Below, one piece after another: positions 1 through 64,000 of a stretch of DNA of 64,000 bases. Position numbers and translations under genes: made by a program. Position 1 is the stretch's first letter. Each line of letters opens with the position of its first letter. The notes under the pieces are model-generated. The model had not been told where the DNA came from. It did not search any database and saw nothing but the letters and a program-made list of their open reading frames with translations. Origin of the DNA: Savitreella phatthalungensis (taxonomy: Eukaryota); contig AP039690.1 in assembly GCA_051599415.1 (NCBI GenBank), positions 248,001-312,000 of the forward strand. Direction: 5' to 3'.

Positions 1-336
1 CCATGCGCGCCAAACGAGCATCTTTTGGGCGAGAGAAAGCTCATCCTGAGCCTGTTTCAAGATCTCTTCCACTAAGCCAGCCTCGATCTGCTGCTCAATC
101 TGCGAAAGATCTTCTGTCTTCTCGACCACGCTTTTCCGCTGGCGCGTAAGAGCTTCAGTCGCTCGTCTGTAAACGGATTCCTCGGGCATGCCACTCAGAG
201 CTTCTAGTGTAGCATCGTACGCTTGCAGCAGTGAAGGTCGCGGGTTTGGATCGGCCTTGAGACCTGTGATTCCTGTCGTCGCGTGGCGCTTGATGGCGGC
301 AGCGGTTGTGTTCAACAGCGTCCGCGATACTCTCAT
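1..336 (-). CDS. NDUFA5: NADH:ubiquinone oxidoreductase 29.9 kDa subunit (NDUFA5 family), 3' end runs off the window
   Basis: Not in the ORF track. Manual translation from ATG 336 gives MRVSRTLL...TTGITGLKADPNPRPSLLQAYDATLEALSGMPEESVYRRATEALTRQR...IEQQIEAGLVEEILKQAQDEL...MLVWRAW, the complex I NDUFA5 signature. Confidence 0.92.
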   Translation of the reverse strand, partial: MRVSRTLLNTTAAAIKRHATTGITGLKADPNPRPSLLQAYDATLEALSGMPEESVYRRATEALTRQRKSVVEKTEDLSQIEQQIEAGLVEEILKQAQDELSLAQKMLVWRAW

Positions 337-757
337 CTTATCCAATAGCGTCGATGCAGGTAACCAGAGAATGTCTCTAACTGACTTGCTGCGTTCAACG
401 CTCTCGATTGTGGCTGTCGTTCTGATGCTAAGACTCTCATGTAGTCCTCTCCTTGATTGAACGATCGTTCGATCGTAATTTGTCTGAAATGCACGTGTGG
501 ATACGAGATGACACGAATACACACGTGAACTCAGATTGAGCTTCCGTCACCGAACCCAAAAGGGAACTGACGAGATTTCCCCACATCCACCCGTAACATT
601 GGCTTGATAAGCTGTCTACAGGCAGACTGCAAGTATCGCCATCGTCGACCTCTACACGAGTAGCGCCACTCGCCGGAGATATTGGCGAACCCATTGATAT
701 CAAACGCACTCTGGGCGCATATCGGGCAATCATTATCATTCCGAATCTATCAAACGC

Positions 758-1309
758 ATGTCACGCTTCCTACAGGCTTGGCAGGTCGGGAAGCCTATCG
801 ATGTTCACACATTCCCTCGACCGCCTCTTCTCGAGCGAGTTCCTTTTCGCCTGCAGATCCTGTGCTCGGGTGCCGATCCGGCAAATCCTAGGCCACAAGA
901 TACGATCGCTGACACGAGGAACGCTTGGTGGGTGTTAGAAACACATCATCCACCCACTTACTATATACCGCCACGCGACATTAAATCGCGAATCTCTCCC
1001 ACGCCTGGTAATCGTGGTACTCATTGTGAGTGGAAAGGAGCTGCAACGTACTGGGACGTCTTTGCTGGCGATCAAGACGCGGCAATTCGCGGCAAAGCGT
1101 GGTCATATGAACAGCCGACGGCCAGTTTTATACCCATCGCTGGCCACTTGTCCTTCTATGCGACCGAAGGGACAAATACATGGGATTGTTATGTTGACGG
1201 CGAGAAGGTTCATCCGCAGCCGGGAGATTTTTACGGCGGGTGGATGTCATCGCGCATCGATGGTGGTAAGCAGGGCGTGAAGGGTCCTGCGGGCACCTGG
1301 GGCTGGTAA
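758..1309 (+). CDS. DUF427 family protein
   Basis: Motifs FPRPP, VLETHHPPTYYIP, T.CEWKG.A.YW, AWSY..P and QPGDFYGGW. Confidence 0.85.
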   Translation: MSRFLQAWQVGKPIDVHTFPRPPLLERVPFRLQILCSGADPANPRPQDTIADTRNAWWVLETHHPPTYYIPPRDIKSRISPTPGNRGTHCEWKGAATYWDVFAGDQDAAIRGKAWSYEQPTASFIPIAGHLSFYATEGTNTWDCYVDGEKVHPQPGDFYGGWMSSRIDGGKQGVKGPAGTWGW

Positions 1310-1722
1310 GGTCACACTATATCATAGGCACGACGTGGGATTATTTTCACGCTCAGGAACTCATTGTGCTCACGCGTGGAAGGACATCTGTCACTGTCAA
1401 TTTCCTGGTGACAGGCTTCAATCTTGAAATGCAAGTTCGTGCCTACTTCGACCAGAGGCTTTGAACATGACGGCGGGCAACCTGAGCAACAGCAGAAACT
1501 ATGGAGCAAAGATGCATGACAGATATGTGCGCCTTAGTGCCCTGGCGCGGCCTCATTGCGGCAGGGTTGCTCCTGGGCATGGTGCTATTGGCATTGGATT
1601 TCTGCACACGCACTCGCTTCATAAGAGCGCACGTGGCCGACCGATCTCTAGACGTAGCTATGACGATGATGGTGCTGAGGATCCCATTCTCCATGCTCTG
1701 CGTCTGCATGGCGCATTGTCGT

Positions 1723-2733
1723 TTATCTGCGGACGAACGCTCGGCCTGTCGCAGTCTTTGCAGCACGTTCTTGGTTTTCCGGCTTTGCTCGATTCAGGAC
1801 CTTGAGGAATTCTGCCACACGCGCGCGCATGCGCTGATGCATATAAGCCTTTGAAGCCTTGATATGGAAGTGGAGCGTGTTGCGGAACATCTGAATATGC
1901 GAAATGCAGTGTTCGCGCTTCTCTGGGTTCGTTGCAAAGTGACGAGGAAATAGAACAAATGTGACATAGCCAATATTGTCATCAAGCCTGAGTCCAGGTA
2001 GTCCACGAATCTCAAGCGGGGGGTCGCGTATGGTGAAAAGTACTTGAGGCGCATTCTGCACGGCTGGTCGCCGACGTGCATCATAAAATTCCTGTAAGAA
2101 TACTTTGGCGAAGACACGATCCGTCTCTTCGCGGAAGACCGTAGAGAAGATGACTGTAACACGGTCGGCGGAGGCTTGGATGAAGATCGCCTCTTCTTCG
2201 CGGTATTGCACGATCATCAGTTCGCCCTTTTCCGAAGGCGCTGCTGACTCCGCTGCGGCCGCCGTGGCCAGGTTTGTCGTCGTCGACTTTGCCGCCGCTG
2301 CGGAGCTTCGTGCGCTTTCCTTCTTTGCCAGCTGCTCGTGCTCGTCAAAAGCGCGCTCGAAAGGCGCTGCGAGTGCATTTCGCTTGATCAGAGCTAGCTT
2401 TGTAATAATAGTTTCCCTGGTCTCCGCATCTTCTGGTATTTGCGAGAGGTCTATTTGTAGAGAATAATCGTAACCCTGCTCCGGCGTCGGGAGCGTCATG
2501 CCAGGATACTCCCGCTCCATGATAGCGTCTGCGCCATACCGCTTCAGCTGCTCATAGCATGCCATAGCTAATGAAATGGTGAGCTTGGCAGGATTGTCGC
2601 GTTCTGGAGTGGAGACACGGATCGTCACGCCATCGAAATCGGAAATGAGCTGAGCTGTTGGAGTCGGCCCGTTGGCGAGTCTCTCTGTGACTATATTCCT
2701 CAACAGCTCATTCTGGTACCCCAGATCGATCAT
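1723..2733 (-). CDS. ARC35: Arp2/3 complex 34 kDa subunit (ARPC2)
   Basis: SDFDGV, YREEEAIFI, DRVTVIFSTVF, KVFLQEF and HFHIKASKAYMHQRMR. ATG at 2733 (MIDLGYQN) is preferred over the upstream GTG. Confidence 0.96.
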   Translation of the reverse strand: MIDLGYQNELLRNIVTERLANGPTPTAQLISDFDGVTIRVSTPERDNPAKLTISLAMACYEQLKRYGADAIMEREYPGMTLPTPEQGYDYSLQIDLSQIPEDAETRETIITKLALIKRNALAAPFERAFDEHEQLAKKESARSSAAAAKSTTTNLATAAAAESAAPSEKGELMIVQYREEEAIFIQASADRVTVIFSTVFREETDRVFAKVFLQEFYDARRRPAVQNAPQVLFTIRDPPLEIRGLPGLRLDDNIGYVTFVLFPRHFATNPEKREHCISHIQMFRNTLHFHIKASKAYMHQRMRARVAEFLKVLNRAKPENQERAAKTATGRAFVRR

Positions 2734-3037
2734 GACGGATCTCTTGGCCTGATCAGGCACTCGCTACACGTCCTTCACGTCTTCAAACTCCTGACCGTGA
2801 ATGCGCATTTTCCCGATGACGACGATTCAATATTGGCCCGTGTAGCGAATGCTACAGTTCGAGTGATCGCATCGGAAACACGTGTGTACTGAAATGGCCT
2901 ACCAAAATACGTGCAAGTTACATCCGGCTGGAATTTGCCTCGACATGCACTATAGCGCCAGTATGGCAAGCAGGGCTTCTTGTCACGCTCGAAGCAATAA
3001 ATTCTGTACAATGTCATTGCTTAAACAGTGCGCATCG

Positions 3038-5866
3038 CTATAGAATTGTCGCAAAGGCTCTCTTCTTTGAAGGCTCCTGCACGTCAGCGAATTCAGTAAC
3101 GCCATCATAGCGCATCTCTTGCTTGACAAATCGCAGAGCTGCGAGATTGTAACCAAGCAGATCACGCTCGCGGTTCAGAGCGAGTCGCAGGTGCCCGCGG
3201 ACGGAATCGAGCATCGACCGCATCAAACGGTTTGCGACGATCTGCTGGTGAAAATTGCGAAGCAGGAAAACGATGATTCGCGTCGTCAGTGCGATGTCCC
3301 AGCCGTTCTGCGCCCAGATGTCGCAGAAGCGTAGCAACGTTATGATCCTGTCGAATGGCAGGACCAAGAGGGCAGCCTCGATTTGACTGGCCTTGACACC
3401 GCGCACAGTGTTAAGGACGTGTCGCTCCGATGCAATGTTGCCAAGAGCGACGAGTATCGGATGTCGCTGAGGTTGTCCGAGCGCTGGTCGCGCCAACTTT
3501 TCCCGTTCATACTCTCGCATAAGGAGCAGATCGGACTCGCCAATGTCGAGCGACTCGGCAATCTTCTCGCTTGCCGTGAGCGATTCGATTGTCGTATGCC
3601 CAGAGACAGCCGTCGATGCATTCGCAGCCTCCACGACATCATCCGCTTCGCCAGGGCCGTCTGCCGCATTTTCCAATATTTCCTGTCTTCGTAACTGATC
3701 AGTCAATTGATCCTCATACATGGTCTCGAGCTCTTTCTCTCGCTCTTCTTCCAAAAAGACCGGATCGTCTGACATGCGCCATACGCGAATCGACCTGTCG
3801 TGTCCGCCCGTGACGACGAAATCCGGCCCAACGTCGAGGGCGCTTACTTCAGCATGATGTCCGTCGAGGCGCAGGATGCTCTCAAATCGGTCTCCATCCC
3901 AATAGCGGATCTGTCTGTCGCGCGAGCAACTGAAGAAGTTGTGGCCAGAGTTGTCCCCGTCATTGCTCTGAGACCCGTATGTCCGTTGGAATTTGACCCG
4001 TAGAACAGCATCGCTGTGTGCGAAGATGCTCTTATGGCAATCACCAAAATCAAGGCCCCAGAGCTTGACATTCTTGTCAGCTGACGATGTTACGAGGAGC
4101 TTATTATCCTGGGCAATGTCCATGTCTAGTACCGGCAGCTTGTGGCCGTACAAGCTGAGATAGAACTTCAAGGTGTCGGCGAAGAAGACTTTGACGGTGT
4201 TATCGAGCAGCGATACTGCCAAGAGCTTACCATCAGGCGAGAACCGGATGGCGAGAACGTCGTCCGTCAACTTCAAAGTTCTGGATTGCTTTAAGGTGAT
4301 TTGATTGGTCGTGCGCGTGGTGCCGAGGACCGGCTTTTGTCGAGTCTCAATTTTCCAGAATTTGACTGTCTTGTCTGCTGACCCTGAGGCGATGCTTGTG
4401 CCATCGGGGTGAAGATGCAAGCTCGAAACGACGCCTTCGTGAGCGGCGACGGACTCAACGAGAGAGGCGGCTGCCACATCGAAGAGCTCAAGCTCGCCCT
4501 CCTTTGTAGCGACAACAATATATCGATCGCTAAGCATCCAGCTCAGACTAGTGGCGGACCCGCAAGCAAGAGTACGTATGCATGTGCCTGAGGATACATT
4601 CCACAATTTGAGCTGACCGTCGGAAACCGAGGCGAAGACGTCGGCGGCACCATTCAGAGCACCACATCGAATTTCACTTTGATGCCCTGGCAGCTGCAGC
4701 GCATACGATGTCTGATAGTCAGGGACGTCATTTTTGTGGTCTAGCGCTTCGGCCACGGGCACTGTAAACGTCTCGAGCGAATTGTTCGACAGCGCTGCGA
4801 ATAGACGTATCTGTGAGTTGTCCGGGCTGTCCAGCCAGGCGACCGATCGCACGCGTGCATTTGCGCGAATTGTCACATAGGATACAAGACGATCGGCGGC
4901 GTCAAGACATGATGCGTCATCCTTTAGGTCCTGCTCATCGCCTTCTTTGGCCTTACGCTTTCTTCGACGCTTTTTCAGCTTCTCGATTTCGAGTTCAGAG
5001 CGAAGCCTAAAGAGCTCCACAGACTTGTCTGTGCCGTGAGCCGCCAAGTAGTGTCCATCAGCATTAAAAGCTAAGGTCTGTGGGCGAGTTCGAGATTGCC
5101 TATTGACCGACCCTAGACTACTGATGACAGGCTTTTCAGTCTCCAGATCGGCATGATGGTCCAGTCTCCAAAGTTTGAGCTCGCCATCCAGCCCAGCCGT
5201 AACGACATACGGAGCAAAAGACGCGAGCGCCCAGCATTCGCCAGTATGGGCTGTATGAGTCTCGATGCAATCAGCAACATCCAAGTTCCAAACCTTGATG
5301 AGACCATCCTTCGCTGTTGAGATGAGATGAGTGGCGCCTGAGCCTGAGGCTAGGGAAATAGGTTCTGGCGCCACGAATTGGAGACCGGTGATTTGGTCGC
5401 TGTGGCCCTTCAGCCTAGCGATACCAACTTCCGCTACAACATCCCAAAGAACAATATTGGTATCGCGAGAACCGCTCGCTAGTCGAATACCGGGACCGTC
5501 AAACGACAGGGCAGTGATAGCCGTCCTATGGCCATTCAAGACAACCCTGAGGGAATCTGTTGCGGCGTCCCAGATACGCACACTTCCATCTGAATAGCCA
5601 GCTGCAAAGAAATTTTGCGCATCTGTGCGCGCTATTTGTGTCACTTCTGCTCGACAATCGTCATCATGCCAACGAGCACAGATTTCTCCCTTCTTAATGT
5701 CCCAAGTCAGGATATCCTCGAGCGCTGGTACGACCGCCCGACCGGCGCTGACCGGCCCGCTCACCGTTTTTACTGCGCTATCGAAACAAACAAGCGCATT
5801 GCTGTTGTTCGAACAGATGACACCGAAAGTCTGTGCTGCTTCGAAGCGATCATATGATCGAACCAT
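3038..5866 (-). CDS. DIP2: U3 snoRNP WD40 protein Utp12/Dip2
   Basis: Many WD repeats, KFYLSLYGHKLPVL, ADKNVKLWGLDFGDCHKSIFAH and a C-terminal Utp12 domain. Confidence 0.96.
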   Translation of the reverse strand: MVRSYDRFEAAQTFGVICSNNSNALVCFDSAVKTVSGPVSAGRAVVPALEDILTWDIKKGEICARWHDDDCRAEVTQIARTDAQNFFAAGYSDGSVRIWDAATDSLRVVLNGHRTAITALSFDGPGIRLASGSRDTNIVLWDVVAEVGIARLKGHSDQITGLQFVAPEPISLASGSGATHLISTAKDGLIKVWNLDVADCIETHTAHTGECWALASFAPYVVTAGLDGELKLWRLDHHADLETEKPVISSLGSVNRQSRTRPQTLAFNADGHYLAAHGTDKSVELFRLRSELEIEKLKKRRRKRKAKEGDEQDLKDDASCLDAADRLVSYVTIRANARVRSVAWLDSPDNSQIRLFAALSNNSLETFTVPVAEALDHKNDVPDYQTSYALQLPGHQSEIRCGALNGAADVFASVSDGQLKLWNVSSGTCIRTLACGSATSLSWMLSDRYIVVATKEGELELFDVAAASLVESVAAHEGVVSSLHLHPDGTSIASGSADKTVKFWKIETRQKPVLGTTRTTNQITLKQSRTLKLTDDVLAIRFSPDGKLLAVSLLDNTVKVFFADTLKFYLSLYGHKLPVLDMDIAQDNKLLVTSSADKNVKLWGLDFGDCHKSIFAHSDAVLRVKFQRTYGSQSNDGDNSGHNFFSCSRDRQIRYWDGDRFESILRLDGHHAEVSALDVGPDFVVTGGHDRSIRVWRMSDDPVFLEEEREKELETMYEDQLTDQLRRQEILENAADGPGEADDVVEAANASTAVSGHTTIESLTASEKIAESLDIGESDLLLMREYEREKLARPALGQPQRHPILVALGNIASERHVLNTVRGVKASQIEAALLVLPFDRIITLLRFCDIWAQNGWDIALTTRIIVFLLRNFHQQIVANRLMRSMLDSVRGHLRLALNRERDLLGYNLAALRFVKQEMRYDGVTEFADVQEPSKKRAFATIL

Positions 5867-6781
5867 TTTCAGAAGTGTAGCGGCAGGCCGATGATGTGGT
5901 CGCGTCTAATTCAGCGGAAGTCGACTTGGGAAGGCCAATGAGTCATACCGATACTTTGAACAGGCTGACACGATGTGTTTATTGACTTGACTCCTCAGAC
6001 TAGGTGAAAATGTAGAGGGAGGAGGGCACTCGGTGATGGCATCAACAATAATGGTTCCTGACTGGATCAAATGCAACACAGCGCTAGTTTGATCTCTTTA
6101 ACAGTCGGCTGCATAAAGGAAACTCTAGATTTATATTGATCTTGATATACACTATGTAGTATCGGATATTGAAGCTTGAAAATTGTGCATGATTTTGGTG
6201 TCACACGTGCATATGAATTGAGTCGATTGTCCGTGCACTCCAGATCATATGATTTGTAATGATTCTGACGTCGACACTCGAAGCTCAACCACAGACTCGA
6301 TCTGCTATTGGTATTGAAATACAAACAAGACCTGTTTTGCCCAGATCCTTCATTGAAGGAAACCAAGGTCTCCATCTACTTGTGTTCTTTTGTCCAGTAT
6401 TTCAATAGTAGGATGTATTGCAGGCTACACACAAATTATGTGTTTGGTGGACTTGCTGCATGTGTCATGCATGTGCATGTGTATAAGCATATGCGATGCA
6501 ATTTTGAATGATTAATACGTACCTCTACACACATCCTGCTTTCCAAATTGTAAATCTTCGATTGCCATATCCATCCTACACGCACGTCTCAGGAGTTCGT
6601 TAACGGCTAGATAGCGTTTCAGATTGATCGAGCTTACATCGTCGACTGTCGACTGTGGCAGTCATATCTGTTCGAACAACTCTGGTCTATCACCCTCTGT
6701 CTATTTCCTGAGATCGCTGAGAGAGCTGCAGTCCTAGATTGTCCGACGAAATCGACTGTTGACTCCGCTGGGTCTGTAATT

Positions 6782-8029
6782 ATGGTGTACAAAGGTCTTG
6801 CGATCGTCGCAGCTGCTCTTGCGGCGCTTGTGGCATTAAACTTCCAGCTGATACTCAAGGGCAAGCCTAATAAGCGTGTCTGGATGACGTTGCTCACAAA
6901 TGGAGACTATCTCGATGGAGCTCTCACACTGGACTATTCGCTCAAGCATCATCAATCCAAATACCCGCTCATAGTCATGCACCCGCAAGACATTGATCAG
7001 AAAGTTCTCGATGAATTGCACCGACGCAGCATTCAAACAAAGCCGATCAATATGATCTTCCCTGCGACACACAAGGACTATGGCATTGATACTCGCTTCT
7101 ACGACTGCTGGTCAAAGCTGCTACCACACGGTATGACTGAATATGACCGCGTGGTTGAGCTAGATGCCGACATGCTGCTCTTGAAGAACGCAGACGAGCT
7201 CATTGAGATGCCGCTAGAGCGCGGATCGATGGCGGCGACTCACGCCTGTGTCTGTAATCCCCGCAAGTTCGATCACTATCCGATTGACTGGGTGCCCGAA
7301 TCGTGTGCGTATACCGCACAACACGGAGAGCCCGAAACGGCTCACCTGAACGAACATACGCCCCAAGCTACCTTTGGTCTCGGCATCCTCAATGGCGGAT
7401 TGCAGGTTGTCGATCCCAACCAGAAGCACTTCAACGATATCATGGAAATTCTCAGCAACGCCACATTGACGGACAGTTTCGCCTTTGCAGATCAGTCACT
7501 GCTTTCATACTACTTCGGCGACAAGTGGACGCCATTACCTTATGTGTACAACGCGCTCAAAACACTCAGATCAGTGCATGAACCTATTTGGCGTGATGAC
7601 AAGGTCAAGATTGTACACTACATATTGAGCGACAAGCCCTGGAAGGATATGCTCAAACAGGACTCAGAGTTCGAGCCAAATCGCTGGTGGTGGCAAATGA
7701 ACGAGCTGCGCTTGAGGCGTGAGCAGATCGATGTTTTGCGCAAGGAGATCGATGCTCTGGTTTCTCAAACTAAGACCGTTCTCTTTTCAAAGAGCTACTG
7801 TCCATATTGCCGCAACGCAAAACGCATACTCTCAGAAGCCGGCATCAAATATCGCTTGATCGAGCTCGATCAGCGTGACGATGGCCAGGAGATGCAGGTG
7901 GCTCTGAGTGAGAAATCAGGCTCGAGAACCGTCCCGCAGCTCTTCGTCTATAACAAATACATTGGTGGTTCCAGCGACCTGCAGCGGATAGCGGACGAGG
8001 AACATGGCATGAAAAAGCTTTTCGCATAG
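6782..8029 (+). CDS. Type II membrane GT8 glycosyltransferase (similar to S. pombe Otg galactosyltransferases) fused to a C-terminal dithiol glutaredoxin
   Basis: N-terminal signal anchor; GT8 motifs CWSKL, LDADML (DxD), HACVCNP, NGG, DQSLL, YNALKT and VHYILSDKPW. These are followed in frame by FSKSYCPYC...RTVPQLFV...IGGSSD. Confidence 0.88.
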   Translation: MVYKGLAIVAAALAALVALNFQLILKGKPNKRVWMTLLTNGDYLDGALTLDYSLKHHQSKYPLIVMHPQDIDQKVLDELHRRSIQTKPINMIFPATHKDYGIDTRFYDCWSKLLPHGMTEYDRVVELDADMLLLKNADELIEMPLERGSMAATHACVCNPRKFDHYPIDWVPESCAYTAQHGEPETAHLNEHTPQATFGLGILNGGLQVVDPNQKHFNDIMEILSNATLTDSFAFADQSLLSYYFGDKWTPLPYVYNALKTLRSVHEPIWRDDKVKIVHYILSDKPWKDMLKQDSEFEPNRWWWQMNELRLRREQIDVLRKEIDALVSQTKTVLFSKSYCPYCRNAKRILSEAGIKYRLIELDQRDDGQEMQVALSEKSGSRTVPQLFVYNKYIGGSSDLQRIADEEHGMKKLFA

Positions 8030-8414
8030 ACTGACGGTGTAGATACTGTAACAAGTCAGCATAGGAAGGCAAAATGTAGGATGAATGCAAGACTCAGCCG
8101 TGACTCGCCACTTGGCGCTACCTGTTGAGAAAAGTACGACGCCGACTTCAAGCCCCTATCCCATCATGCATGAAGCTGTTCTTCAATCGTGTCGGCCGGG
8201 CATGACAATGCTCGCGCAGCGCGATGGTCCATGGCTTCTAGCGTCCGAAAATCACGCGCTCCGCAATGATCAGGAATCTGTCCGGATCCCTTCCTGCAAT
8301 CCCGTGGCGTGCGCAGGATACCGAAACGAATTCCCTTCTGCAATATAGTGAAATGCATAACAGTAGTTCTGGTGGGGGGATCTATTGAAACAGAATGAAA
8401 AGACCTGTAGGTAA

Positions 8415-10016
8415 ATGAAGAGGGCAATGCTCGGCCGGCATTGTAAATATCTGTCACGCCATGTGAGTGGCAAGGCTTATGTGAGCTCTACAGCAACGGA
8501 CAGCTTTGATGTCGGCAAGTTTGCGCGCCTGATCATTGCCGGTCGTGTATGCGACAGCCAGCAAACGTTTGAGGTTCGCGGTGCTGATGATACTGTTGTC
8601 TCGGGCGCATACGACACAGACGCAGGGCAGGCGGAATCTGCAGCCTTCGCGTGCTCAATTGCACAGCATGCGTGGTCACAACAATCCCTCCACCATCGCA
8701 AGGAATTCCTGAGAAAGGCTTTGAGCTTGCTCATATCAAGAAGAGATGAATTGGCTACGATTGCTCGGGAGGAGCTCGGTGGCTCGCCAGAATGGCTGAA
8801 TTTTGATGTAACTGTGCTCGCGACCGGGTCTCTTCGGGGGCTTCTCGACACAGCAGACGCTGCACTTGCGCCGACAAGGATCGAACGAGAGGATGGCGGA
8901 ATCTCCATTGTGACCAGACATCCTCATGGTGTCTGTCTCGCCGTGGCGCCGTGGAATGCCCCTTTTGTGCTCACAGCACGTGCGATAGCGACCCCGCTGC
9001 TTGCGGGCAATGCTTGTGTGCTGAAGACATCCGAACGTAGTCCACGTACGCAGCTTGCGTTAGCTCAGGTCTTCCTAGACGCAGGTCTGCCAGCAGATCT
9101 GCTGGCCGTTCTGCACAGCTCTCGTGCCGCGGCACCGCATCTCATCTCACGACTCGTGGCTTCGGACAATATACAACATGTGAATTTTACCGGTGGATTC
9201 GTTGCTGGTTCTAAGATTGCAGCTGCTTGTGGACGAGCCATGAAACCCTGTCTGATGGAGCTTGGCGGCAAGGCATGTGCTATCGTCCTCGAGGACGCTG
9301 ACATTGATACAGCTGTCAATCAGATCCTGGTTGGTACGCTGCTCCATGCTGGGCAAATCTGCATGTCTACAGAGCGCGTCATTTTCGTCGGTACGAACAT
9401 CGCATTCGAGGATTTCTGTCGAAAGATCTCATTAGCTGCCAAGCACCATCCGCTTGCTTTGCACGTCAAACCGCTAGCGCTTGGTGTACGTTCCTCGGAT
9501 CTGAAGACCTTGATCTCAGAGGCGATTTCCGCAGGTGCGAGGAACGTTTTGGACCATGACGCGCATGCCAGCCATTCATCTCGTACGCTGGCACCAAACT
9601 TTCTGAGGGATGTGCCAACCTCGTGCAAAATCAACAAGGAGGAGACCTTTGGTCCTGTGTGCTTGCTTGAGCACATTGATAGCGCACGAGTCCCAGCTGG
9701 CGATCTACACAATCAGATCGTCGATCGCGTTAATTCCGGAAACTCCGGGCTCACAGTCAGTATCTTCTCTTCAAGCCTGCCTGAAGCTGATCAGAAGCTG
9801 ATGATTGACGTATACGACGGCCATGCACTACAGCTCGCCCGACGCCTGAACACCGCAGCAATTCACTTCAATAAAATGACTGTAGGCGATGATGGTCGCG
9901 TACCTCACGGAGGATTCAGACTAAGCGGCTTTGGACGCTTCAATGGCTTGGAAGGCTTGCGCAGCTTCTCGCAAACTAAAACATGGAACTTTCCGGCTAG
10001 GTGTGTCCCGCCATGA
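8415..10016 (+). CDS. Aldehyde dehydrogenase (salicylaldehyde/vanillin dehydrogenase-like)
   Basis: APWNAP, LKTSE, NFTG, LMELGGK (catalytic Glu), GQICMS (catalytic Cys), EETFGP and PHGG...SGFGRF. Confidence 0.9.
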   Translation: MKRAMLGRHCKYLSRHVSGKAYVSSTATDSFDVGKFARLIIAGRVCDSQQTFEVRGADDTVVSGAYDTDAGQAESAAFACSIAQHAWSQQSLHHRKEFLRKALSLLISRRDELATIAREELGGSPEWLNFDVTVLATGSLRGLLDTADAALAPTRIEREDGGISIVTRHPHGVCLAVAPWNAPFVLTARAIATPLLAGNACVLKTSERSPRTQLALAQVFLDAGLPADLLAVLHSSRAAAPHLISRLVASDNIQHVNFTGGFVAGSKIAAACGRAMKPCLMELGGKACAIVLEDADIDTAVNQILVGTLLHAGQICMSTERVIFVGTNIAFEDFCRKISLAAKHHPLALHVKPLALGVRSSDLKTLISEAISAGARNVLDHDAHASHSSRTLAPNFLRDVPTSCKINKEETFGPVCLLEHIDSARVPAGDLHNQIVDRVNSGNSGLTVSIFSSSLPEADQKLMIDVYDGHALQLARRLNTAAIHFNKMTVGDDGRVPHGGFRLSGFGRFNGLEGLRSFSQTKTWNFPARCVPP

Positions 10017-10074
10017 CCAGCGCATGGCTTCCAATGGATAGTCCGAGTGCAGGTAGCTGGTTAAGGCGCTACAT

Positions 10075-12597
10075 TCATCCGCGTGACGCCGCGGCACCGT
10101 CGAGGCCAGTCGAGCGCTGCGCGACCAGCCCCGCCTTATTCTGAGCAGCAGAGACCTGCATCGCTTCGCGCTTCAACTCGAGCGCTGGTGCGCCAAGATC
10201 AACATTGAATGATGGCAATTCTTGACCAGGGCTGATGTCCCCGCTGGTGATAGGCGGTTCCACAGCTGCCTCACGTCGCAGGCTCGACGGCTCAAGAGCC
10301 CTGTTCCTGGGCAATGCGATGGTCGCCAATGATGGATCAATCCGGACCGTTGCTGCACGCGGATTGATCTGCTGAGGAGGGTTTGTCGTCGTCGGTGTTG
10401 AGGTAGACATAGCCTGAGGAGTTCTGGAGCGCGTCGAAATGAGTGGCGGATTACTTGCGCTCGTGACGGGCATCGATCTCGTGCTCGCGGGCCGCTTGAG
10501 ACCCGGACGACTGAGAAGTGGCACGCTACCCTGAAGTGCCATACCTGGAGGCGGCTGATACAGCTGCGAGTGATGTATTTGGTTGGTGTGTTGCGATGCC
10601 GCGGCTGCAATTGCTCGTTCTGCCGACGAGATAGAGTCGGAACGAGTGGCTATCGCAGCGGCGGGACCTAGATCGTGCTGTCGCAATGCTTGACGTTTGA
10701 CTTCGGTAAGGGCGGAAGAGGATGCAGAGCTCTGAGGCGATTCGCTGCCGGTGGTTTGGCTCGTTTCAGTCTTCTCGCGCGTGGCGCTATTCATGGTGTT
10801 GGCGCGCTTGAACAATCGAACACGTCGTTTGCCAGTTGTTTGGCGGCTGTTGCCTGCAACGGACGCACGTGGTAGTCGAGCTTTGTATAGCAGATCGCGT
10901 GCTCGCTTCCTTTCCTGGTAGGTACTGATGAGTCGCAGTATACGCAGGATGGGAGCTAGGGAGACGACGACCAGCAGGACGACCGTCACCGGGATCGCGA
11001 TGGCCCAAAAGTACAAAGGCCCGTCATCCAGTGCTCCCCACGTCCCTTTGAAATTCATCCCGAAGTAGCCGGTCATGAATGTGAGAGGCAGGAATATTAT
11101 GGTCGTTGTGGTAAGTTGTCGCATGATGTCGTTTTGGCGCGAGGATCTAAACTGAAAGATGTGATTCGCCAACGTATCGCATAGCGATACCATGGAGTCG
11201 ATATGGTCCATGTTGGACAACAGGTGATCCCGCACATCGGCCCAGTACGAGCCACGGTTGTTCTTCAGGTAAATCTGACTGTGACCAGAGAATCCCTGTC
11301 CGGAAGGAATTGATGCTGAGCCATTACCCGTGCCGGTTGATTCGTTATGTGAGAAGTCCTCAGCCATTTGATGTAATGGTTCGTGCGACTCGTCTAATGC
11401 GGATGGATGAAAGGTTCGGCGTGAAGGCCTGGCAGACTTGTCGGACCCGCCTGCGTTGTTGCGAAAATCATTGACGACTGCAAGAATATGGACGACGGTG
11501 CGACGAAGGAGAGAGATGTCGGCCTTGAGCATGTGAAGCTCCTTTGGCCCATCGCGTTTGGGCGTTTCGAGCACGGTATATTCCAATTCCGCGAGATGCT
11601 CTTGAAATGCGGCAATCACGAGTTCGTGTTGATCAACAATGCAGTCAACGATGGCATGCACAAGCTGTTCGACTGACTCGCTCGTTCTGAGCACTAGGCT
11701 TGAGCCAGCCACAATGCGTTTCATGACTGGCGCGGCGATGATCGACGCTGAATGCTCAAAGATGGAGACCACGACGCGATCGGTGAAGAAAATCGAGGTC
11801 TGCTCGACGCCAACTTCCGAATTGTTCAAGACTGACCTGTTGAAGTTCGAGCGTGGGTAATAGTATTCCCGCAAAGTCGTCTGATATTCACTGTTGCGGT
11901 ACAGATTGGTGATACGGCGGTTGCCGTTCTTTGCGCCAGTCGAGCCGAATAGGGCATGCCCGACGAATCGGAGGAAAGTCTCCTCGTCGTCCTCTTCGTC
12001 GCGCTCGTTCTGATCGTCCAAGAGCAGCAGCAGTGGCAGACATAGATAGGCGTGTTCTGCGTAACGATCGATCTTTGTGCGGGTCGGGAAATGTAGACTG
12101 TCCTCGATAGACAGCTGATGGAAACGATACGCATTCGATATGCGCCTCAGTACATTGTAGTCCATTCCGTTGACATTGATCCAACGTACACTTGACCAAT
12201 CTGGCTGCGGGATATTCATGAATTGGAGGAACTGCTCGTTGTCGAACGGACCGTGGACTTCGTATCGCGATGTACAGTAGTCCGTTACAGTGATGTTACA
12301 TTCTTGATGAATGTCAAGCTCGATGGCGTTGAGGTCGACTCCAGGCTCACGTCCAGTCTCATGCAAAGTATCTTGTAGCTCAGAATTCTGAGAGATAGAG
12401 AACGACCTATTGCGCTTCTGCAGGATCTGGTCGCCGGTATCTTGCTCGAAAGTATGGAAAACATTCGAATCTAGACGATGCATCTGATTGACGCGCTCCT
12501 CGTCAAAGTGTATGTGAATGCTGCGTGAAGCTCTTGGGTCCGTGTTAGCGACGCTGCCATGCGTGCGCGGTCGCATCTGTGGACTCGACGGATCCAT
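10075..12597 (-). CDS. CorA-family Mg2+ transporter with a long low-complexity C-terminal tail
   Basis: VRWINVNG, HQLSIED, TIIFLPLTFMTGYFGMNF (GMN motif) and two terminal TM helices. Confidence 0.9.
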   Translation of the reverse strand: MDPSSPQMRPRTHGSVANTDPRASRSIHIHFDEERVNQMHRLDSNVFHTFEQDTGDQILQKRNRSFSISQNSELQDTLHETGREPGVDLNAIELDIHQECNITVTDYCTSRYEVHGPFDNEQFLQFMNIPQPDWSSVRWINVNGMDYNVLRRISNAYRFHQLSIEDSLHFPTRTKIDRYAEHAYLCLPLLLLLDDQNERDEEDDEETFLRFVGHALFGSTGAKNGNRRITNLYRNSEYQTTLREYYYPRSNFNRSVLNNSEVGVEQTSIFFTDRVVVSIFEHSASIIAAPVMKRIVAGSSLVLRTSESVEQLVHAIVDCIVDQHELVIAAFQEHLAELEYTVLETPKRDGPKELHMLKADISLLRRTVVHILAVVNDFRNNAGGSDKSARPSRRTFHPSALDESHEPLHQMAEDFSHNESTGTGNGSASIPSGQGFSGHSQIYLKNNRGSYWADVRDHLLSNMDHIDSMVSLCDTLANHIFQFRSSRQNDIMRQLTTTTIIFLPLTFMTGYFGMNFKGTWGALDDGPLYFWAIAIPVTVVLLVVVSLAPILRILRLISTYQERKRARDLLYKARLPRASVAGNSRQTTGKRRVRLFKRANTMNSATREKTETSQTTGSESPQSSASSSALTEVKRQALRQHDLGPAAAIATRSDSISSAERAIAAAASQHTNQIHHSQLYQPPPGMALQGSVPLLSRPGLKRPASTRSMPVTSASNPPLISTRSRTPQAMSTSTPTTTNPPQQINPRAATVRIDPSLATIALPRNRALEPSSLRREAAVEPPITSGDISPGQELPSFNVDLGAPALELKREAMQVSAAQNKAGLVAQRSTGLDGAAASRG

Positions 12598-12971
12598 TTG
12601 CCGTAACGCTCCCCTAGATCATCAATCTGCTAGATCCTATGAGAAGCCCGCCTCGATTGCTTCCAATGTTTGTCGGACCTCAAATGAGTATTCTCTCAGT
12701 ATTGCTATGGAAGTGCTAGATGCCGCGCCCTTGCATCACAAGCTCGGCTCTACATTCGAAGGTTATGCTCGTCACCTGGACGATCTTACGAGCAGCCAGA
12801 TCTTCGGGCAATTTCAAGCGAGCTCCGGAATCAATTTTGACAGCCAATCATTAAATGCACGTGCACCATAACCCGCGATCACGGCGCCACTAGGGCCACC
12901 CTTGCGAACTGCAGCAACGATCAACGTTCCCTGCACGGTTGTAGGCAGATCGATCGCAGGCGTGAAACACA

Positions 12972-15900
12972 TCACGCTGATGACGAAGCTAATTCCTGTC
13001 GTGCCTGCAGAGATCCCTTGCGATAGCCTTCGTCATGAGCCTTTCGCTTTTTAATTTGAGGTGGGTCGTGAGGCTTTCCCCAGCCACCTCCACCAGGCGT
13101 GCTAACGATGATGTGATCTCCGACACCAAATTGACCAGTATTTTTGCCTCCCATATTTATGCGACGTCCAGGACGACCGTCAGAGTGCCGACGGATCCAG
13201 ATATTTTGGCCGCATTGACCGTCACTGCCCCCATGTAATCCGTAAGGACTATAGACACGTCGCTCTGATAAGATGCTCGCCTGGACAGGAATCCTGAACT
13301 CAATATCTCGCACAACCCCCATGCCGCCATGATGTTGTCCTTCTCCACCACTTCCCTGGCGCAGGGAGAATTCATGTAGCACAACTGGGTAGCGCTTCTC
13401 GAACACTTCGACGTCAGTGATCCGCGTATTGGTCATGTGCGTATGTACTCCGGACTCGCCGTTCCAAGTTGGACCAGCACCGGATCCACCGGCAATGGTC
13501 TCGTAGTAGCCGAAACCATGCGGTAGATCACCGGATTTCTCAATGCCAAAAGTGAGGTTATTGCAGTCACCTTGGGAGGCTGCACATGCGTCAAAACAGC
13601 GCAACACCACGTCCGTCACCCGTTGAGACGTCAAGACGTTACCGCCGACCACAGCTGCTGTTGCAGATGGGGACAAAAATGATCCTGGCGGTATCCTTAC
13701 CTCGATCGGTTTCAGACAGCCCTGGTTGAGTGGAATATCCTGATTGACCAAACAGCGGAGGCAGTAGATGATAGCTGAGAAAGTCACAGCCTCGGGAGCG
13801 TTCGTGTTACCATAGACCTCTGGACCGGTGCCGGCGAAGTCAAACACGGCCTCCCCTTTATCCGGATCGATCGAGATGGACAGCTTGATTGGACTACCGT
13901 CGTCCATGTAATCGGTTGCTTCGAGTCTGCGGCCTTCCGATCTAGCACAGACCTCCTTCAGCATCGCGCGGACGCAAGCTTCAGCATTCTCTTGAATGCT
14001 GCGCATGTAGAACTGCACCGCGTCCTGTCCATACTCGTTCATGAGTGCCGAAATGAGCCGGATGCCTTTCTGGTTGGCAGCTAGCTGAGCTTTGAGATCG
14101 CTAATGTTATCCGTGAGGCATCGTGTACCGACGCAACCTGGATACTTCGCCGGCTCCTCACTCAATAGTCGAGTAATGCGTTGCTCATCAAATCTACCTT
14201 TCGACACGAGTTTTTCCGATGTGATAGTCGCACCTTCCTGGAAGAGTTCTCGCGAGTGCGGCGGCATGGAGCCAGGCAGAATTCCTCCGATGTCCGCGTG
14301 ATGAGCGCGTGACGCAACGTAAAAAATGATGGAGCCTTTATGAAATGCTGGCGTGACGACGGTGATGTCCGGCAGGTGAGTCCCGCCGTAAGATGGATGG
14401 TTGGATACGATCACATCGCCCTCCGACAGCTTGCCCTGCCAAAAGTTTAGTTGAGCTCGCACGCATGAGCTCATCGACCCAAGATGAACAGGTAAATGTG
14501 GAGCATTCGAGACGAGCCCTCCTTCAGCATCGAAGAGTGCACACGAGTAGTCGAGCCTTTCTTTGACATTGGTACTGACGCTCGTTTTCTGCAGAGCTCG
14601 GCCCATTTGCTCCGCAATTGCCATGAAGCGGTTCCCGAATACGGAAAGCATGACTGGGTTGACCTTGAGAAGTGAAAGTGATGATTCCTTGAGCGCAGAA
14701 ACATCGGGCAAGAACTCGACGTACAAATGTGTCGATAAGGCCACAGCCTCCCAACCGGGTTCAATCACAACTGTCTGCGTGCCATCAACGCATATGGCTG
14801 GTCCTCGAAGCGATTCGCCCGGCTTAAGATTCTCGAGCTCAAAAACAGGAGTCAACATTCGGCCGCCCTCAAAGTACACATTAGCCATCGAGTGCTGTTT
14901 CTGCTCGGAGACTGGTCTACGCTCAAGGTCTCGAAGCTGTCGCTCCACCGTCGCTTCAGGCTCGCCAGAGCTCTTGCCAATACCCCGGATCCGAACATCG
15001 TCGACCAGGATGTCCCTTTCGTCGAGCGTGAAACCATACTCTTGCCTGTGCTGCTCAACAAATTCGTCTGCGAAGCTCCGCTGACTACTACGCGGCACCA
15101 TGATGGCTGTGTCGGTACCGCGGTACCTCATATTAAGGTATTCCTCGCAAACAATGCGCTCGTCCGCAAAGCCTTGCTCACGAAGATGAGCTCGCGTCTC
15201 CGCGGCCAAGCCCGACAGCGTGCGCTCGAGATCTGCAGACGCTGATGCAGACCAGACCTTTGATTCTGGCACTTGCATCTCCTTGACGACATCGGCAAGC
15301 GCAATGCCGTACGCCGAAAGGATTGATGAGTAGCGGTGAATGAGAATTTCGCGGATACCTAATCCTCGTGCGATCGCGACAGCGTGCTGCCCTCCAGCGC
15401 CACCGAATGTTGCGAGTCGATGTGTCGTCGGATCATGGCCTTTGGCTTCGGTCAAGGCTCGGATGGGCCTCGTCATTGCTTCATTGGCGACCTTGATGAA
15501 GCCCCAAGCCACTTCGTCAGCCGCCATGTCCTCTGCGGTGTCGTCATTGATGGTCCGAGCCAGTTTCTCGAATTCTGTCCTGCTGGCCTCCAAGTCGAGC
15601 CCTTGGTCCTCGTTCTGGCCAAAGATCTTCGGGAAAAAGTCCGGTAACAGTCGGCCGAGAAAGAGGTTCGCGTCAGTGATAGACAGTGGTCCTCCCTTTC
15701 GATAGCAGGCTGGGCCTGGATGAGCACCTGCCGATTCAGGTCCGACAGCAAACAGGCCATTCCTCCAGAAGAGCCGCGATCCGCCACCTGCTGCGACCGT
15801 GTTGATATCGAGCTGCGGGGACTGTATTGTAACACCTGCTGTCGTTGTCTCGAAAACGTGCTCGTAGCGACCTTCGCCGTAGCGTGATAAATCACAGCTG

Positions 15901-16922
15901 GTTCCACCCATGTCCAGTCCAATCACTGGAACGTTGCTACCAGAATCATACGATGTCAAAGCATAGCCGACAACACCCCCGGCAGGTCCGCTCAGTATCG
16001 CACGGAGACCGGAGAAATCCGCCACATCGACGAGACCGCCATCGGACTGCATGAATTCGCAACGAGTCCCAGCGACAGCACCATCCTGCTTGACGCTCTC
16101 CGAACCAATGCCATGCAAGAAGCCTGCCTGGAAGCTCCTGATATAATTTTTGATCGTCGGAGTCAAATAAGCATCTGCACACGTCGACGTCGCTCGAGGG
16201 ACGAATTTGATCATCGGCATAAGCTCATGGCTGAGAGAAACGTGCGTAAAACCCACAGCCCTGGCAAGCTCGCCCACAAGCTTTTCATGCGCTTGGAACG
16301 TGTAGCCATGCACGAGACAGACAGCAAGGCTGCGGATGCCAAGGTCGTAAATGCTCTCTAGCTGACGTCTAATTTTCTCAGGATCTGGGTGCTGTAAGAT
16401 TCGGATCGTCTCCGACGAGACGCCCTCGACGAGGCAGCCGTCTGCGGCCAGATCTGGAGGAGTTCTTGTTCGCCCAGGATCTTCTGCATAGTCCTCAAGA
16501 GTTACACGCTCGTCAATTTCAAGAACATGCTCGTACAAGACTTCCGGCCGCTGTATGTCGAGCGCAAAGATATCTGGCCGTGACTGGTTGCCTATTCTCA
16601 AACAGTCCTTAAAACCGCGAGTGACGACTAGAGCGATGCGCTCACCCTTGCGTTCCAGAAGAGCGTTGGTGGCGACAGTCGTGCCCATTCGGATAGTCCG
16701 CACATCTGACAAATCTAGCTGCTGGCCGCGCGGGATATCGTAGCCGCGAAAGTGAGAAAGGAGGCGACGGATGCCTTCAAGAGGGGCGTCATCATAATTG
16801 TCCGGATCTTCCGAGAGCAATTTGATCACCTTGTGCTCCTTGCCTCGGATTCCAATGAGATCTGTGAATGTGCCGCCTCGGTCTGCTGCAATCGTGATGA
16901 TATCACCTTGCGGATGAGCCAT
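12972..16922 (-). CDS. OXP1: ATP-dependent 5-oxoprolinase (hydantoinase A/B fusion)
   Basis: [58 protein letters not shown] and HTHMTNTR. First ATG is at 16922. Confidence 0.96.
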
Positions 16923-17221
16923 GCTTATGGAACTATCAGATCGAGCGTTCTTTGGACTTCCCTCAGATCGAACCACAAGACATGAATCAATGCCAACCAA
17001 CAGTTGTAGTCGATCTATGCTCGAACACCCTGATACCAGCGGAGAAAGAGAAAGAGACAGGCGGAGCTCTGGAAATTGTGAGCTTCAATCGATAAGATCG
17101 TGCTATCAGTCAGCCACGGGGATGCCAAGTTCATCCTGTCCATGTCGATTGATCAAATGGATGGGTACAGACCCACGCACGTGTCCATGTTGTCGAGGGC
17201 AGCTAGGTAACATGTGCATCG

Positions 17222-17277
17222 ATACTGTGATCAATACTGTGATCAATACTGTGATCAATACTGTGATCAATACTGTG
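17222..17277. repeat. 12-bp tandem repeat (ATACTGTGATCA) x ~4.7
   Basis: Read directly from the sequence; lies upstream of OXP1. Confidence 0.9.
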
Positions 17278-18705
17278 CATCAATCAAGTCTCAATGAAAA
17301 AGCCTTGCAATCCGCCCCGACAAAGATTGTGAAGGCGGGAAATTTGTCTGGCTCCAGGAGTCAGGTGGTGTCAGGTGGGCATGCGACGAAGTCAGAGCTT
17401 GAAGTTCAATTCTAAGATTGCTGCCAGTCACTGAAGCGGATATGCACACCTACTGTGTGCTCAAGCATCTTCAAACTTGAGACACTTGACGTTCCAATGA
17501 TCAGTGATCAGGTTCCTCGTCGACTAGACTTTAGATAGTCCGTCAAAACAAGAGTTTCAATTGCATTCCGGCGCGCTGTAAGCAGTGTATGCTCCTGCCG
17601 AAGATATGGTCTCGACCGCAGCCATCTCTCAGACGCCCTCATATCGAACCGAATTTTACCGAACGAGCAGTCGGATTTGAGAACTGCGGGGGTGGAATTA
17701 TGACCTAACGGATTTGCTGCGATATCGTGCAGGGCTTGTCCTCGATCAGTGATGCTGTGTGACACAGGTCTGCAGCCTTCCATCGCGCGGATGGGACTAT
17801 AGCTAGGAAGATACTTGGTTGAGCTGACTGATCGTGTAGAGACAGAACCGAGCCATGGCCTGCTGAGGTAGTGTGGGCCGCGTTCGCGTGATTGGCGAAG
17901 ATTATCGCAGGTCGACCGTATCTACTGTGGCGGCCGCGGCTATTTCAATTTCCCGGACAGTTCCCGAACAAAGCAGAGCGTAGTCAGCAACAATCCAATA
18001 GCCGACGCACTAATCTGTAAGTCCTGATCTCTGAACGCCATATTGCATTTCAACATTCTCGAGTGCCAATCGGTTTGGGTGCCATCTCCCCTTCATACTA
18101 TCCAGGGTGGTGCAATGTATTTCGTGTATTGAGCAGACGTTCGTTTCCTGCGCAACCACCCCTAAAGCCTATCAACCAATTTCTAACTTCAAAGGGATAC
18201 ATGCAGTACATACATTTCAACCAAATTTTAAACCTCTCCGAAGCCACAAGTCAAATGACCATTTCCAATTCACTTGGGGTCCCTTTGCCTTCGCGACAGA
18301 GGCTTAGATGTAGTGATCCCGCTAAGGCTGGATCTAGCGAGATCCTTCAACTACCTCTTAACGGAGCCATCCAAAGCAGAGCGCCATCAGGTCAAACAAG
18401 GAAAAAGCTGATTCGGCCAGTAGCTCTTGCAGGTCATCTGAACTGAGTCGTAAGGATATATGCGCTCCCGATTAGGATTATCGTCTTTTCTCGCTTATCT
18501 TTGTCGCGACGCGACCCCACTCAAGGACGACGTCCGCGCGGCACAAACAGGTGATCGTTGAGTGTCCGAGACTGAGGAGACTGACGTTTATGATATGCAC
18601 AACTATCGCGCTCACGCCAGCATTTCCAAACTGTCTTGGGAACTGCTTTCTACGAAGTTCAAATTGCGCCGTCAGACATCATCTTTATCATCCAGGTGAT
18701 CGGAG

Positions 18706-20334
18706 ATGGAGTTCGACAATGCCCTGGCTGGGCGACGGAAGGCTACCTCAGCTGATGAAAAGCTTGCAGTGATGGGATACAAGGCTGAACTGCCTCGCAC
18801 GCTGTCCATGTTCTCAATTCTTGGCCTGTCCTTTGCGATCATGGCTGTCCCATTCGGGCTGTCGACGACAATGACGATTGGCCTCACTGATGGTGGACCG
18901 GTCACGATATTGTACGGCTGGATCTTTGTCTCACTCATTTCAACTGGTATCAGTGCCTCACTTGGCGAGATCTGTTCAGCTTTTCCTACGAGCGGCGGCG
19001 TATACTACTGGTCTGCAATGCTCTCTCCAAGGCGTTACGCAGCGCTTGCTTCCTATATTACAGGTTGGATCGGTCTCATTGGCAACCTGCTGGTCAGCAC
19101 GTCAATCAGCTTCTCCGGAGGTCAGCTGATTCTCAGTGCAATCGGGCTCTGGAACGAGAACTTTGCGCCGAAGCCTTGGCATGTGGTCTTGACGTACTTT
19201 GCAGTCTTAATCGTCGCGCTGGCGGCAAACTTGTTCCCGTCGCGGATGCTTGACAAGCTTAATACGGCTTGCGTATACTGGACTGGCGTTTCTGTGGCCG
19301 TCATTCTCGTGACAGTGCTTTCAAAAGCTGAGAACGGGCGTCGATCCGCAAAATTCGTTTTCAGTGAATACGATACAACGCGCGCCGGTTGGGCGCCCGG
19401 ATGGACATTCTTTGTTGGGCTTCTGCAAGCTGCTTACACGCTGACAGGGTATGGCATGGTGGCATCACTATGTGAGGAAGTCCAGAATCCTGAACGCGAG
19501 GTCCCTCGTGCAATGCTTCTATCCGTCGTTGCCGCTGGCATGACTGGAATAGTTTACCTCATTCCTATTCTGTTTGTCATGCCCAATGTCGACGACGTGC
19601 TTCGTGTGCAGACTGGTCAACCTATCGGGTACATATACAAACTCGCGACAGGGTCATCGGGGGGCGGCTTCGGTCTGCTATTTCTTATACTGGGAATACT
19701 TGCATTCGCCTCCATCGGGTCACTGACTGCGGTCTCCCGCAATCTCTACGCTTTCTCTCGAGATGGTGGTGTGCCTCTGCATCGATACTGGTCGTGCGTG
19801 AATACTCGTCTGGACCAGCCCCTCAATGCTCTCTTACTCTGCACTCTGATCGAGGCCTTGCTTGGGCTCATCTACCTTGGCTCATCTGCAGCCTTCAACA
19901 GCTTCACCGGTGCGGGCACTCTTTGTCTGTCCGCGAGCTACGGGGCTCCGATCCTCGTCTCTCTCGCGACCGGCCGACGGCTGGTCAATCGTCATGCGTC
20001 TTTCCGTCTTGGTCATATACTGGGCCGGATCATCAATGGCGTCACAATCGCCTGGATCGGTTTGGCTGTCGTCCTATTCTGCATGCCGACTGCCCTACCT
20101 GTAGATAAATCCAGCATGAACTACGCCTCCGTGCTCTTTGTCGGCTTTGGCACCATTGCTGGGCTCTTCTACGCAGTTGTGGCACGGAAAACTTTTACTG
20201 GCCCACCGACACGCCTGGACGCATCAGAAGTGCCAGAGAATTCACACGAATCGATCGTTCTAACGGCTTCACGATCACATAAGTCGGCAGGCGTGCACAC
20301 TGGTGAAGAACTCGGGGATCAGCCTCAAGGTTGA
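18706..20334 (+). CDS. APC-superfamily amino acid/GABA/choline-type permease
   Basis: MGYKAELPR, GLSFAIM, LGEICSAFPTSGGVYYW, EEVQNP, SRNLYAFSRD and about 12 TM segments. Confidence 0.92.
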   Translation: MEFDNALAGRRKATSADEKLAVMGYKAELPRTLSMFSILGLSFAIMAVPFGLSTTMTIGLTDGGPVTILYGWIFVSLISTGISASLGEICSAFPTSGGVYYWSAMLSPRRYAALASYITGWIGLIGNLLVSTSISFSGGQLILSAIGLWNENFAPKPWHVVLTYFAVLIVALAANLFPSRMLDKLNTACVYWTGVSVAVILVTVLSKAENGRRSAKFVFSEYDTTRAGWAPGWTFFVGLLQAAYTLTGYGMVASLCEEVQNPEREVPRAMLLSVVAAGMTGIVYLIPILFVMPNVDDVLRVQTGQPIGYIYKLATGSSGGGFGLLFLILGILAFASIGSLTAVSRNLYAFSRDGGVPLHRYWSCVNTRLDQPLNALLLCTLIEALLGLIYLGSSAAFNSFTGAGTLCLSASYGAPILVSLATGRRLVNRHASFRLGHILGRIINGVTIAWIGLAVVLFCMPTALPVDKSSMNYASVLFVGFGTIAGLFYAVVARKTFTGPPTRLDASEVPENSHESIVLTASRSHKSAGVHTGEELGDQPQG

Positions 20335-20424
20335 GGCTATGACGCGTTGACCTACACTACGCCGAAGTGTCCGCGTCGATTTACGTAGGGCGAGCTGCTA
20401 AAACAAGCTTCGAGCGCTACGAAA

Positions 20425-23121
20425 TTATGTAAGCTCGACTGTTCGCACGTGAGAGAAGCTCCGAGAGCTGTTGCCGACGTTGAAGGTGTACTGGCCACTG
20501 AGGAAGACCCAATTCTGAACGGCTGGATCCCAGGCAGATAAATCACGACGCGTTGTACCGAATTTGACCTGAGCCGAAGTCCCAGGTGCGAGGAAAACCT
20601 TTTCGAAGCCTCGCAAATGATATGGCGCAGATGACAATGTTGTGGAGTTTGGGAAACCTAGATAGAGTTGTACAACTTCAGCTCCTGACCGCGCTCCTGT
20701 GTTGGTCACACTGCAGGTGGTCTCAAAAAGTACATCATACAAAGACGGATTGCCACCTGGTCCGCCGCCAGCCGGACTCAGCGGCAACGAAGGTGTACCT
20801 TGATAAGGGTACGGATATGACTCTCTCGGCTGCGCTTGTTGAGTGCTGTTAAGATAGGGATATATCCATTGACTTATGATGGGCTGTCCCGACGGCGCCA
20901 GCGCCTGCGAGGCAGAGAGGTTTGCAGGCGGAATGCTTGGCGGCGTTCCGGTTGGATAGGCGGAACGTGGGGAATATGAAGCATTTGATACCATCTGTGT
21001 GGTGCAATTGGCGATAGCGAAGGTGGTGTACGACAAACCATAACCAAAGGCATATCGCGGAGTAATGTTGTTGAGATCAAAATGCTTGTAGTCGATCCAA
21101 TGCGACAGATTCTGCGCGGGTCGTGCATTTTGAGGACGATACAGGATCCCAGGACCATAGTCACTAAGGTTTCTGCCAATCGTGAATGTAAGTTTGCCGG
21201 ACGGGTTGTAGCCGCCGTAGAGAACGTCGGCAAGGGCTTGGCCGGCCTCTTGACCACCAAGACCTGCCCAAACAACAGCTGTGACATTCGGATTATCAAC
21301 CCATTGCTCCAGCGAGATTGCGCCAACGGAATATACAACGACGACCGTGTCGTTACATTTACTTGTCACATTGCGCACAAGACGATCGCCATCGTGCCAG
21401 GCTGTGTAGTTCTTGCGATCACCGTAGTTGCCATCCACGCTTATGTATCCTTCACCGGAGTCCGCGCTAATAAAGACGACAGACTTGGTAGCACTTGAGG
21501 CAGCCTGAGCGATAGCATCAGCGTCATAGGTATTTGAGACGTCGTAGAAGAGGGAACCCTGGCTCAAGGCATACCGTTGAAGGGCAGAATCAGCACCGAT
21601 CTGGTACGGGTAGTTTGATGTTCCTGATCCCCAGCCAGAACCCAGGATTCCATCATCACATCCACGATCGGGACAGCCGTTGGCGCCCAAGGGATTCACC
21701 ACGCTCGTCTGACCAAAGATCGTTAACCGACGTGTGTATCCAAGCGGCAGTGAGTTGACAGTATTCTTGAGCAGAATAATCGATTCGAGAGCAGAACGGT
21801 ATGCGATTGTGCCATGTGTGGAGCGCACATCGACGTGCTCATTCACCACTACCGGAGGACCGTCGGGATACAGGGAGCCCACGGTGTCGAGCGTCCATGC
21901 ACTGAAGCTGGTCTTAGGGTAATTGATGTTCTGCTTGAGGCGGTAGTAAGGCGCGAGAATGCGGATGGCCATGTCATTCAAGCGCTCTTCCGATATAGTG
22001 CCGTTGATGACCGCAGCTGTGAGATTGCTGCCAAAGTAAGAATCGCCGCTTCGAAATGATTGATCTCCGGGCATTGTCATGTCCAGGCCAGCGAGTACGG
22101 CGGCGACGCCGGCGTGTGTAGCGGCCCAGTCACTCATCACATATCCTTGAAAGCCGAGTTCGTCTTTCAAAAGGCCATTGAGCGTTTTCGAGTTTGCACA
22201 ACCGTAACTGCCGTTGATCTGCTGATACGAGCACATGACGGACGAGACGCCTGCTCGTACAGCGTCCGCAAATGGCCAGAGATAGGTCTCGTGCATAGCT
22301 CGATCTGAGACATAGGCATCGATGGACTCATTGAACTTTGGTTGCGGACCATATGTCTCGGAGGCCTGACGGAAGTGTTCCTGCTCGTTGCCGATGTAGT
22401 GCTTGACGCAGGATTGAAGACCAGCAGCCTGTTGCCCGAGAATTGTCTCGGAAACGCCCTGCCCAGCCAGGTAACTGTCCGGGGAATAGCCTTCCCATCC
22501 TCGACCGCCAAGAGGGAAGGTACCAAGAGGTCCGACAACTGGTCCGAGCTGGACATGTGCGCCTTTGCTTCTGAACTCCTCGCCCATCGCACGACCGTGC
22601 GCCCTGATGAGAGTGCGATCCCACGATTTGGCGACCTGCGACAGCGGTGGGAAGACGGTATTGCCATCTGTAGCACGTATACCGAGCGGCGAGTCCATCA
22701 AGCAATAACCTGTAAAATTGGGCCCGGCGAGTCCAGTTTGGCCTAAGCATTTTCCATTGTTCCAGCCTATGCCTGTGGTCAGATTGACCTTCTGTAATGT
22801 ATCAAGAGTGGCGACGTAAGCGGCAGCCTGTTGATAAGCAATCGTCCAAGCCCCGTCAAGAGTCACGCCCTCGCCTGTGCCCCGCGGGCTCGGATAGAAT
22901 GGAGGGCTTGGCGCATAGAATGGCGCGGGCCCAGACGTTTCGTACCCGGGAGTGCTGCTCGTGCTGGTGATGCTTGACGTAGACAGCCGTGGGCATGCCT
23001 GACTTATAGTAAGCGGGTCTGTCGAAGGAGCAGATGGTCCATCCGAGGCCACTGCCGATGGAGACGGTACCTGAGCGGTCGATCCGGCTAGTAGACCAGA
23101 AACAAGGAGTGCCACCTGCAT
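20425..23121 (-). CDS. Secreted GH3 beta-glucosidase
   Basis: Signal peptide MQVALLVSGLLAG; GGRGWEG, KHYIGNEQE, SVMCSY, VMSDW (nucleophile), GWGSG, ADSGEGY, FGYGLSYT and an Fn3-like C-terminus. Confidence 0.95.
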   Translation of the reverse strand: MQVALLVSGLLAGSTAQVPSPSAVASDGPSAPSTDPLTISQACPRLSTSSITSTSSTPGYETSGPAPFYAPSPPFYPSPRGTGEGVTLDGAWTIAYQQAAAYVATLDTLQKVNLTTGIGWNNGKCLGQTGLAGPNFTGYCLMDSPLGIRATDGNTVFPPLSQVAKSWDRTLIRAHGRAMGEEFRSKGAHVQLGPVVGPLGTFPLGGRGWEGYSPDSYLAGQGVSETILGQQAAGLQSCVKHYIGNEQEHFRQASETYGPQPKFNESIDAYVSDRAMHETYLWPFADAVRAGVSSVMCSYQQINGSYGCANSKTLNGLLKDELGFQGYVMSDWAATHAGVAAVLAGLDMTMPGDQSFRSGDSYFGSNLTAAVINGTISEERLNDMAIRILAPYYRLKQNINYPKTSFSAWTLDTVGSLYPDGPPVVVNEHVDVRSTHGTIAYRSALESIILLKNTVNSLPLGYTRRLTIFGQTSVVNPLGANGCPDRGCDDGILGSGWGSGTSNYPYQIGADSALQRYALSQGSLFYDVSNTYDADAIAQAASSATKSVVFISADSGEGYISVDGNYGDRKNYTAWHDGDRLVRNVTSKCNDTVVVVYSVGAISLEQWVDNPNVTAVVWAGLGGQEAGQALADVLYGGYNPSGKLTFTIGRNLSDYGPGILYRPQNARPAQNLSHWIDYKHFDLNNITPRYAFGYGLSYTTFAIANCTTQMVSNASYSPRSAYPTGTPPSIPPANLSASQALAPSGQPIISQWIYPYLNSTQQAQPRESYPYPYQGTPSLPLSPAGGGPGGNPSLYDVLFETTCSVTNTGARSGAEVVQLYLGFPNSTTLSSAPYHLRGFEKVFLAPGTSAQVKFGTTRRDLSAWDPAVQNWVFLSGQYTFNVGNSSRSFSHVRTVELT

Positions 23122-24055
23122 GGAGAGATAATTCACGTCTCTCACTTTACGTCCGTGATGTCAGGCTGACATGTACTTTATATATGGCCAGCAGGTCGGC
23201 GGTTGAGCAGCGTGGGCAGCCCTCGTGGATGCGTGGGAGAGAGCGAATGAGTCTGATTTCCAGACACAGATCTGCTACAGACACTTTGAAAGACCAACGT
23301 TGCTTAAGGACGGTCTATTCTGCAGTATTGCGTAATTGGAAGTCTCGGGATGGGTTCAGCGCTAGCTAAGGGCTGCTGAATTTATCCCGCTGGAGGACAA
23401 ACATTCATTTAATTACACCCGCATCGACCAAACATGATCGAAGTCTACATCGTCAGCCCGCATGGTTATTTAGAGCGAATGCATGCACACGCAAATCCGA
23501 CGCTGCAGTGTATACTTTCGAGCACAAATAAGACCCATCGGTGATATGTCTGAAATGTCCTTCATGATCGCTGCTCATACAGCGAGTATTTCACCCGGAC
23601 AGCAATCCTGCTGTTGTCAATCTGAAGAACAAGGATCATCCGACCAGAACAATGAGGCTCATTCAGTTCAAGATCTGATCTGACCATACGAAAATAAATC
23701 AGAAGAAAAGAGAATACACCGAAGAGCCCATACCTGTGACATATGTCGATCTGCAATGAGGGCGTGCGGTGAAGGTCAGGTGCCGAAGCCCGCTGCGATC
23801 GACATACAGCTTGCCACATTAAGCTTGTCTTTTGCCAGTCGTGGAAGAAAAGCTGGACCCTGCCAAAAAGCCTCCTAATTGAGATATATCGCACTTGAGA
23901 TATACATACATTGATCTATTTGCCAATGAATTGTGTCAAGCAATTGGAGTGCGGAGCGTGCATTGGTAAAAAGTGTGGAGCATTCAGGCTAAATGTGCCT
24001 AGGTGCTCGGAGATTTCTCCTGCCTGCCGAAGGTCTAGAAGAACGGGTCGACGTT

Positions 24056-25319
24056 TCATGGTTCCATAGACGACTGTCCAGGTGCTCGATTTGTAGACAG
24101 AAGCGATTTATACGCGATATCGTCCTGGTCCTGAGCGATCCATGGCCGCACGTCAGAAGGATTCTCTGTGGCCGCTGGCGCTGCAGACGCGGAGTTGTTG
24201 CGAAGTGCGACATAGAGACAGCTGCACAAGATTAGCACCATACCAAGAATTGAGATCAGATCTGGAGTCGTTCCAAAGACTACTCGCTCCCAAAATAGCG
24301 AGAAAATGAGCTGAAGGTAGATAGCAGTCGTGCCGCGCCCAGCCTTCTCCCTTTGCAATCCCATGGTCAGGAGAAATTGCGCCACGAACCCACACACTCC
24401 AAGCGCTAGCAAATAAGCGAAATAGATACCTTCGGGAAGGATGATCTTTTGTCGTGTGACGATGAGCCCGATCGCTGCGTATATGCAACTGAAGAGTGAA
24501 AAAACTGTTCAGCGAGTCAGTTGCTGATCAATTGTGCTTGGTAGACAATCACCCACTGGAGACCGAGATGAGAGGGTGTGCACGCTTGCCAATGAAGCGG
24601 ATGGTTACATATGCACAGGATGCACCGACGACACCTATCAGCGAGACGACAACAGCCCGTAGTCGCTGTGCGGCAGTCGGCGTCCACGGGTTTGCGAGGC
24701 GCTCCTGTGCGAAATTCTCCGCTTCAAGTTGTCGATCGAAGGGTCTAGCGATGCAGACGACTCCTGCCAACGCGATCAGACCTGCTACTACTTCGCGCAA
24801 CGCGAAGGTCTCGCCAAGTGCCACGAAGCCGAGGAAAAGTGTGCAGAACGGGACCAGAAAAGTGAGAACCGTCGCCACAGATAAGCTCAGGTATTGCAAC
24901 GAATAATACAGCGAGAAGAGTCCGACAAAGCCAACGGATCCTCGAAGCACAAGGAGCCAGCGAACCTCTCGTGGGCCGAGCAACCAATCTTGTACTCCGG
25001 TGGACGTCATGTATATGACAGCGAAAATGTAAGTGAGTGCCATGCGAGCGAAAATGAGCTGAAAGGTGGACACAGGTGGCACGGGAGGTGGAGGATTTGC
25101 GAGCAATTTCGTGAAGACATTCATGATAGCAAAAAAGGCTTGAGCCAGTGCAATGAGCAAGAGTCCTGCATTGTTCCGAAGCATGTTGACAAGCTCCGCG
25201 TTGCGATTCACTGTCCTTCCGCCAAGCTCATCGACGTTTTCTGAAGCCCTGTACGAATCAGAATGGTAGTCGAACGGGACCAGCACAATGAGCTGGTTCA
25301 ACGCTCGAGCATTTGCCAT
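24056..25319 (-). CDS. EamA/DMT-family membrane transporter (one intron, 24505-24556; start uncertain)
   Basis: LRGSVGF, ATVLTFLVP, GVVCIARP, IRFIGKRAHPLISV and QFLLTMGLQREKAGR. A 52-nt GTGGGT...CTGAC...AACAG intron joins the two ORF-track pieces in frame. Confidence 0.88.
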
Positions 25320-25747
25320 CTTCTCCAAGCACTGATTGTCGATCCATATACAGTGATGACGCCGACAGAAGTGAAAGGGCTATCTTAGATGATATGTCCT
25401 GTGAACGCATCCTGCAACGTCCGCCGAGCTTTGAAGTGCGCAAGACTACCAATCTGGCAGTGCTCGCTTTTCTAGTCCTGGCCTGGTAGGCCTTGCTAAA
25501 TTCCACGTTCGATCAAATCGAAATTTTCACTCTCATGGCCGCCGGCGAAACCAGCTCGCTTTGAGTACTTTTCGGAAATTGAACAATCGATGGATATGGT
25601 GGGTATGTGCGTCAATCAGGTAGATTGCATCATTAATGTGACGCCTGGTTGGGAACACATCGTCGACCAGTTTTCGCCGTTTTCACGATTTGCACGGCGA
25701 TTTGTCGAGCTTATCTGGCGATCGAGTCCACTGAGTGGCGTGTCAGC

Positions 25748-26695
25748 ATGGACTATCATGTGGTTGAGTTGCTGCACGATCGTCTGCTCTTTTATTGCCG
25801 TGCAACGGCCTGGCTTACTTGCTCCTCCGTTGCTACTACCATAAGCTGCGGCTTCCTGTTGACCTCGGCACTGCTGAGACCCTTTTCTAGGCGGCTTGCT
25901 TTTTACTACAACTGTGCAATTGCAGAAGTCTTGTGGTCGTTGATCCAGCGAATATTCGCTGATGTCCATCATGCAGTCGTCACTGTTTCCGGCGATCATC
26001 TTCCAGAACAAGAAGGTGCCATTGTGATCGCAAACCACACAAGCTATTCGGACTTTTACCTAGTGCATGCTCTGGCAGGGCATGCCGGAATGCTCGGCCG
26101 GTGTCGATACTTTGCGAAAAATGCACTCCGTTACGTGCCAATTCTAGGTTGGGCGATGCTCCTCTGCGACATGATCATGGTGCGGCGCAACTGGCAAACC
26201 GACAGGAGGCAGATGGACAAGATGTTTGACGGCATCCGGAAGTACAAATTGTCGATGTGGCTTATCACCTATGTCGAGGGTACACGATTTACGAAGCGCA
26301 AAGCAGGTCAGAGTCAGGCATGGGCACGTGCTACCGGCAGGAAGGAATTAGAACATTGCTTGTCTCCCCGACATCGCGGATTTGCCATGACTGTCAAAGC
26401 ATTACGCGACTCGCACATCAACTACGTTTACGATCTGACATTGGCCTATCGCGATCGAAAGGGTCGCATCCAGCATGCACCGACACCGATCGAGACGCAC
26501 GGGTACGGTCGAATATCGGATATGTTTCAGTTCCACGTTCATGTCCGCCGTTATGCGTTAGACACGATCCCGGCGGGCGAAGATGGCGCACGCGAGTGGC
26601 TGGAAGAAAGGTGGTCGGAAAAGGACAAGCTTTTAGATGGTCTAGCTCGTGAATGGCTCAAACTGCCCGGACTTGGTCCAATTCGCATGCTTTGA
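25748..26695 (+). CDS. PlsC-family lysophospholipid acyltransferase
   Basis: IANHTSYSD (NHX4D), YFAKNALRYVPILGW, YVEGTRF and YDLTLAY. Confidence 0.88.
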   Translation: MDYHVVELLHDRLLFYCRATAWLTCSSVATTISCGFLLTSALLRPFSRRLAFYYNCAIAEVLWSLIQRIFADVHHAVVTVSGDHLPEQEGAIVIANHTSYSDFYLVHALAGHAGMLGRCRYFAKNALRYVPILGWAMLLCDMIMVRRNWQTDRRQMDKMFDGIRKYKLSMWLITYVEGTRFTKRKAGQSQAWARATGRKELEHCLSPRHRGFAMTVKALRDSHINYVYDLTLAYRDRKGRIQHAPTPIETHGYGRISDMFQFHVHVRRYALDTIPAGEDGAREWLEERWSEKDKLLDGLAREWLKLPGLGPIRML

Positions 26696-27196
26696 TGGTA
26701 CGATGTGCTTAAATGAATGCTCGGCAATGAGAAGGTATACTATAAAAATGACTCCACACAAGGATCGTGTCGAAAGATGACCCTTCGTCCGGTCTGCGTG
26801 CATACATGTGCATACATGGATATAGTCAATTTAAATGCAACACGACTGAAATTTCAGAGGCATTCCAGAGAGTCCCCAATCAAAACAAAATCTCTCGTCA
26901 AACGAGGCCGCAGTGAGTGCCTTTTGACGAACGACACGGACCGACAGAAGATCATTGACTCGGGCAGACCTGCGCGGAGAAAGCGTCTAAGCATTGATGC
27001 AAGCTGACACGATCATATGACCTTGAAGATTATGCGCGCGATTGTCTGATCGCGACTCTCATCCTCGCCTGATCGCCTACAAGTCCTATCAGTGGCTAGC
27101 TGACGGCGGTCAGCTCCGACTTGCGCTCGGAATTACGCACCGCAATTGATAGACTGCTTCCAAGTCCCTTCATTCGTTCCTTTACTCGTTTCAAGG

Positions 27197-30100
27197 ATGG
27201 TAGATGCTGGCCAATCTACTGCTCTAAAGGCAAATACAGTCGGCGGGCCTGCGACGAGACTTCATGAGGAGCGACCCAGACATTTTTGTCGCAAATGCTC
27301 AGAGCCTATCTCAGGACAGTTTGTTAGAGCACTCGGTGCGACCTTTCACATTGCCTGCTTTTCGTGTCGCACTTGCGGCTGCAATGTCGCTTCCAAGTTC
27401 TTCCCTGTCGACGATCCAGATCTGCCCGGCGAACAATATGCGCTTTGCGAAACTCACTATTTTGGTCGTCTTGACCTTCTGTGTCACAAATGTGGAGCAG
27501 CTCTCAGAGGCAGCTACATAACGGCGCTTGAGCGCAAGTACCACATCGAGCATTTTACCTGCAGTATCTGTCCTACTGTCTTCGGCCCACAAGATTCGTA
27601 CTACGAGCACGACGGAGAGGTCTACTGCCACTATCATTTCTCCCTCCGTTATGCACAGAAGTGTTGCGGATGTCAGAATTCAATCCTCAAACAATTTGTT
27701 GATATCACCCGGAATGGGCAGAATCAGCACTGGCACCCTGAGTGCTACATGATCCAAAAGTTCTGGAATGTCAAAATAGCTTTACGAGAGGCGCATGCAA
27801 GAGTCTCGTCTCCGCCTGACTTGCACGACGCCGCTGCAGCGCAGCCGGGTGACATCTCGGACACACTCAATGCAAAAGATCTCCGGCGTCAGGAAGATGT
27901 TACAGAGGCAAAGGTCAGTCGCATATGGAACGTCCTTTCTTCCTTTGAGGAATCTTCTGCATCCTGTATCAGCGACATGCTGCTCAACGTCTCGAACGGC
28001 GCATACATTGACGGGGTCCTCGCAGCCGTCAAGTTCATTGCGCATGTCGAGGTACTCTTCGCTGCACTGGACCAATTGGAAATTGCGATAGCACAGACAA
28101 CCAGCAATAAGCCAATATTCTATGGACGAGAGGCTCGCATGCTGTGTAAGAAGATCATTTCCTTCTTTTCGCTCTTGTCAAAAACGCAGGAAGTCGGTGT
28201 CCGGAAGCTTGGCGTCACGCAGGAGCTTCTCTCTCTTGTCACGGCTTTGGCTCACTATCTGAAGCTGTTGATACGTGTATCGCTCAATGCTAGCCTCAGG
28301 CTAGAGCGCGAGGATTTGCGGACTTCCGTACTCGAGGAATATCTGGACAAGCTTGGTGGCTTGGATCTGGATCCTAACAAGCATCCTTTACCACCAATCG
28401 ATTCTCCCGTGAGACATGGGCGGCATACTCCTGGTTCGCTCTCACCTGAGGATCATTGTGCCGCGTGCTCAAAGCTGATCGAAGACGCATGCATGCGGTA
28501 TGGCAATCATCGAATGCACATGCATTGCCTCTCGTGCCGATCTTGTCGTCGAGACCTGTCTCGTGGGCCAGAACAGGCACGCTTCGACCGAGCCACCTCG
28601 AGCGTAATATGCTCTAGCTGTGCAAACTCTGGCCCGAATCAATCTAGCCTTGCACTAGAAAGAGTGTCACAGCTCTCACAGTATGTCTTCCTACTTCGGA
28701 TGGCCCTACGCCGCTTACACGACAATCTGCGCCGAGGCACAACGTCATTGCAACCACAGACAGATCCCGACCAGGAGCTTCGCAAGCGACATCCAGCTAT
28801 GAGGGAGCCTGGTTCAGGTCGTGCGGGCTCTGAGACACTGCATCACTCCAGCGACACTTCAATGGACTATGCCAGCACGTTGAACAGCATTCGTCGTGCT
28901 CGTTCCACAAATCTACCCGAGACTGCCGAGCCAGCCCAACGACCGCGTCGCTCCCGAATATTGAATGGGCCTGATGCAGACACGGCGCCTGAGCAGTTGG
29001 GCAAGCGCGGTGTCACAGCTGAGCCACTCATCGTCGAAGACGAAACATCCCCTGTCTGCCTGGATCAGGGCCGCGACGATTCACTAAAACAGGCAGGTCA
29101 GCGCTCCATAACGTTCGATGACCTCAACAAGTTCGTTGTTGTTGAGCAAAGCAAACAACGCCGTCCGCTGTCTCTTTGGCGGAGAACCAGGAGCAAATCG
29201 TCACTGAGGGACAAGGACCCCAATCATGCACAGCTTGCTAGTGTGCCTGAGGATGCGGCGAATGTGCATGCAAACGCTAGCTCCACGAGCCATATCGGAG
29301 TGTCTCACCACGGGAACGACTCCGACACCCTGCTAACGTCACGTACGCGGACCTATTTTTCGGAGCTTTCTAACGCACAGCTTTTCATTATCCGTCATTT
29401 GGCGGTGATATCGCTCGAACCACTCGTGAGGGATGAGTTCAGCATGGAATACTTGCTAGAGCTTATTGAGACACGAAAAGGGGGCTTCTGGAATAAATTT
29501 AACAAAGCGTTCGCCAAGCCTGCCAGAGAAGACAAATCCAGACCGTCTCCTGGAACCAATGGAGCAATCAGTAAGAAGAAAGCAGTCTTCGGTACATCAC
29601 TAGAAATACTTTGCGAGCGTGCAGGCGCTGACTCGACTCAAGGTGTGGGTCCACAAGCTGTCAAGGTTCCTGCATTCTTAGATGACATCCTGCTTGCGAT
29701 GCGCGGCATGGATATGTCGGTCGAGGGCATATTTCGCAAGAACGGCAATATTCGCAAGCTGAAGGTTCTCACGGACACTATCGATCGCAATGGCGGGCAG
29801 GTGAATTTGACCGAGGAGAACCCGGTCCAGCTGGCCGCTCTCCTCAAGAGATTTCTCCGTGATCTTCCGGAGCCAATCATGACGCACAAACTCTTTCGCT
29901 TGTTCCTCGCTGCTCAGCGCGCGAAAGATGATGACACAAAGTGTCGCATCATTCATCTGACGTGTTGTTTGCTTCCTCAATCGCACAGGAACACACTGGA
30001 AATCCTGCTCGTCTTCCTGAATTGGGCTGCACAATTCGCTCAACTCGATGAAGAGGGCGGCAGTAAAATGGACGAGCACAATCTTGCCACCGTCATTGCT

Positions 30101-30439
30101 CCGAATGTTCTATACGCTCGCGGTCGGGAGATGGGAATGGAGGACAGCTTCGCCGCTATTGAAACGATGTTCTCTTTGATCCGCTTCTGTGAGGATTTCT
30201 GTTGTGTACCGGACGATCTGATGTCGATGGTGAACGATGCTAAATTATTCTCCAACCCAGGCGAGCTTACGACCAAGGACATCCTGAAGCGATGTGAAGA
30301 ACACCTCGGCAGTGCCTTAATGGTGAGGTTTCGCAACGACGGACGACATCTGGCGCCAAGTTGGATGAATGCAAACGAGATACATGCCGCCGTCGCGAGC
30401 AAGGAGACTGCTGCAAGCGGGATAGATAAGGACGGCTGA
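27197..30439 (+). CDS. LRG1: LIM-domain Rho GTPase-activating protein (Lrg1 / S. pombe Rga1 type)
   Basis: Tandem LIM domains (CRKC...HIACFSC, CHKC...HIEHFTC) and a RhoGAP domain with VEGIFRKNGN, LAALLKRFLRDLPEP and KMDEHNLATV. Confidence 0.92.
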   Translation: MVDAGQSTALKANTVGGPATRLHEERPRHFCRKCSEPISGQFVRALGATFHIACFSCRTCGCNVASKFFPVDDPDLPGEQYALCETHYFGRLDLLCHKCGAALRGSYITALERKYHIEHFTCSICPTVFGPQDSYYEHDGEVYCHYHFSLRYAQKCCGCQNSILKQFVDITRNGQNQHWHPECYMIQKFWNVKIALREAHARVSSPPDLHDAAAAQPGDISDTLNAKDLRRQEDVTEAKVSRIWNVLSSFEESSASCISDMLLNVSNGAYIDGVLAAVKFIAHVEVLFAALDQLEIAIAQTTSNKPIFYGREARMLCKKIISFFSLLSKTQEVGVRKLGVTQELLSLVTALAHYLKLLIRVSLNASLRLEREDLRTSVLEEYLDKLGGLDLDPNKHPLPPIDSPVRHGRHTPGSLSPEDHCAACSKLIEDACMRYGNHRMHMHCLSCRSCRRDLSRGPEQARFDRATSSVICSSCANSGPNQSSLALERVSQLSQYVFLLRMALRRLHDNLRRGTTSLQPQTDPDQELRKRHPAMREPGSGRAGSETLHHSSDTSMDYASTLNSIRRARSTNLPETAEPAQRPRRSRILNGPDADTAPEQLGKRGVTAEPLIVEDETSPVCLDQGRDDSLKQAGQRSITFDDLNKFVVVEQSKQRRPLSLWRRTRSKSSLRDKDPNHAQLASVPEDAANVHANASSTSHIGVSHHGNDSDTLLTSRTRTYFSELSNAQLFIIRHLAVISLEPLVRDEFSMEYLLELIETRKGGFWNKFNKAFAKPAREDKSRPSPGTNGAISKKKAVFGTSLEILCERAGADSTQGVGPQAVKVPAFLDDILLAMRGMDMSVEGIFRKNGNIRKLKVLTDTIDRNGGQVNLTEENPVQLAALLKRFLRDLPEPIMTHKLFRLFLAAQRAKDDDTKCRIIHLTCCLLPQSHRNTLEILLVFLNWAAQFAQLDEEGGSKMDEHNLATVIAPNVLYARGREMGMEDSFAAIETMFSLIRFCEDFCCVPDDLMSMVNDAKLFSNPGELTTKDILKRCEEHLGSALMVRFRNDGRHLAPSWMNANEIHAAVASKETAASGIDKDG

Positions 30440-30616
30440 AAGAACCCCAGCGACAACAGAAGATGGTCATGAGCATATGTCGCTAATACCAATCCTCACG
30501 GCATGCTTCTCGAAATTCATATGGTGTACCAATGATCATCAAGCCATTCGCTCGATAGCCATGAAATGAACGTGCATGTATGGTCTAATTGGAAATGTCA
30601 CTACGCTATTGGCGAA

Positions 30617-32263
30617 CTAGGCTACGTTGACGCGCGATTTCTCTTTGTTGTTCTTTAGCGAGTCGTCGTCCTCATTGAAGGAGCCATTGGCGCCGTACCT
30701 CATCTCATACTGGTCCTCACCGGAGAGCTCCTCGAGCGTTTTGCGCTTCGTTTCTGGGATGAGTAAGGTGAGGAAAATGCCTGCAAACATGAATACGGCA
30801 AAGATTTGCATGACGTGGTTCAGCCATGGAGAGGGGTTAGCAGCTGTTGGGTGGCCACGGGTTCTCAGTGGTCCAATGAGGACCTGAGCGATAATGGCAC
30901 CGATCTTGCCGGAAGCGGCTGAAATGCCGTGGGATGTCGAGCGATAGCGTGTCGGGAACACCTCACCAGGCACAATGAACGTCGTTGTGTTCGGACCGAA
31001 GTTCTGGAAGAAGTTTGCAAAGACATACAGCGCGAATTTGCCCTTGGTCGGGATTTTGTTGTAGCCGAACCCGAGGATGCAGAAGATCGCAGTGAGCAGG
31101 ATGAAGCCCATGAGCTGGATTGGCTTGCGGCCGATGGTGTCGATCGTCGCAACAGAGAACCAATAGCCGGGAATGAGACCAGCACATGAGAGGATAATAT
31201 TGCCCACGCCTTGATTGTACAATGTGTCATAAACATGCTTGTTAGCAGGCGCAGCGTATCCGATGGCATTGAGAATGATCGAGGTGTTGAGTCCGAGGCC
31301 ATAGAAGGCAACATCGAGCACGAACCATGATCCAGCGGCACCAAGAAGGACCTTGCCGTTCTTCCACTGGCTGTAATGGTGGAAGAAGTCGCGGAAAGAT
31401 GCCTTTGGTGGGGCGGTTGGATCACGCTCAGCACGCTGAGCCATGGCAACTTGAGCCTCGTCGGTCGTGAGGGAGGCACCACCGATCTTACCGGAGACGT
31501 ACTGAACCGCGTCCTTGGTCGCAGTCGTTTGATCGGCGTTGACATCGAGAGTGTAGCGAATGGTCTCTGGAATCGTCAATCGGAAATACAGCGCGAAGCA
31601 GGCGGGCACGGCACCAAACCCGTAAACAATGCGCCACGACTTGTCGAGCGCTACCTGGCAAGCCGCGTTGCACTTGGCGCCGCCAGACTCGATCGAGTTC
31701 TTAAAGCCAATCACGCAGACAAGGGAGACGATGCCTGCAGTGAGTTGACCCCAACCCTGGTTCGCGAAGACTGCAGCCATCATGGCTCCACGCCACTTGA
31801 CGGTTGCAAATTCGGAAGTAATGATTGCGGAAAGGGGGTAGTCACCGCCAACTCCAGTCCCGAGCAAGACTCGCCAGAAAATGAAGATGCCGACAATTTC
31901 GGTAGCCCGCCCTCCAGCTGTAAGAGATAGCCCGAGAGTCGCTCCGATGATGATCATCAATTCAATTCCATACATGCGCTTACGCCCGATGTGATCAGCC
32001 AGAAAGCCAAAGATGAGCTGTCCAAGAACTGTTCCAGCGGAGGTGGCAACCTTGATTGCTGTGTCGGCATTGCTTGGAATCTTGCCAGACGCATAGTAGG
32101 TGTAACCAATCATGATGTTGGCGAAGTTGACAGCAAAAATGTCGTACGCATCGGTGTAGAAGCCAATGCCGGCAACAACGATAGCGCGGACATGGTACCA
32201 CGAGAACGAGGCATTATCTACCGCTGCGAGAGCCTCGCGACGACGCTGTGCTAGACTAGCCAT
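30617..32263 (-). CDS. PHO84: High-affinity phosphate:H+ symporter (MFS)
   Basis: GFYTDAYDIF, GVGGDYPLSAIITSE, NFGPNTTTF and RYRSTSHGISAASGK. Confidence 0.95.
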   Translation of the reverse strand: MASLAQRRREALAAVDNASFSWYHVRAIVVAGIGFYTDAYDIFAVNFANIMIGYTYYASGKIPSNADTAIKVATSAGTVLGQLIFGFLADHIGRKRMYGIELMIIIGATLGLSLTAGGRATEIVGIFIFWRVLLGTGVGGDYPLSAIITSEFATVKWRGAMMAAVFANQGWGQLTAGIVSLVCVIGFKNSIESGGAKCNAACQVALDKSWRIVYGFGAVPACFALYFRLTIPETIRYTLDVNADQTTATKDAVQYVSGKIGGASLTTDEAQVAMAQRAERDPTAPPKASFRDFFHHYSQWKNGKVLLGAAGSWFVLDVAFYGLGLNTSIILNAIGYAAPANKHVYDTLYNQGVGNIILSCAGLIPGYWFSVATIDTIGRKPIQLMGFILLTAIFCILGFGYNKIPTKGKFALYVFANFFQNFGPNTTTFIVPGEVFPTRYRSTSHGISAASGKIGAIIAQVLIGPLRTRGHPTAANPSPWLNHVMQIFAVFMFAGIFLTLLIPETKRKTLEELSGEDQYEMRYGANGSFNEDDDSLKNNKEKSRVNVA

Positions 32264-33192
32264 GATATTGAGAAGTGAGAGAAATGAGAGATTGAAGACA
32301 GCCCACGTACTATATACTCATCGCTGCGCAAGGACGCATGACCTTCCCGCCGGCCCAGCTAAGTTTCAGGCATATTAGAGCCGATATCGCGTGGCCGGGG
32401 AAATCTCAGGCAATGATTTTATCTCGAGGCCGCGGTTGTGAACTAGAAATTCGAGCTCGCTCGCATCGTGCTCAAATGCGCAACGACGAGTGGTCAAAAT
32501 CCTTTCGCCGCTTGTGTAAGCCAGCATTCAATTCAATCTAGGCACCCTAGCCGATGTATCTCAGTACATCGACCAATCACAAGTCGAGTCCTGCATCTGT
32601 TGGTCCTCGGTCTTTTCAGTTTCATCATTGTCAATACGGTCGTGGTTCGGCAGACAAGAGCCTCCTCTTCGCTGGTCCGTGGGGGAAAGCTCTGTCCGAG
32701 AGTCCGTACGTGCTACCTCGCCTCAGGGAGCGCATTGTCGAAATTACCCAGTGATGCTCCGACTGCAACTTTACTATATTGAACGGGACAGATGAATCTC
32801 GTCTAACGTGGATAGCATGAGCACTGTTCGCGAGACGGTTTTGCGGCAAGCCCCTCGAGACACGGAAATTCCAGCCGACGGAGGAATTTGCGAGCGATGA
32901 GGCTAGTCGAACCGATGCTGCACCTTACTGGGAAGGAATCAATCTTTGTCTTCGTCTCCTTACGATCGTCAGCATTGCCGCACAGTCATTCTGTCAGATT
33001 TAGACTCAGCCAATCAAATTGTCCACGTGTACTTCGGCCATCGGTCTAGCCGGCAATATCATTTTCGATACAGCTAATTATCGCATATAAGTCATCAATT
33101 ATGCAACTTAGTGTAACTCCATGTACAATCAGCCGATACACTGCTCAGGCACAAGAACCTGCCGTTCATCGCTTAAATTCCGGGTTATTGCT

Positions 33193-34047
33193 TCATTGAG
33201 CGGCGTCAGTGTACGCAGGAGCATTGCTGTGCACATCGATCAGGCTCTCATCGGGCTCCTCGTCAGTCGTCAGTCCTTCCGTCTTGCGATCGCAATCGTT
33301 CTTCTGAAGCTCGGTATGATCAAGTTCAGTGAAATGGTTCGCAAGTGTTCTTCCGCCATTCAGAGAAACCGAAGCATGCTGCTGGTAGAAAGCGTGCTGT
33401 TGGGCGGCTTGTATCGCCTGCATCTGCTGCATGTGCAAGTGCTGTTGATATTGCTGCTGTTGCTGTTGCTGCTGCTGTTGTTGTCCACTGTGACTCTGGG
33501 ACATCGCAAAGGCAGGCATCATGGCCGTCGAATTAGATGGAGACCCATACATGCCTATTGGTATCGGGGAGATCATGTAAGGGTTGACTGCAAACGCGTT
33601 GTTCCCATTCGATAAGTATCCGCGGGACGGTCCTGGCCAGCCGCTACTTGTGGGCGACTGGCCAGGACCTGTCTGCAAGAACATGCCGCCATATACGCCA
33701 GCAGGATCATAAATGCCACTGGGCCCGTGTGCCATCGGATTCAACCCGCTAGCGAGACTAGTCATGCCCGGGCCTGTGTTCACCGGTCGGCGCTTCTCCG
33801 AAGCGAAATCGACTCGGACAACGCGGCCATCGAGCAGTTGACCATCCGTGATTTCCTTTGCTTTCTGCGCGTCCTGCTCTTGCTGGAAACGAACGAAACC
33901 AAAGCCCCTTGATTTCCCTGTCAGCTTATCACGCACAACAATAGCCTCTTCGATTACTCCGTGCTTCGAGAACTCGTCGAAAAGGATAGCGTCGGTTGTG
34001 CCCCAGCTTAAACCACCGACGAAGAGCTTAATGGCGCTCGTCGTCAT
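33193..34047 (-). CDS. RRM RNA-binding protein with a polyQ/low-complexity tail
   Basis: KLFVGGLSW (RNP2), KSRGFGFV (RNP1) and a Q-rich tract. Confidence 0.85.
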   Translation of the reverse strand: MTTSAIKLFVGGLSWGTTDAILFDEFSKHGVIEEAIVVRDKLTGKSRGFGFVRFQQEQDAQKAKEITDGQLLDGRVVRVDFASEKRRPVNTGPGMTSLASGLNPMAHGPSGIYDPAGVYGGMFLQTGPGQSPTSSGWPGPSRGYLSNGNNAFAVNPYMISPIPIGMYGSPSNSTAMMPAFAMSQSHSGQQQQQQQQQQQYQQHLHMQQMQAIQAAQQHAFYQQHASVSLNGGRTLANHFTELDHTELQKNDCDRKTEGLTTDEEPDESLIDVHSNAPAYTDAAQ

Positions 34048-34471
34048 CTTGAGCGCACCTTCAGATCGCCTTATGATGTATTCTCGATGCTCTTCTGCAT
34101 ATTTCCAGGACTTCTCTCCGAATGGTGACCCGCGTCGCACTCGTGCGATACATATGAACGTTCTCTGTCAACGACGTAACCGATGTCGTTGATTCAGCGT
34201 GGCAAGCCCCCGCGCCCCGCACGAGCACTGACGCAAATGGGAGCCAGACAAAGCCTATCCAAGAAATTCCGAATTTATGGCCTATGATTGGATGAGAAAG
34301 CTGTTGTGGCTGGAAGCTGATCGCTGTGAATTGATACTCTGACTGTCATCAGTCTCGATCTCGAATAACTCGATGAAGTCATCCATCGCGATCTTGATCG
34401 TCGTTCACTAATCAGCACGTGAACGAGAAGCACGCCTCCCCACGATTGAGCATAGTATGAGTATCTGTGTC

Positions 34472-36056
34472 CTAGACCTTTCGGCGAAAGATGCAAATAT
34501 GCAACCAAATGAAGACAACCAGGAACGCAGCGGCACAGACACCGACATTAAGCACCACATGCAGATCTGGCTTCCCGCGGATGCTGACGAAGGGCTCAAT
34601 CAGCAGCAGGGTCGTCGCTGCGAACAGGAACAACAGTCGTGGCGCGAATGTCTTCTGTAGAAGAGCGCCGCGGCGTGGTAGGGAGAAGAACAGCCACAAA
34701 GCTGCAACAATGAGGAACTGTATCCGCAGCTTATCCTTGCACATCAGTGGCCACAGAGAATAGAGAACGGCGTCATTGGCGAAGGACACAAGCGCCCAAT
34801 GCTCTTCAGGCGACCATAGGGCGAGCATCGTTGTTGGTAGGATCGGGACGAGCACGGACTTTTCGTGCACCTGAAATGAGAAGAGGAAAAATCCCCAAGC
34901 CGAGGCACTGACAGCTGCGAGAAAATTCCGCGTCGAAGGTCTTGCGAATGCCCAGCATGAGGACGGTAAAATGCTGAGAACGGTCATGGCTAGGCTGGTC
35001 GACAGGGTTAGCTGATCGACATTTACATTGGAAACATCTCTTCTTACCTCAATCTTTGTAGCGTTGCAGGTGTGAAACGTTCTCTCACTTTATAAATCAC
35101 ATTGAAAGCGCACCAAAAGTTGGCGACCTTGTCCTCGAAAAGACCACGATCAAGTGGAAATATCCTGAAGATGACTTGTTGAAAGCCGTCTGCACCACCA
35201 TAGACGAAGAAAGGACCCCAAATGATGGCGAAAGAAGCAATAGTCGTGGTAGCCACCTCGACGAACGCCCGAGGATTCCGGTATGTGTGAGCCAACAGAT
35301 GAGCGAAAACAGGCGGCGCGTAGTATAGGCCCATTTGCTTGAAGGAGAAGCATGCGACGAAGCAAGCGGCTGCCAAGTTCATTCTTCGACGTGCAGCGAA
35401 GACAAGACATGCAACCATAAAACCAAGCATGACACCGTTGTATTGGAAATGGCCGTGATCGATCAACAACAGCGCTGGGTGCAACGCCGTCAAGAGCAAT
35501 AGACCGTGCCTGACATAGGCTTGGTCTTGCAAGCCACAGTACGCTACCAGCGCAGGTAGCAAGACCAGAACGTCCGAGAACACGGCCGTTAGTCGCATGT
35601 AAAGTTTCAAGCCGGAGGATTCGTTTGTACGAGAAAGTACAAGTGCGAACCAGGTTGGATTGATCCATGTTCCTCTTGCTGATTAGTGAACCGAACCAAG
35701 ATTGCACGAGGGCAATGCTTACATTGCGCCAAGAAGCAATGAATGCCACGCAGTCAATGGCGGATAGTCCAGACCCCACCATTGGAGATCGTGATAGTAC
35801 CATTCTTTTATTCGCAGGTGCCGGGTAATCTCAAGCCAGTGCCTCTGCGCTTCGAAATCACCGTGCATGGGCGGTGAACCTTTGCCTGAAATGGTCAGTG
35901 AAGCTCTTCCATTGGCTGTGTAGAACCACCTGAGAAGGGACCAAGGCCGACCAAAAGCCGCGCGACGCATGCAGAGACAATGATTACAAAGCCAGCCCTC
36001 GGCCGATCGAATCTTTCCATGCATTTGGAGAGGCCGAAGAGCCGAGTGTCATGCAT
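34472..36056 (-). CDS. ALG6: Dol-P-Glc alpha-1,3-glucosyltransferase (three introns; start approximate)
   Basis: [50 protein letters not shown] and [13 protein letters not shown] introns at about 35886-35929, 35675-35722 and 34996-35047 restore the frame. Confidence 0.93.
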
Positions 36057-36296
36057 CTTGCAGAAGCACGCCTTGCTAACTTCCGTCTGCAAATACAGCG
36101 GGCGCTTGGTTGGACGAACGCTTTGAGTTCCCGATATACGAATGTTTCGTGCATGCGCTCAGTTAGGATTGCGGTTTTCATTCTCCAGAGTAAATTGATT
36201 GTTCGTGACTGTGCTACGTGCGTATAAATCAGCTCATCAATGCTTGCTGCGAAAGCTATGGTACATGTCGCTAGTGCGCCTTTCCAACCGCGAGAG

Positions 36297-37019
36297 TCAA
36301 ACATTGTGCCAAATGAAATTGCGCAGGCTGTTCCAGTGATCGCTCTGGAGATAAAGGTAGTTCATGCTGTTGCGTAAGCTCGGCTGCACCGTCTCAGGAT
36401 GCCAGCGCCAGAGCCACATAATACTACCCCAGCACACACTCGCAAAGATTGGCCAAGTACGTTCTTTGACTTCATTTGACGCCATATTGGCTCCGAAACC
36501 CTTGCCAGTCTTGTTTGCAGATGCGAGGACTTTGATCGCTGCCAACACTGCGCGCGAGAAGACATACATGACGATCTGCTGATTGACGTTGTTGTTTTCC
36601 CGGAAAATGATGTAGCCGCCGAGCAAGCCAGCCAGGAAAGAATCGAACGCACGCTCTTTCCCGCCGTTCGCGGTCCGCAGAAAAAACATAGTCGTCTTAT
36701 AGATCGTGACGTACTGGGCAAGATTCAGTGCGTGCTGTTTTGTGGCATTGAAGACCAGCCGCAGCTTTTGAGTGATGCTGTCTGTCAGAGATGTGTACAA
36801 GGATTGTCCCAAGGCATGTAACTCACGTGCCACGTTTGAAGAGCACAGTCATGACAAAAGCGTGGGGCGCTCTTATCTTTGCTCCATAGACGAGCCCTGT
36901 CTGTCAGCCGCTTGTCCGTGCAGTAAACTGGTATGAATAGTACCATTGCGAAAGCCTTTGAGTAACGCGAGAATGTCATGATATTGCGGATCTAGCACGA
37001 GCTCGGCGACCCGTTCCAT
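36297..37019 (-). CDS. PXMP4: Peroxisomal membrane protein PXMP4/PMP24 (Tim17 family; two introns)
   Basis: Spliced MERVAELVLDPQYHDILALLKGFRN-GLVYGAKIRAPHAFVM...ATKQHALNLA...NQQIVMYVFSR...SMNYLYLQSDHW. Both introns end in CTGACAGACAG. Confidence 0.9.
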
Positions 37020-37318
37020 GATGTCGCCACCAAAAGCAATTGAGTGTGCTCCGTATTAGAGAGCTGCAAGTTCTAGTATTCGGGCATGGATTTATCTTCA
37101 TACGGGTGGAGAATTCTGACCGTTACGTCGGACACATATGATTCCATCCATGGCGCGCACCGCGATGAGAGAATATTGCTCTAAATTTTGATCTTTAATC
37201 CAATTAAGCTATTCGGGGGTCCAATTTCACATGGATACATGATCAATATCCATACAAACATGATCTCGAGCCGCCATGCGCACATGAATCGTGTCTACCA
37301 CTCTCTATATATCGCGAA

Positions 37319-38323
37319 TCATGCTTCCACAGTCGCCTCGGGCCTCAACGATGCCGTGCCCCCCTGAGAGAGCCACGTGAGGCCCTCTTGCTGTGCATAG
37401 TGCACCTGATTTTCGCTCAAGCGCAGGAGATTGCGAAAGAGCATCAGGATGGTGACCTTGCCTATGGTTGGCACATAGATGGAGGCGTGCTGTTTAACCG
37501 TATCCTTCTCAAAATTTTTTGCCGAGGAGAAGTTTATCGCGACTGCCCCATCTTTGAGAGCTAGAGACGGAAACTTATAAGTTTCGCTTGGCACACCGCA
37601 TATGACTGCATCCGACAACCTTGCTGCTTCCTCCACAGACACACTTACGTCTTCCCAGCGGTGACAGGACAGCTGCAATCGATCACGCGTGTACTTGCGG
37701 ACGCCAGAGACATCACACGAGTAAACGGTCGCTCCATCATTTGCGCAAAGGGCGGCCAGCGGCCGACCAACAATCTCGCTACGATTGACGATCGTGACGG
37801 TTTTTCCGTACAATCGACCTCCTTCCTGTAGCAAAGAATTGTAAACGCCGACAAATTCGAGCGCCTTGACGAGGGCAAGCGGTGTGGCTGGTAAGATCGA
37901 CTTGATTAAGTTTGTTGGCGGATCGAAGAATCGCACATTGGCGTAGAGATTGTCGATAAACACCTTTGAGAAGCCTTCCACGTCCTTGAGCGGAGCGACG
38001 GTCTGCTGTACTCTTGAATCCTGCCGCACATCGTCGAATACCGGCCAATAATTCATGATGCCGTTGACACGCATGTCGGCATTTGCCTCAGCAATGGCAG
38101 CCTCCAACTCGGTCTTTCTGAGTCGCCGAAGCTGGAAATCAATACCTAAAGAGGCGGCCGTCTTACCAGTCCAATCAGCGTACTGCTGAGCAGATGCGTC
38201 ATCGTTAGCGAGAAAGGCCCGTAGCACAGGCGTCTTCCCCAGGCGAGCGATTCCTGAGCCAATCTCGGCCTGGAAAGGCTCGGCGATCTTTGCAGCGGAG
38301 ATGATGCGGCAAATCGAGGACAT
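37319..38323 (-). CDS. MTD1: NAD-dependent methylenetetrahydrofolate dehydrogenase
   Basis: YADWT, KDVEG, SILPATPLA, VNRSEIVGRPLAA and GKVTILMLFRNLLRL. Confidence 0.93.
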   Translation of the reverse strand: MSSICRIISAAKIAEPFQAEIGSGIARLGKTPVLRAFLANDDASAQQYADWTGKTAASLGIDFQLRRLRKTELEAAIAEANADMRVNGIMNYWPVFDDVRQDSRVQQTVAPLKDVEGFSKVFIDNLYANVRFFDPPTNLIKSILPATPLALVKALEFVGVYNSLLQEGGRLYGKTVTIVNRSEIVGRPLAALCANDGATVYSCDVSGVRKYTRDRLQLSCHRWEDVSVSVEEAARLSDAVICGVPSETYKFPSLALKDGAVAINFSSAKNFEKDTVKQHASIYVPTIGKVTILMLFRNLLRLSENQVHYAQQEGLTWLSQGGTASLRPEATVEA

Positions 38324-38624
38324 GTCGAACCCTGTAGACACTGCAGGGTGACTGCAACCTCAAGAGGTCGCGAAGCGAGAATGCCTCGTGACTCAGGCGT
38401 TTCACGATGCCTAAAAGAAAATCTTGCACTGCCTTGTTTAATGCCACGGCTTTATATGTACGAATGATCAATACCACTCACCCGTCTTGATGTGCACAAA
38501 TACCATGCATGCAATGCCTACGCATAACGCGCCAGAAACGGAGTGTGATCGGTTCCAGGCTCTGGAACCGATTCAAAACCAGCCACGCAAAGCATTGCTA
38601 CATTTTGGTCGCGCCCCTGCGAGC

Positions 38625-39002
38625 ATGTCTGATACGGACTGGCCAGAGTCGGATCATGAGGACGGAGCTGTTCATGCGCCAGTAACCCCACGCAAGCGCG
38701 CTGCGCCGGATGGACTACCTAGCCCACCAGACTCGCGCAGCCTCGTCGAGCATGCGAAACGAATCCAGATCTTATCCGTAAATGACACTGCAAAGAAGCA
38801 GCGGGCATTTGAAGCGCTTCTGCGGACACGCGATACGCTCAGAAGAGCTCTTGCTAGTCGCGATCAGAAGATTCTGCATCTCAAGCTACGTGTGTGTCAG
38901 CTCGAAGGCTCAGAAGCGACCTCAGTTTCGACGATTACCTCATTACAGCATGAGCTCAGAACTCTAAAACAAGCGCTCGCGAACGAAAAGGCAAAAGCGT
39001 GA
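38625..39002 (+). CDS. Small coiled-coil hypothetical protein
   Basis: ORF fills the gap between MTD1 and REG1. It has an acidic/Pro N-terminus and a heptad-rich C-terminus; no family recognised. Confidence 0.55.
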   Translation: MSDTDWPESDHEDGAVHAPVTPRKRAAPDGLPSPPDSRSLVEHAKRIQILSVNDTAKKQRAFEALLRTRDTLRRALASRDQKILHLKLRVCQLEGSEATSVSTITSLQHELRTLKQALANEKAKA

Positions 39003-39024
39003 TAAGTACGTGCAACTCTGAGTA

Positions 39025-40233
39025 TCAGTCGGGTTCCCTGCGCCAGCCGGACGCAGACCAGATAACACTGACGAGTTCTCGAGCGCTAGTGACAACGTCG
39101 GCCGCGCGGCCAAGCAGACTTGGCTGCGAGGTGCCAACCAGATCATAATCATAGCCGTCATAATTGGGCAAGATTGTCGAGTCTGCACTGTTGGACCGAC
39201 TCGATCGGGTCGAGATGCCGGGAGGCGACGCACCGTTGTCCTCTACCCTTTCGTGGTGCACTACAGACGAGATTAACGCAGCACCACGCATCCGATCATC
39301 ATCGTGCAAGTCGTCGTGCACAAACGCATTGCCGGACGGTGGACTGCTTGGCATCTTGAGCGTAGTGCTCGGCAACTTGGCGATGTTGACGGGCTGCTTT
39401 GGCGCAGATATGCGCATTATCGGGGCGTCGTCCTCATCATCTGAGGAGCATGAGACATAGTCGTCATCTCCTGGATCTGACTTGACAATCGAAATGCACT
39501 GTTCCACACTCTCATTGAAATGGATGCGCCGACGTGTAGTGTCGGGGCCAGTGTTGTTGCGAAAGTGCTGCTTTTTCACGCCACTTATGGACAGAGCGGA
39601 ATTCGCCGAGTGTGTTCTGATGGCTATGGGCCGCTGCGTAGACGGCCGTGGTGCCTCGTCGGCGGTCTGCGTTGTTGAATCCCTGACAGAAAATGCGGCT
39701 CGAGCGAGCATCATCTCGGAATTCGATCTCTTCTTGAGAATCGGTTTGCTGTTCTGCGATACCTGGTATGATGACGCCGACTCGAGGCGCGGCTTTGCCT
39801 GCGGCCATTCGAGTGAATTCCTTCTGCGTCTCACCTCGTCCATCTGCGCAGCTTGAGAGTCTAAACGCTTTTCGAAGCTCGGACCTCTATGCAGAGGTCC
39901 ATAGAGCCACGTCACGTCACAGTCTTTCAGCCAGTTGAGCGTTTCAGGGGATACAGTCTTCAGATTATTACGCGCTTTCGCCCACGTCCGCCACGAAGCA
40001 TTCTCTAGTCGGGCGCCAGATTGTAGAAATGCCTTCTGCTTCGTGACGTGACGCCAAGATGACCAGATGTCGTTTTCTTGCCATTCATGAGACAGGTAGT
40101 CTACATGCTGATCTGGATCAGCACGAATGCTTGAATCATCTGCTGGACCGGGAGTCGGCGAAAATGATCGCGGCGAGCCCGAGCCCGGGGACTGATCCTC
40201 ATCAGCGTAATCATCATAGTCAAGTATTTCCAT
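39025..40233 (-). CDS. REG1: Reg1-like protein phosphatase 1 regulatory subunit (DUF1752)
   Basis: VDYLSHEW...RLENASWRTW...LNWLKDCDVTWLYGP, KPILKKRS and the PP1-docking motif RIHFNE. Confidence 0.85.
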   Translation of the reverse strand: MEILDYDDYADEDQSPGSGSPRSFSPTPGPADDSSIRADPDQHVDYLSHEWQENDIWSSWRHVTKQKAFLQSGARLENASWRTWAKARNNLKTVSPETLNWLKDCDVTWLYGPLHRGPSFEKRLDSQAAQMDEVRRRRNSLEWPQAKPRLESASSYQVSQNSKPILKKRSNSEMMLARAAFSVRDSTTQTADEAPRPSTQRPIAIRTHSANSALSISGVKKQHFRNNTGPDTTRRRIHFNESVEQCISIVKSDPGDDDYVSCSSDDEDDAPIMRISAPKQPVNIAKLPSTTLKMPSSPPSGNAFVHDDLHDDDRMRGAALISSVVHHERVEDNGASPPGISTRSSRSNSADSTILPNYDGYDYDLVGTSQPSLLGRAADVVTSARELVSVIWSASGWRREPD

Positions 40234-40580
40234 CGATGCAGAGGGCGCAGACCAGATCCCGTTCTGGCAGATGGCGGCGCCTTCGTCTGGAGTCTCCGAG
40301 CGATCGACAGCTATCGCATGATTACAAGCATCTGCGCTGAGCTCGCAAGAGCAGATTGAGAGCCCAATTCTATGTGCTTATGACGGTTGGAATAGATTGA
40401 AACAGGCGATACAAATCACTCGTATGCGTGCGCGTTGACTGTGTGCTGCTTCGGGCCATCAATTGAGTGCGTGCCATCGCCCGACACGTGCCCGGTGCCG
40501 CTGCCACACCTGGACACTGACTCGAGTTATGCGCCACGAAATACGCTTTTATATAGATGCAGAGGAAAAGGGCTGCCAAT

Positions 40581-42926
40581 CTACAGAACCTCCTGGATGA
40601 TGCGGTTGGCTTCGCTGTACACGCTGAGGAGCTTCGAGCACTTGTCACGCTCCTGTGCAACAAATTCATCCTCGTACAGCAGGGAGTCGAAGAGTTCGGA
40701 TTTGTAGAGCACAGATACTAGACGATTCTGGATGTTGCCCTTGACATGATTCACAAGCAGGTGCATGATGGCCTTCGGCACCTGATCCCCGATCGTTTCA
40801 CGCACGATCGAAAAGTAAGAGATGATGAGCTTCTGAATGAGTTCAGTCTCCATACGTTCCTTGTCCGTGAGTTGCGGTTCGCCCAAATTGAGATGATTAT
40901 AGGAAGTATCGAGATCTGAGGTGCCGGACGTGTCGCCTCGAGGGGAGACGGCCGATCGAGCTGCCGCAGACTTCAGCGGGAGAGATGTTGGCACTGAAGG
41001 CAGATTTTTCTGATCGCCAGAGGCGCCTCCGAAGAAGTAAGTCAAGAATCCATCCTGGCCTTGATTGTCAGTTCCGAACGCTTGTCCAATCGCACCTGGT
41101 CGATCGATCGTTTGCACGACAGCCGGCACTGACTGCACTGCTACTCTGGGTGGCAACGTTGGCGTACGATCAAGCAACTGTCTCTCAGCTGTCGGATTGC
41201 GCTCCAGATCAGGAGCTGAGGAGAAGTCTATGTTGTGGCCGCGCCCTTGCTGGCCAGGCACGTTCGCCGCTGTACTACTGGCAGAGTTAGACCGAGCGTG
41301 TAGGACCGCCGACATGGCGCCCGCACCGCCTAAGAAATGGGGGTGATTTGTGTTGATATAGGCCTGCTGGATGTCAACTAGGCTATTGACGTACTCGCTT
41401 GTCGGCAAAAGACGTTCTCGCAAAAGCTCTGAAACGACCTCGATCAAGCGCATCTGCAGTCTTGGATAGCGCGAAAGCTCTGGACCGCCACACGAGTGAC
41501 AGATCTTGATCAACTCATCATAGACAAGTTGCAAGCATCGCTGTGAAGGGTCAGCCAGAAGTTGAATTTGTGGTTTGATGAGCAAGTCGAATGCTTGCTC
41601 GGGCACGAAGAGCGCTGCTCGTGGGCCAGTCGAGTTGCGGATTGCGGTACGAATATCACTGACACTGAGCTCATTGATGGGATCGAGCAGGGACAACGAC
41701 CGCCCGAAAACCTGATCGAAGATGTGGTAGATCCGAGCGCCGCCGGATAGCTGTTTCGTAGAGACCACAGGACCTGTGCCATCAATGCTCGCCACGAAAG
41801 CCGTAGCAAATCGAGTCATCAACTGGAGTATCGTCGACCCTCTGTGTGCCTCGCCCTCCATCGGACCGCCATACGAGGACAGTTCCTGTTGGGTTTGCGC
41901 AATGAGCGTGTTGAGCCTTGCCTTGATGTCGGGCAAACGCTCCCGGATGTGCTGCATCAAGATCGTGTTGAGGGCTCGCGCGAGCACCGGGGTGCCGCAC
42001 TTGTTGCTCATGTTGCGGTACGCCGGATGCGTCTGAAAGAATCGCTCCTCATCCAGCAGCGCCTCATTCAATGGCTTCCCGGCCACGATGTCCTGCTGGC
42101 TGCGGTTGACGCAGCCGATGAAGCCCAGCTTAAGCGGGTATACACGGCCAGTCAGTATGTCAAGAGCGTTTGTGCCCTGATCCATGAGGTCCAGCTTCGT
42201 GAGAACACCAATCGTGCGCTTGCCTTGAGGATCGACTTGTCGGGCGAGCTTGAGACCGTCCGAGTTGACGAGATCAACATTCGCAGGTGAGACAGCCAGA
42301 ATGATGCTGTTCGGTTTCGCGATGTATTCTCGGATGAGGGCAAGAACCTGTCGCTCGATATCGCCGGGTTGGTCGCCGACCGGTATCTTGGTCAAGCCTG
42401 GTAGATCGACCAGCGTCAGGTGCAACACACGGGGGGAGTAGATTTTGAGATGGATCGGCTGCCTGTTGATGCCTTTATTGAGACCTGCGATACGCGATGT
42501 CTCCTGCTGGATCTCAGCACGTACCTGATCAAAGTCAAGGTAACGCTTCTGCGGCAGGTGCAAAAATTCTGCCCATTCGTCTTGAGTCTCTCCTCCGGCC
42601 ACATTGACGAGCTGTAAGATCAGTGGCCTGCGCGTCACGATGCCGGTGCCGCGGGGCAGGAAGTCTCGGCCGACTGCAGGGGTCAGCACTCAGGCGCAAA
42701 GACCAAAGATAGCGAAGTGGGAGGCGTACCGATATTTTCAAGCACGGATGACTTGCCTGAAGACTGAGACCCAACAACCACAACCTGCGGCAGATCGATC
42801 GTGTCTGTGCCGATAGTATTGAATACAAGGTCTTGTAGCTTGTTGACCAGTGGTATAAGATCCTCTGAGGGTTAGTACTAATCTGCTCGCGACCAGTATG
42901 GGGATACTACCAAGCGATTGAGACAT
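40581..42926 (-). CDS. DNM1: Dynamin-related mitochondrial fission GTPase (introns 42865-42910 and 42674-42729)
   Basis: Spliced [24 protein letters not shown]...[39 protein letters not shown] and a GED domain. Confidence 0.95.
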
Positions 42927-43016
42927 AATGTCGAATACGACAAGGGCACGTAACCTCCAGCACTTATATGGTTGATAAATTTAGAACACGCCCAGGCATG
43001 TGATCCATCGGATTAA

Positions 43017-43865
43017 CTATTGTACCTCAAGTTCGTCGTTGTCGTAAGCATTTCGTGAAAGGGTGTCGACAAGCTCTCTGCGCAAGCTTTCCAGAGCCAC
43101 TTCATGAGCGACACGCAGGGCTGAATTGGCAGCCCGATGGGCATTGAGGGCCTCGATGGCAGCTCTATATGCTTCTTCGCGGCCATCCAGATTGCGCCTT
43201 ATATTGACCAGGTCACTGACAAGGCCCGCGATGTCGTCTCTATGCCGCTTAGCCTCCTTGCGATGGGCCTCTTGCAAGACGTCATTTTCGTTCTCAAGCC
43301 TGCCAATCAATGCCTTGTCCATTTCTGTCTGGCGACTGACCGAATCCAACTGCTCCTCAAGCGTGTTGCGCTTCATCACGAGCTCTTGCAGTTCGCACGC
43401 GGTCGTCGAGAGGCGGTCGCGTAGTGAGCGAAGCAATGTATCTGCGCGTTCGAGACTTATAGCCTGACTATCGCCAGCGGAACGCTGCGTTGCCAACGCT
43501 TCTTCGAGGAGAAGTTTCTTGCGCAAAAGCGCGGCCTTCTCTCGGCCTTCGTTCTCCAGTCGTAGGCGCAGCTCGTTATTTGCGCGTTGTAGATTGTCGC
43601 GCTCGACCATCAGCGCCTCTAATTTGCGTGTCGTTATCGTACTGGCCGTTCGTCGGTGTGTGCCGTTCGGAATGTCGCTCAGCACCTCCCCGGCCGTCGA
43701 AAGACATCTGATCGATGGGCTTCGCATCTTGACGCGCACCGAAAGGCTCTCGAGACTGCGCAGCTCACTTGCAGACTCCTTGATTTCTTCGCGCAACCTC
43801 TCTGCTTCGATCGCAGCCGTGTCCCTGGCACTCGACGGTCGCGACGTCATGGTCGTTGTCCTCAT
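43017..43865 (-). CDS. Coiled-coil hypothetical protein (possibly She3-like)
   Basis: 282-aa ORF that is nearly all heptad repeats. The family assignment is tentative. Confidence 0.6.
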   Translation of the reverse strand: MRTTTMTSRPSSARDTAAIEAERLREEIKESASELRSLESLSVRVKMRSPSIRCLSTAGEVLSDIPNGTHRRTASTITTRKLEALMVERDNLQRANNELRLRLENEGREKAALLRKKLLLEEALATQRSAGDSQAISLERADTLLRSLRDRLSTTACELQELVMKRNTLEEQLDSVSRQTEMDKALIGRLENENDVLQEAHRKEAKRHRDDIAGLVSDLVNIRRNLDGREEAYRAAIEALNAHRAANSALRVAHEVALESLRRELVDTLSRNAYDNDELEVQ

Positions 43866-43931
43866 GGATTGTTGGCGCCGCGCCCCTACTTATCAAAATA
43901 GGTTACGCTTAGGCTATTTATTTTTCCGTTG

Positions 43932-45843
43932 CTACGAGACAGTCTGCCAACGCGAGAGAATCTTGTCCTGTTGTGCCTTCTCTGACGGATCCTTAACGGA
44001 GAGCGCTTGAACTAAAGCCAGACAGTCCTTTCTTACAGGAGGACGTAAGAGCATCAGATATTGCAGGCATGTATAGCCAAGCTGTGACCTGTCCGGGTCC
44101 ATACAGAGTGCTTCGAGCCGGTCAATCATATCTCGCGACAAGACCGGGAGTTCGGAAAAGAAGCGGATGATCACTCGATCTTTCGCCTCGAGCCTCGGAA
44201 GAATCGCATCGAGCGTGATGAGCGTCCAGCGGGCATAAGCCTTCGCATCAGCCAGCCACTCCTGCAATAGCCAGGCACTCAGGATGTCATTGCGAGAGCG
44301 AAAAGACAGCATGCAGAAGTCCAATAGCCTCCTCCGATGCATCTGTGTTCGCAACTATCGCGAGACGAATGCCAAGCTGCGCTATGCTGAAGCGATCGCG
44401 TCCGAAGTGCACATCTCTGTCGTAACCTGGGCCGGAAAACTGCGTCGACCAAGCGTCCCGAGGCACTGCATCCGTCATGCTCAAGATACCAGCTTCAAGT
44501 TTCTCAGCCAGTTCGATCGCCCCTGACTTCTCGAGATCTTCAGGCTCTGGCATCGTCCAGCTTCGAGTGATCGTCTTCGAAGGATCGCTAGTCGTAGAAG
44601 ATACAGGACCTTCCGGCGGACGCCGTTCGGGCTCCAATGCAGATTGTCTTTCACTCGCCGCAACTCTGGCCTCGGTTATCACGATCGAGGCGTGGAGAGT
44701 GTCTTGATCCACTAAAGCTAGCGCGGCAAGAACGAGCTTCATGGCCACGTCATGTGGCAGGGTATTTACGTCGAAGCTGGCAAGTGAATGGGCGTGCGAC
44801 AGGTTGAAAACGTCTTTGAGCGCAACATGCCCTGTCGGCAGAGGTGGGACAGAGAGCATGGACGGAACAGGGGTGGCGCGGTCTTCGGTTGTGCGTGATC
44901 GTTTGCTGGAGCTGACAAGTCCGACGGGCTCTTCCGGAGCCCCGCGCTTCTTCGAAATTTCATCGTCAGCTGAGCGCTGGGCTTGTCGCACAAGGTAGCT
45001 CTGTATCTTTGGCCCGAGTGAGCCAGCAACATTGTGTCGAAGCAAATGAGCGAAGGCGCAACGGACCGTCTTCGTGAACCAGCGCTCCTTCAAAGAATCT
45101 GCAACCGATGCTTCCCGCTCGTTCGCTGACGCCAGCAGTTCTGTCGCAATCTTCGCCGCCAAGAGAACGCGCGATCGTGCAATCGTCGTCAAGCAATTGA
45201 TTGCAGCAGTCATGACTGTGATTTCCGTGACCATTTCAGTTGCAACGGAGCACAATCTGTCGAGCAGACCTTGTGCTTCAGCTGCAAGATCAGCCACCTG
45301 CAACAGCGCATGCCCCGAGGGGACTGATGCCAGGGAGGTTTCTGCCTTCGCCGCCAATCTTGGGTCGCGTGTGCCGTTGGTCTGAAGGACAATGACGCGT
45401 TGCGCAAACTTGATGCATGAGATTCGTACCCCATGATCTCCGTCGTCCCAGTTCTGAAGAATGACTCTTTTGACGTCCCGCCAGTGTCCAAATGAGATGG
45501 TGTCATGCGCATTATCCAAAAGATATGTAAAGACGAATGGCTGCACACAAGTCGCAACCTGGACGAATTTCCGCAACACCTTGCTTGGAGAGCGATTGCT
45601 GAGGCTTTGCACCAGCGTGGGTAGGACGGCTATGGACGTCGTTTGCGCGGCGGCTGAGTCGAGTCCAAGATCATTTATTGCCCAGAGCAGGAAATCTGCA
45701 ATCCATTCGCGCAATTCGGGGTCCGGTTGCAGCGCGATTGGTAGGACGCCAACAAGGATCTGCTGGAGATACGCGACATTCGATCTTACGAGCGCCTTAG
45801 CCTGATCAAGTTGTGCGATGCGATCCCGCACCCCATCAGTCAT
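43932..45843 (-). CDS. PTA1: mRNA 3'-processing scaffold Pta1/symplekin, with a frame break near 44350
   Basis: N-terminal GVRISCIKFAQRVI...DPR. C-terminal AWLLQEW and RFFSELP...LCMDPDR...LQYLMLLRPPVR lie in a different frame. Confidence 0.85.
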
Positions 45844-45970
45844 AGAGGGAGGGGGTAAAGCGGTGATGCCCGTCTGATAATAGGTCGCCGGTTATGTCTC
45901 TCGATGACATACGATCAGTTTCAAACACAATTGATTGTTCTGTTCCTCTCTACAATGCTATGGTTTATAG

Positions 45971-48900
45971 CTAGAAATCATCGAAATCGTCCACTAAGAC
46001 CTCTGCATCTAGTGGATCGTACCCTCTTCGTGATGCCAAGCGCCTCCTCACAATACCATAGAGGGAGCGGACGACAACGGGAATCGCGAAAGCAATTGCA
46101 ACGGCTGCGCTGACCACGTTGATGGCGGCCTCGACAGCGAAATTGTCCGCATCGCGGCGAGGTTCATCCCCCAGACGGATCTGTCCAACACGGTGCAAGC
46201 CCTTGCGATAGACGGAATAGCCAATCGCGCCGGCTGAGCCGAAACAGAGAACAATGATGGTGAAGACACCGAACCCGCCAATAGCACTTTCTCGTGTCCG
46301 ACCGAATTCGGCCTCTTTGCCCGGACACGGATGTTCTTCGGCTCTGTCGAAGTGCGGACCGCCGGCACATGTTGTCAGTGGAATCCTGCGGTATCCTGTA
46401 GGCTCGCTCCAAGAGACAAGTGAAGGGTCTTTCGCACATAATGCACTATGATCCGGCGGATCGAGGCCCGGTATGAGCTGACACGTGCCGTCGTTTGCCC
46501 GCTGATAGTTGTAATCGCACTCAAAGTCCTGGATGGTGCAAGTGCAGTTCCGCAGAATCTCATGACTGTGGGGCCTCTGCTGCCCAACAAAGCAGTCGGC
46601 ATCCGGTCGCTTGCGATGGTACTGTGAGACATGCCCAAACAGGCATGATGCCTCGTTAGATGGATGCGATGGTGTCCAGAGATAAAAGTCTCGGAGCTCA
46701 TCATCGGACAGCTTGCACTGGCGGCTGCGCATGACACCGAAGTCGAGCAGATAGCTCGAGGCTCTACGATGGAAGGCCTTGTGAGCAAAGATGACGAACC
46801 GCTGGCTTGTGTCGGATGGTAATGTAGCGATGTCCTTGATGCGGACTGGCTCGTCCACGAATGTCATATTGTTCCAAGTGCGGCCCTCGTCAAGAGTGAA
46901 AAGCACGTGTTGTGTCTCTGCATCGTCCAGAGCTAGGACGATTATCGAGCCTGAGTCCCCGTATTCCCACTGGTGCGGGCCTTTGGCAATCTCTCGCCAT
47001 TCGATACCGCCATCGGTGCTCATGAAAGTATTGCTCTCGTTATAGGGAGTGAGCGAAGAGCCCGCATTGCCAACGGCAATCAAAATACCAATGGCCGAGC
47101 CGGATGAGTAGGTGTCGCGAATGTCTGCACGCTCCGTATAACCGTGGAGATTAAGAGAACAGCCGTCTGTACAGGCTATGACCTCGCCGCGACTGTCGCG
47201 CTCGGGTGCCTTGAGCAATGACCAAGCGCCGCCATCGTTGTGTGTCATCATTGTCTGCAATTGCTTATGTGACAGACCAGCATCCACATCCGCCTGGTTT
47301 TTCACTATGTTGACCACCGCGACCCCTTCCAAGCCTTTGAGCTTCTCAAAGTCTACGTAACCTTGGCGATTGCGGTTGACAGCGTCGAGCGAGGTGACGA
47401 AATACGTTCCATTCGAGTTGGATTTGAGCACGCTTCCGTACTCTTTATCGGCGTCATCATTGATCGTGACGTGCATGAAAATTGAACGAGTTACACTGTC
47501 GAGCACTGTATATGCCTGACGCTCCTCGACTCGGAATCTCGGAGGGAAACGCGCCTCTGCGAAGACCTCGCCATTCACAGAGGTCTGCATGAGCAGTGTC
47601 GAGCCGTCGTGTACTTCTGCCACCACCACAAACTCGTCGAAGACGGCGAATCCCAGCACCTCTTCGAAATGCGTCTTCCGAGTCTCAAAGAAATCGACGC
47701 TGGACGCGAGTTGGAGGCGGCCAGTCAAATCGCCCGAATCGTCCAGACGCGTAGTGCAATAGACGAGGTCGGCGCGCGCATCGACCGCGGTCATACCTAT
47801 GTAGGCACAACCTTCGACGTGATCGTAGAGCTTCTCCCAGTCGCCACCACCATTCTCTGTCCGGAAGGCCGTGATGCGGCAGTTGTGTGCCGAAGCGCGC
47901 TCGCATCCTTGTTGACCCATGAATATAAGCTTACCCGAACGAGTCGAATGGAACTCAAAGATCGGACGGCCCATGGCATTCGGCGGAGCTGGAAGAGACA
48001 ATTTCCTGAAGGTCTGGCCCCTGTCCTTGGATACGAATGCAATCTTGCCCTCTGTCAGACAGTAGAGCCAATCTTTGAAATATCGGTGCGGGATCACTGC
48101 AACGATTTCCTCAGCCTCCAGAACGCGAGCCCATTGCAGTCCGAAGTCGTGCGTGATCCAGACTTCGCCGTTCTCAAGATGCGCGACGATCGTCTCATCA
48201 TCTCCACTTGCATTCTCCGTTCGCTCTAGGAAAAAGTACTGTTTGATGCTGTCTGGGAGGTCATGTGAGACTACTGTAGGCAAATCCTTGGCAGCGTCGT
48301 CCTGCTTAGGACAATCGCGTTCTTCTGTCAGCTCCAGCGCCTCGCCCTTGCACGTGTTGCCGGGAATTTTGCGATAGCCAGAGGACGCCCTGAATGTTTT
48401 GTCGCCCGGCTTGCAGGCTCCAGCTGGCATGATGGCTCGAATGGAAACAGGTACACAGCTGCCCTTGTCCTCGACAAAGTTGTAGTCGCATTCGTAGTCG
48501 TCTTTTGAACACTCGCATGGCTCTTGTTCGTCGCTCGCCGACCAGTCGGCGACGAAGCATCGTGCTTCTGTCTTTTTGCGCATGTAGAACTGCTTATGGC
48601 CCATATGACATGCTGGTTCGCCCGTTTCGTGCGTCCGCACAGACCACTTCTCGAAGTCGTCTTCACCACATCTCCGACCGAGCGCAGTGGTGAAGTCGAT
48701 CGCCACGACAAGCGGTGGCGCTCCTCCCGGATCCGAGCCTACCAGGATGAACTTGGCCAGCGAAGCATCCGGCACAGTAGTCAAGATGCGCGGCAAGAGT
48801 TTCCTACCCAGCGATACAGTCGCCCACGACTCTCCCCGATCCATGGAATAGCAAAGCTCGTCCACGGGCTTGCGATCGTCACGTACCGAGACGAGCACGC

Positions 48901-50299
48901 CGCCGCCATTGCCCCATTCGTACTTCTGCGGACCATTGAGGGCCTTTGACCAGTTCAGACCAGCATCGACGCTGATGTAGAGGTCACCCTTGGCATAGGA
49001 CTCCAGGTGTTCGCCTGTATTTCCAATGCCCATCAAAATGCCAGGCACATGGCTCGAGAAGATGCGCCCGGTATTGTGCGGCTCCCCAGCGGAATGTAAA
49101 TGCAGAGACTCAGCGTCCGCAGTCAGGTTGTGCCAATTTCGACCGTCGTCAAACGTCAACAACGTGCGAAGCCGTTTTACAGTCGACTTCTCCCGTGAGA
49201 CATCTTCGTGGTTTGCAACCACGTTTGCGACTGCAATACCGTCCAACAATTCGATGTTCTCGAAATCGACGATGCCGAGTTCGTTCCTGTTGGTGTGCTC
49301 CAACTTGCAAGAGAAATACGTGCCATTCGAGTTCGATGTGTACAGGCTGCCGAAGGTATTCGACGTATCCGACGAAGACAGAACATCGACCTGGATGCTG
49401 TACGGCCGAGATTCCAGCACTGTATACGCATCCTCCTCGAGTCTTCCGTTTGAGAGCTTCGGAAACTCCGCGCGATCCCACGACTCTCCATCGTCGGACA
49501 CAAATAGGGAGAGTTCATCTGAGCCGGCGCTATGTGAAGCAACGACTATAAAGCTCTGCACAGCACCAAGCCCAACAACACCGGTTATTCCTCGAGAATC
49601 GACCTCGATCTTAGCAAGACTTTTGAAACCGTCCCTGCTGCCGACCAGCTGCAAGTTCAGCGGCCATCGCAGGGACGAGTCTGGGTCTTCTCTCGAACAG
49701 ATGATCAACTCAGGATCAGCAGTCTTAGCGAGAGCTGGTGTCCCAGCTGCGAAGACGCATGATGCTGCATTCGCGACCAGCAGCCGAAGGCTCTGTGCGC
49801 TTTCTCCGAAGTTCTTCCTCGAAAGGTATGCGTGGTCCCTGCACTTCGAACCAAGAAACGAAGATTTGCTCTCCGTACACTTTTCACTCATGAAGATCAC
49901 ATCGTCTCGATTTGCAGCGCTAAACACGAGCGCATCTTGTACCTGTGATGGAGGCCCAGGTGTCTCGAACTTGCGCCAGGTTCTCCCCCTGTCCTCCGTT
50001 GCGTAGTGGGACTGTGACGCAGTGAGCACGTACCCACGGTAGTCTTCATACGGATGGAGATAGAAATCAATCACTTGATCATCCTTGGCGGCTACATCGT
50101 TCCAGGTGACCCCATCATCGTCGCTCTGATAGACGCGGCCTTGGCGCTCGTCCAGGTACAAAATCGACGAGCTATTTGCAAAGTAGCGCAGACGTCTCGG
50201 CAGGTGCGGTAGTGTGTTGATGGTCACAATGGGCTCCGCGGCTAGCGCGAGACCTACCAGAAGGATCCATCGAAGCAGCATGCCGGCGCGAGCGCTCAT
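45971..50299 (-). CDS. VPS10: Vacuolar protein sorting receptor Vps10
   Basis: Signal peptide, two Vps10 domains (SNSNGTYF, VDFE, BNR repeats), Cys-rich 10CC modules, TM helix and cytosolic tail. Confidence 0.95.
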   Translation of the reverse strand: MSARAGMLLRWILLVGLALAAEPIVTINTLPHLPRRLRYFANSSSILYLDERQGRVYQSDDDGVTWNDVAAKDDQVIDFYLHPYEDYRGYVLTASQSHYATEDRGRTWRKFETPGPPSQVQDALVFSAANRDDVIFMSEKCTESKSSFLGSKCRDHAYLSRKNFGESAQSLRLLVANAASCVFAAGTPALAKTADPELIICSREDPDSSLRWPLNLQLVGSRDGFKSLAKIEVDSRGITGVVGLGAVQSFIVVASHSAGSDELSLFVSDDGESWDRAEFPKLSNGRLEEDAYTVLESRPYSIQVDVLSSSDTSNTFGSLYTSNSNGTYFSCKLEHTNRNELGIVDFENIELLDGIAVANVVANHEDVSREKSTVKRLRTLLTFDDGRNWHNLTADAESLHLHSAGEPHNTGRIFSSHVPGILMGIGNTGEHLESYAKGDLYISVDAGLNWSKALNGPQKYEWGNGGGVLVSVRDDRKPVDELCYSMDRGESWATVSLGRKLLPRILTTVPDASLAKFILVGSDPGGAPPLVVAIDFTTALGRRCGEDDFEKWSVRTHETGEPACHMGHKQFYMRKKTEARCFVADWSASDEQEPCECSKDDYECDYNFVEDKGSCVPVSIRAIMPAGACKPGDKTFRASSGYRKIPGNTCKGEALELTEERDCPKQDDAAKDLPTVVSHDLPDSIKQYFFLERTENASGDDETIVAHLENGEVWITHDFGLQWARVLEAEEIVAVIPHRYFKDWLYCLTEGKIAFVSKDRGQTFRKLSLPAPPNAMGRPIFEFHSTRSGKLIFMGQQGCERASAHNCRITAFRTENGGGDWEKLYDHVEGCAYIGMTAVDARADLVYCTTRLDDSGDLTGRLQLASSVDFFETRKTHFEEVLGFAVFDEFVVVAEVHDGSTLLMQTSVNGEVFAEARFPPRFRVEERQAYTVLDSVTRSIFMHVTINDDADKEYGSVLKSNSNGTYFVTSLDAVNRNRQGYVDFEKLKGLEGVAVVNIVKNQADVDAGLSHKQLQTMMTHNDGGAWSLLKAPERDSRGEVIACTDGCSLNLHGYTERADIRDTYSSGSAIGILIAVGNAGSSLTPYNESNTFMSTDGGIEWREIAKGPHQWEYGDSGSIIVLALDDAETQHVLFTLDEGRTWNNMTFVDEPVRIKDIATLPSDTSQRFVIFAHKAFHRRASSYLLDFGVMRSRQCKLSDDELRDFYLWTPSHPSNEASCLFGHVSQYHRKRPDADCFVGQQRPHSHEILRNCTCTIQDFECDYNYQRANDGTCQLIPGLDPPDHSALCAKDPSLVSWSEPTGYRRIPLTTCAGGPHFDRAEEHPCPGKEAEFGRTRESAIGGFGVFTIIVLCFGSAGAIGYSVYRKGLHRVGQIRLGDEPRRDADNFAVEAAINVVSAAVAIAFAIPVVVRSLYGIVRRRLASRRGYDPLDAEVLVDDFDDF

Positions 50300-50399
50300 G
50301 ACGTCGGCATGTATCGAAGCGAACACAATCAATTGAAAGATTGATCACATTAAATGCCAGGCTGGCGTATTCCAGCAAGACACCCTCTCACACGAATAT

Positions 50400-51506
50400 A
50401 TGCTCCAAAGCTTTATCCTATCACTTCATTTCCTGGTATGGCCGGTCAAGGCCTTGTACGCCAATGGAGGCAACGTGCAGCTTGCGACTGATGCAAATTT
50501 CGATGCACTTGTGAATGGCTCACCATTGCTCAGCATCGTGGAATTCTACGCCCCCTGGTGTGGGCACTGCAAGAATCTCGCTCCGGTATACAAGCAAGCC
50601 GCTGACAAGCTCAAGGGGCTCGTCAATGTTGTAGCCGTCGACTGCGATGATCGCGCCAAGACGAGTCAAGTGTGCGGGCGCAATGAAATCAAGGGCTTTC
50701 CAACTATTAAGTCATTCAGACCAGTGGTGAAGAAGGGCAGAAGGACGGTCGAGGGAGAGTTGTATAACGGCGGACGCACACTAGGCGACATTCTGAGGCA
50801 TACAGGCTACATCATGCCTAGTGCTGTCGACAACCTCAAGGATGGCGAAATGAGCGAATGGTTTGAGAAGGAACAGATCAAAGTAATTCTATTCTCCAAG
50901 AAAGGCGCCATTCCACCAGTCTACAAAGCGATGTCGACGCGATTCCCGAGCCTGCTGTTTGGACTGATTCGCTACGATCAAAAAGAGGCGCTTGTACGCT
51001 TTCAAGTCAGCGAATTTCCAACCCTGCTAGTTCTTGACGGCTCGGAGGTGACGCGCTTCGAAGGAGAGATGAGGCAAGCAGAGATCGCATCCTTTCTGTC
51101 AACGTTTGGGAGTGACATCCTCCTCAGCCAAGCGTCCAAATTTACGAAGTCCAAAAGCACTGCGCGAGCATCAGCAGTACACGCACCGCTGCTTGAACGT
51201 CTCGAGGAATTTGACGCGGTATGTTCTTCACAGACCTGCCTTGTCGTGCCTGGTGGGCTTGATCTTGTTGCGCTGACGAAGCACACAAAAGGATATCACG
51301 TTCTTTCAATCGCGCCAAATGTTCATCTGAAGCTTGCTGAGCGATACGGACTCGAAACGAATACGTTTGTCTTCAGCGGCAGCAAAAGATGGCTATTGCC
51401 GGCTAACGGGCAAATTGAGACAATCAGCCAAGTCTTGCAATTCGTAGATGACGTGAAGCTGGGTCAGGCGGGTAGGAAGCTACGCTTCGGCTCGGATGAA
51501 TTGTGA
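50400..51506 (+). CDS. MPD1: ER protein disulfide isomerase, Mpd1 type
   Basis: Signal peptide, a single FYAPWCGHCK thioredoxin site and a C-terminal SDEL. Confidence 0.85.
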   Translation: MLQSFILSLHFLVWPVKALYANGGNVQLATDANFDALVNGSPLLSIVEFYAPWCGHCKNLAPVYKQAADKLKGLVNVVAVDCDDRAKTSQVCGRNEIKGFPTIKSFRPVVKKGRRTVEGELYNGGRTLGDILRHTGYIMPSAVDNLKDGEMSEWFEKEQIKVILFSKKGAIPPVYKAMSTRFPSLLFGLIRYDQKEALVRFQVSEFPTLLVLDGSEVTRFEGEMRQAEIASFLSTFGSDILLSQASKFTKSKSTARASAVHAPLLERLEEFDAVCSSQTCLVVPGGLDLVALTKHTKGYHVLSIAPNVHLKLAERYGLETNTFVFSGSKRWLLPANGQIETISQVLQFVDDVKLGQAGRKLRFGSDEL

Positions 51507-51526
51507 CCCTAGCCGTGCACGTAGCC

Positions 51527-52027
51527 TTAGAAGAGCAAGCGCCACACAGCCAGTCGCGAGAGCAGCGAGATTCCCGGGGATCGCGCCGTGCGATCACACT
51601 GTGCGTATGCGACCGCATTGATGCCGGACAATACGCATCCGGCTAGCACGAGTGTTAACCAAAGAAGCTCAAATTTGACTACGGCGACGAGCGCCAGTCC
51701 GAGCCAGAGGCCTGGAGTCGCGTACAACGTGAGCCAAAAAATTCGAGAGTCTGTCGACGACTGAAGACTCTCTGCGCTTTCGAAAATCCAAACAAGCCGT
51801 CCGTCTGGATCCGTCGCGTTGTACCAGCGCATTCTCACAAGAAGTCGGCCGCTGACATTCTTGACAGTCCAGAAATCAAGAGCCAGCAGGAGCACGACAA
51901 CGACGAAGACCAAGATGAAGTTGGTCGTGAAAAGCAATCCGAGCAGATAGGCGAGCAGACTCGCTGATTTGAACCCTAGATGTAAGACGAGCGCCACAGG
52001 ATGGCGGGATGCGCGGATCGCGTCCAT
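51527..52027 (-). CDS. TVP23: Late-Golgi membrane protein Tvp23
   Basis: HP...DFWTVKNVSGRLLVRMRW, WIFES and DSRIFW. Confidence 0.93.
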   Translation of the reverse strand: MDAIRASRHPVALVLHLGFKSASLLAYLLGLLFTTNFILVFVVVVLLLALDFWTVKNVSGRLLVRMRWYNATDPDGRLVWIFESAESLQSSTDSRIFWLTLYATPGLWLGLALVAVVKFELLWLTLVLAGCVLSGINAVAYAQCDRTARSPGISLLSRLAVWRLLF

Positions 52028-52064
52028 AGGCGTGTGCGAGATCTCAAGGATATCTATTAGGAGT

Positions 52065-52931
52065 CTATGCGGATCTAATTGCAGCTAACGCTTTTTTTAA
52101 CTCTACTTCGGCCGTCGCGAAATCGTCATAATTGAGAGCGCTAATGGCGAAGCGAGCATGGCGCGTTGCCAGCTCGCCGTCAGCATTAGCATAACTGGGC
52201 GGAAGTTGCAGAGCGATCTGTTCGAGATCAACTGTGGGCGATCTCGATGCGTCTGGATTCTCGGAGAGTCCTGGCAACGATTCAGATTCATCGGTCGTCG
52301 CCGTCGTGATCTCTACCAGCTCGTGCGAGGAGTTGCCTACAACAGGCGCGAAGGCAATGGTCTTGGCCAGACTTGTAGCTTTGTCAGGTGTGCTTGCCAC
52401 TTGTTGCGTGTGTTGCGCCTGATCTCTCGAGAGCTCGTCCTCTAGATCTTTTTCGCTGGGTTGTCTGGTGGTTCCATTCGGATCTTTGCCAGAGATGAGA
52501 GCGCCCTGGATCCTCAGCGCTTGCACGCGCGCATACTTCCGACGATCGACCAGATCCTTCTCCTCATTCGAATCAAAGATGGAGCATGCTTCCAGAAAGG
52601 TCGCCGCAGCGAGGAATTTCTGAGCGGTTGCGCCAGTCGCCATGCCTGACCGAGCCTCCTTGTCGGCATTGTCAAAGACCCTGAGAGCAAAACTGTTAAA
52701 ATGATCTTTTGAGGCACTCTTGTCGCGTACCTTCGGATGGTCCTCCTTCGCGCGTTCCAGCAGGGTCATCAGCTCTCCTAATCTGGCCTCTAACGCTGGA
52801 GGCCGCTCGGAAAGTGTCAGAGCCTTCTGAACGGCATACAAACGCAACCAATAGCTCACTAACGGTTCGATTCCTTCGAGCTCATCGGCACGAGTGATGA
52901 ATGCGGCGATCGCCTTCATTGATCTCTCCAT
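52065..52931 (-). CDS. VTA1: ESCRT/Vps4 cofactor Vta1
   Basis: MIT region (FITRADEL, VSYWLRLYAVQ, FALRVFDNAD) and a C-terminal VSL domain (RHARFAISALNYDD). Confidence 0.9.
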   Translation of the reverse strand: MERSMKAIAAFITRADELEGIEPLVSYWLRLYAVQKALTLSERPPALEARLGELMTLLERAKEDHPKVRDKSASKDHFNSFALRVFDNADKEARSGMATGATAQKFLAAATFLEACSIFDSNEEKDLVDRRKYARVQALRIQGALISGKDPNGTTRQPSEKDLEDELSRDQAQHTQQVASTPDKATSLAKTIAFAPVVGNSSHELVEITTATTDESESLPGLSENPDASRSPTVDLEQIALQLPPSYANADGELATRHARFAISALNYDDFATAEVELKKALAAIRSA

Positions 52932-53036
52932 GCAGCAAGCGACAGCCTGTGCAACGCTGATTCTGACAATCTTGGCGGCTATACCGAAATCATTTTGATC
53001 AAATCGATTCATGATCAATGGACATCTTCAGACAAC

Positions 53037-55163
53037 ATGTTCTCCTTGGTGGTCGCCCTGTTCTGGCTCGGCAGCGCAGCGGCCAGGGTTACTTGGCCGC
53101 GCGAATACGAGGCTCGAGACTACTTTGTCGTCGATGAGAAGCGAACGCCGCTTGTCGACTTCATGAGCGATACGCGGATACGCTACGAACACAGCCTTGG
53201 GGAGCTCAAAGGTCACCACATGCTATCGATCGAACGCGGGCAAGGCCTGTCGAGACGAGACCTGCCAGCAGTCTATCCTCAAGAACCACGTCTGCGCATC
53301 AAGCGTGAGCTCTCGGACAGACAGCAGCTCGATCCGGAACTCGATGCCCTTTTCAAATCAATGATGGACGAGTTTGCATTACGCGATCCGATTATCGACG
53401 CACAATGGCACCTTTTCAATAGGCACTTCGCGGGACATGACATCAATGTCACTGGGGTCTGGCGGCAGGGCATTCACGGTCGCGGCGTCACGGTCTCTTT
53501 GATTGATGATGGCATCGACATGGATTCCCGCGATCTTGGAGAAAATTATTATGCAGCTGGGTCGTATGACTTCAACGACCACAACGATCGACCGTCTCCG
53601 AAGCTGTTTGACGACTATCATGGCACGCGGTGTGCGGGCGAGATCGCCGCCTTGCGAAATGATGTCTGCGGCATTGGTATTGCTCATGAGGCGAAGCTTT
53701 CCGGCCTGAGAATCCTGTCCGCTAGGATTACTGATGCAGATGAAGCACTGGCTCTGAACTATGACTTTCACAATAATCATATATACTCCTGCTCTTGGGG
53801 TCCTCCCGACGATGGGAAGTCAATGGAAGGTCCTTCGGAGCTAATCGAGCGAGCCTTCATCAACGGAATTCGAAATGGCCGCAACGGAAAGGGATCCATC
53901 TTCGTTTTTGCCAGCGGCAATGGCGCTATGCAGGAGGATAATTGCAATTTCGATGGCTACACAAATAGCATCTATTCCATTACGATCGGAGCTATCGACA
54001 GAATGGACTTTCATCCATATTATTCTGAGCTCTGCGCGCCACAGCTAGCAGTCACCTATTCTTCGGGTTCAGGCGAATACATTCATACCACTGATGTGGG
54101 AGAAGCAAAATGCACCGATCGCCACGGCGGCACCTCCGCAGCAGCACCACTTGCTGCTGGTATCTTTGCGTTAGTCCTTTCGATCCGCCCTGATTTGACA
54201 TGGCGCGACCTGCAATATCTTGTGGTCGAAACAGCTCTGCCCTTTCAGCTCGAGGACGAGGATTGGCAGGAAACCGTGCCTGGTCGTCGCTTCAACCATA
54301 AATTTGGCTTCGGCAAGCTCGACGCCTGGGCCATCGTGGAACGCGCTAAGACTTGGGAGCTCGTCAAGCCACAGGCTTGGTACTCTTCTCCAGCGATCAG
54401 TGTCGGCGCTGCATTCGGCGAAGATGGCAATCTTGCCGTTGAATCTGTATTTAATGTCAGCACGCTGGACAACAATGTCGGCAGGATTGAGCACGTCACA
54501 GTCACCGTCGACATCACTCATGCTTCGCGCGGTCAGCTTGTAATCGACCTGATCTCCCCTGGGCGCGTCCGATCTTCTCTCGCAACTCGCAGGTCGCATG
54601 ATGAAGCAGACTCCGGTCTTCCGGGCTGGACGTTCATGACGGTCAAGCACTGGGGCGAGGATGGTACGGGCGACTGGACTTTGCGAGTCAGCGATCCCGA
54701 TGATACGAGCAAGACCGGCATCTTTAATTCCTGGAGCCTGAAGTTGTGGGGCGAAGCCATCAACCCGGCTATAACCTTCCCATTGCCGTATCCGGGCGAG
54801 GGCGGCTCAAGTGAGGACCTTTCAGGACAGCCAGAGGTTTCTTCACCAATTGCAATGGTTTCCGCCACCGCGACGCAGCCGAGCGTCCCGACACCGACAG
54901 AGGTTATTGACGTGCCAGATAGGCCTACCAAGGTCACAGAGCCCATCTATCTATCCAAATCGGCTGTCTGGGTCTATGCCGCCATTGCAAGCCTTGTCCT
55001 GGTCAGCGGCGTTGCAGCCCTTCTGTTCCGCCTCACAAGACGTTCAGATTCGCGTGACCCATCCTCGTACGAATTCAAACAGCTCTCCCCATTGGGAGAC
55101 GATTTGTTCGACGCGTTTGCAGATATCGCGACTGACTCCGATGAAGAACATGACGGTCTTTGA
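53037..55163 (+). CDS. KEX2: Kexin-like prohormone convertase
   Basis: Signal peptide, pro-domain KR site, catalytic triad IDDG/HGTRCAGE/GGTSAA, P domain, TM helix and a YEF tail. Confidence 0.96.
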   Translation: MFSLVVALFWLGSAAARVTWPREYEARDYFVVDEKRTPLVDFMSDTRIRYEHSLGELKGHHMLSIERGQGLSRRDLPAVYPQEPRLRIKRELSDRQQLDPELDALFKSMMDEFALRDPIIDAQWHLFNRHFAGHDINVTGVWRQGIHGRGVTVSLIDDGIDMDSRDLGENYYAAGSYDFNDHNDRPSPKLFDDYHGTRCAGEIAALRNDVCGIGIAHEAKLSGLRILSARITDADEALALNYDFHNNHIYSCSWGPPDDGKSMEGPSELIERAFINGIRNGRNGKGSIFVFASGNGAMQEDNCNFDGYTNSIYSITIGAIDRMDFHPYYSELCAPQLAVTYSSGSGEYIHTTDVGEAKCTDRHGGTSAAAPLAAGIFALVLSIRPDLTWRDLQYLVVETALPFQLEDEDWQETVPGRRFNHKFGFGKLDAWAIVERAKTWELVKPQAWYSSPAISVGAAFGEDGNLAVESVFNVSTLDNNVGRIEHVTVTVDITHASRGQLVIDLISPGRVRSSLATRRSHDEADSGLPGWTFMTVKHWGEDGTGDWTLRVSDPDDTSKTGIFNSWSLKLWGEAINPAITFPLPYPGEGGSSEDLSGQPEVSSPIAMVSATATQPSVPTPTEVIDVPDRPTKVTEPIYLSKSAVWVYAAIASLVLVSGVAALLFRLTRRSDSRDPSSYEFKQLSPLGDDLFDAFADIATDSDEEHDGL

Positions 55164-56460
55164 TTTTTCGCCAAGCAGCATTTCATTGTACGATTATAGT
55201 CGTCCACGGCTGGTTCTCCCCAGAGCCATGCAGCAGTCATGCGTCAGAATGCATCGCTGTCGCGACGGCACCGTCATCTGACCTCCAAGCCCTTGAAGAA
55301 CGGCTCTTGCGCGTAGGGTGCAGTATGTTGCGGATCTTCACAGACCGAGTGAGTGCACGGCGGCATCTGGTGGGCATACCCGATGCGAACAAAAAACAGC
55401 GGAACATGAATCTGGGTGGCAAAACTGTAAATGCATTCTTGCGCACCCGAGTTGGAATGGACTGTGCTCTGTTCACCAACCGCCATGAAATTTTCAAACG
55501 CGATCACGATAGCGTTGTAGACGATGGCTGTGAGTTGGACAAACGGATTTGCGCGGCCCGCGAGCAACAGGGAAACAGATAATTGTCGCGCCACTCGAGA
55601 TGACAGACATAGCAAAATAGACCTGGGAGATACAACACAGGGGGACAACCAAGACTCACTACATCACGACGATCACTGGGGACGGAAAGAGCTGACCAGG
55701 GGCTGGATTCGCTGCTATGACCCAAACCCGGAAAGTGCTGCCGTATATTTCATGCATGCCTTGGATCACACAACGCAAGCCTAAAACCCGCTGACGTGGC
55801 GGATTGCATGAGCCAGGACTGCATATTAGCGATGCAGCATAGTGCGTGCAAATGACATTGTAGTAACGCCAGGGCCCACCGCAATGCTCAAATCTTCTTG
55901 GTGCCCAGTAGGCCGTCATACAGATCGGAACATCTCCTAATGAAGTACCGAGAGACTACAGTGTGCAACGGGCGTGCCTGATTTGAATACGGGCGTGCCG
56001 CTCGCCCGACCAAGAAACTAGGAACGACAAGTTTGCAGCGGACTGAGGAATAGACAGTCTCCTGTGCACAAGAGAAACAGGCTGGAGCAGCTTTCAGGAC
56101 CAGCAGAGAGACCTATATCACTGTACAAAAGACAGATTGTGTCGCTGCAGGACACGCATGATGACAATTTTGAGGGCTCTCTGAGAGAATCATATGTGTG
56201 AACAACTACAAGGGCCGCTGAGGCAGAATTCTGCATGACTCAACAGTAGTAGAGATGCACCATAGCGATTACCCGAGAGCTGCGCTTTGTCGCTAATGGA
56301 GCTCTTGGTGAGCATAAATAGCTCACGGCTGACCCATAGAACCGACCAACAGAAGTTATACCGAAATGTGAGGCAGAAGTGATTCGTTATTGTAGATCAA
56401 CAGCTTGCTAACCCGATGGCCATGCAAGCCGTGTCAACAAACCCTTGTGGCGGAGATAGG

Positions 56461-56940
56461 TTGATTGATTTGCTCAGGTCACCGGAAGAATTGCCTCCCT
56501 TGCTTGCTGCATTCGAGACGACCATGTGATTGATTGACAGATTTGAGCAATTTGACCTTGATATATACCTCAATGCCACTTCGGTCCCATTTGTCAAGAA
56601 CTAGATTGATCAGGGTCACAATCGCAAAGCATGATTGGCACATTTACATTCATAACTGAGCACGAAAATGCTGTGAATGCACAGTTGTACACAAAAGTTC
56701 TAGGAATGACACACAAATGTCGGACACTGCAGGCGCAGACCGCAGCGAAAGAGACTGAAATATGACGCTTGGGACTGCTAAAACAAATTGAGACATGTAA
56801 GAAATCGTGTCATAGCGCTGAAGAAAGGCTTCGGCATGAAATTATCTGTATTTTTGACTTGAACAAGCGCAAAGATCACGTTGTCAAGATCATTGAAGCG
56901 TGATGAATGGCTGTGAAACTATAGGGATTTCCAAGAAGTC
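56461..56940 (+). pseudogene. Possible decayed ORF of unknown family
   Basis: Protein-like reading interrupted mainly by TGA/TAG stops and one frameshift (LIDLLRSPEELPPLLAAFETTM*LIDRF...; AKETEI*RLGLLKQIE...KIIEA**MAV). Confidence 0.35.
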
Positions 56941-57149
56941 ACACAATGATAGAAAACAAAAGCCAGAATTTTACAGTTGTTGCAAAGGGCAAGTGGGGTG
57001 CCCGAGCGCTTTCAACCAATAAGGTTGACACAAACTATATATATCCCGTTCAAAAATCCCAAACTGTTTTCAGCAGTGCCAGACTATAGCCATGAAGTCA
57101 GGGATGAAACACTGCATGGCATCCCTAAGTGCAAGTCAACAGTTAGGGA

Positions 57150-57372
57150 CAAACCAAACTGTAAAACCAAACTGTAAAATCAAACTGTGAAAAGCAAACT
57201 GTAAAACCAAACTGCAGAGCCAGACTGTGAAGACCAATTTGCAAAAACCAAACTGCATCCAAGACTGCAGCGTTCCACAGATGTGAACCAAACTGCATCA
57301 TGAACTCTGCATTTTCTGCATTCCCTGCATTGCCTGCATTCCACTGCATTCCACTGCATTCCACTGCATTCT
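57150..57372. repeat. Short degenerate tandem repeats (AAACCAAACTGT-like, then CCACTGCATT-like)
   Basis: Read directly from the sequence. Confidence 0.8.
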
Positions 57373-57622
57373 ATGCATATGACTGCCTTCTCTGCATCTG
57401 TCTGTGCCTGAATGTGAAAAATTCGGCAAAATCCCCAGTATCAGAACACTCAGAGAAATGTTCTGACCTCATGCATGGAGGGAAAGTACTGAGAGCGCTC
57501 TTGCTCCCTGACTGTCTAGAGCTTATTGGCAGTTAATTGTTGCTCCAAGCAGGATTTGAACTGGAGACCTCAACATTCAAATTCTGCCAGACCTGCATCT
57601 ACCCTCCATGCACAAAGCTTGT

Positions 57623-57718
57623 GACTCAGTAGCTCAGTGAGGGCCAAATCACTGTGCCACGAGACCAAGGGACTCAGTAGCTCAGTGAGGGCCAAATCAC
57701 TGTGCCACGAGACCAAGG
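57623..57718. repeat. Perfect 48-bp tandem duplication
   Basis: GACTCAGTAGCTCAGTGAGGGCCAAATCACTGTGCCACGAGACCAAGG occurs twice. Confidence 0.95.
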
Positions 57719-58481
57719 GCTCTGCATTGTGAGCACGCGGCAAGCTCAGTATGTAAATGAAAATCTGTTGTACATGTGAAAATGTTTCTTATAGAGTTGA
57801 TCAATGGCATCATGATGAGACTAGTCTCATGATCATCCCACACCTGGATCAGAAAATATAGCCTATCAAAGCGGTCAAAATGGAAGATGATGTCATGTTG
57901 TGTATACATAGAGGCATAAATAAGATGAGATAGGACATAAGGTAGGAACAAAATGGATTGTTCAAGTGGTGCACATCTAAATGGCATAGACTTGCATGCA
58001 TTGACAACAAATGAAATTGGTGTGGAAATGAGAGATAGATAGTGGTGATCACAGTCAATCAAAAGTAGACAGGGTGGTCAAACAAGCTAGAGAGAAAGCA
58101 CAGACAGGCACAGTCACAATGTAGTTGACAGATTACAGTGCATGACAGTGGCCAGTACAGGTGACAGCGCACAAGACAGGCAATTGGAGCAAGTGAGAGT
58201 GAATTAGAGTTGGTTCTGGCATAAAGGGCACAGCGCAGTGCAAGCAATGGAATTGACAAGCAACAGTGGAGGAAACAGTGCATGCCAAATGACATTGCAG
58301 TCAATTGCAATTGATTGATGTTGCACAACAGGCGCCAGTGCCAATTGCAGTCCAAGGATTGAGAATGCAGGCAACAGGGTAGGGCCAGGGCCAAGGAGGT
58401 GGTGTTTATAACAAGCAGAGACAGAGTCAGTGGCAGGGCCAGGTGACAAATGACAGTGACAAGTGCAGGAATGACACATCA

Positions 58482-59209
58482 AGTGACAGTGCAGTTTGAA
58501 CAGATGACATCATTCAGCCAATGGCAGTGCAGTAATGAAACAAGGTACAGTGCAGGCAACAAGTGTGTGATACACAACAGGGGTTGACAGGTCAACAGCA
58601 ATTGGCAGATCAAGGGTTTGACAAATGTTGGGTCACAGAGCGGGGCAGTGGGTCAGGTGACGGTGCAGGCAACAGCATTTGCCAGATGATGGTGCAGGTA
58701 ATGGCATTTGACAGATGTGTTGCAGGTAAAGGCGGTTGACAGATGTGTTGCAGGTAAAGATGTTTGACAGGTGGCAGTGCAGGTAACAGCATTTGACAAG
58801 CGACATGCAAGTAACAGCATGTGACAGGTGACATGCAGATAACAGCATTTGGCATTTGGCAGGTGACGGTGCAGTTGCAGATGAAACAGATGGCAGGGCG
58901 ATTAACAGTTGGAATGTGGGGAGCAAATGGCATGGGATGTGTCAGGTAAACAGGAGGAAGAATGTCAGATAGAGGAGGGATTGAGAGCAGGAGTACAGCA
59001 GAGAGAGGAGCAGCAAGAAAACAGCAAGATGATGATGATGTTGAAGATCAGCAGGGACATATGCGTGCGGACAAGTGCAGTATAGCAAGGCAGCAGGCGT
59101 TATCAAAGAAACAAGGTTAACAAGCAAGCGAGCGAGCGAGCAAGCAAGCGAGCAAAGCGGAGCAAGGGTTGGGGCATTGGTTAGTTTGACGGCGGTTAGT
59201 TTTTGTGGG
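58482..59209 (-). repeat. Telomere-adjacent sequence (TAS), copy A
   Basis: Its reverse complement aligns with 63251-64000 (CAAAAACTAACCGCCGTCAAACTA...CAATGCCCCAACCCTTGCTC...). Confidence 0.9.
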
Positions 59210-59269
59210 TCAGGGTGAGGGTGAGGGTTAGGGTTAGGGTCAGGGTCAGGGTCAGGGTCAGGGTCAGGG
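59210..59269 (+). repeat. Interstitial degenerate telomere tract (10 hexamers: TCAGGG, TGAGGG, TTAGGG)
   Basis: TCAGGG (TGAGGG)2 (TTAGGG)2 (TCAGGG)5, immediately distal to TAS copy A. Confidence 0.93.
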
Positions 59270-59338
59270 TCTAGATATATGCCTCGCATTTGACCCCGTT
59301 TGTTTGACCTGGTTTAGATAGGGGCAATTTTTTCGTCT

Positions 59339-60269
59339 GACAAACGGCGCAATGCACAAAAATTTGGCGCCGTTTGTCGTGCATCCGACCTCAAATTGGC
59401 GCCAAAATGGCGCCGTTTGTCAGCGGGGCCGGAAAGATAAAATTTGGTCCTATCTGGAGGCCCTCAGAAGAATAATTTGATCTCCAAAAAATATCAATTT
59501 TGGCGCCGTTTGTCAAGTTTTGGTCATGTGAGGCGCCGTTTGTCAGGCACCTGACCAGCAAATTGGCGCCGTTTTTTGGAAATAGATTGCCTGTGCGCCG
59601 TTTGTTCTGTGCATCCATTTGAAATTGGCGCCGTTTGTCAGGCACCTGACCACCAAATTGGCGCCGTTTGTCAAACACCTAGCGAGGATCTGGCGCCGTT
59701 TGTTGTGCATCCATCTGAAATTGGCGCCGTTTGTCAGACAGCTGACCACCAAATTGGCGCCGTTTGTCGTGCATCCATTCAAGATTGGCGCCGTTTGTCA
59801 GACAGCTGACCAGCAAATTGGCGCCGTTTGTTGTGCATCCAATTGAGATTGGCGCCGTTTGTCAGACAGCTGACTACCAAATTGGCGCCGTTTGTCGTGC
59901 ATCCATATGAGATTGGCGCCGTTTGTCAGACAGCTGACCAGCAAATTGGCGCCGTTTGTCGTGCATCCATTCAAGATTGGCGCCGTTTGTCAGGCAGCTG
60001 ACCACCAAATTGGCGCCGTTTGTCAAACACCTAGTGAGTACTTGGCGCCGTTTGTCGTGCATCCATTCAAGATTGGCGCCGTTTGTCAGACAGCTGACCA
60101 CCAAATTGGCGCCGTTTGTCAAACACCTAGTGAGTGCTTGGCGCCGTTTGTTGTGCATCCATTCAAGATTGGCGCCGTTTGTCAGACAGCTGACCACCAA
60201 ATTGGCGCCGTTTGTCAAACACCTAGTGAGTGCTTGGCGCCGTTTGTTTTGTGCATTGCGCCGTTTGTC
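59339..60269. repeat. Satellite of ~27 TTGGCGCCGTTTGTC cores at 31-33-bp spacing, with 64- and 96-bp higher-order units
   Basis: Three recurring subunits (…AGACAGCTGACCAGCAAA, …GTGCATCCATTCAAGA, …AAACACCTAGTGAGTAC). The array is bounded by a 23-bp inverted repeat. Confidence 0.95.
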
Positions 60270-60419
60270 GAGAACCCTGTCCTTTCTGGGTTGCAAGGTT
60301 GTGTTTTGCAGCAAGTCTCACCACCCCGCTGGACTTGACCAAAAGAAAGTCATGTTGATGTTCTGACAAGACAGTGTGAGAGCTTTGCACGTTTTGTTAT
60401 GGGATTATGAATGAGTGCT

Positions 60420-61090
60420 CGCAAGACTCTACAGCATCATTGTAGAACACTGACAAGACTCTGCAGCATCATCGGCAAGCACTTGCAAGACACTACACTA
60501 TCAAGAGCGAGCATTTGCCAGACACTGCAGCATGATTGACAATCACTCGCCGGACGCTACAGCACAATCAATGATCACTCGCAAGACACTATAACACGAT
60601 CAACAATCACTCGCCAGACACTACAACACGGTCGACAATCACTTGCTGGACACTGCAGCATCATCGACGGACACTTGTTGGACTCTGCTGTATCATTGAC
60701 GGGCACTTGTTGGACTCTGCAGCATCATCGACGGGCACTCGCCGGACTCTGCTGTATCATCGACAAGCACTCGCCGGACACCGCAGCGTCATTGACGGGC
60801 ACTCGCTGGACGCTGCAGCAACATCGACGGGCACTCGCTGGACGCTGCAGCAACATCGACGGGCACTCGCCGGACACTGCAGCAACATCGACGGGCACTC
60901 GCTGGACGCTGCAGCAACATCGACGGGCACTCGCCGGACACTGCAGCAACATCGACGGGCACTCGCCGGACACTGCAGCATCATCGACAAGCACTCGCCG
61001 GACACTGCAGCGTCATTGACATGCACTTGCTGGACACTACAGTCTCATTGACAGGTACTCGCCAGACTCTGCAGCAATATTGACGGGCAC
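60420..61090. repeat. 32-bp minisatellite (GGACACTGCAGCAACATCGACGGGCACTCGCC), ~20 copies
   Basis: Near-perfect copies at 60800-61000, degenerate toward both edges. Confidence 0.93.
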
Positions 61091-61229
61091 CTGACGGAGT
61101 TGACAGGAGTCCTAGCAAGGGATCCACCAGAATGCGCACACCTTTGAATGTATCATCACTTTTATCTCTTCCAACCAGAACAGTTCCGAGTAATTTTGCA
61201 CAAGTCAATATGAAGATGATTCAAGCTGC

Positions 61230-63052
61230 CTAGCAAGCTGGTGTGGCGCGCCTGAGTGAGCCCTCTGATTCGACAAAGAGAGACCAGAGAAGCAAGGTCG
61301 CCAGACTTGCAGGCAGAGACGAAACCCAGAATCGGAGCTGGCGAAGGTGCGAGATAAAGCTGGTGCCGTTCACCAACATTGCTATCACCTCCTCCTCAGA
61401 GCTCGAGTAGTGGTTCAAGGCACGCAACAGATGAGGATCCTGTCTGCTATACAGGCCCCAGAGAAGCGGCAGCACCGTGTCCCCAAGCACGCAGCTGGTT
61501 GCGTCCTGCTGCTTCCGCGCCAGATAGCATATTTTCATCGCATTGTCGCACACATAACACACAGCCATCTTGTGGTCGTACTTTGCAGCATCCATCTTGT
61601 CGGCCACAAAGCGCCGGTGTCGGGCACAGCTGTCCTTGCTCTCAGCACGGCAATCCTCGTCAAACGCCAGGCAGACGGCGCACTTGCCATTGTAGGCAGT
61701 GAGGAAGTCCACCATCTTTTGCAGCGCGTAGTCAAGTCTGCTGCGCTCAGACTCTGTCAGCTGGGCAAAAGACAGCCTGGCCTCTGTCTGGCCATTTGTT
61801 GACCTCAGCAAGACAGCTGCAGAGTGTACCGTGCCAGGTGCTTGCGTTGCTGAGTTTGGTGTGGCCGGCGCTCGACCTGCGCCTGTCGTGTGCAACCCGA
61901 ACCCAAGGGATGCGTTCGGCGTCGACGGCACTTGGCTGTGAACCTGTGGCAACGCCATCAGGTCTCCAGGGCTGCGGCGCACACCTGAGTGTTCCCGTCT
62001 CACGGTCCTTCGTGATGTGTTGGACGGAGTGGGAGAATGTGTTCCAGGGTAAGGCCATGTCTGGTCCAGTGCCGCTCGCGCTGGCCCGTTGCGCTGAGGT
62101 GCTGACAGCCGACTGTATCTTGGGACACCTGGTCTGGGACTGCTGTACAAGGGCAACGGGCTGCTGCGCACATCAGAGGTCTCTCGGCGACGTTTTGGTG
62201 ACTGTCTGTCACAAGGTGGCTCCAGTGGGAGGTCATTGGTAGGGTGCACGAGCACACTTGTGGCGTCTGTGAGATCTGTGACCGGGGGCGCCGCGTTGTC
62301 TGCCCCGACGCGCTCGATCGGCGCCATTGCAAGCTGGGAGGCTGTCAAGATTGGCTGGGAGTTCTCGTTGATCTGAGACTGGCAGAGGTCACACAGCCGA
62401 CGGCCTGCATTGATGCAAGTCGCTCGTCTGCCATCAAGAAAGTCCTGCATTACTGCCGTCCGGCACTCGACAGCACTCAGCAGCCTTCTCATCTGCAGCA
62501 CAGACTGGATCCGTAGCAGGCCCGCAGTGTCTCGGTTCTCGTCCTCAGGAGGCAGGAAACCTCCCGACGGCATCAGAACATATGACCACGCACCCTTGCC
62601 ATCGCGCCCTGCCCTGCCAATCTCCTGTGCGTAGTCGATCAAAGAGTACGGCGCGTTGCTGTGCACAACAAGCCGGATATCTGCACAGTCCAATCCGGTG
62701 CCGAGGGCGGTGGTGCCCACGATAACGAGTCTCGAGGAATCCTGCCGCCATGCAGCGAGTATCCGCTCGCGTTGGATATGGTGGACGCTCCCGTGGATGA
62801 GCGGCCAGCTGTTCTCCTCGGCCAGCTGTGTGGCTGCATGCCTTGTCTTGCAGATGACCATGGCACGATCGTCGGGCTTGATCCTGTGGCGGTCGAGCAG
62901 GCGCAGCACTGTCTCAGACACAAGCTTGGAGGTGAGCCTCTGGACGGTCTCGACATTCAGGCTGATGTCCTTGCGGATGGTTTCGTGGTCCCGGAAGACA
63001 ATTGTTGGCATGGGGTGGTCTCGCAACACCTTCTCTGCGAGGTCATTCTGCC
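61230..63052 (-). pseudogene. 5'-truncated telomere-linked RecQ helicase (TLH-like)
   Basis: Motif IV (AMVICKTR), motif V (VGTTALGTGLD), motif VI (YAQEIGRAGRDG) and the RecQ Zn site (CR...C...CDLC) are present. Walker A, DEAH and motif III are missing because the frame runs into the telomere repeats. Confidence 0.88.
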
Positions 63053-63106
63053 TTAGGGTTAGGGTTAGGGTTAGGGTTAGGGTTAGGGTTAGGGTTAGGG
63101 TTAGGG
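63053..63106 (+). repeat. Telomere (TTAGGG)9, the likely true right end of this chromosome
   Basis: Perfect TTAGGG repeats followed directly by sequencing adapter. Confidence 0.93.
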
Positions 63107-63158
63107 TTACGTATTGCTAAGGTTAAGACTACTTTCTGCCTTTGCGAGAACAGCACCT
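63106..63158 (+). other. Oxford Nanopore adapter tail plus native barcode NB06 (technical artefact)
   Basis: GTTACGTATTGCT (adapter 3' end) + AAGGTTAA (flank) + GACTACTTTCTGCCTTTGCGAGAA (24-nt barcode) + CAGCACCT (flank). Confidence 0.95.
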
Positions 63159-63254
63159 AACCCTAACCCTAACCCTAACCCTAACCCTAACCCTAACCCT
63201 AACCCTAACCCTAACCCTAACCCTAACCCTAACCCTAACCCTAACCCTAACCCT
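63159..63254 (-). repeat. Telomere (CCCTAA)15 of a second chromosome end
   Basis: Perfect CCCTAA repeats starting right after the barcode flank. Confidence 0.93.
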
Positions 63255-64000
63255 CAAAAACTAACCGCCGTCAAACTATCCAATGCCCCAACCCTTGCTC
63301 TGCTTTGCTCGCTTGCTTGCTTGCTCGCTTGCTCGCTTGCTTGCTAACCTTGTTTCTCTGCTCATGCCTGCTGCCTTGCTACACCTCACTTGTCCGCACG
63401 CATACGCGCCTGCTGGTCTTAAACATCATCATCATCTTGCTGTCGTCTTGGTGCTCCTCTGTGCTGCTCCTCTCTCTGCTGTACTCCTGCTCTCAACACC
63501 CCATCTGTCTGACACTCTTCTTCCTGTTTACCTGAAACATCCCATGCCATTTACTCCCCACATTCCGACTGTTATCCGCTCTGTCACCTGTTTCATCTGC
63601 AACTGCACCATCTCCTGCCAAATGCCGTCACATGCATGTCACCTGTCACACTCTCTTACCTGCATGTCGCCTGTCAAATGCTGTTACCTGCACTGCCACC
63701 TGTCAAACATCTTTATCTTTACCTGCAACACAGCTGTCAACCGCCTATACCTGCAACACATCTGTCAAATGCCATTACCTGCACCATCATCTGGCAAATG
63801 CTGTTGCCTGCACCGTCACCTGACCCACCGCCCCGCTCTGTGACCCAACATTTGTCAAACCCTTGATCTGCCAATTGCTGTTCACCTGTCATCTACTGTT
63901 TTCTGTTTCTGTCACTCACTGTTGCCTGCACTGTCCCCTGTTTCATCACTTCACTGCCATCTGTCAAATGCTGTCATCTGTTAAACACTGCAACATCACT
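63251..64000 (+). repeat. Telomere-adjacent sequence, copy B (continues off the window)
   Basis: Diverged paralog of 58482-59209; pyrimidine-rich, with degenerate internal CTGTCAAATGCTGTTACCTGCAC repeats. Confidence 0.9.

What the first reader, a model, noticed from the sequence alone, without database searches (positions are those of the whole stretch)
6782..8029. GT8 glycosyltransferase fused to a CPYC glutaredoxin
Seen: one uninterrupted ORF encodes a signal anchor, a complete GT8 domain with a Cys-rich HACVCN...C loop, a short helical linker and an intact dithiol glutaredoxin. The CPYC site is at 7799-7810 and the TVP and GG motifs are present. Known: S. pombe Otg-type GT8 enzymes are stand-alone galactosyltransferases, and the yeast Golgi-lumenal Grx6/Grx7 are separate monothiol proteins. 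I do not recognise this fusion as described. Inference: a lumenal redox module that may regulate or protect the transferase cysteines.
Basis: partly seen in the sequence, partly recalled or inferred. Interest (0 to 1): 0.7.

Follow-up and report, generated by a model that had tools for sequence, protein, structure and literature searches.

The report
Anchored fungal glycosyltransferase–glutaredoxin fusion
A small group of plant-associated yeasts keeps a single membrane-anchored protein that joins a sugar-transferring enzyme to a glutathione-driven redox enzyme, and bacterial relatives hint that it may recycle and sugar-coat a vitamin-C-like antioxidant.

Summary
The ORF (6782-8029, 415 aa) is real. 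It carries an N-terminal hydrophobic anchor, a complete GT8 domain and a class I glutaredoxin. The fusion occurs in 12 protein clusters (90% identity) that form one clade; its named members are Taphrina and Protomyces. No other clade with both domains appeared among the hits listed.

The closest relatives of both halves are soluble: anchorless fungal GT8s and Grx1-type glutaredoxins, not anchored Grx6/7-like ones (AU p=0.00055). CPYC is not conserved (CPHC in 10 clusters, CGYS in 1); only the first cysteine is. A lumenal location is likely but unproven. Otg orthology could not be tested.

New lead: bacterial members of this CxCN..C GT8 subfamily (39% identical) sit directly behind an ALO-family FAD oxidase in 39 of 40 loci. 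Fungi make erythroascorbate glycosides, and glutaredoxins reduce dehydroascorbate. Best guess (0.3): a reduce-then-glycosylate enzyme for an ascorbate-like enediol. Close rival (0.25): the glutaredoxin tends the enzyme's own three cysteines. The oxidase's substrate is unsettled, and no RNA data were available.

The parts
6782..8029 (+). Complete intronless ORF, 415 aa: anchor + GT8 + glutaredoxin
   Evidence: colinear with orthologues
6794..6856 (+). N-terminal uncharged hydrophobic stretch (residues 5-25): signal anchor or signal peptide; orientation unresolved
   Evidence: Kyte-Doolittle 15-residue maximum 2.69; above 1.6 in 16 of 22 fused proteins, the other 6 start at an internal Met; flank charges N +1, C +4
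6872..7717 (+). GT8 catalytic domain (residues about 31-312), glycogenin/Gat1-like GT-A fold
   Evidence: Pfam; Foldseek glycogenin E 2e-15; VIA-align 6mw8 Z 25.4, rmsd 2.1 over 220 residues
7163..7171 (+). DxD motif D128-A-D130
   Evidence: both Asp in 81 of 82 distant representatives
7241..7306 (+). Cys-rich insert H154-A-C156-V-C158-N...C175; with H266 a candidate Cys3His metal site (inferred)
   Evidence: C156 81/82, C158 81/82, C175 82/82, H154 only 50/82; this stretch does not align to glycogenin or Gat1 (relative P0020)
7457..7465 (+). N226-A-T glycosylation sequon
   Evidence: 11 of 12 fused clusters vs 11 of 105 unfused relatives
7577..7579 (+). H266, near-invariant His, possible fourth ligand
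   Evidence: 80 of 82 distant representatives
7616..7642 (+). H279...K285-P-W GT8 motif
   Evidence: motif as defined in PMC5751367 passages
7673..7768 (+). Continuous helix 298-329: last GT8 helix running into the first glutaredoxin helix
   Evidence: DSSP on the AlphaFold2 model, pLDDT 86-97
7769..8026 (+). Class I glutaredoxin domain of the soluble Grx1 type
   Evidence: TIGR02180 87.9 bits vs cut-off 87.25; tree
7799..7810 (+). C340-P-Y-C343 active site; only C340 is invariant among orthologues
7928..7969 (+). Glutathione-site motifs TVP (383-385) and GG (395-396)
   Evidence: TVP invariant in 13 of 13 fused sequences; GG in 10 of 10 full-length ones

Best explanation
A membrane-anchored, probably lumenal, two-step enzyme for a small redox-active acceptor. 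Shown: one protein with an anchor, an intact metal-dependent GT8 site and a glutaredoxin that keeps its nucleophilic cysteine and glutathione site. Inferred: the GT8 domain puts an alpha-linked glucose or galactose from a UDP-sugar onto erythroascorbate or a related ascorbate-like enediol. In an oxidising compartment that acceptor (or its 5-O-glycoside, whose enediol stays free) turns into the dehydro form, and the attached glutaredoxin reduces it back with glutathione by a one-cysteine mechanism. The fusion would make and recycle an antioxidant glycoside in the secretory pathway or at the cell surface. A second, anchorless member of the subfamily in the same genome could keep the cytosolic role.
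For: Bacterial GT8s of the same CxCN..C subfamily (39% identical over 279 residues) lie 11-109 bases behind an ALO-family FAD oxidase in 39 of 40 genome loci. Conversely, 16 of 16 close oxidases but 0 of 64 distant ones have the GT8 downstream. The oxidase shares the WWFP motif and the C-[YF]-x-G-x-x-x-Y strand with this genome's own ALO rather than the alditol-oxidase AHFTW strand. Fungi make D-erythroascorbate and its 5-O-glycosides (PMC6191929 section 3; PMC4396506 passages). Glutaredoxin catalyses dehydroascorbate reduction through its active-site cysteine (PMC6191929 passages). Only C340 is invariant. Taphrinales are predicted to make UDP-Glc and UDP-Galp (PMC8092308 passages). The genome has an ALO gene and an anchorless paralogue, L002. 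That the fungal glycosides are alpha-linked and that GT8 enzymes are retaining is recalled, not from a call.
Against: The operon link comes from one bacterial clade, probably spread horizontally, so it is about one evolutionary event; the enzymes are only 39% identical to the window protein. The oxidase's substrate is unsettled. It scores under both NCBIfam cut-offs, its best solved relative is xylitol oxidase, and it has Ile where lactone oxidases have the Glu of P-x-E-x-R. Its grouping with fungal ALO in the quick tree vanished under the mixture model. There is no clear evidence that prokaryotes make ascorbate (PMC4396506 passages). ALO and the fused gene are on different contigs (C5 and C2), and none of 24 long representatives scanned is an ALO-GT8 fusion. 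An ESM Atlas neighbour cluster is automatically named after Mug136, which I recall as Otg2, a glycan-acting enzyme. No activity data exist.
Confidence: 0.3

Rival explanations
1. Self-maintenance. An enzyme with a thiol-dependent site (C156, C158, C175, possibly with H266 as a metal site) moved from the cytosol to an oxidising compartment, and the fused glutaredoxin removes glutathione adducts from these cysteines or switches them, in cis or across a dimer.
For: The three cysteines are near-invariant in mostly anchorless relatives, where disulfides are unlikely (inference). Anchor and glutaredoxin occur together in the fused clade. Extra cysteines are absent in 12 of 12 fused clusters vs 38 of 105 unfused relatives. 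The Golgi is strongly oxidising (PMC11904595 abstract), Grx6 acts as a reductant in the lumen (PMC4279222 passages), and a Golgi glycosyltransferase can be redox-switched (PMC6454061 abstract).
Against: Anchored relatives without a glutaredoxin exist: Marchantia P0013/P0287, P0180, P0226. The genome already has an anchored CPHS glutaredoxin. Lumenal plant glutaredoxins are better oxidants than reductants (10.1101/2023.09.01.555924 abstract and section 4.3).
Confidence: 0.25
2. Passenger fusion: two functionally independent enzymes share one anchor. The glutaredoxin simply gained a route to the membrane or lumen and serves general redox buffering.
For: The fusion arose once (12 of 12 in one clade, 97/96), so it has no repeated-origin support. 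The glutaredoxin drifts faster (mean 58% identity) than the GT8 (71%), and its motif varies.
Against: It is retained with intact catalytic motifs in all 12 clusters, at a near-fixed linker length, although free and anchored glutaredoxins are both present in the genome.
Confidence: 0.22
3. Otg-like Golgi alpha-galactosyltransferase acting on protein N- or O-glycans, with the glutaredoxin handling cysteines of client glycoproteins (as the thioredoxin-like OST3/6 subunits do for oligosaccharyltransferase; recalled).
For: Anchor plus conserved sequon. An Atlas neighbour is named after Mug136 at score 0.98. Otg1-3 form alpha-1,3-galactose linkages (PMC12892413 passages). CPHC is also the oxidising DsbA motif (recalled).
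Against: The nearest relatives are anchorless fungal and bacterial enzymes. There is almost no stem between anchor and catalytic domain. The genome has other anchored GT8s with stems and without the Cys motif, L005 and L007.
Confidence: 0.13
4. The anchor is a reverse signal anchor (ER or mitochondrial outer membrane) and both domains face the cytosol. This concerns topology and is compatible with the best explanation's chemistry.
For: Charge after the anchor (+1 to +4) equals or exceeds charge before it (+1) in all 12 rows examined. The closest relatives of both halves are soluble proteins.
Against: Sequon in 11 of 12 vs 11 of 105; the one exception has another sequon at 190. No spare cysteines in 12 of 12. 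These clusters are related, so the counts are not independent, and N226 may be a helix cap.
Confidence: 0.3
5. Artefact: two adjacent genes merged by an assembly or annotation error.
For: No RNA evidence across the junction is in hand.
Against: The same architecture occurs in 12 clusters from four public sources at 57-73% identity, with no shared internal start.
Confidence: 0.02

Closest known systems
Toxoplasma/Pythium-type Gat1 Skp1 alpha-galactosyltransferase (PDB 6mw5/6mw8) and glycogenin
   Same: GT8 GT-A fold, DxD and H...KPW motifs; best structural matches (Z 25.4 and 24.4)
   Different: They lack the roughly 45-residue Cys insert and the glutaredoxin; 20-29% identity
Unnamed anchorless CxCN..C GT8 subfamily of fungi (Lipomyces, Pezizomycotina, Gonapodya, Komagataella, Saitoella) and its bacterial branch paired with an ALO-family oxidase
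   Same: About 50% (fungal) and 39% (bacterial) identity, the same three Cys and His, the same catalytic motifs
   Different: No anchor, no glutaredoxin; no characterised member turned up in my searches
Schizosaccharomyces pombe Otg1-3 alpha-1,3-galactosyltransferases
   Same: GT8 enzymes of Taphrinomycotina with an anchor (recalled); an Atlas neighbour carries the Mug136 name
Plant galactinol synthase (inositol 3-alpha-galactosyltransferase)
   Same: Small-molecule GT8; the Marchantia sister protein carries this database label; proposed fungal ancestry (PMC5751367 passages); a similarly placed Cys motif is recalled, not tested
   Different: Cytosolic, no glutaredoxin; no GolS sequence was compared here
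Fungal Grx1 (soluble dithiol class I glutaredoxin)
   Same: SKSYC, TVP and GG[NS]SDL motifs; sister group 98/98
   Different: Fused, anchored through the partner, second cysteine dispensable
Yeast Grx6/Grx7 and plant GRXC3/C4 (secretory-pathway glutaredoxins)
   Same: Class I glutaredoxin probably working in the lumen
   Different: Stand-alone with their own anchor; the fused domain does not descend from the fungal anchored CPHS type
UGGT (GT24 domain with thioredoxin-like domains)
   Same: A GT8-like catalytic fold (Z 19.5) in one chain with thioredoxin-fold domains (recalled)
   Different: Its thioredoxin-like domains are non-catalytic folding sensors (recalled); 14% identity; no relation of the fusion event

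Membership tests
GT8 glycosyltransferase (PF01501) | Profile score over the curated cut-off | tested here: met
   59 bits vs 24.3
GT8 glycosyltransferase (PF01501) | DxD and H-x-x-x-x-x-KPW metal/donor motifs | tested here: met
   D128, D130, H279, K285-P-W
GT8 glycosyltransferase (PF01501) | Glycogenin-like GT-A fold | tested here: met
GT8 glycosyltransferase (PF01501) | Transfer of a sugar from a UDP-sugar | not testable with these tools
   needs an enzyme assay
Class I glutaredoxin | Profile score, N-terminal active Cys, TVP and GG motifs | tested here: met
   TIGR02180 87.9 vs 87.25; C340 and TVP invariant; fold Z 16-18
Class I glutaredoxin | Dithiol CxxC conserved across orthologues | tested here: not met
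   CPYC 1, CPHC 10, CGYS 1 of 12 clusters; met for this gene alone
Grx6/Grx7-like anchored monothiol glutaredoxins | Descent from the anchored CxxS clade | tested here: not met
   AU p=0.00055 against grouping with 7 CPHS proteins, including this genome's anchored one; yeast Grx6/7 themselves were not in the tree, and most CPHS rows are fragments whose anchor was not seen
S. pombe Otg-type galactosyltransferases | Type II anchor with lumenal catalytic domain | tested here: inconclusive
   sequon and cysteine counts favour it, flank charges do not
S. pombe Otg-type galactosyltransferases | Orthology to Otg1-3 | not testable with these tools
   no Otg sequence was returned; the primary paper is not held; only an automatic Atlas name
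S. pombe Otg-type galactosyltransferases | alpha-1,3-galactosylation of glycans | not testable with these tools
   needs an assay
Galactinol synthase | Sequence clade and myo-inositol acceptor | not tested
   only a database label on the Marchantia relative
(Erythro)ascorbate glycosyltransferase (activity; no defined family known to me) | Genomic link to the enediol-forming aldonolactone oxidase | tested here: inconclusive
   tight link to an ALO-family oxidase in bacteria, but the oxidase's substrate is unresolved and there is no link in the own genome

The most novel reading that the evidence does not exclude
The widespread, apparently uncharacterised CxCN..C GT8 subfamily is the enzyme family that makes fungal erythroascorbate glycosides. 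Taphrinales fused it to a dehydroascorbate-reducing glutaredoxin and moved it to the secretory pathway as a one-protein antioxidant-making and recycling unit. Plant- and soil-associated bacteria carry a two-gene oxidase + GT8 operon for an ascorbate-like glycoside, and a liverwort took up the anchored fungal gene.
Probability: 0.25. Interest if true: 0.82.

Novelty: new variant of a known kind. Interest (0 to 1): 0.6.

Why it matters
Both domains are textbook, but their union with an anchor seems confined to one fungal lineage, and I found no description of it. It gives a natural case of redox chemistry wired directly to sugar transfer. The bacterial gene pair supplies a cheap, concrete substrate hypothesis for a GT8 subfamily spread across fungi. 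If right, it would name the gene behind fungal erythroascorbate glycosides (I recall it as unidentified; no search was left to check) and point to an ascorbate-like product in bacteria, where such synthesis is not established. If only the self-maintenance or passenger reading holds, it is a neat lineage-specific fusion of moderate interest.

Tried and rejected
RNA evidence: no RNA holder was listed, so no reads were laid; this is no evidence either way.

Complex prediction (homodimer with Zn and Mn) was not available, so dimer formation and the metal site are untested. The structure tool gave no coordinates, so Cys-His and Cys-glutaredoxin distances were not measured.

Metagenome scans did not return DNA of fused orthologues: 0 confirmed loci, then 7 unfused relatives. 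Synteny and intron positions are therefore unchecked. The odd C-termini of P0005 and P0010 after TVPQ look like read-through of an intron (inference).

Gene neighbours in the window are housekeeping genes with no pathway cluster. The full-length Atlas search gave only leads under 0.9, including giant-virus thioredoxin proteins, which I did not follow. No glutaredoxin gene was found in 47 loci around unfused relatives. The LgtC cysteine analogy found no support in the passages read (PMC9952996). The galactinol synthase/DTT search gave nothing relevant (listing only). The Marchantia locus tag was in 0 papers.

The sister relation of the bacterial oxidase to fungal ALO was rejected as probable long-branch attraction. 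The three rows labelled 'AldOlike' there were my guess: they lack the HWxK motif and are not shown to be alditol oxidases.

Rows dropped: P0025, P0054 and P0126 were left out of alignment A2; conservation counts use the 82 of 148 new representatives with long GT8 matches; trees used hand-picked subsets (65, 36, 30, 47 and 25 rows). Papers not held: PMC3493928 and PMID 15809004. Earlier scan notes held nothing on this fusion.

Full report
Observation. The window is a compact, intron-poor fungal sequence. The frame 6782-8029 (+) gives 415 residues without a stop, in a good start context, with CPYC at 7799-7810. Pfam places GT8 at 37-289 and glutaredoxin at 333-394, both far over cut-off. AlphaFold2 on a 129-row alignment gives pLDDT 91.2 and pTM 0.85: an N-terminal helix, a GT-A domain, one unbroken helix 298-329 and a glutaredoxin fold. 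Best structural matches are Gat1 (6mw8, Z 25.4, rmsd 2.1 over 220 residues) and glycogenin for the first domain, and class I glutaredoxins (Z 16-18) for the second. The neighbours are unrelated housekeeping genes.

Distribution. Of 120 listed clusters (801 hits), 11 carry both domains; a twelfth, represented by a partial Protomyces lactucae-debilis model, holds the full-length fused P0131. The only other named member is Taphrina deformans CCG81702.1, annotated simply as a glycosyltransferase and starting at an internal Met. A profile of the fused proteins against 1.84 billion representatives gave 11,340 hits; 1 of the 150 listed spans both domains. Among all 286 proteins then held, 22 had both domains, all from these 12 clusters. 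The fused GT8 domains form one clade (97/96; 98). The Saitoella relative is unfused and anchorless. So the architecture sits unremarked in databases, appears to have arisen once, and is assigned to Taphrinales on the strength of two named records. Searches for glutaredoxin + glycosyltransferase + Taphrina, and for glutaredoxin domain + glycosyltransferase + fusion + fungi, returned 0 papers; the library lacks most subscription journals.

Origin of the parts. The nearest unfused GT8s (about 50% identity) lack a hydrophobic N-terminus: 7 of 241 GT8-only proteins passed the threshold, against 16 of 22 fused ones, the other 6 being truncated models. The glutaredoxin groups with soluble fungal Grx1 (98/98); holding it with the CPHS anchored type is rejected (AU p=0.00055). 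The genome keeps a free CPYC glutaredoxin, an anchored CPHS one and two CG[FY]S ones, an anchorless paralogue of the GT8 (L002), and two anchored GT8s without the Cys motif. The active site reads CPYC here, CPHC in 10 clusters and CGYS in one; K337, C340 and TVP are invariant. The domain is therefore probably active, but needs only one cysteine. Mean identity among 10 full-length orthologues is 71% for GT8 and 58% for the glutaredoxin.

The cysteine insert. In 82 distant representatives C156, C158, C175 and H266 are kept in 81, 81, 82 and 80, whereas H154 (50) and C109 (7) are not. Three cysteines and a histidine conserved in mostly anchorless proteins suggest a metal site rather than disulfides. 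This is inference; no coordinates or complex model were available.

Topology. For a lumenal position: a sequon at N226 in 11 of 12 fused clusters against 11 of 105 unfused relatives, and no spare cysteine in 12 of 12 against 38 of 105. Against: more positive charge after the anchor than before it, hardly any stem, and N226 could be a helix cap. The clusters are kin, so these counts overstate independence. I put lumenal at about 0.7.

A lead on the substrate. Bacterial members of the subfamily align to the window protein at 39% identity with the Cys motif intact. In 39 of 40 genome loci an ALO-family FAD oxidase ends 11-109 bases upstream on the same strand. A second scan added five genomes, four with the oxidase. 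In reverse, 16 of 16 close oxidases and 0 of 64 distant ones are followed by the GT8 (four of the 16 repeat earlier loci). The hosts span Actinomycetota, Pseudomonadota and Acidobacteriota, but the genes form one clade. This family includes the enzymes that make ascorbate and erythroascorbate. Fungi make erythroascorbate 5-O-glycosides (PMC6191929, section 3 read; PMC4396506, passages), glutaredoxins reduce dehydroascorbate (PMC6191929, passages), dehydroascorbate predominates in the plant apoplast (PMC11066809, passages), and Taphrinales are predicted to have UDP-Glc and UDP-Galp (PMC8092308, passages). Two separate partnerships of this GT8, an oxidase in bacteria and a glutaredoxin in fungi, thus point to one redox-active small acceptor.

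The evidence against is substantial. The oxidase is under both NCBIfam cut-offs and is closest in the PDB to xylitol oxidase. It lacks the Glu of P-x-E-x-R, although it shares two motifs with the genome's ALO, and it is not robustly sister to that ALO. Ascorbate synthesis in prokaryotes is not established. An Atlas neighbour bears the Mug136 name, which I recall as Otg2.

Verdict on mechanism. Reduce-and-glycosylate on an ascorbate-like acceptor 0.3; upkeep of the enzyme's own cysteines 0.25, with lumenal context from PMC11904595 and PMC6454061 (abstracts), PMC4279222 (passages) and 10.1101/2023.09.01.555924 (abstract and section 4.3); passenger fusion 0.22; Otg-like glycan enzyme 0.13 (PMC12892413, passages); artefact 0.02. 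A cytosol-facing orientation (0.3) is a separate question. The protein is a member of GT8 and of class I glutaredoxins by every feature tested, except that the dithiol motif is not conserved across orthologues. It is not a Grx6/7-type derivative, and Otg membership could not be tested. I score it a new variant of known kinds, interest 0.6. No supplements were read; those of the fungal ascorbate and Marchantia literature might bear on the novelty of the lead.

Noticed in passing
P0013 / P0287 (Marchantia polymorpha MARPO_0003s0193; not in the window): A liverwort GT8, on 24.6-24.7 Mb contigs under four accessions, is sister to the fused fungal clade (100/98). It shares the MVSR anchor, the PHGM signature and the sequon, but has no glutaredoxin, ends within the linker helix and has changed some conserved residues. 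Probably a fungus-to-liverwort transfer; the locus tag was in 0 papers.
   Followed up: partly
L026-L065, L069-L095 (e.g. L034:2567-4840, L047:2522-4819): Conserved two-gene unit, divergent ALO-family oxidase + CxCN..C GT8, in plant-, insect- and soil-associated bacteria, often behind a TetR regulator in Erwiniaceae. No function known to me; worth study on its own.
   Followed up: partly
window 57151-64000: Subtelomere-like stretch: many tandem arrays (e.g. 59622-60247, 60457-61090), a Helicase_C ORF at 61230-63011 (-), and TTAGGG repeats at 63053-63109 followed by CCTAAC repeats at 63156-63254, well inside contig C2. This could be an internal end-to-end junction or an assembly join.
   Followed up: no
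L004:1423-2583 (-), G000:C8: Anchored monothiol CPHS glutaredoxin with a very long (about 230 aa) low-complexity stem.
   Followed up: partly
L002:1489-2610 (-), G000:C17: Second, anchorless member of the CxCN..C GT8 subfamily (HGCICNI...ENCP), 38% identical to the window protein.
   Followed up: partly
L005:1273-2466 (-) and L007:1177-2316 (-): Two similar anchored GT8-like proteins with stems and without the Cys motif; candidates for the Golgi glycan-modifying role.
   Followed up: no
P0172, P0189, P0224: Three representatives of the subfamily are joined to alpha/beta-hydrolase domains; they may be real fusions or merged gene models.
   Followed up: no
P0008 (Taphrina deformans CCG81702.1) and P0011 (Protomyces ORY73201.1): The public models look truncated: the first starts at an internal Met and lacks the anchor, the second is marked partial and stops in the linker.
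   Followed up: partly
L063:3567-4735: In a record titled Vibrio cholerae the oxidase is only a 133-residue fragment and the GT8 Cys motif was not found, suggesting a decaying copy of the pair.
   Followed up: no
window 43017-43865 (-): A 282-aa ORF without any Pfam match.
   Followed up: no
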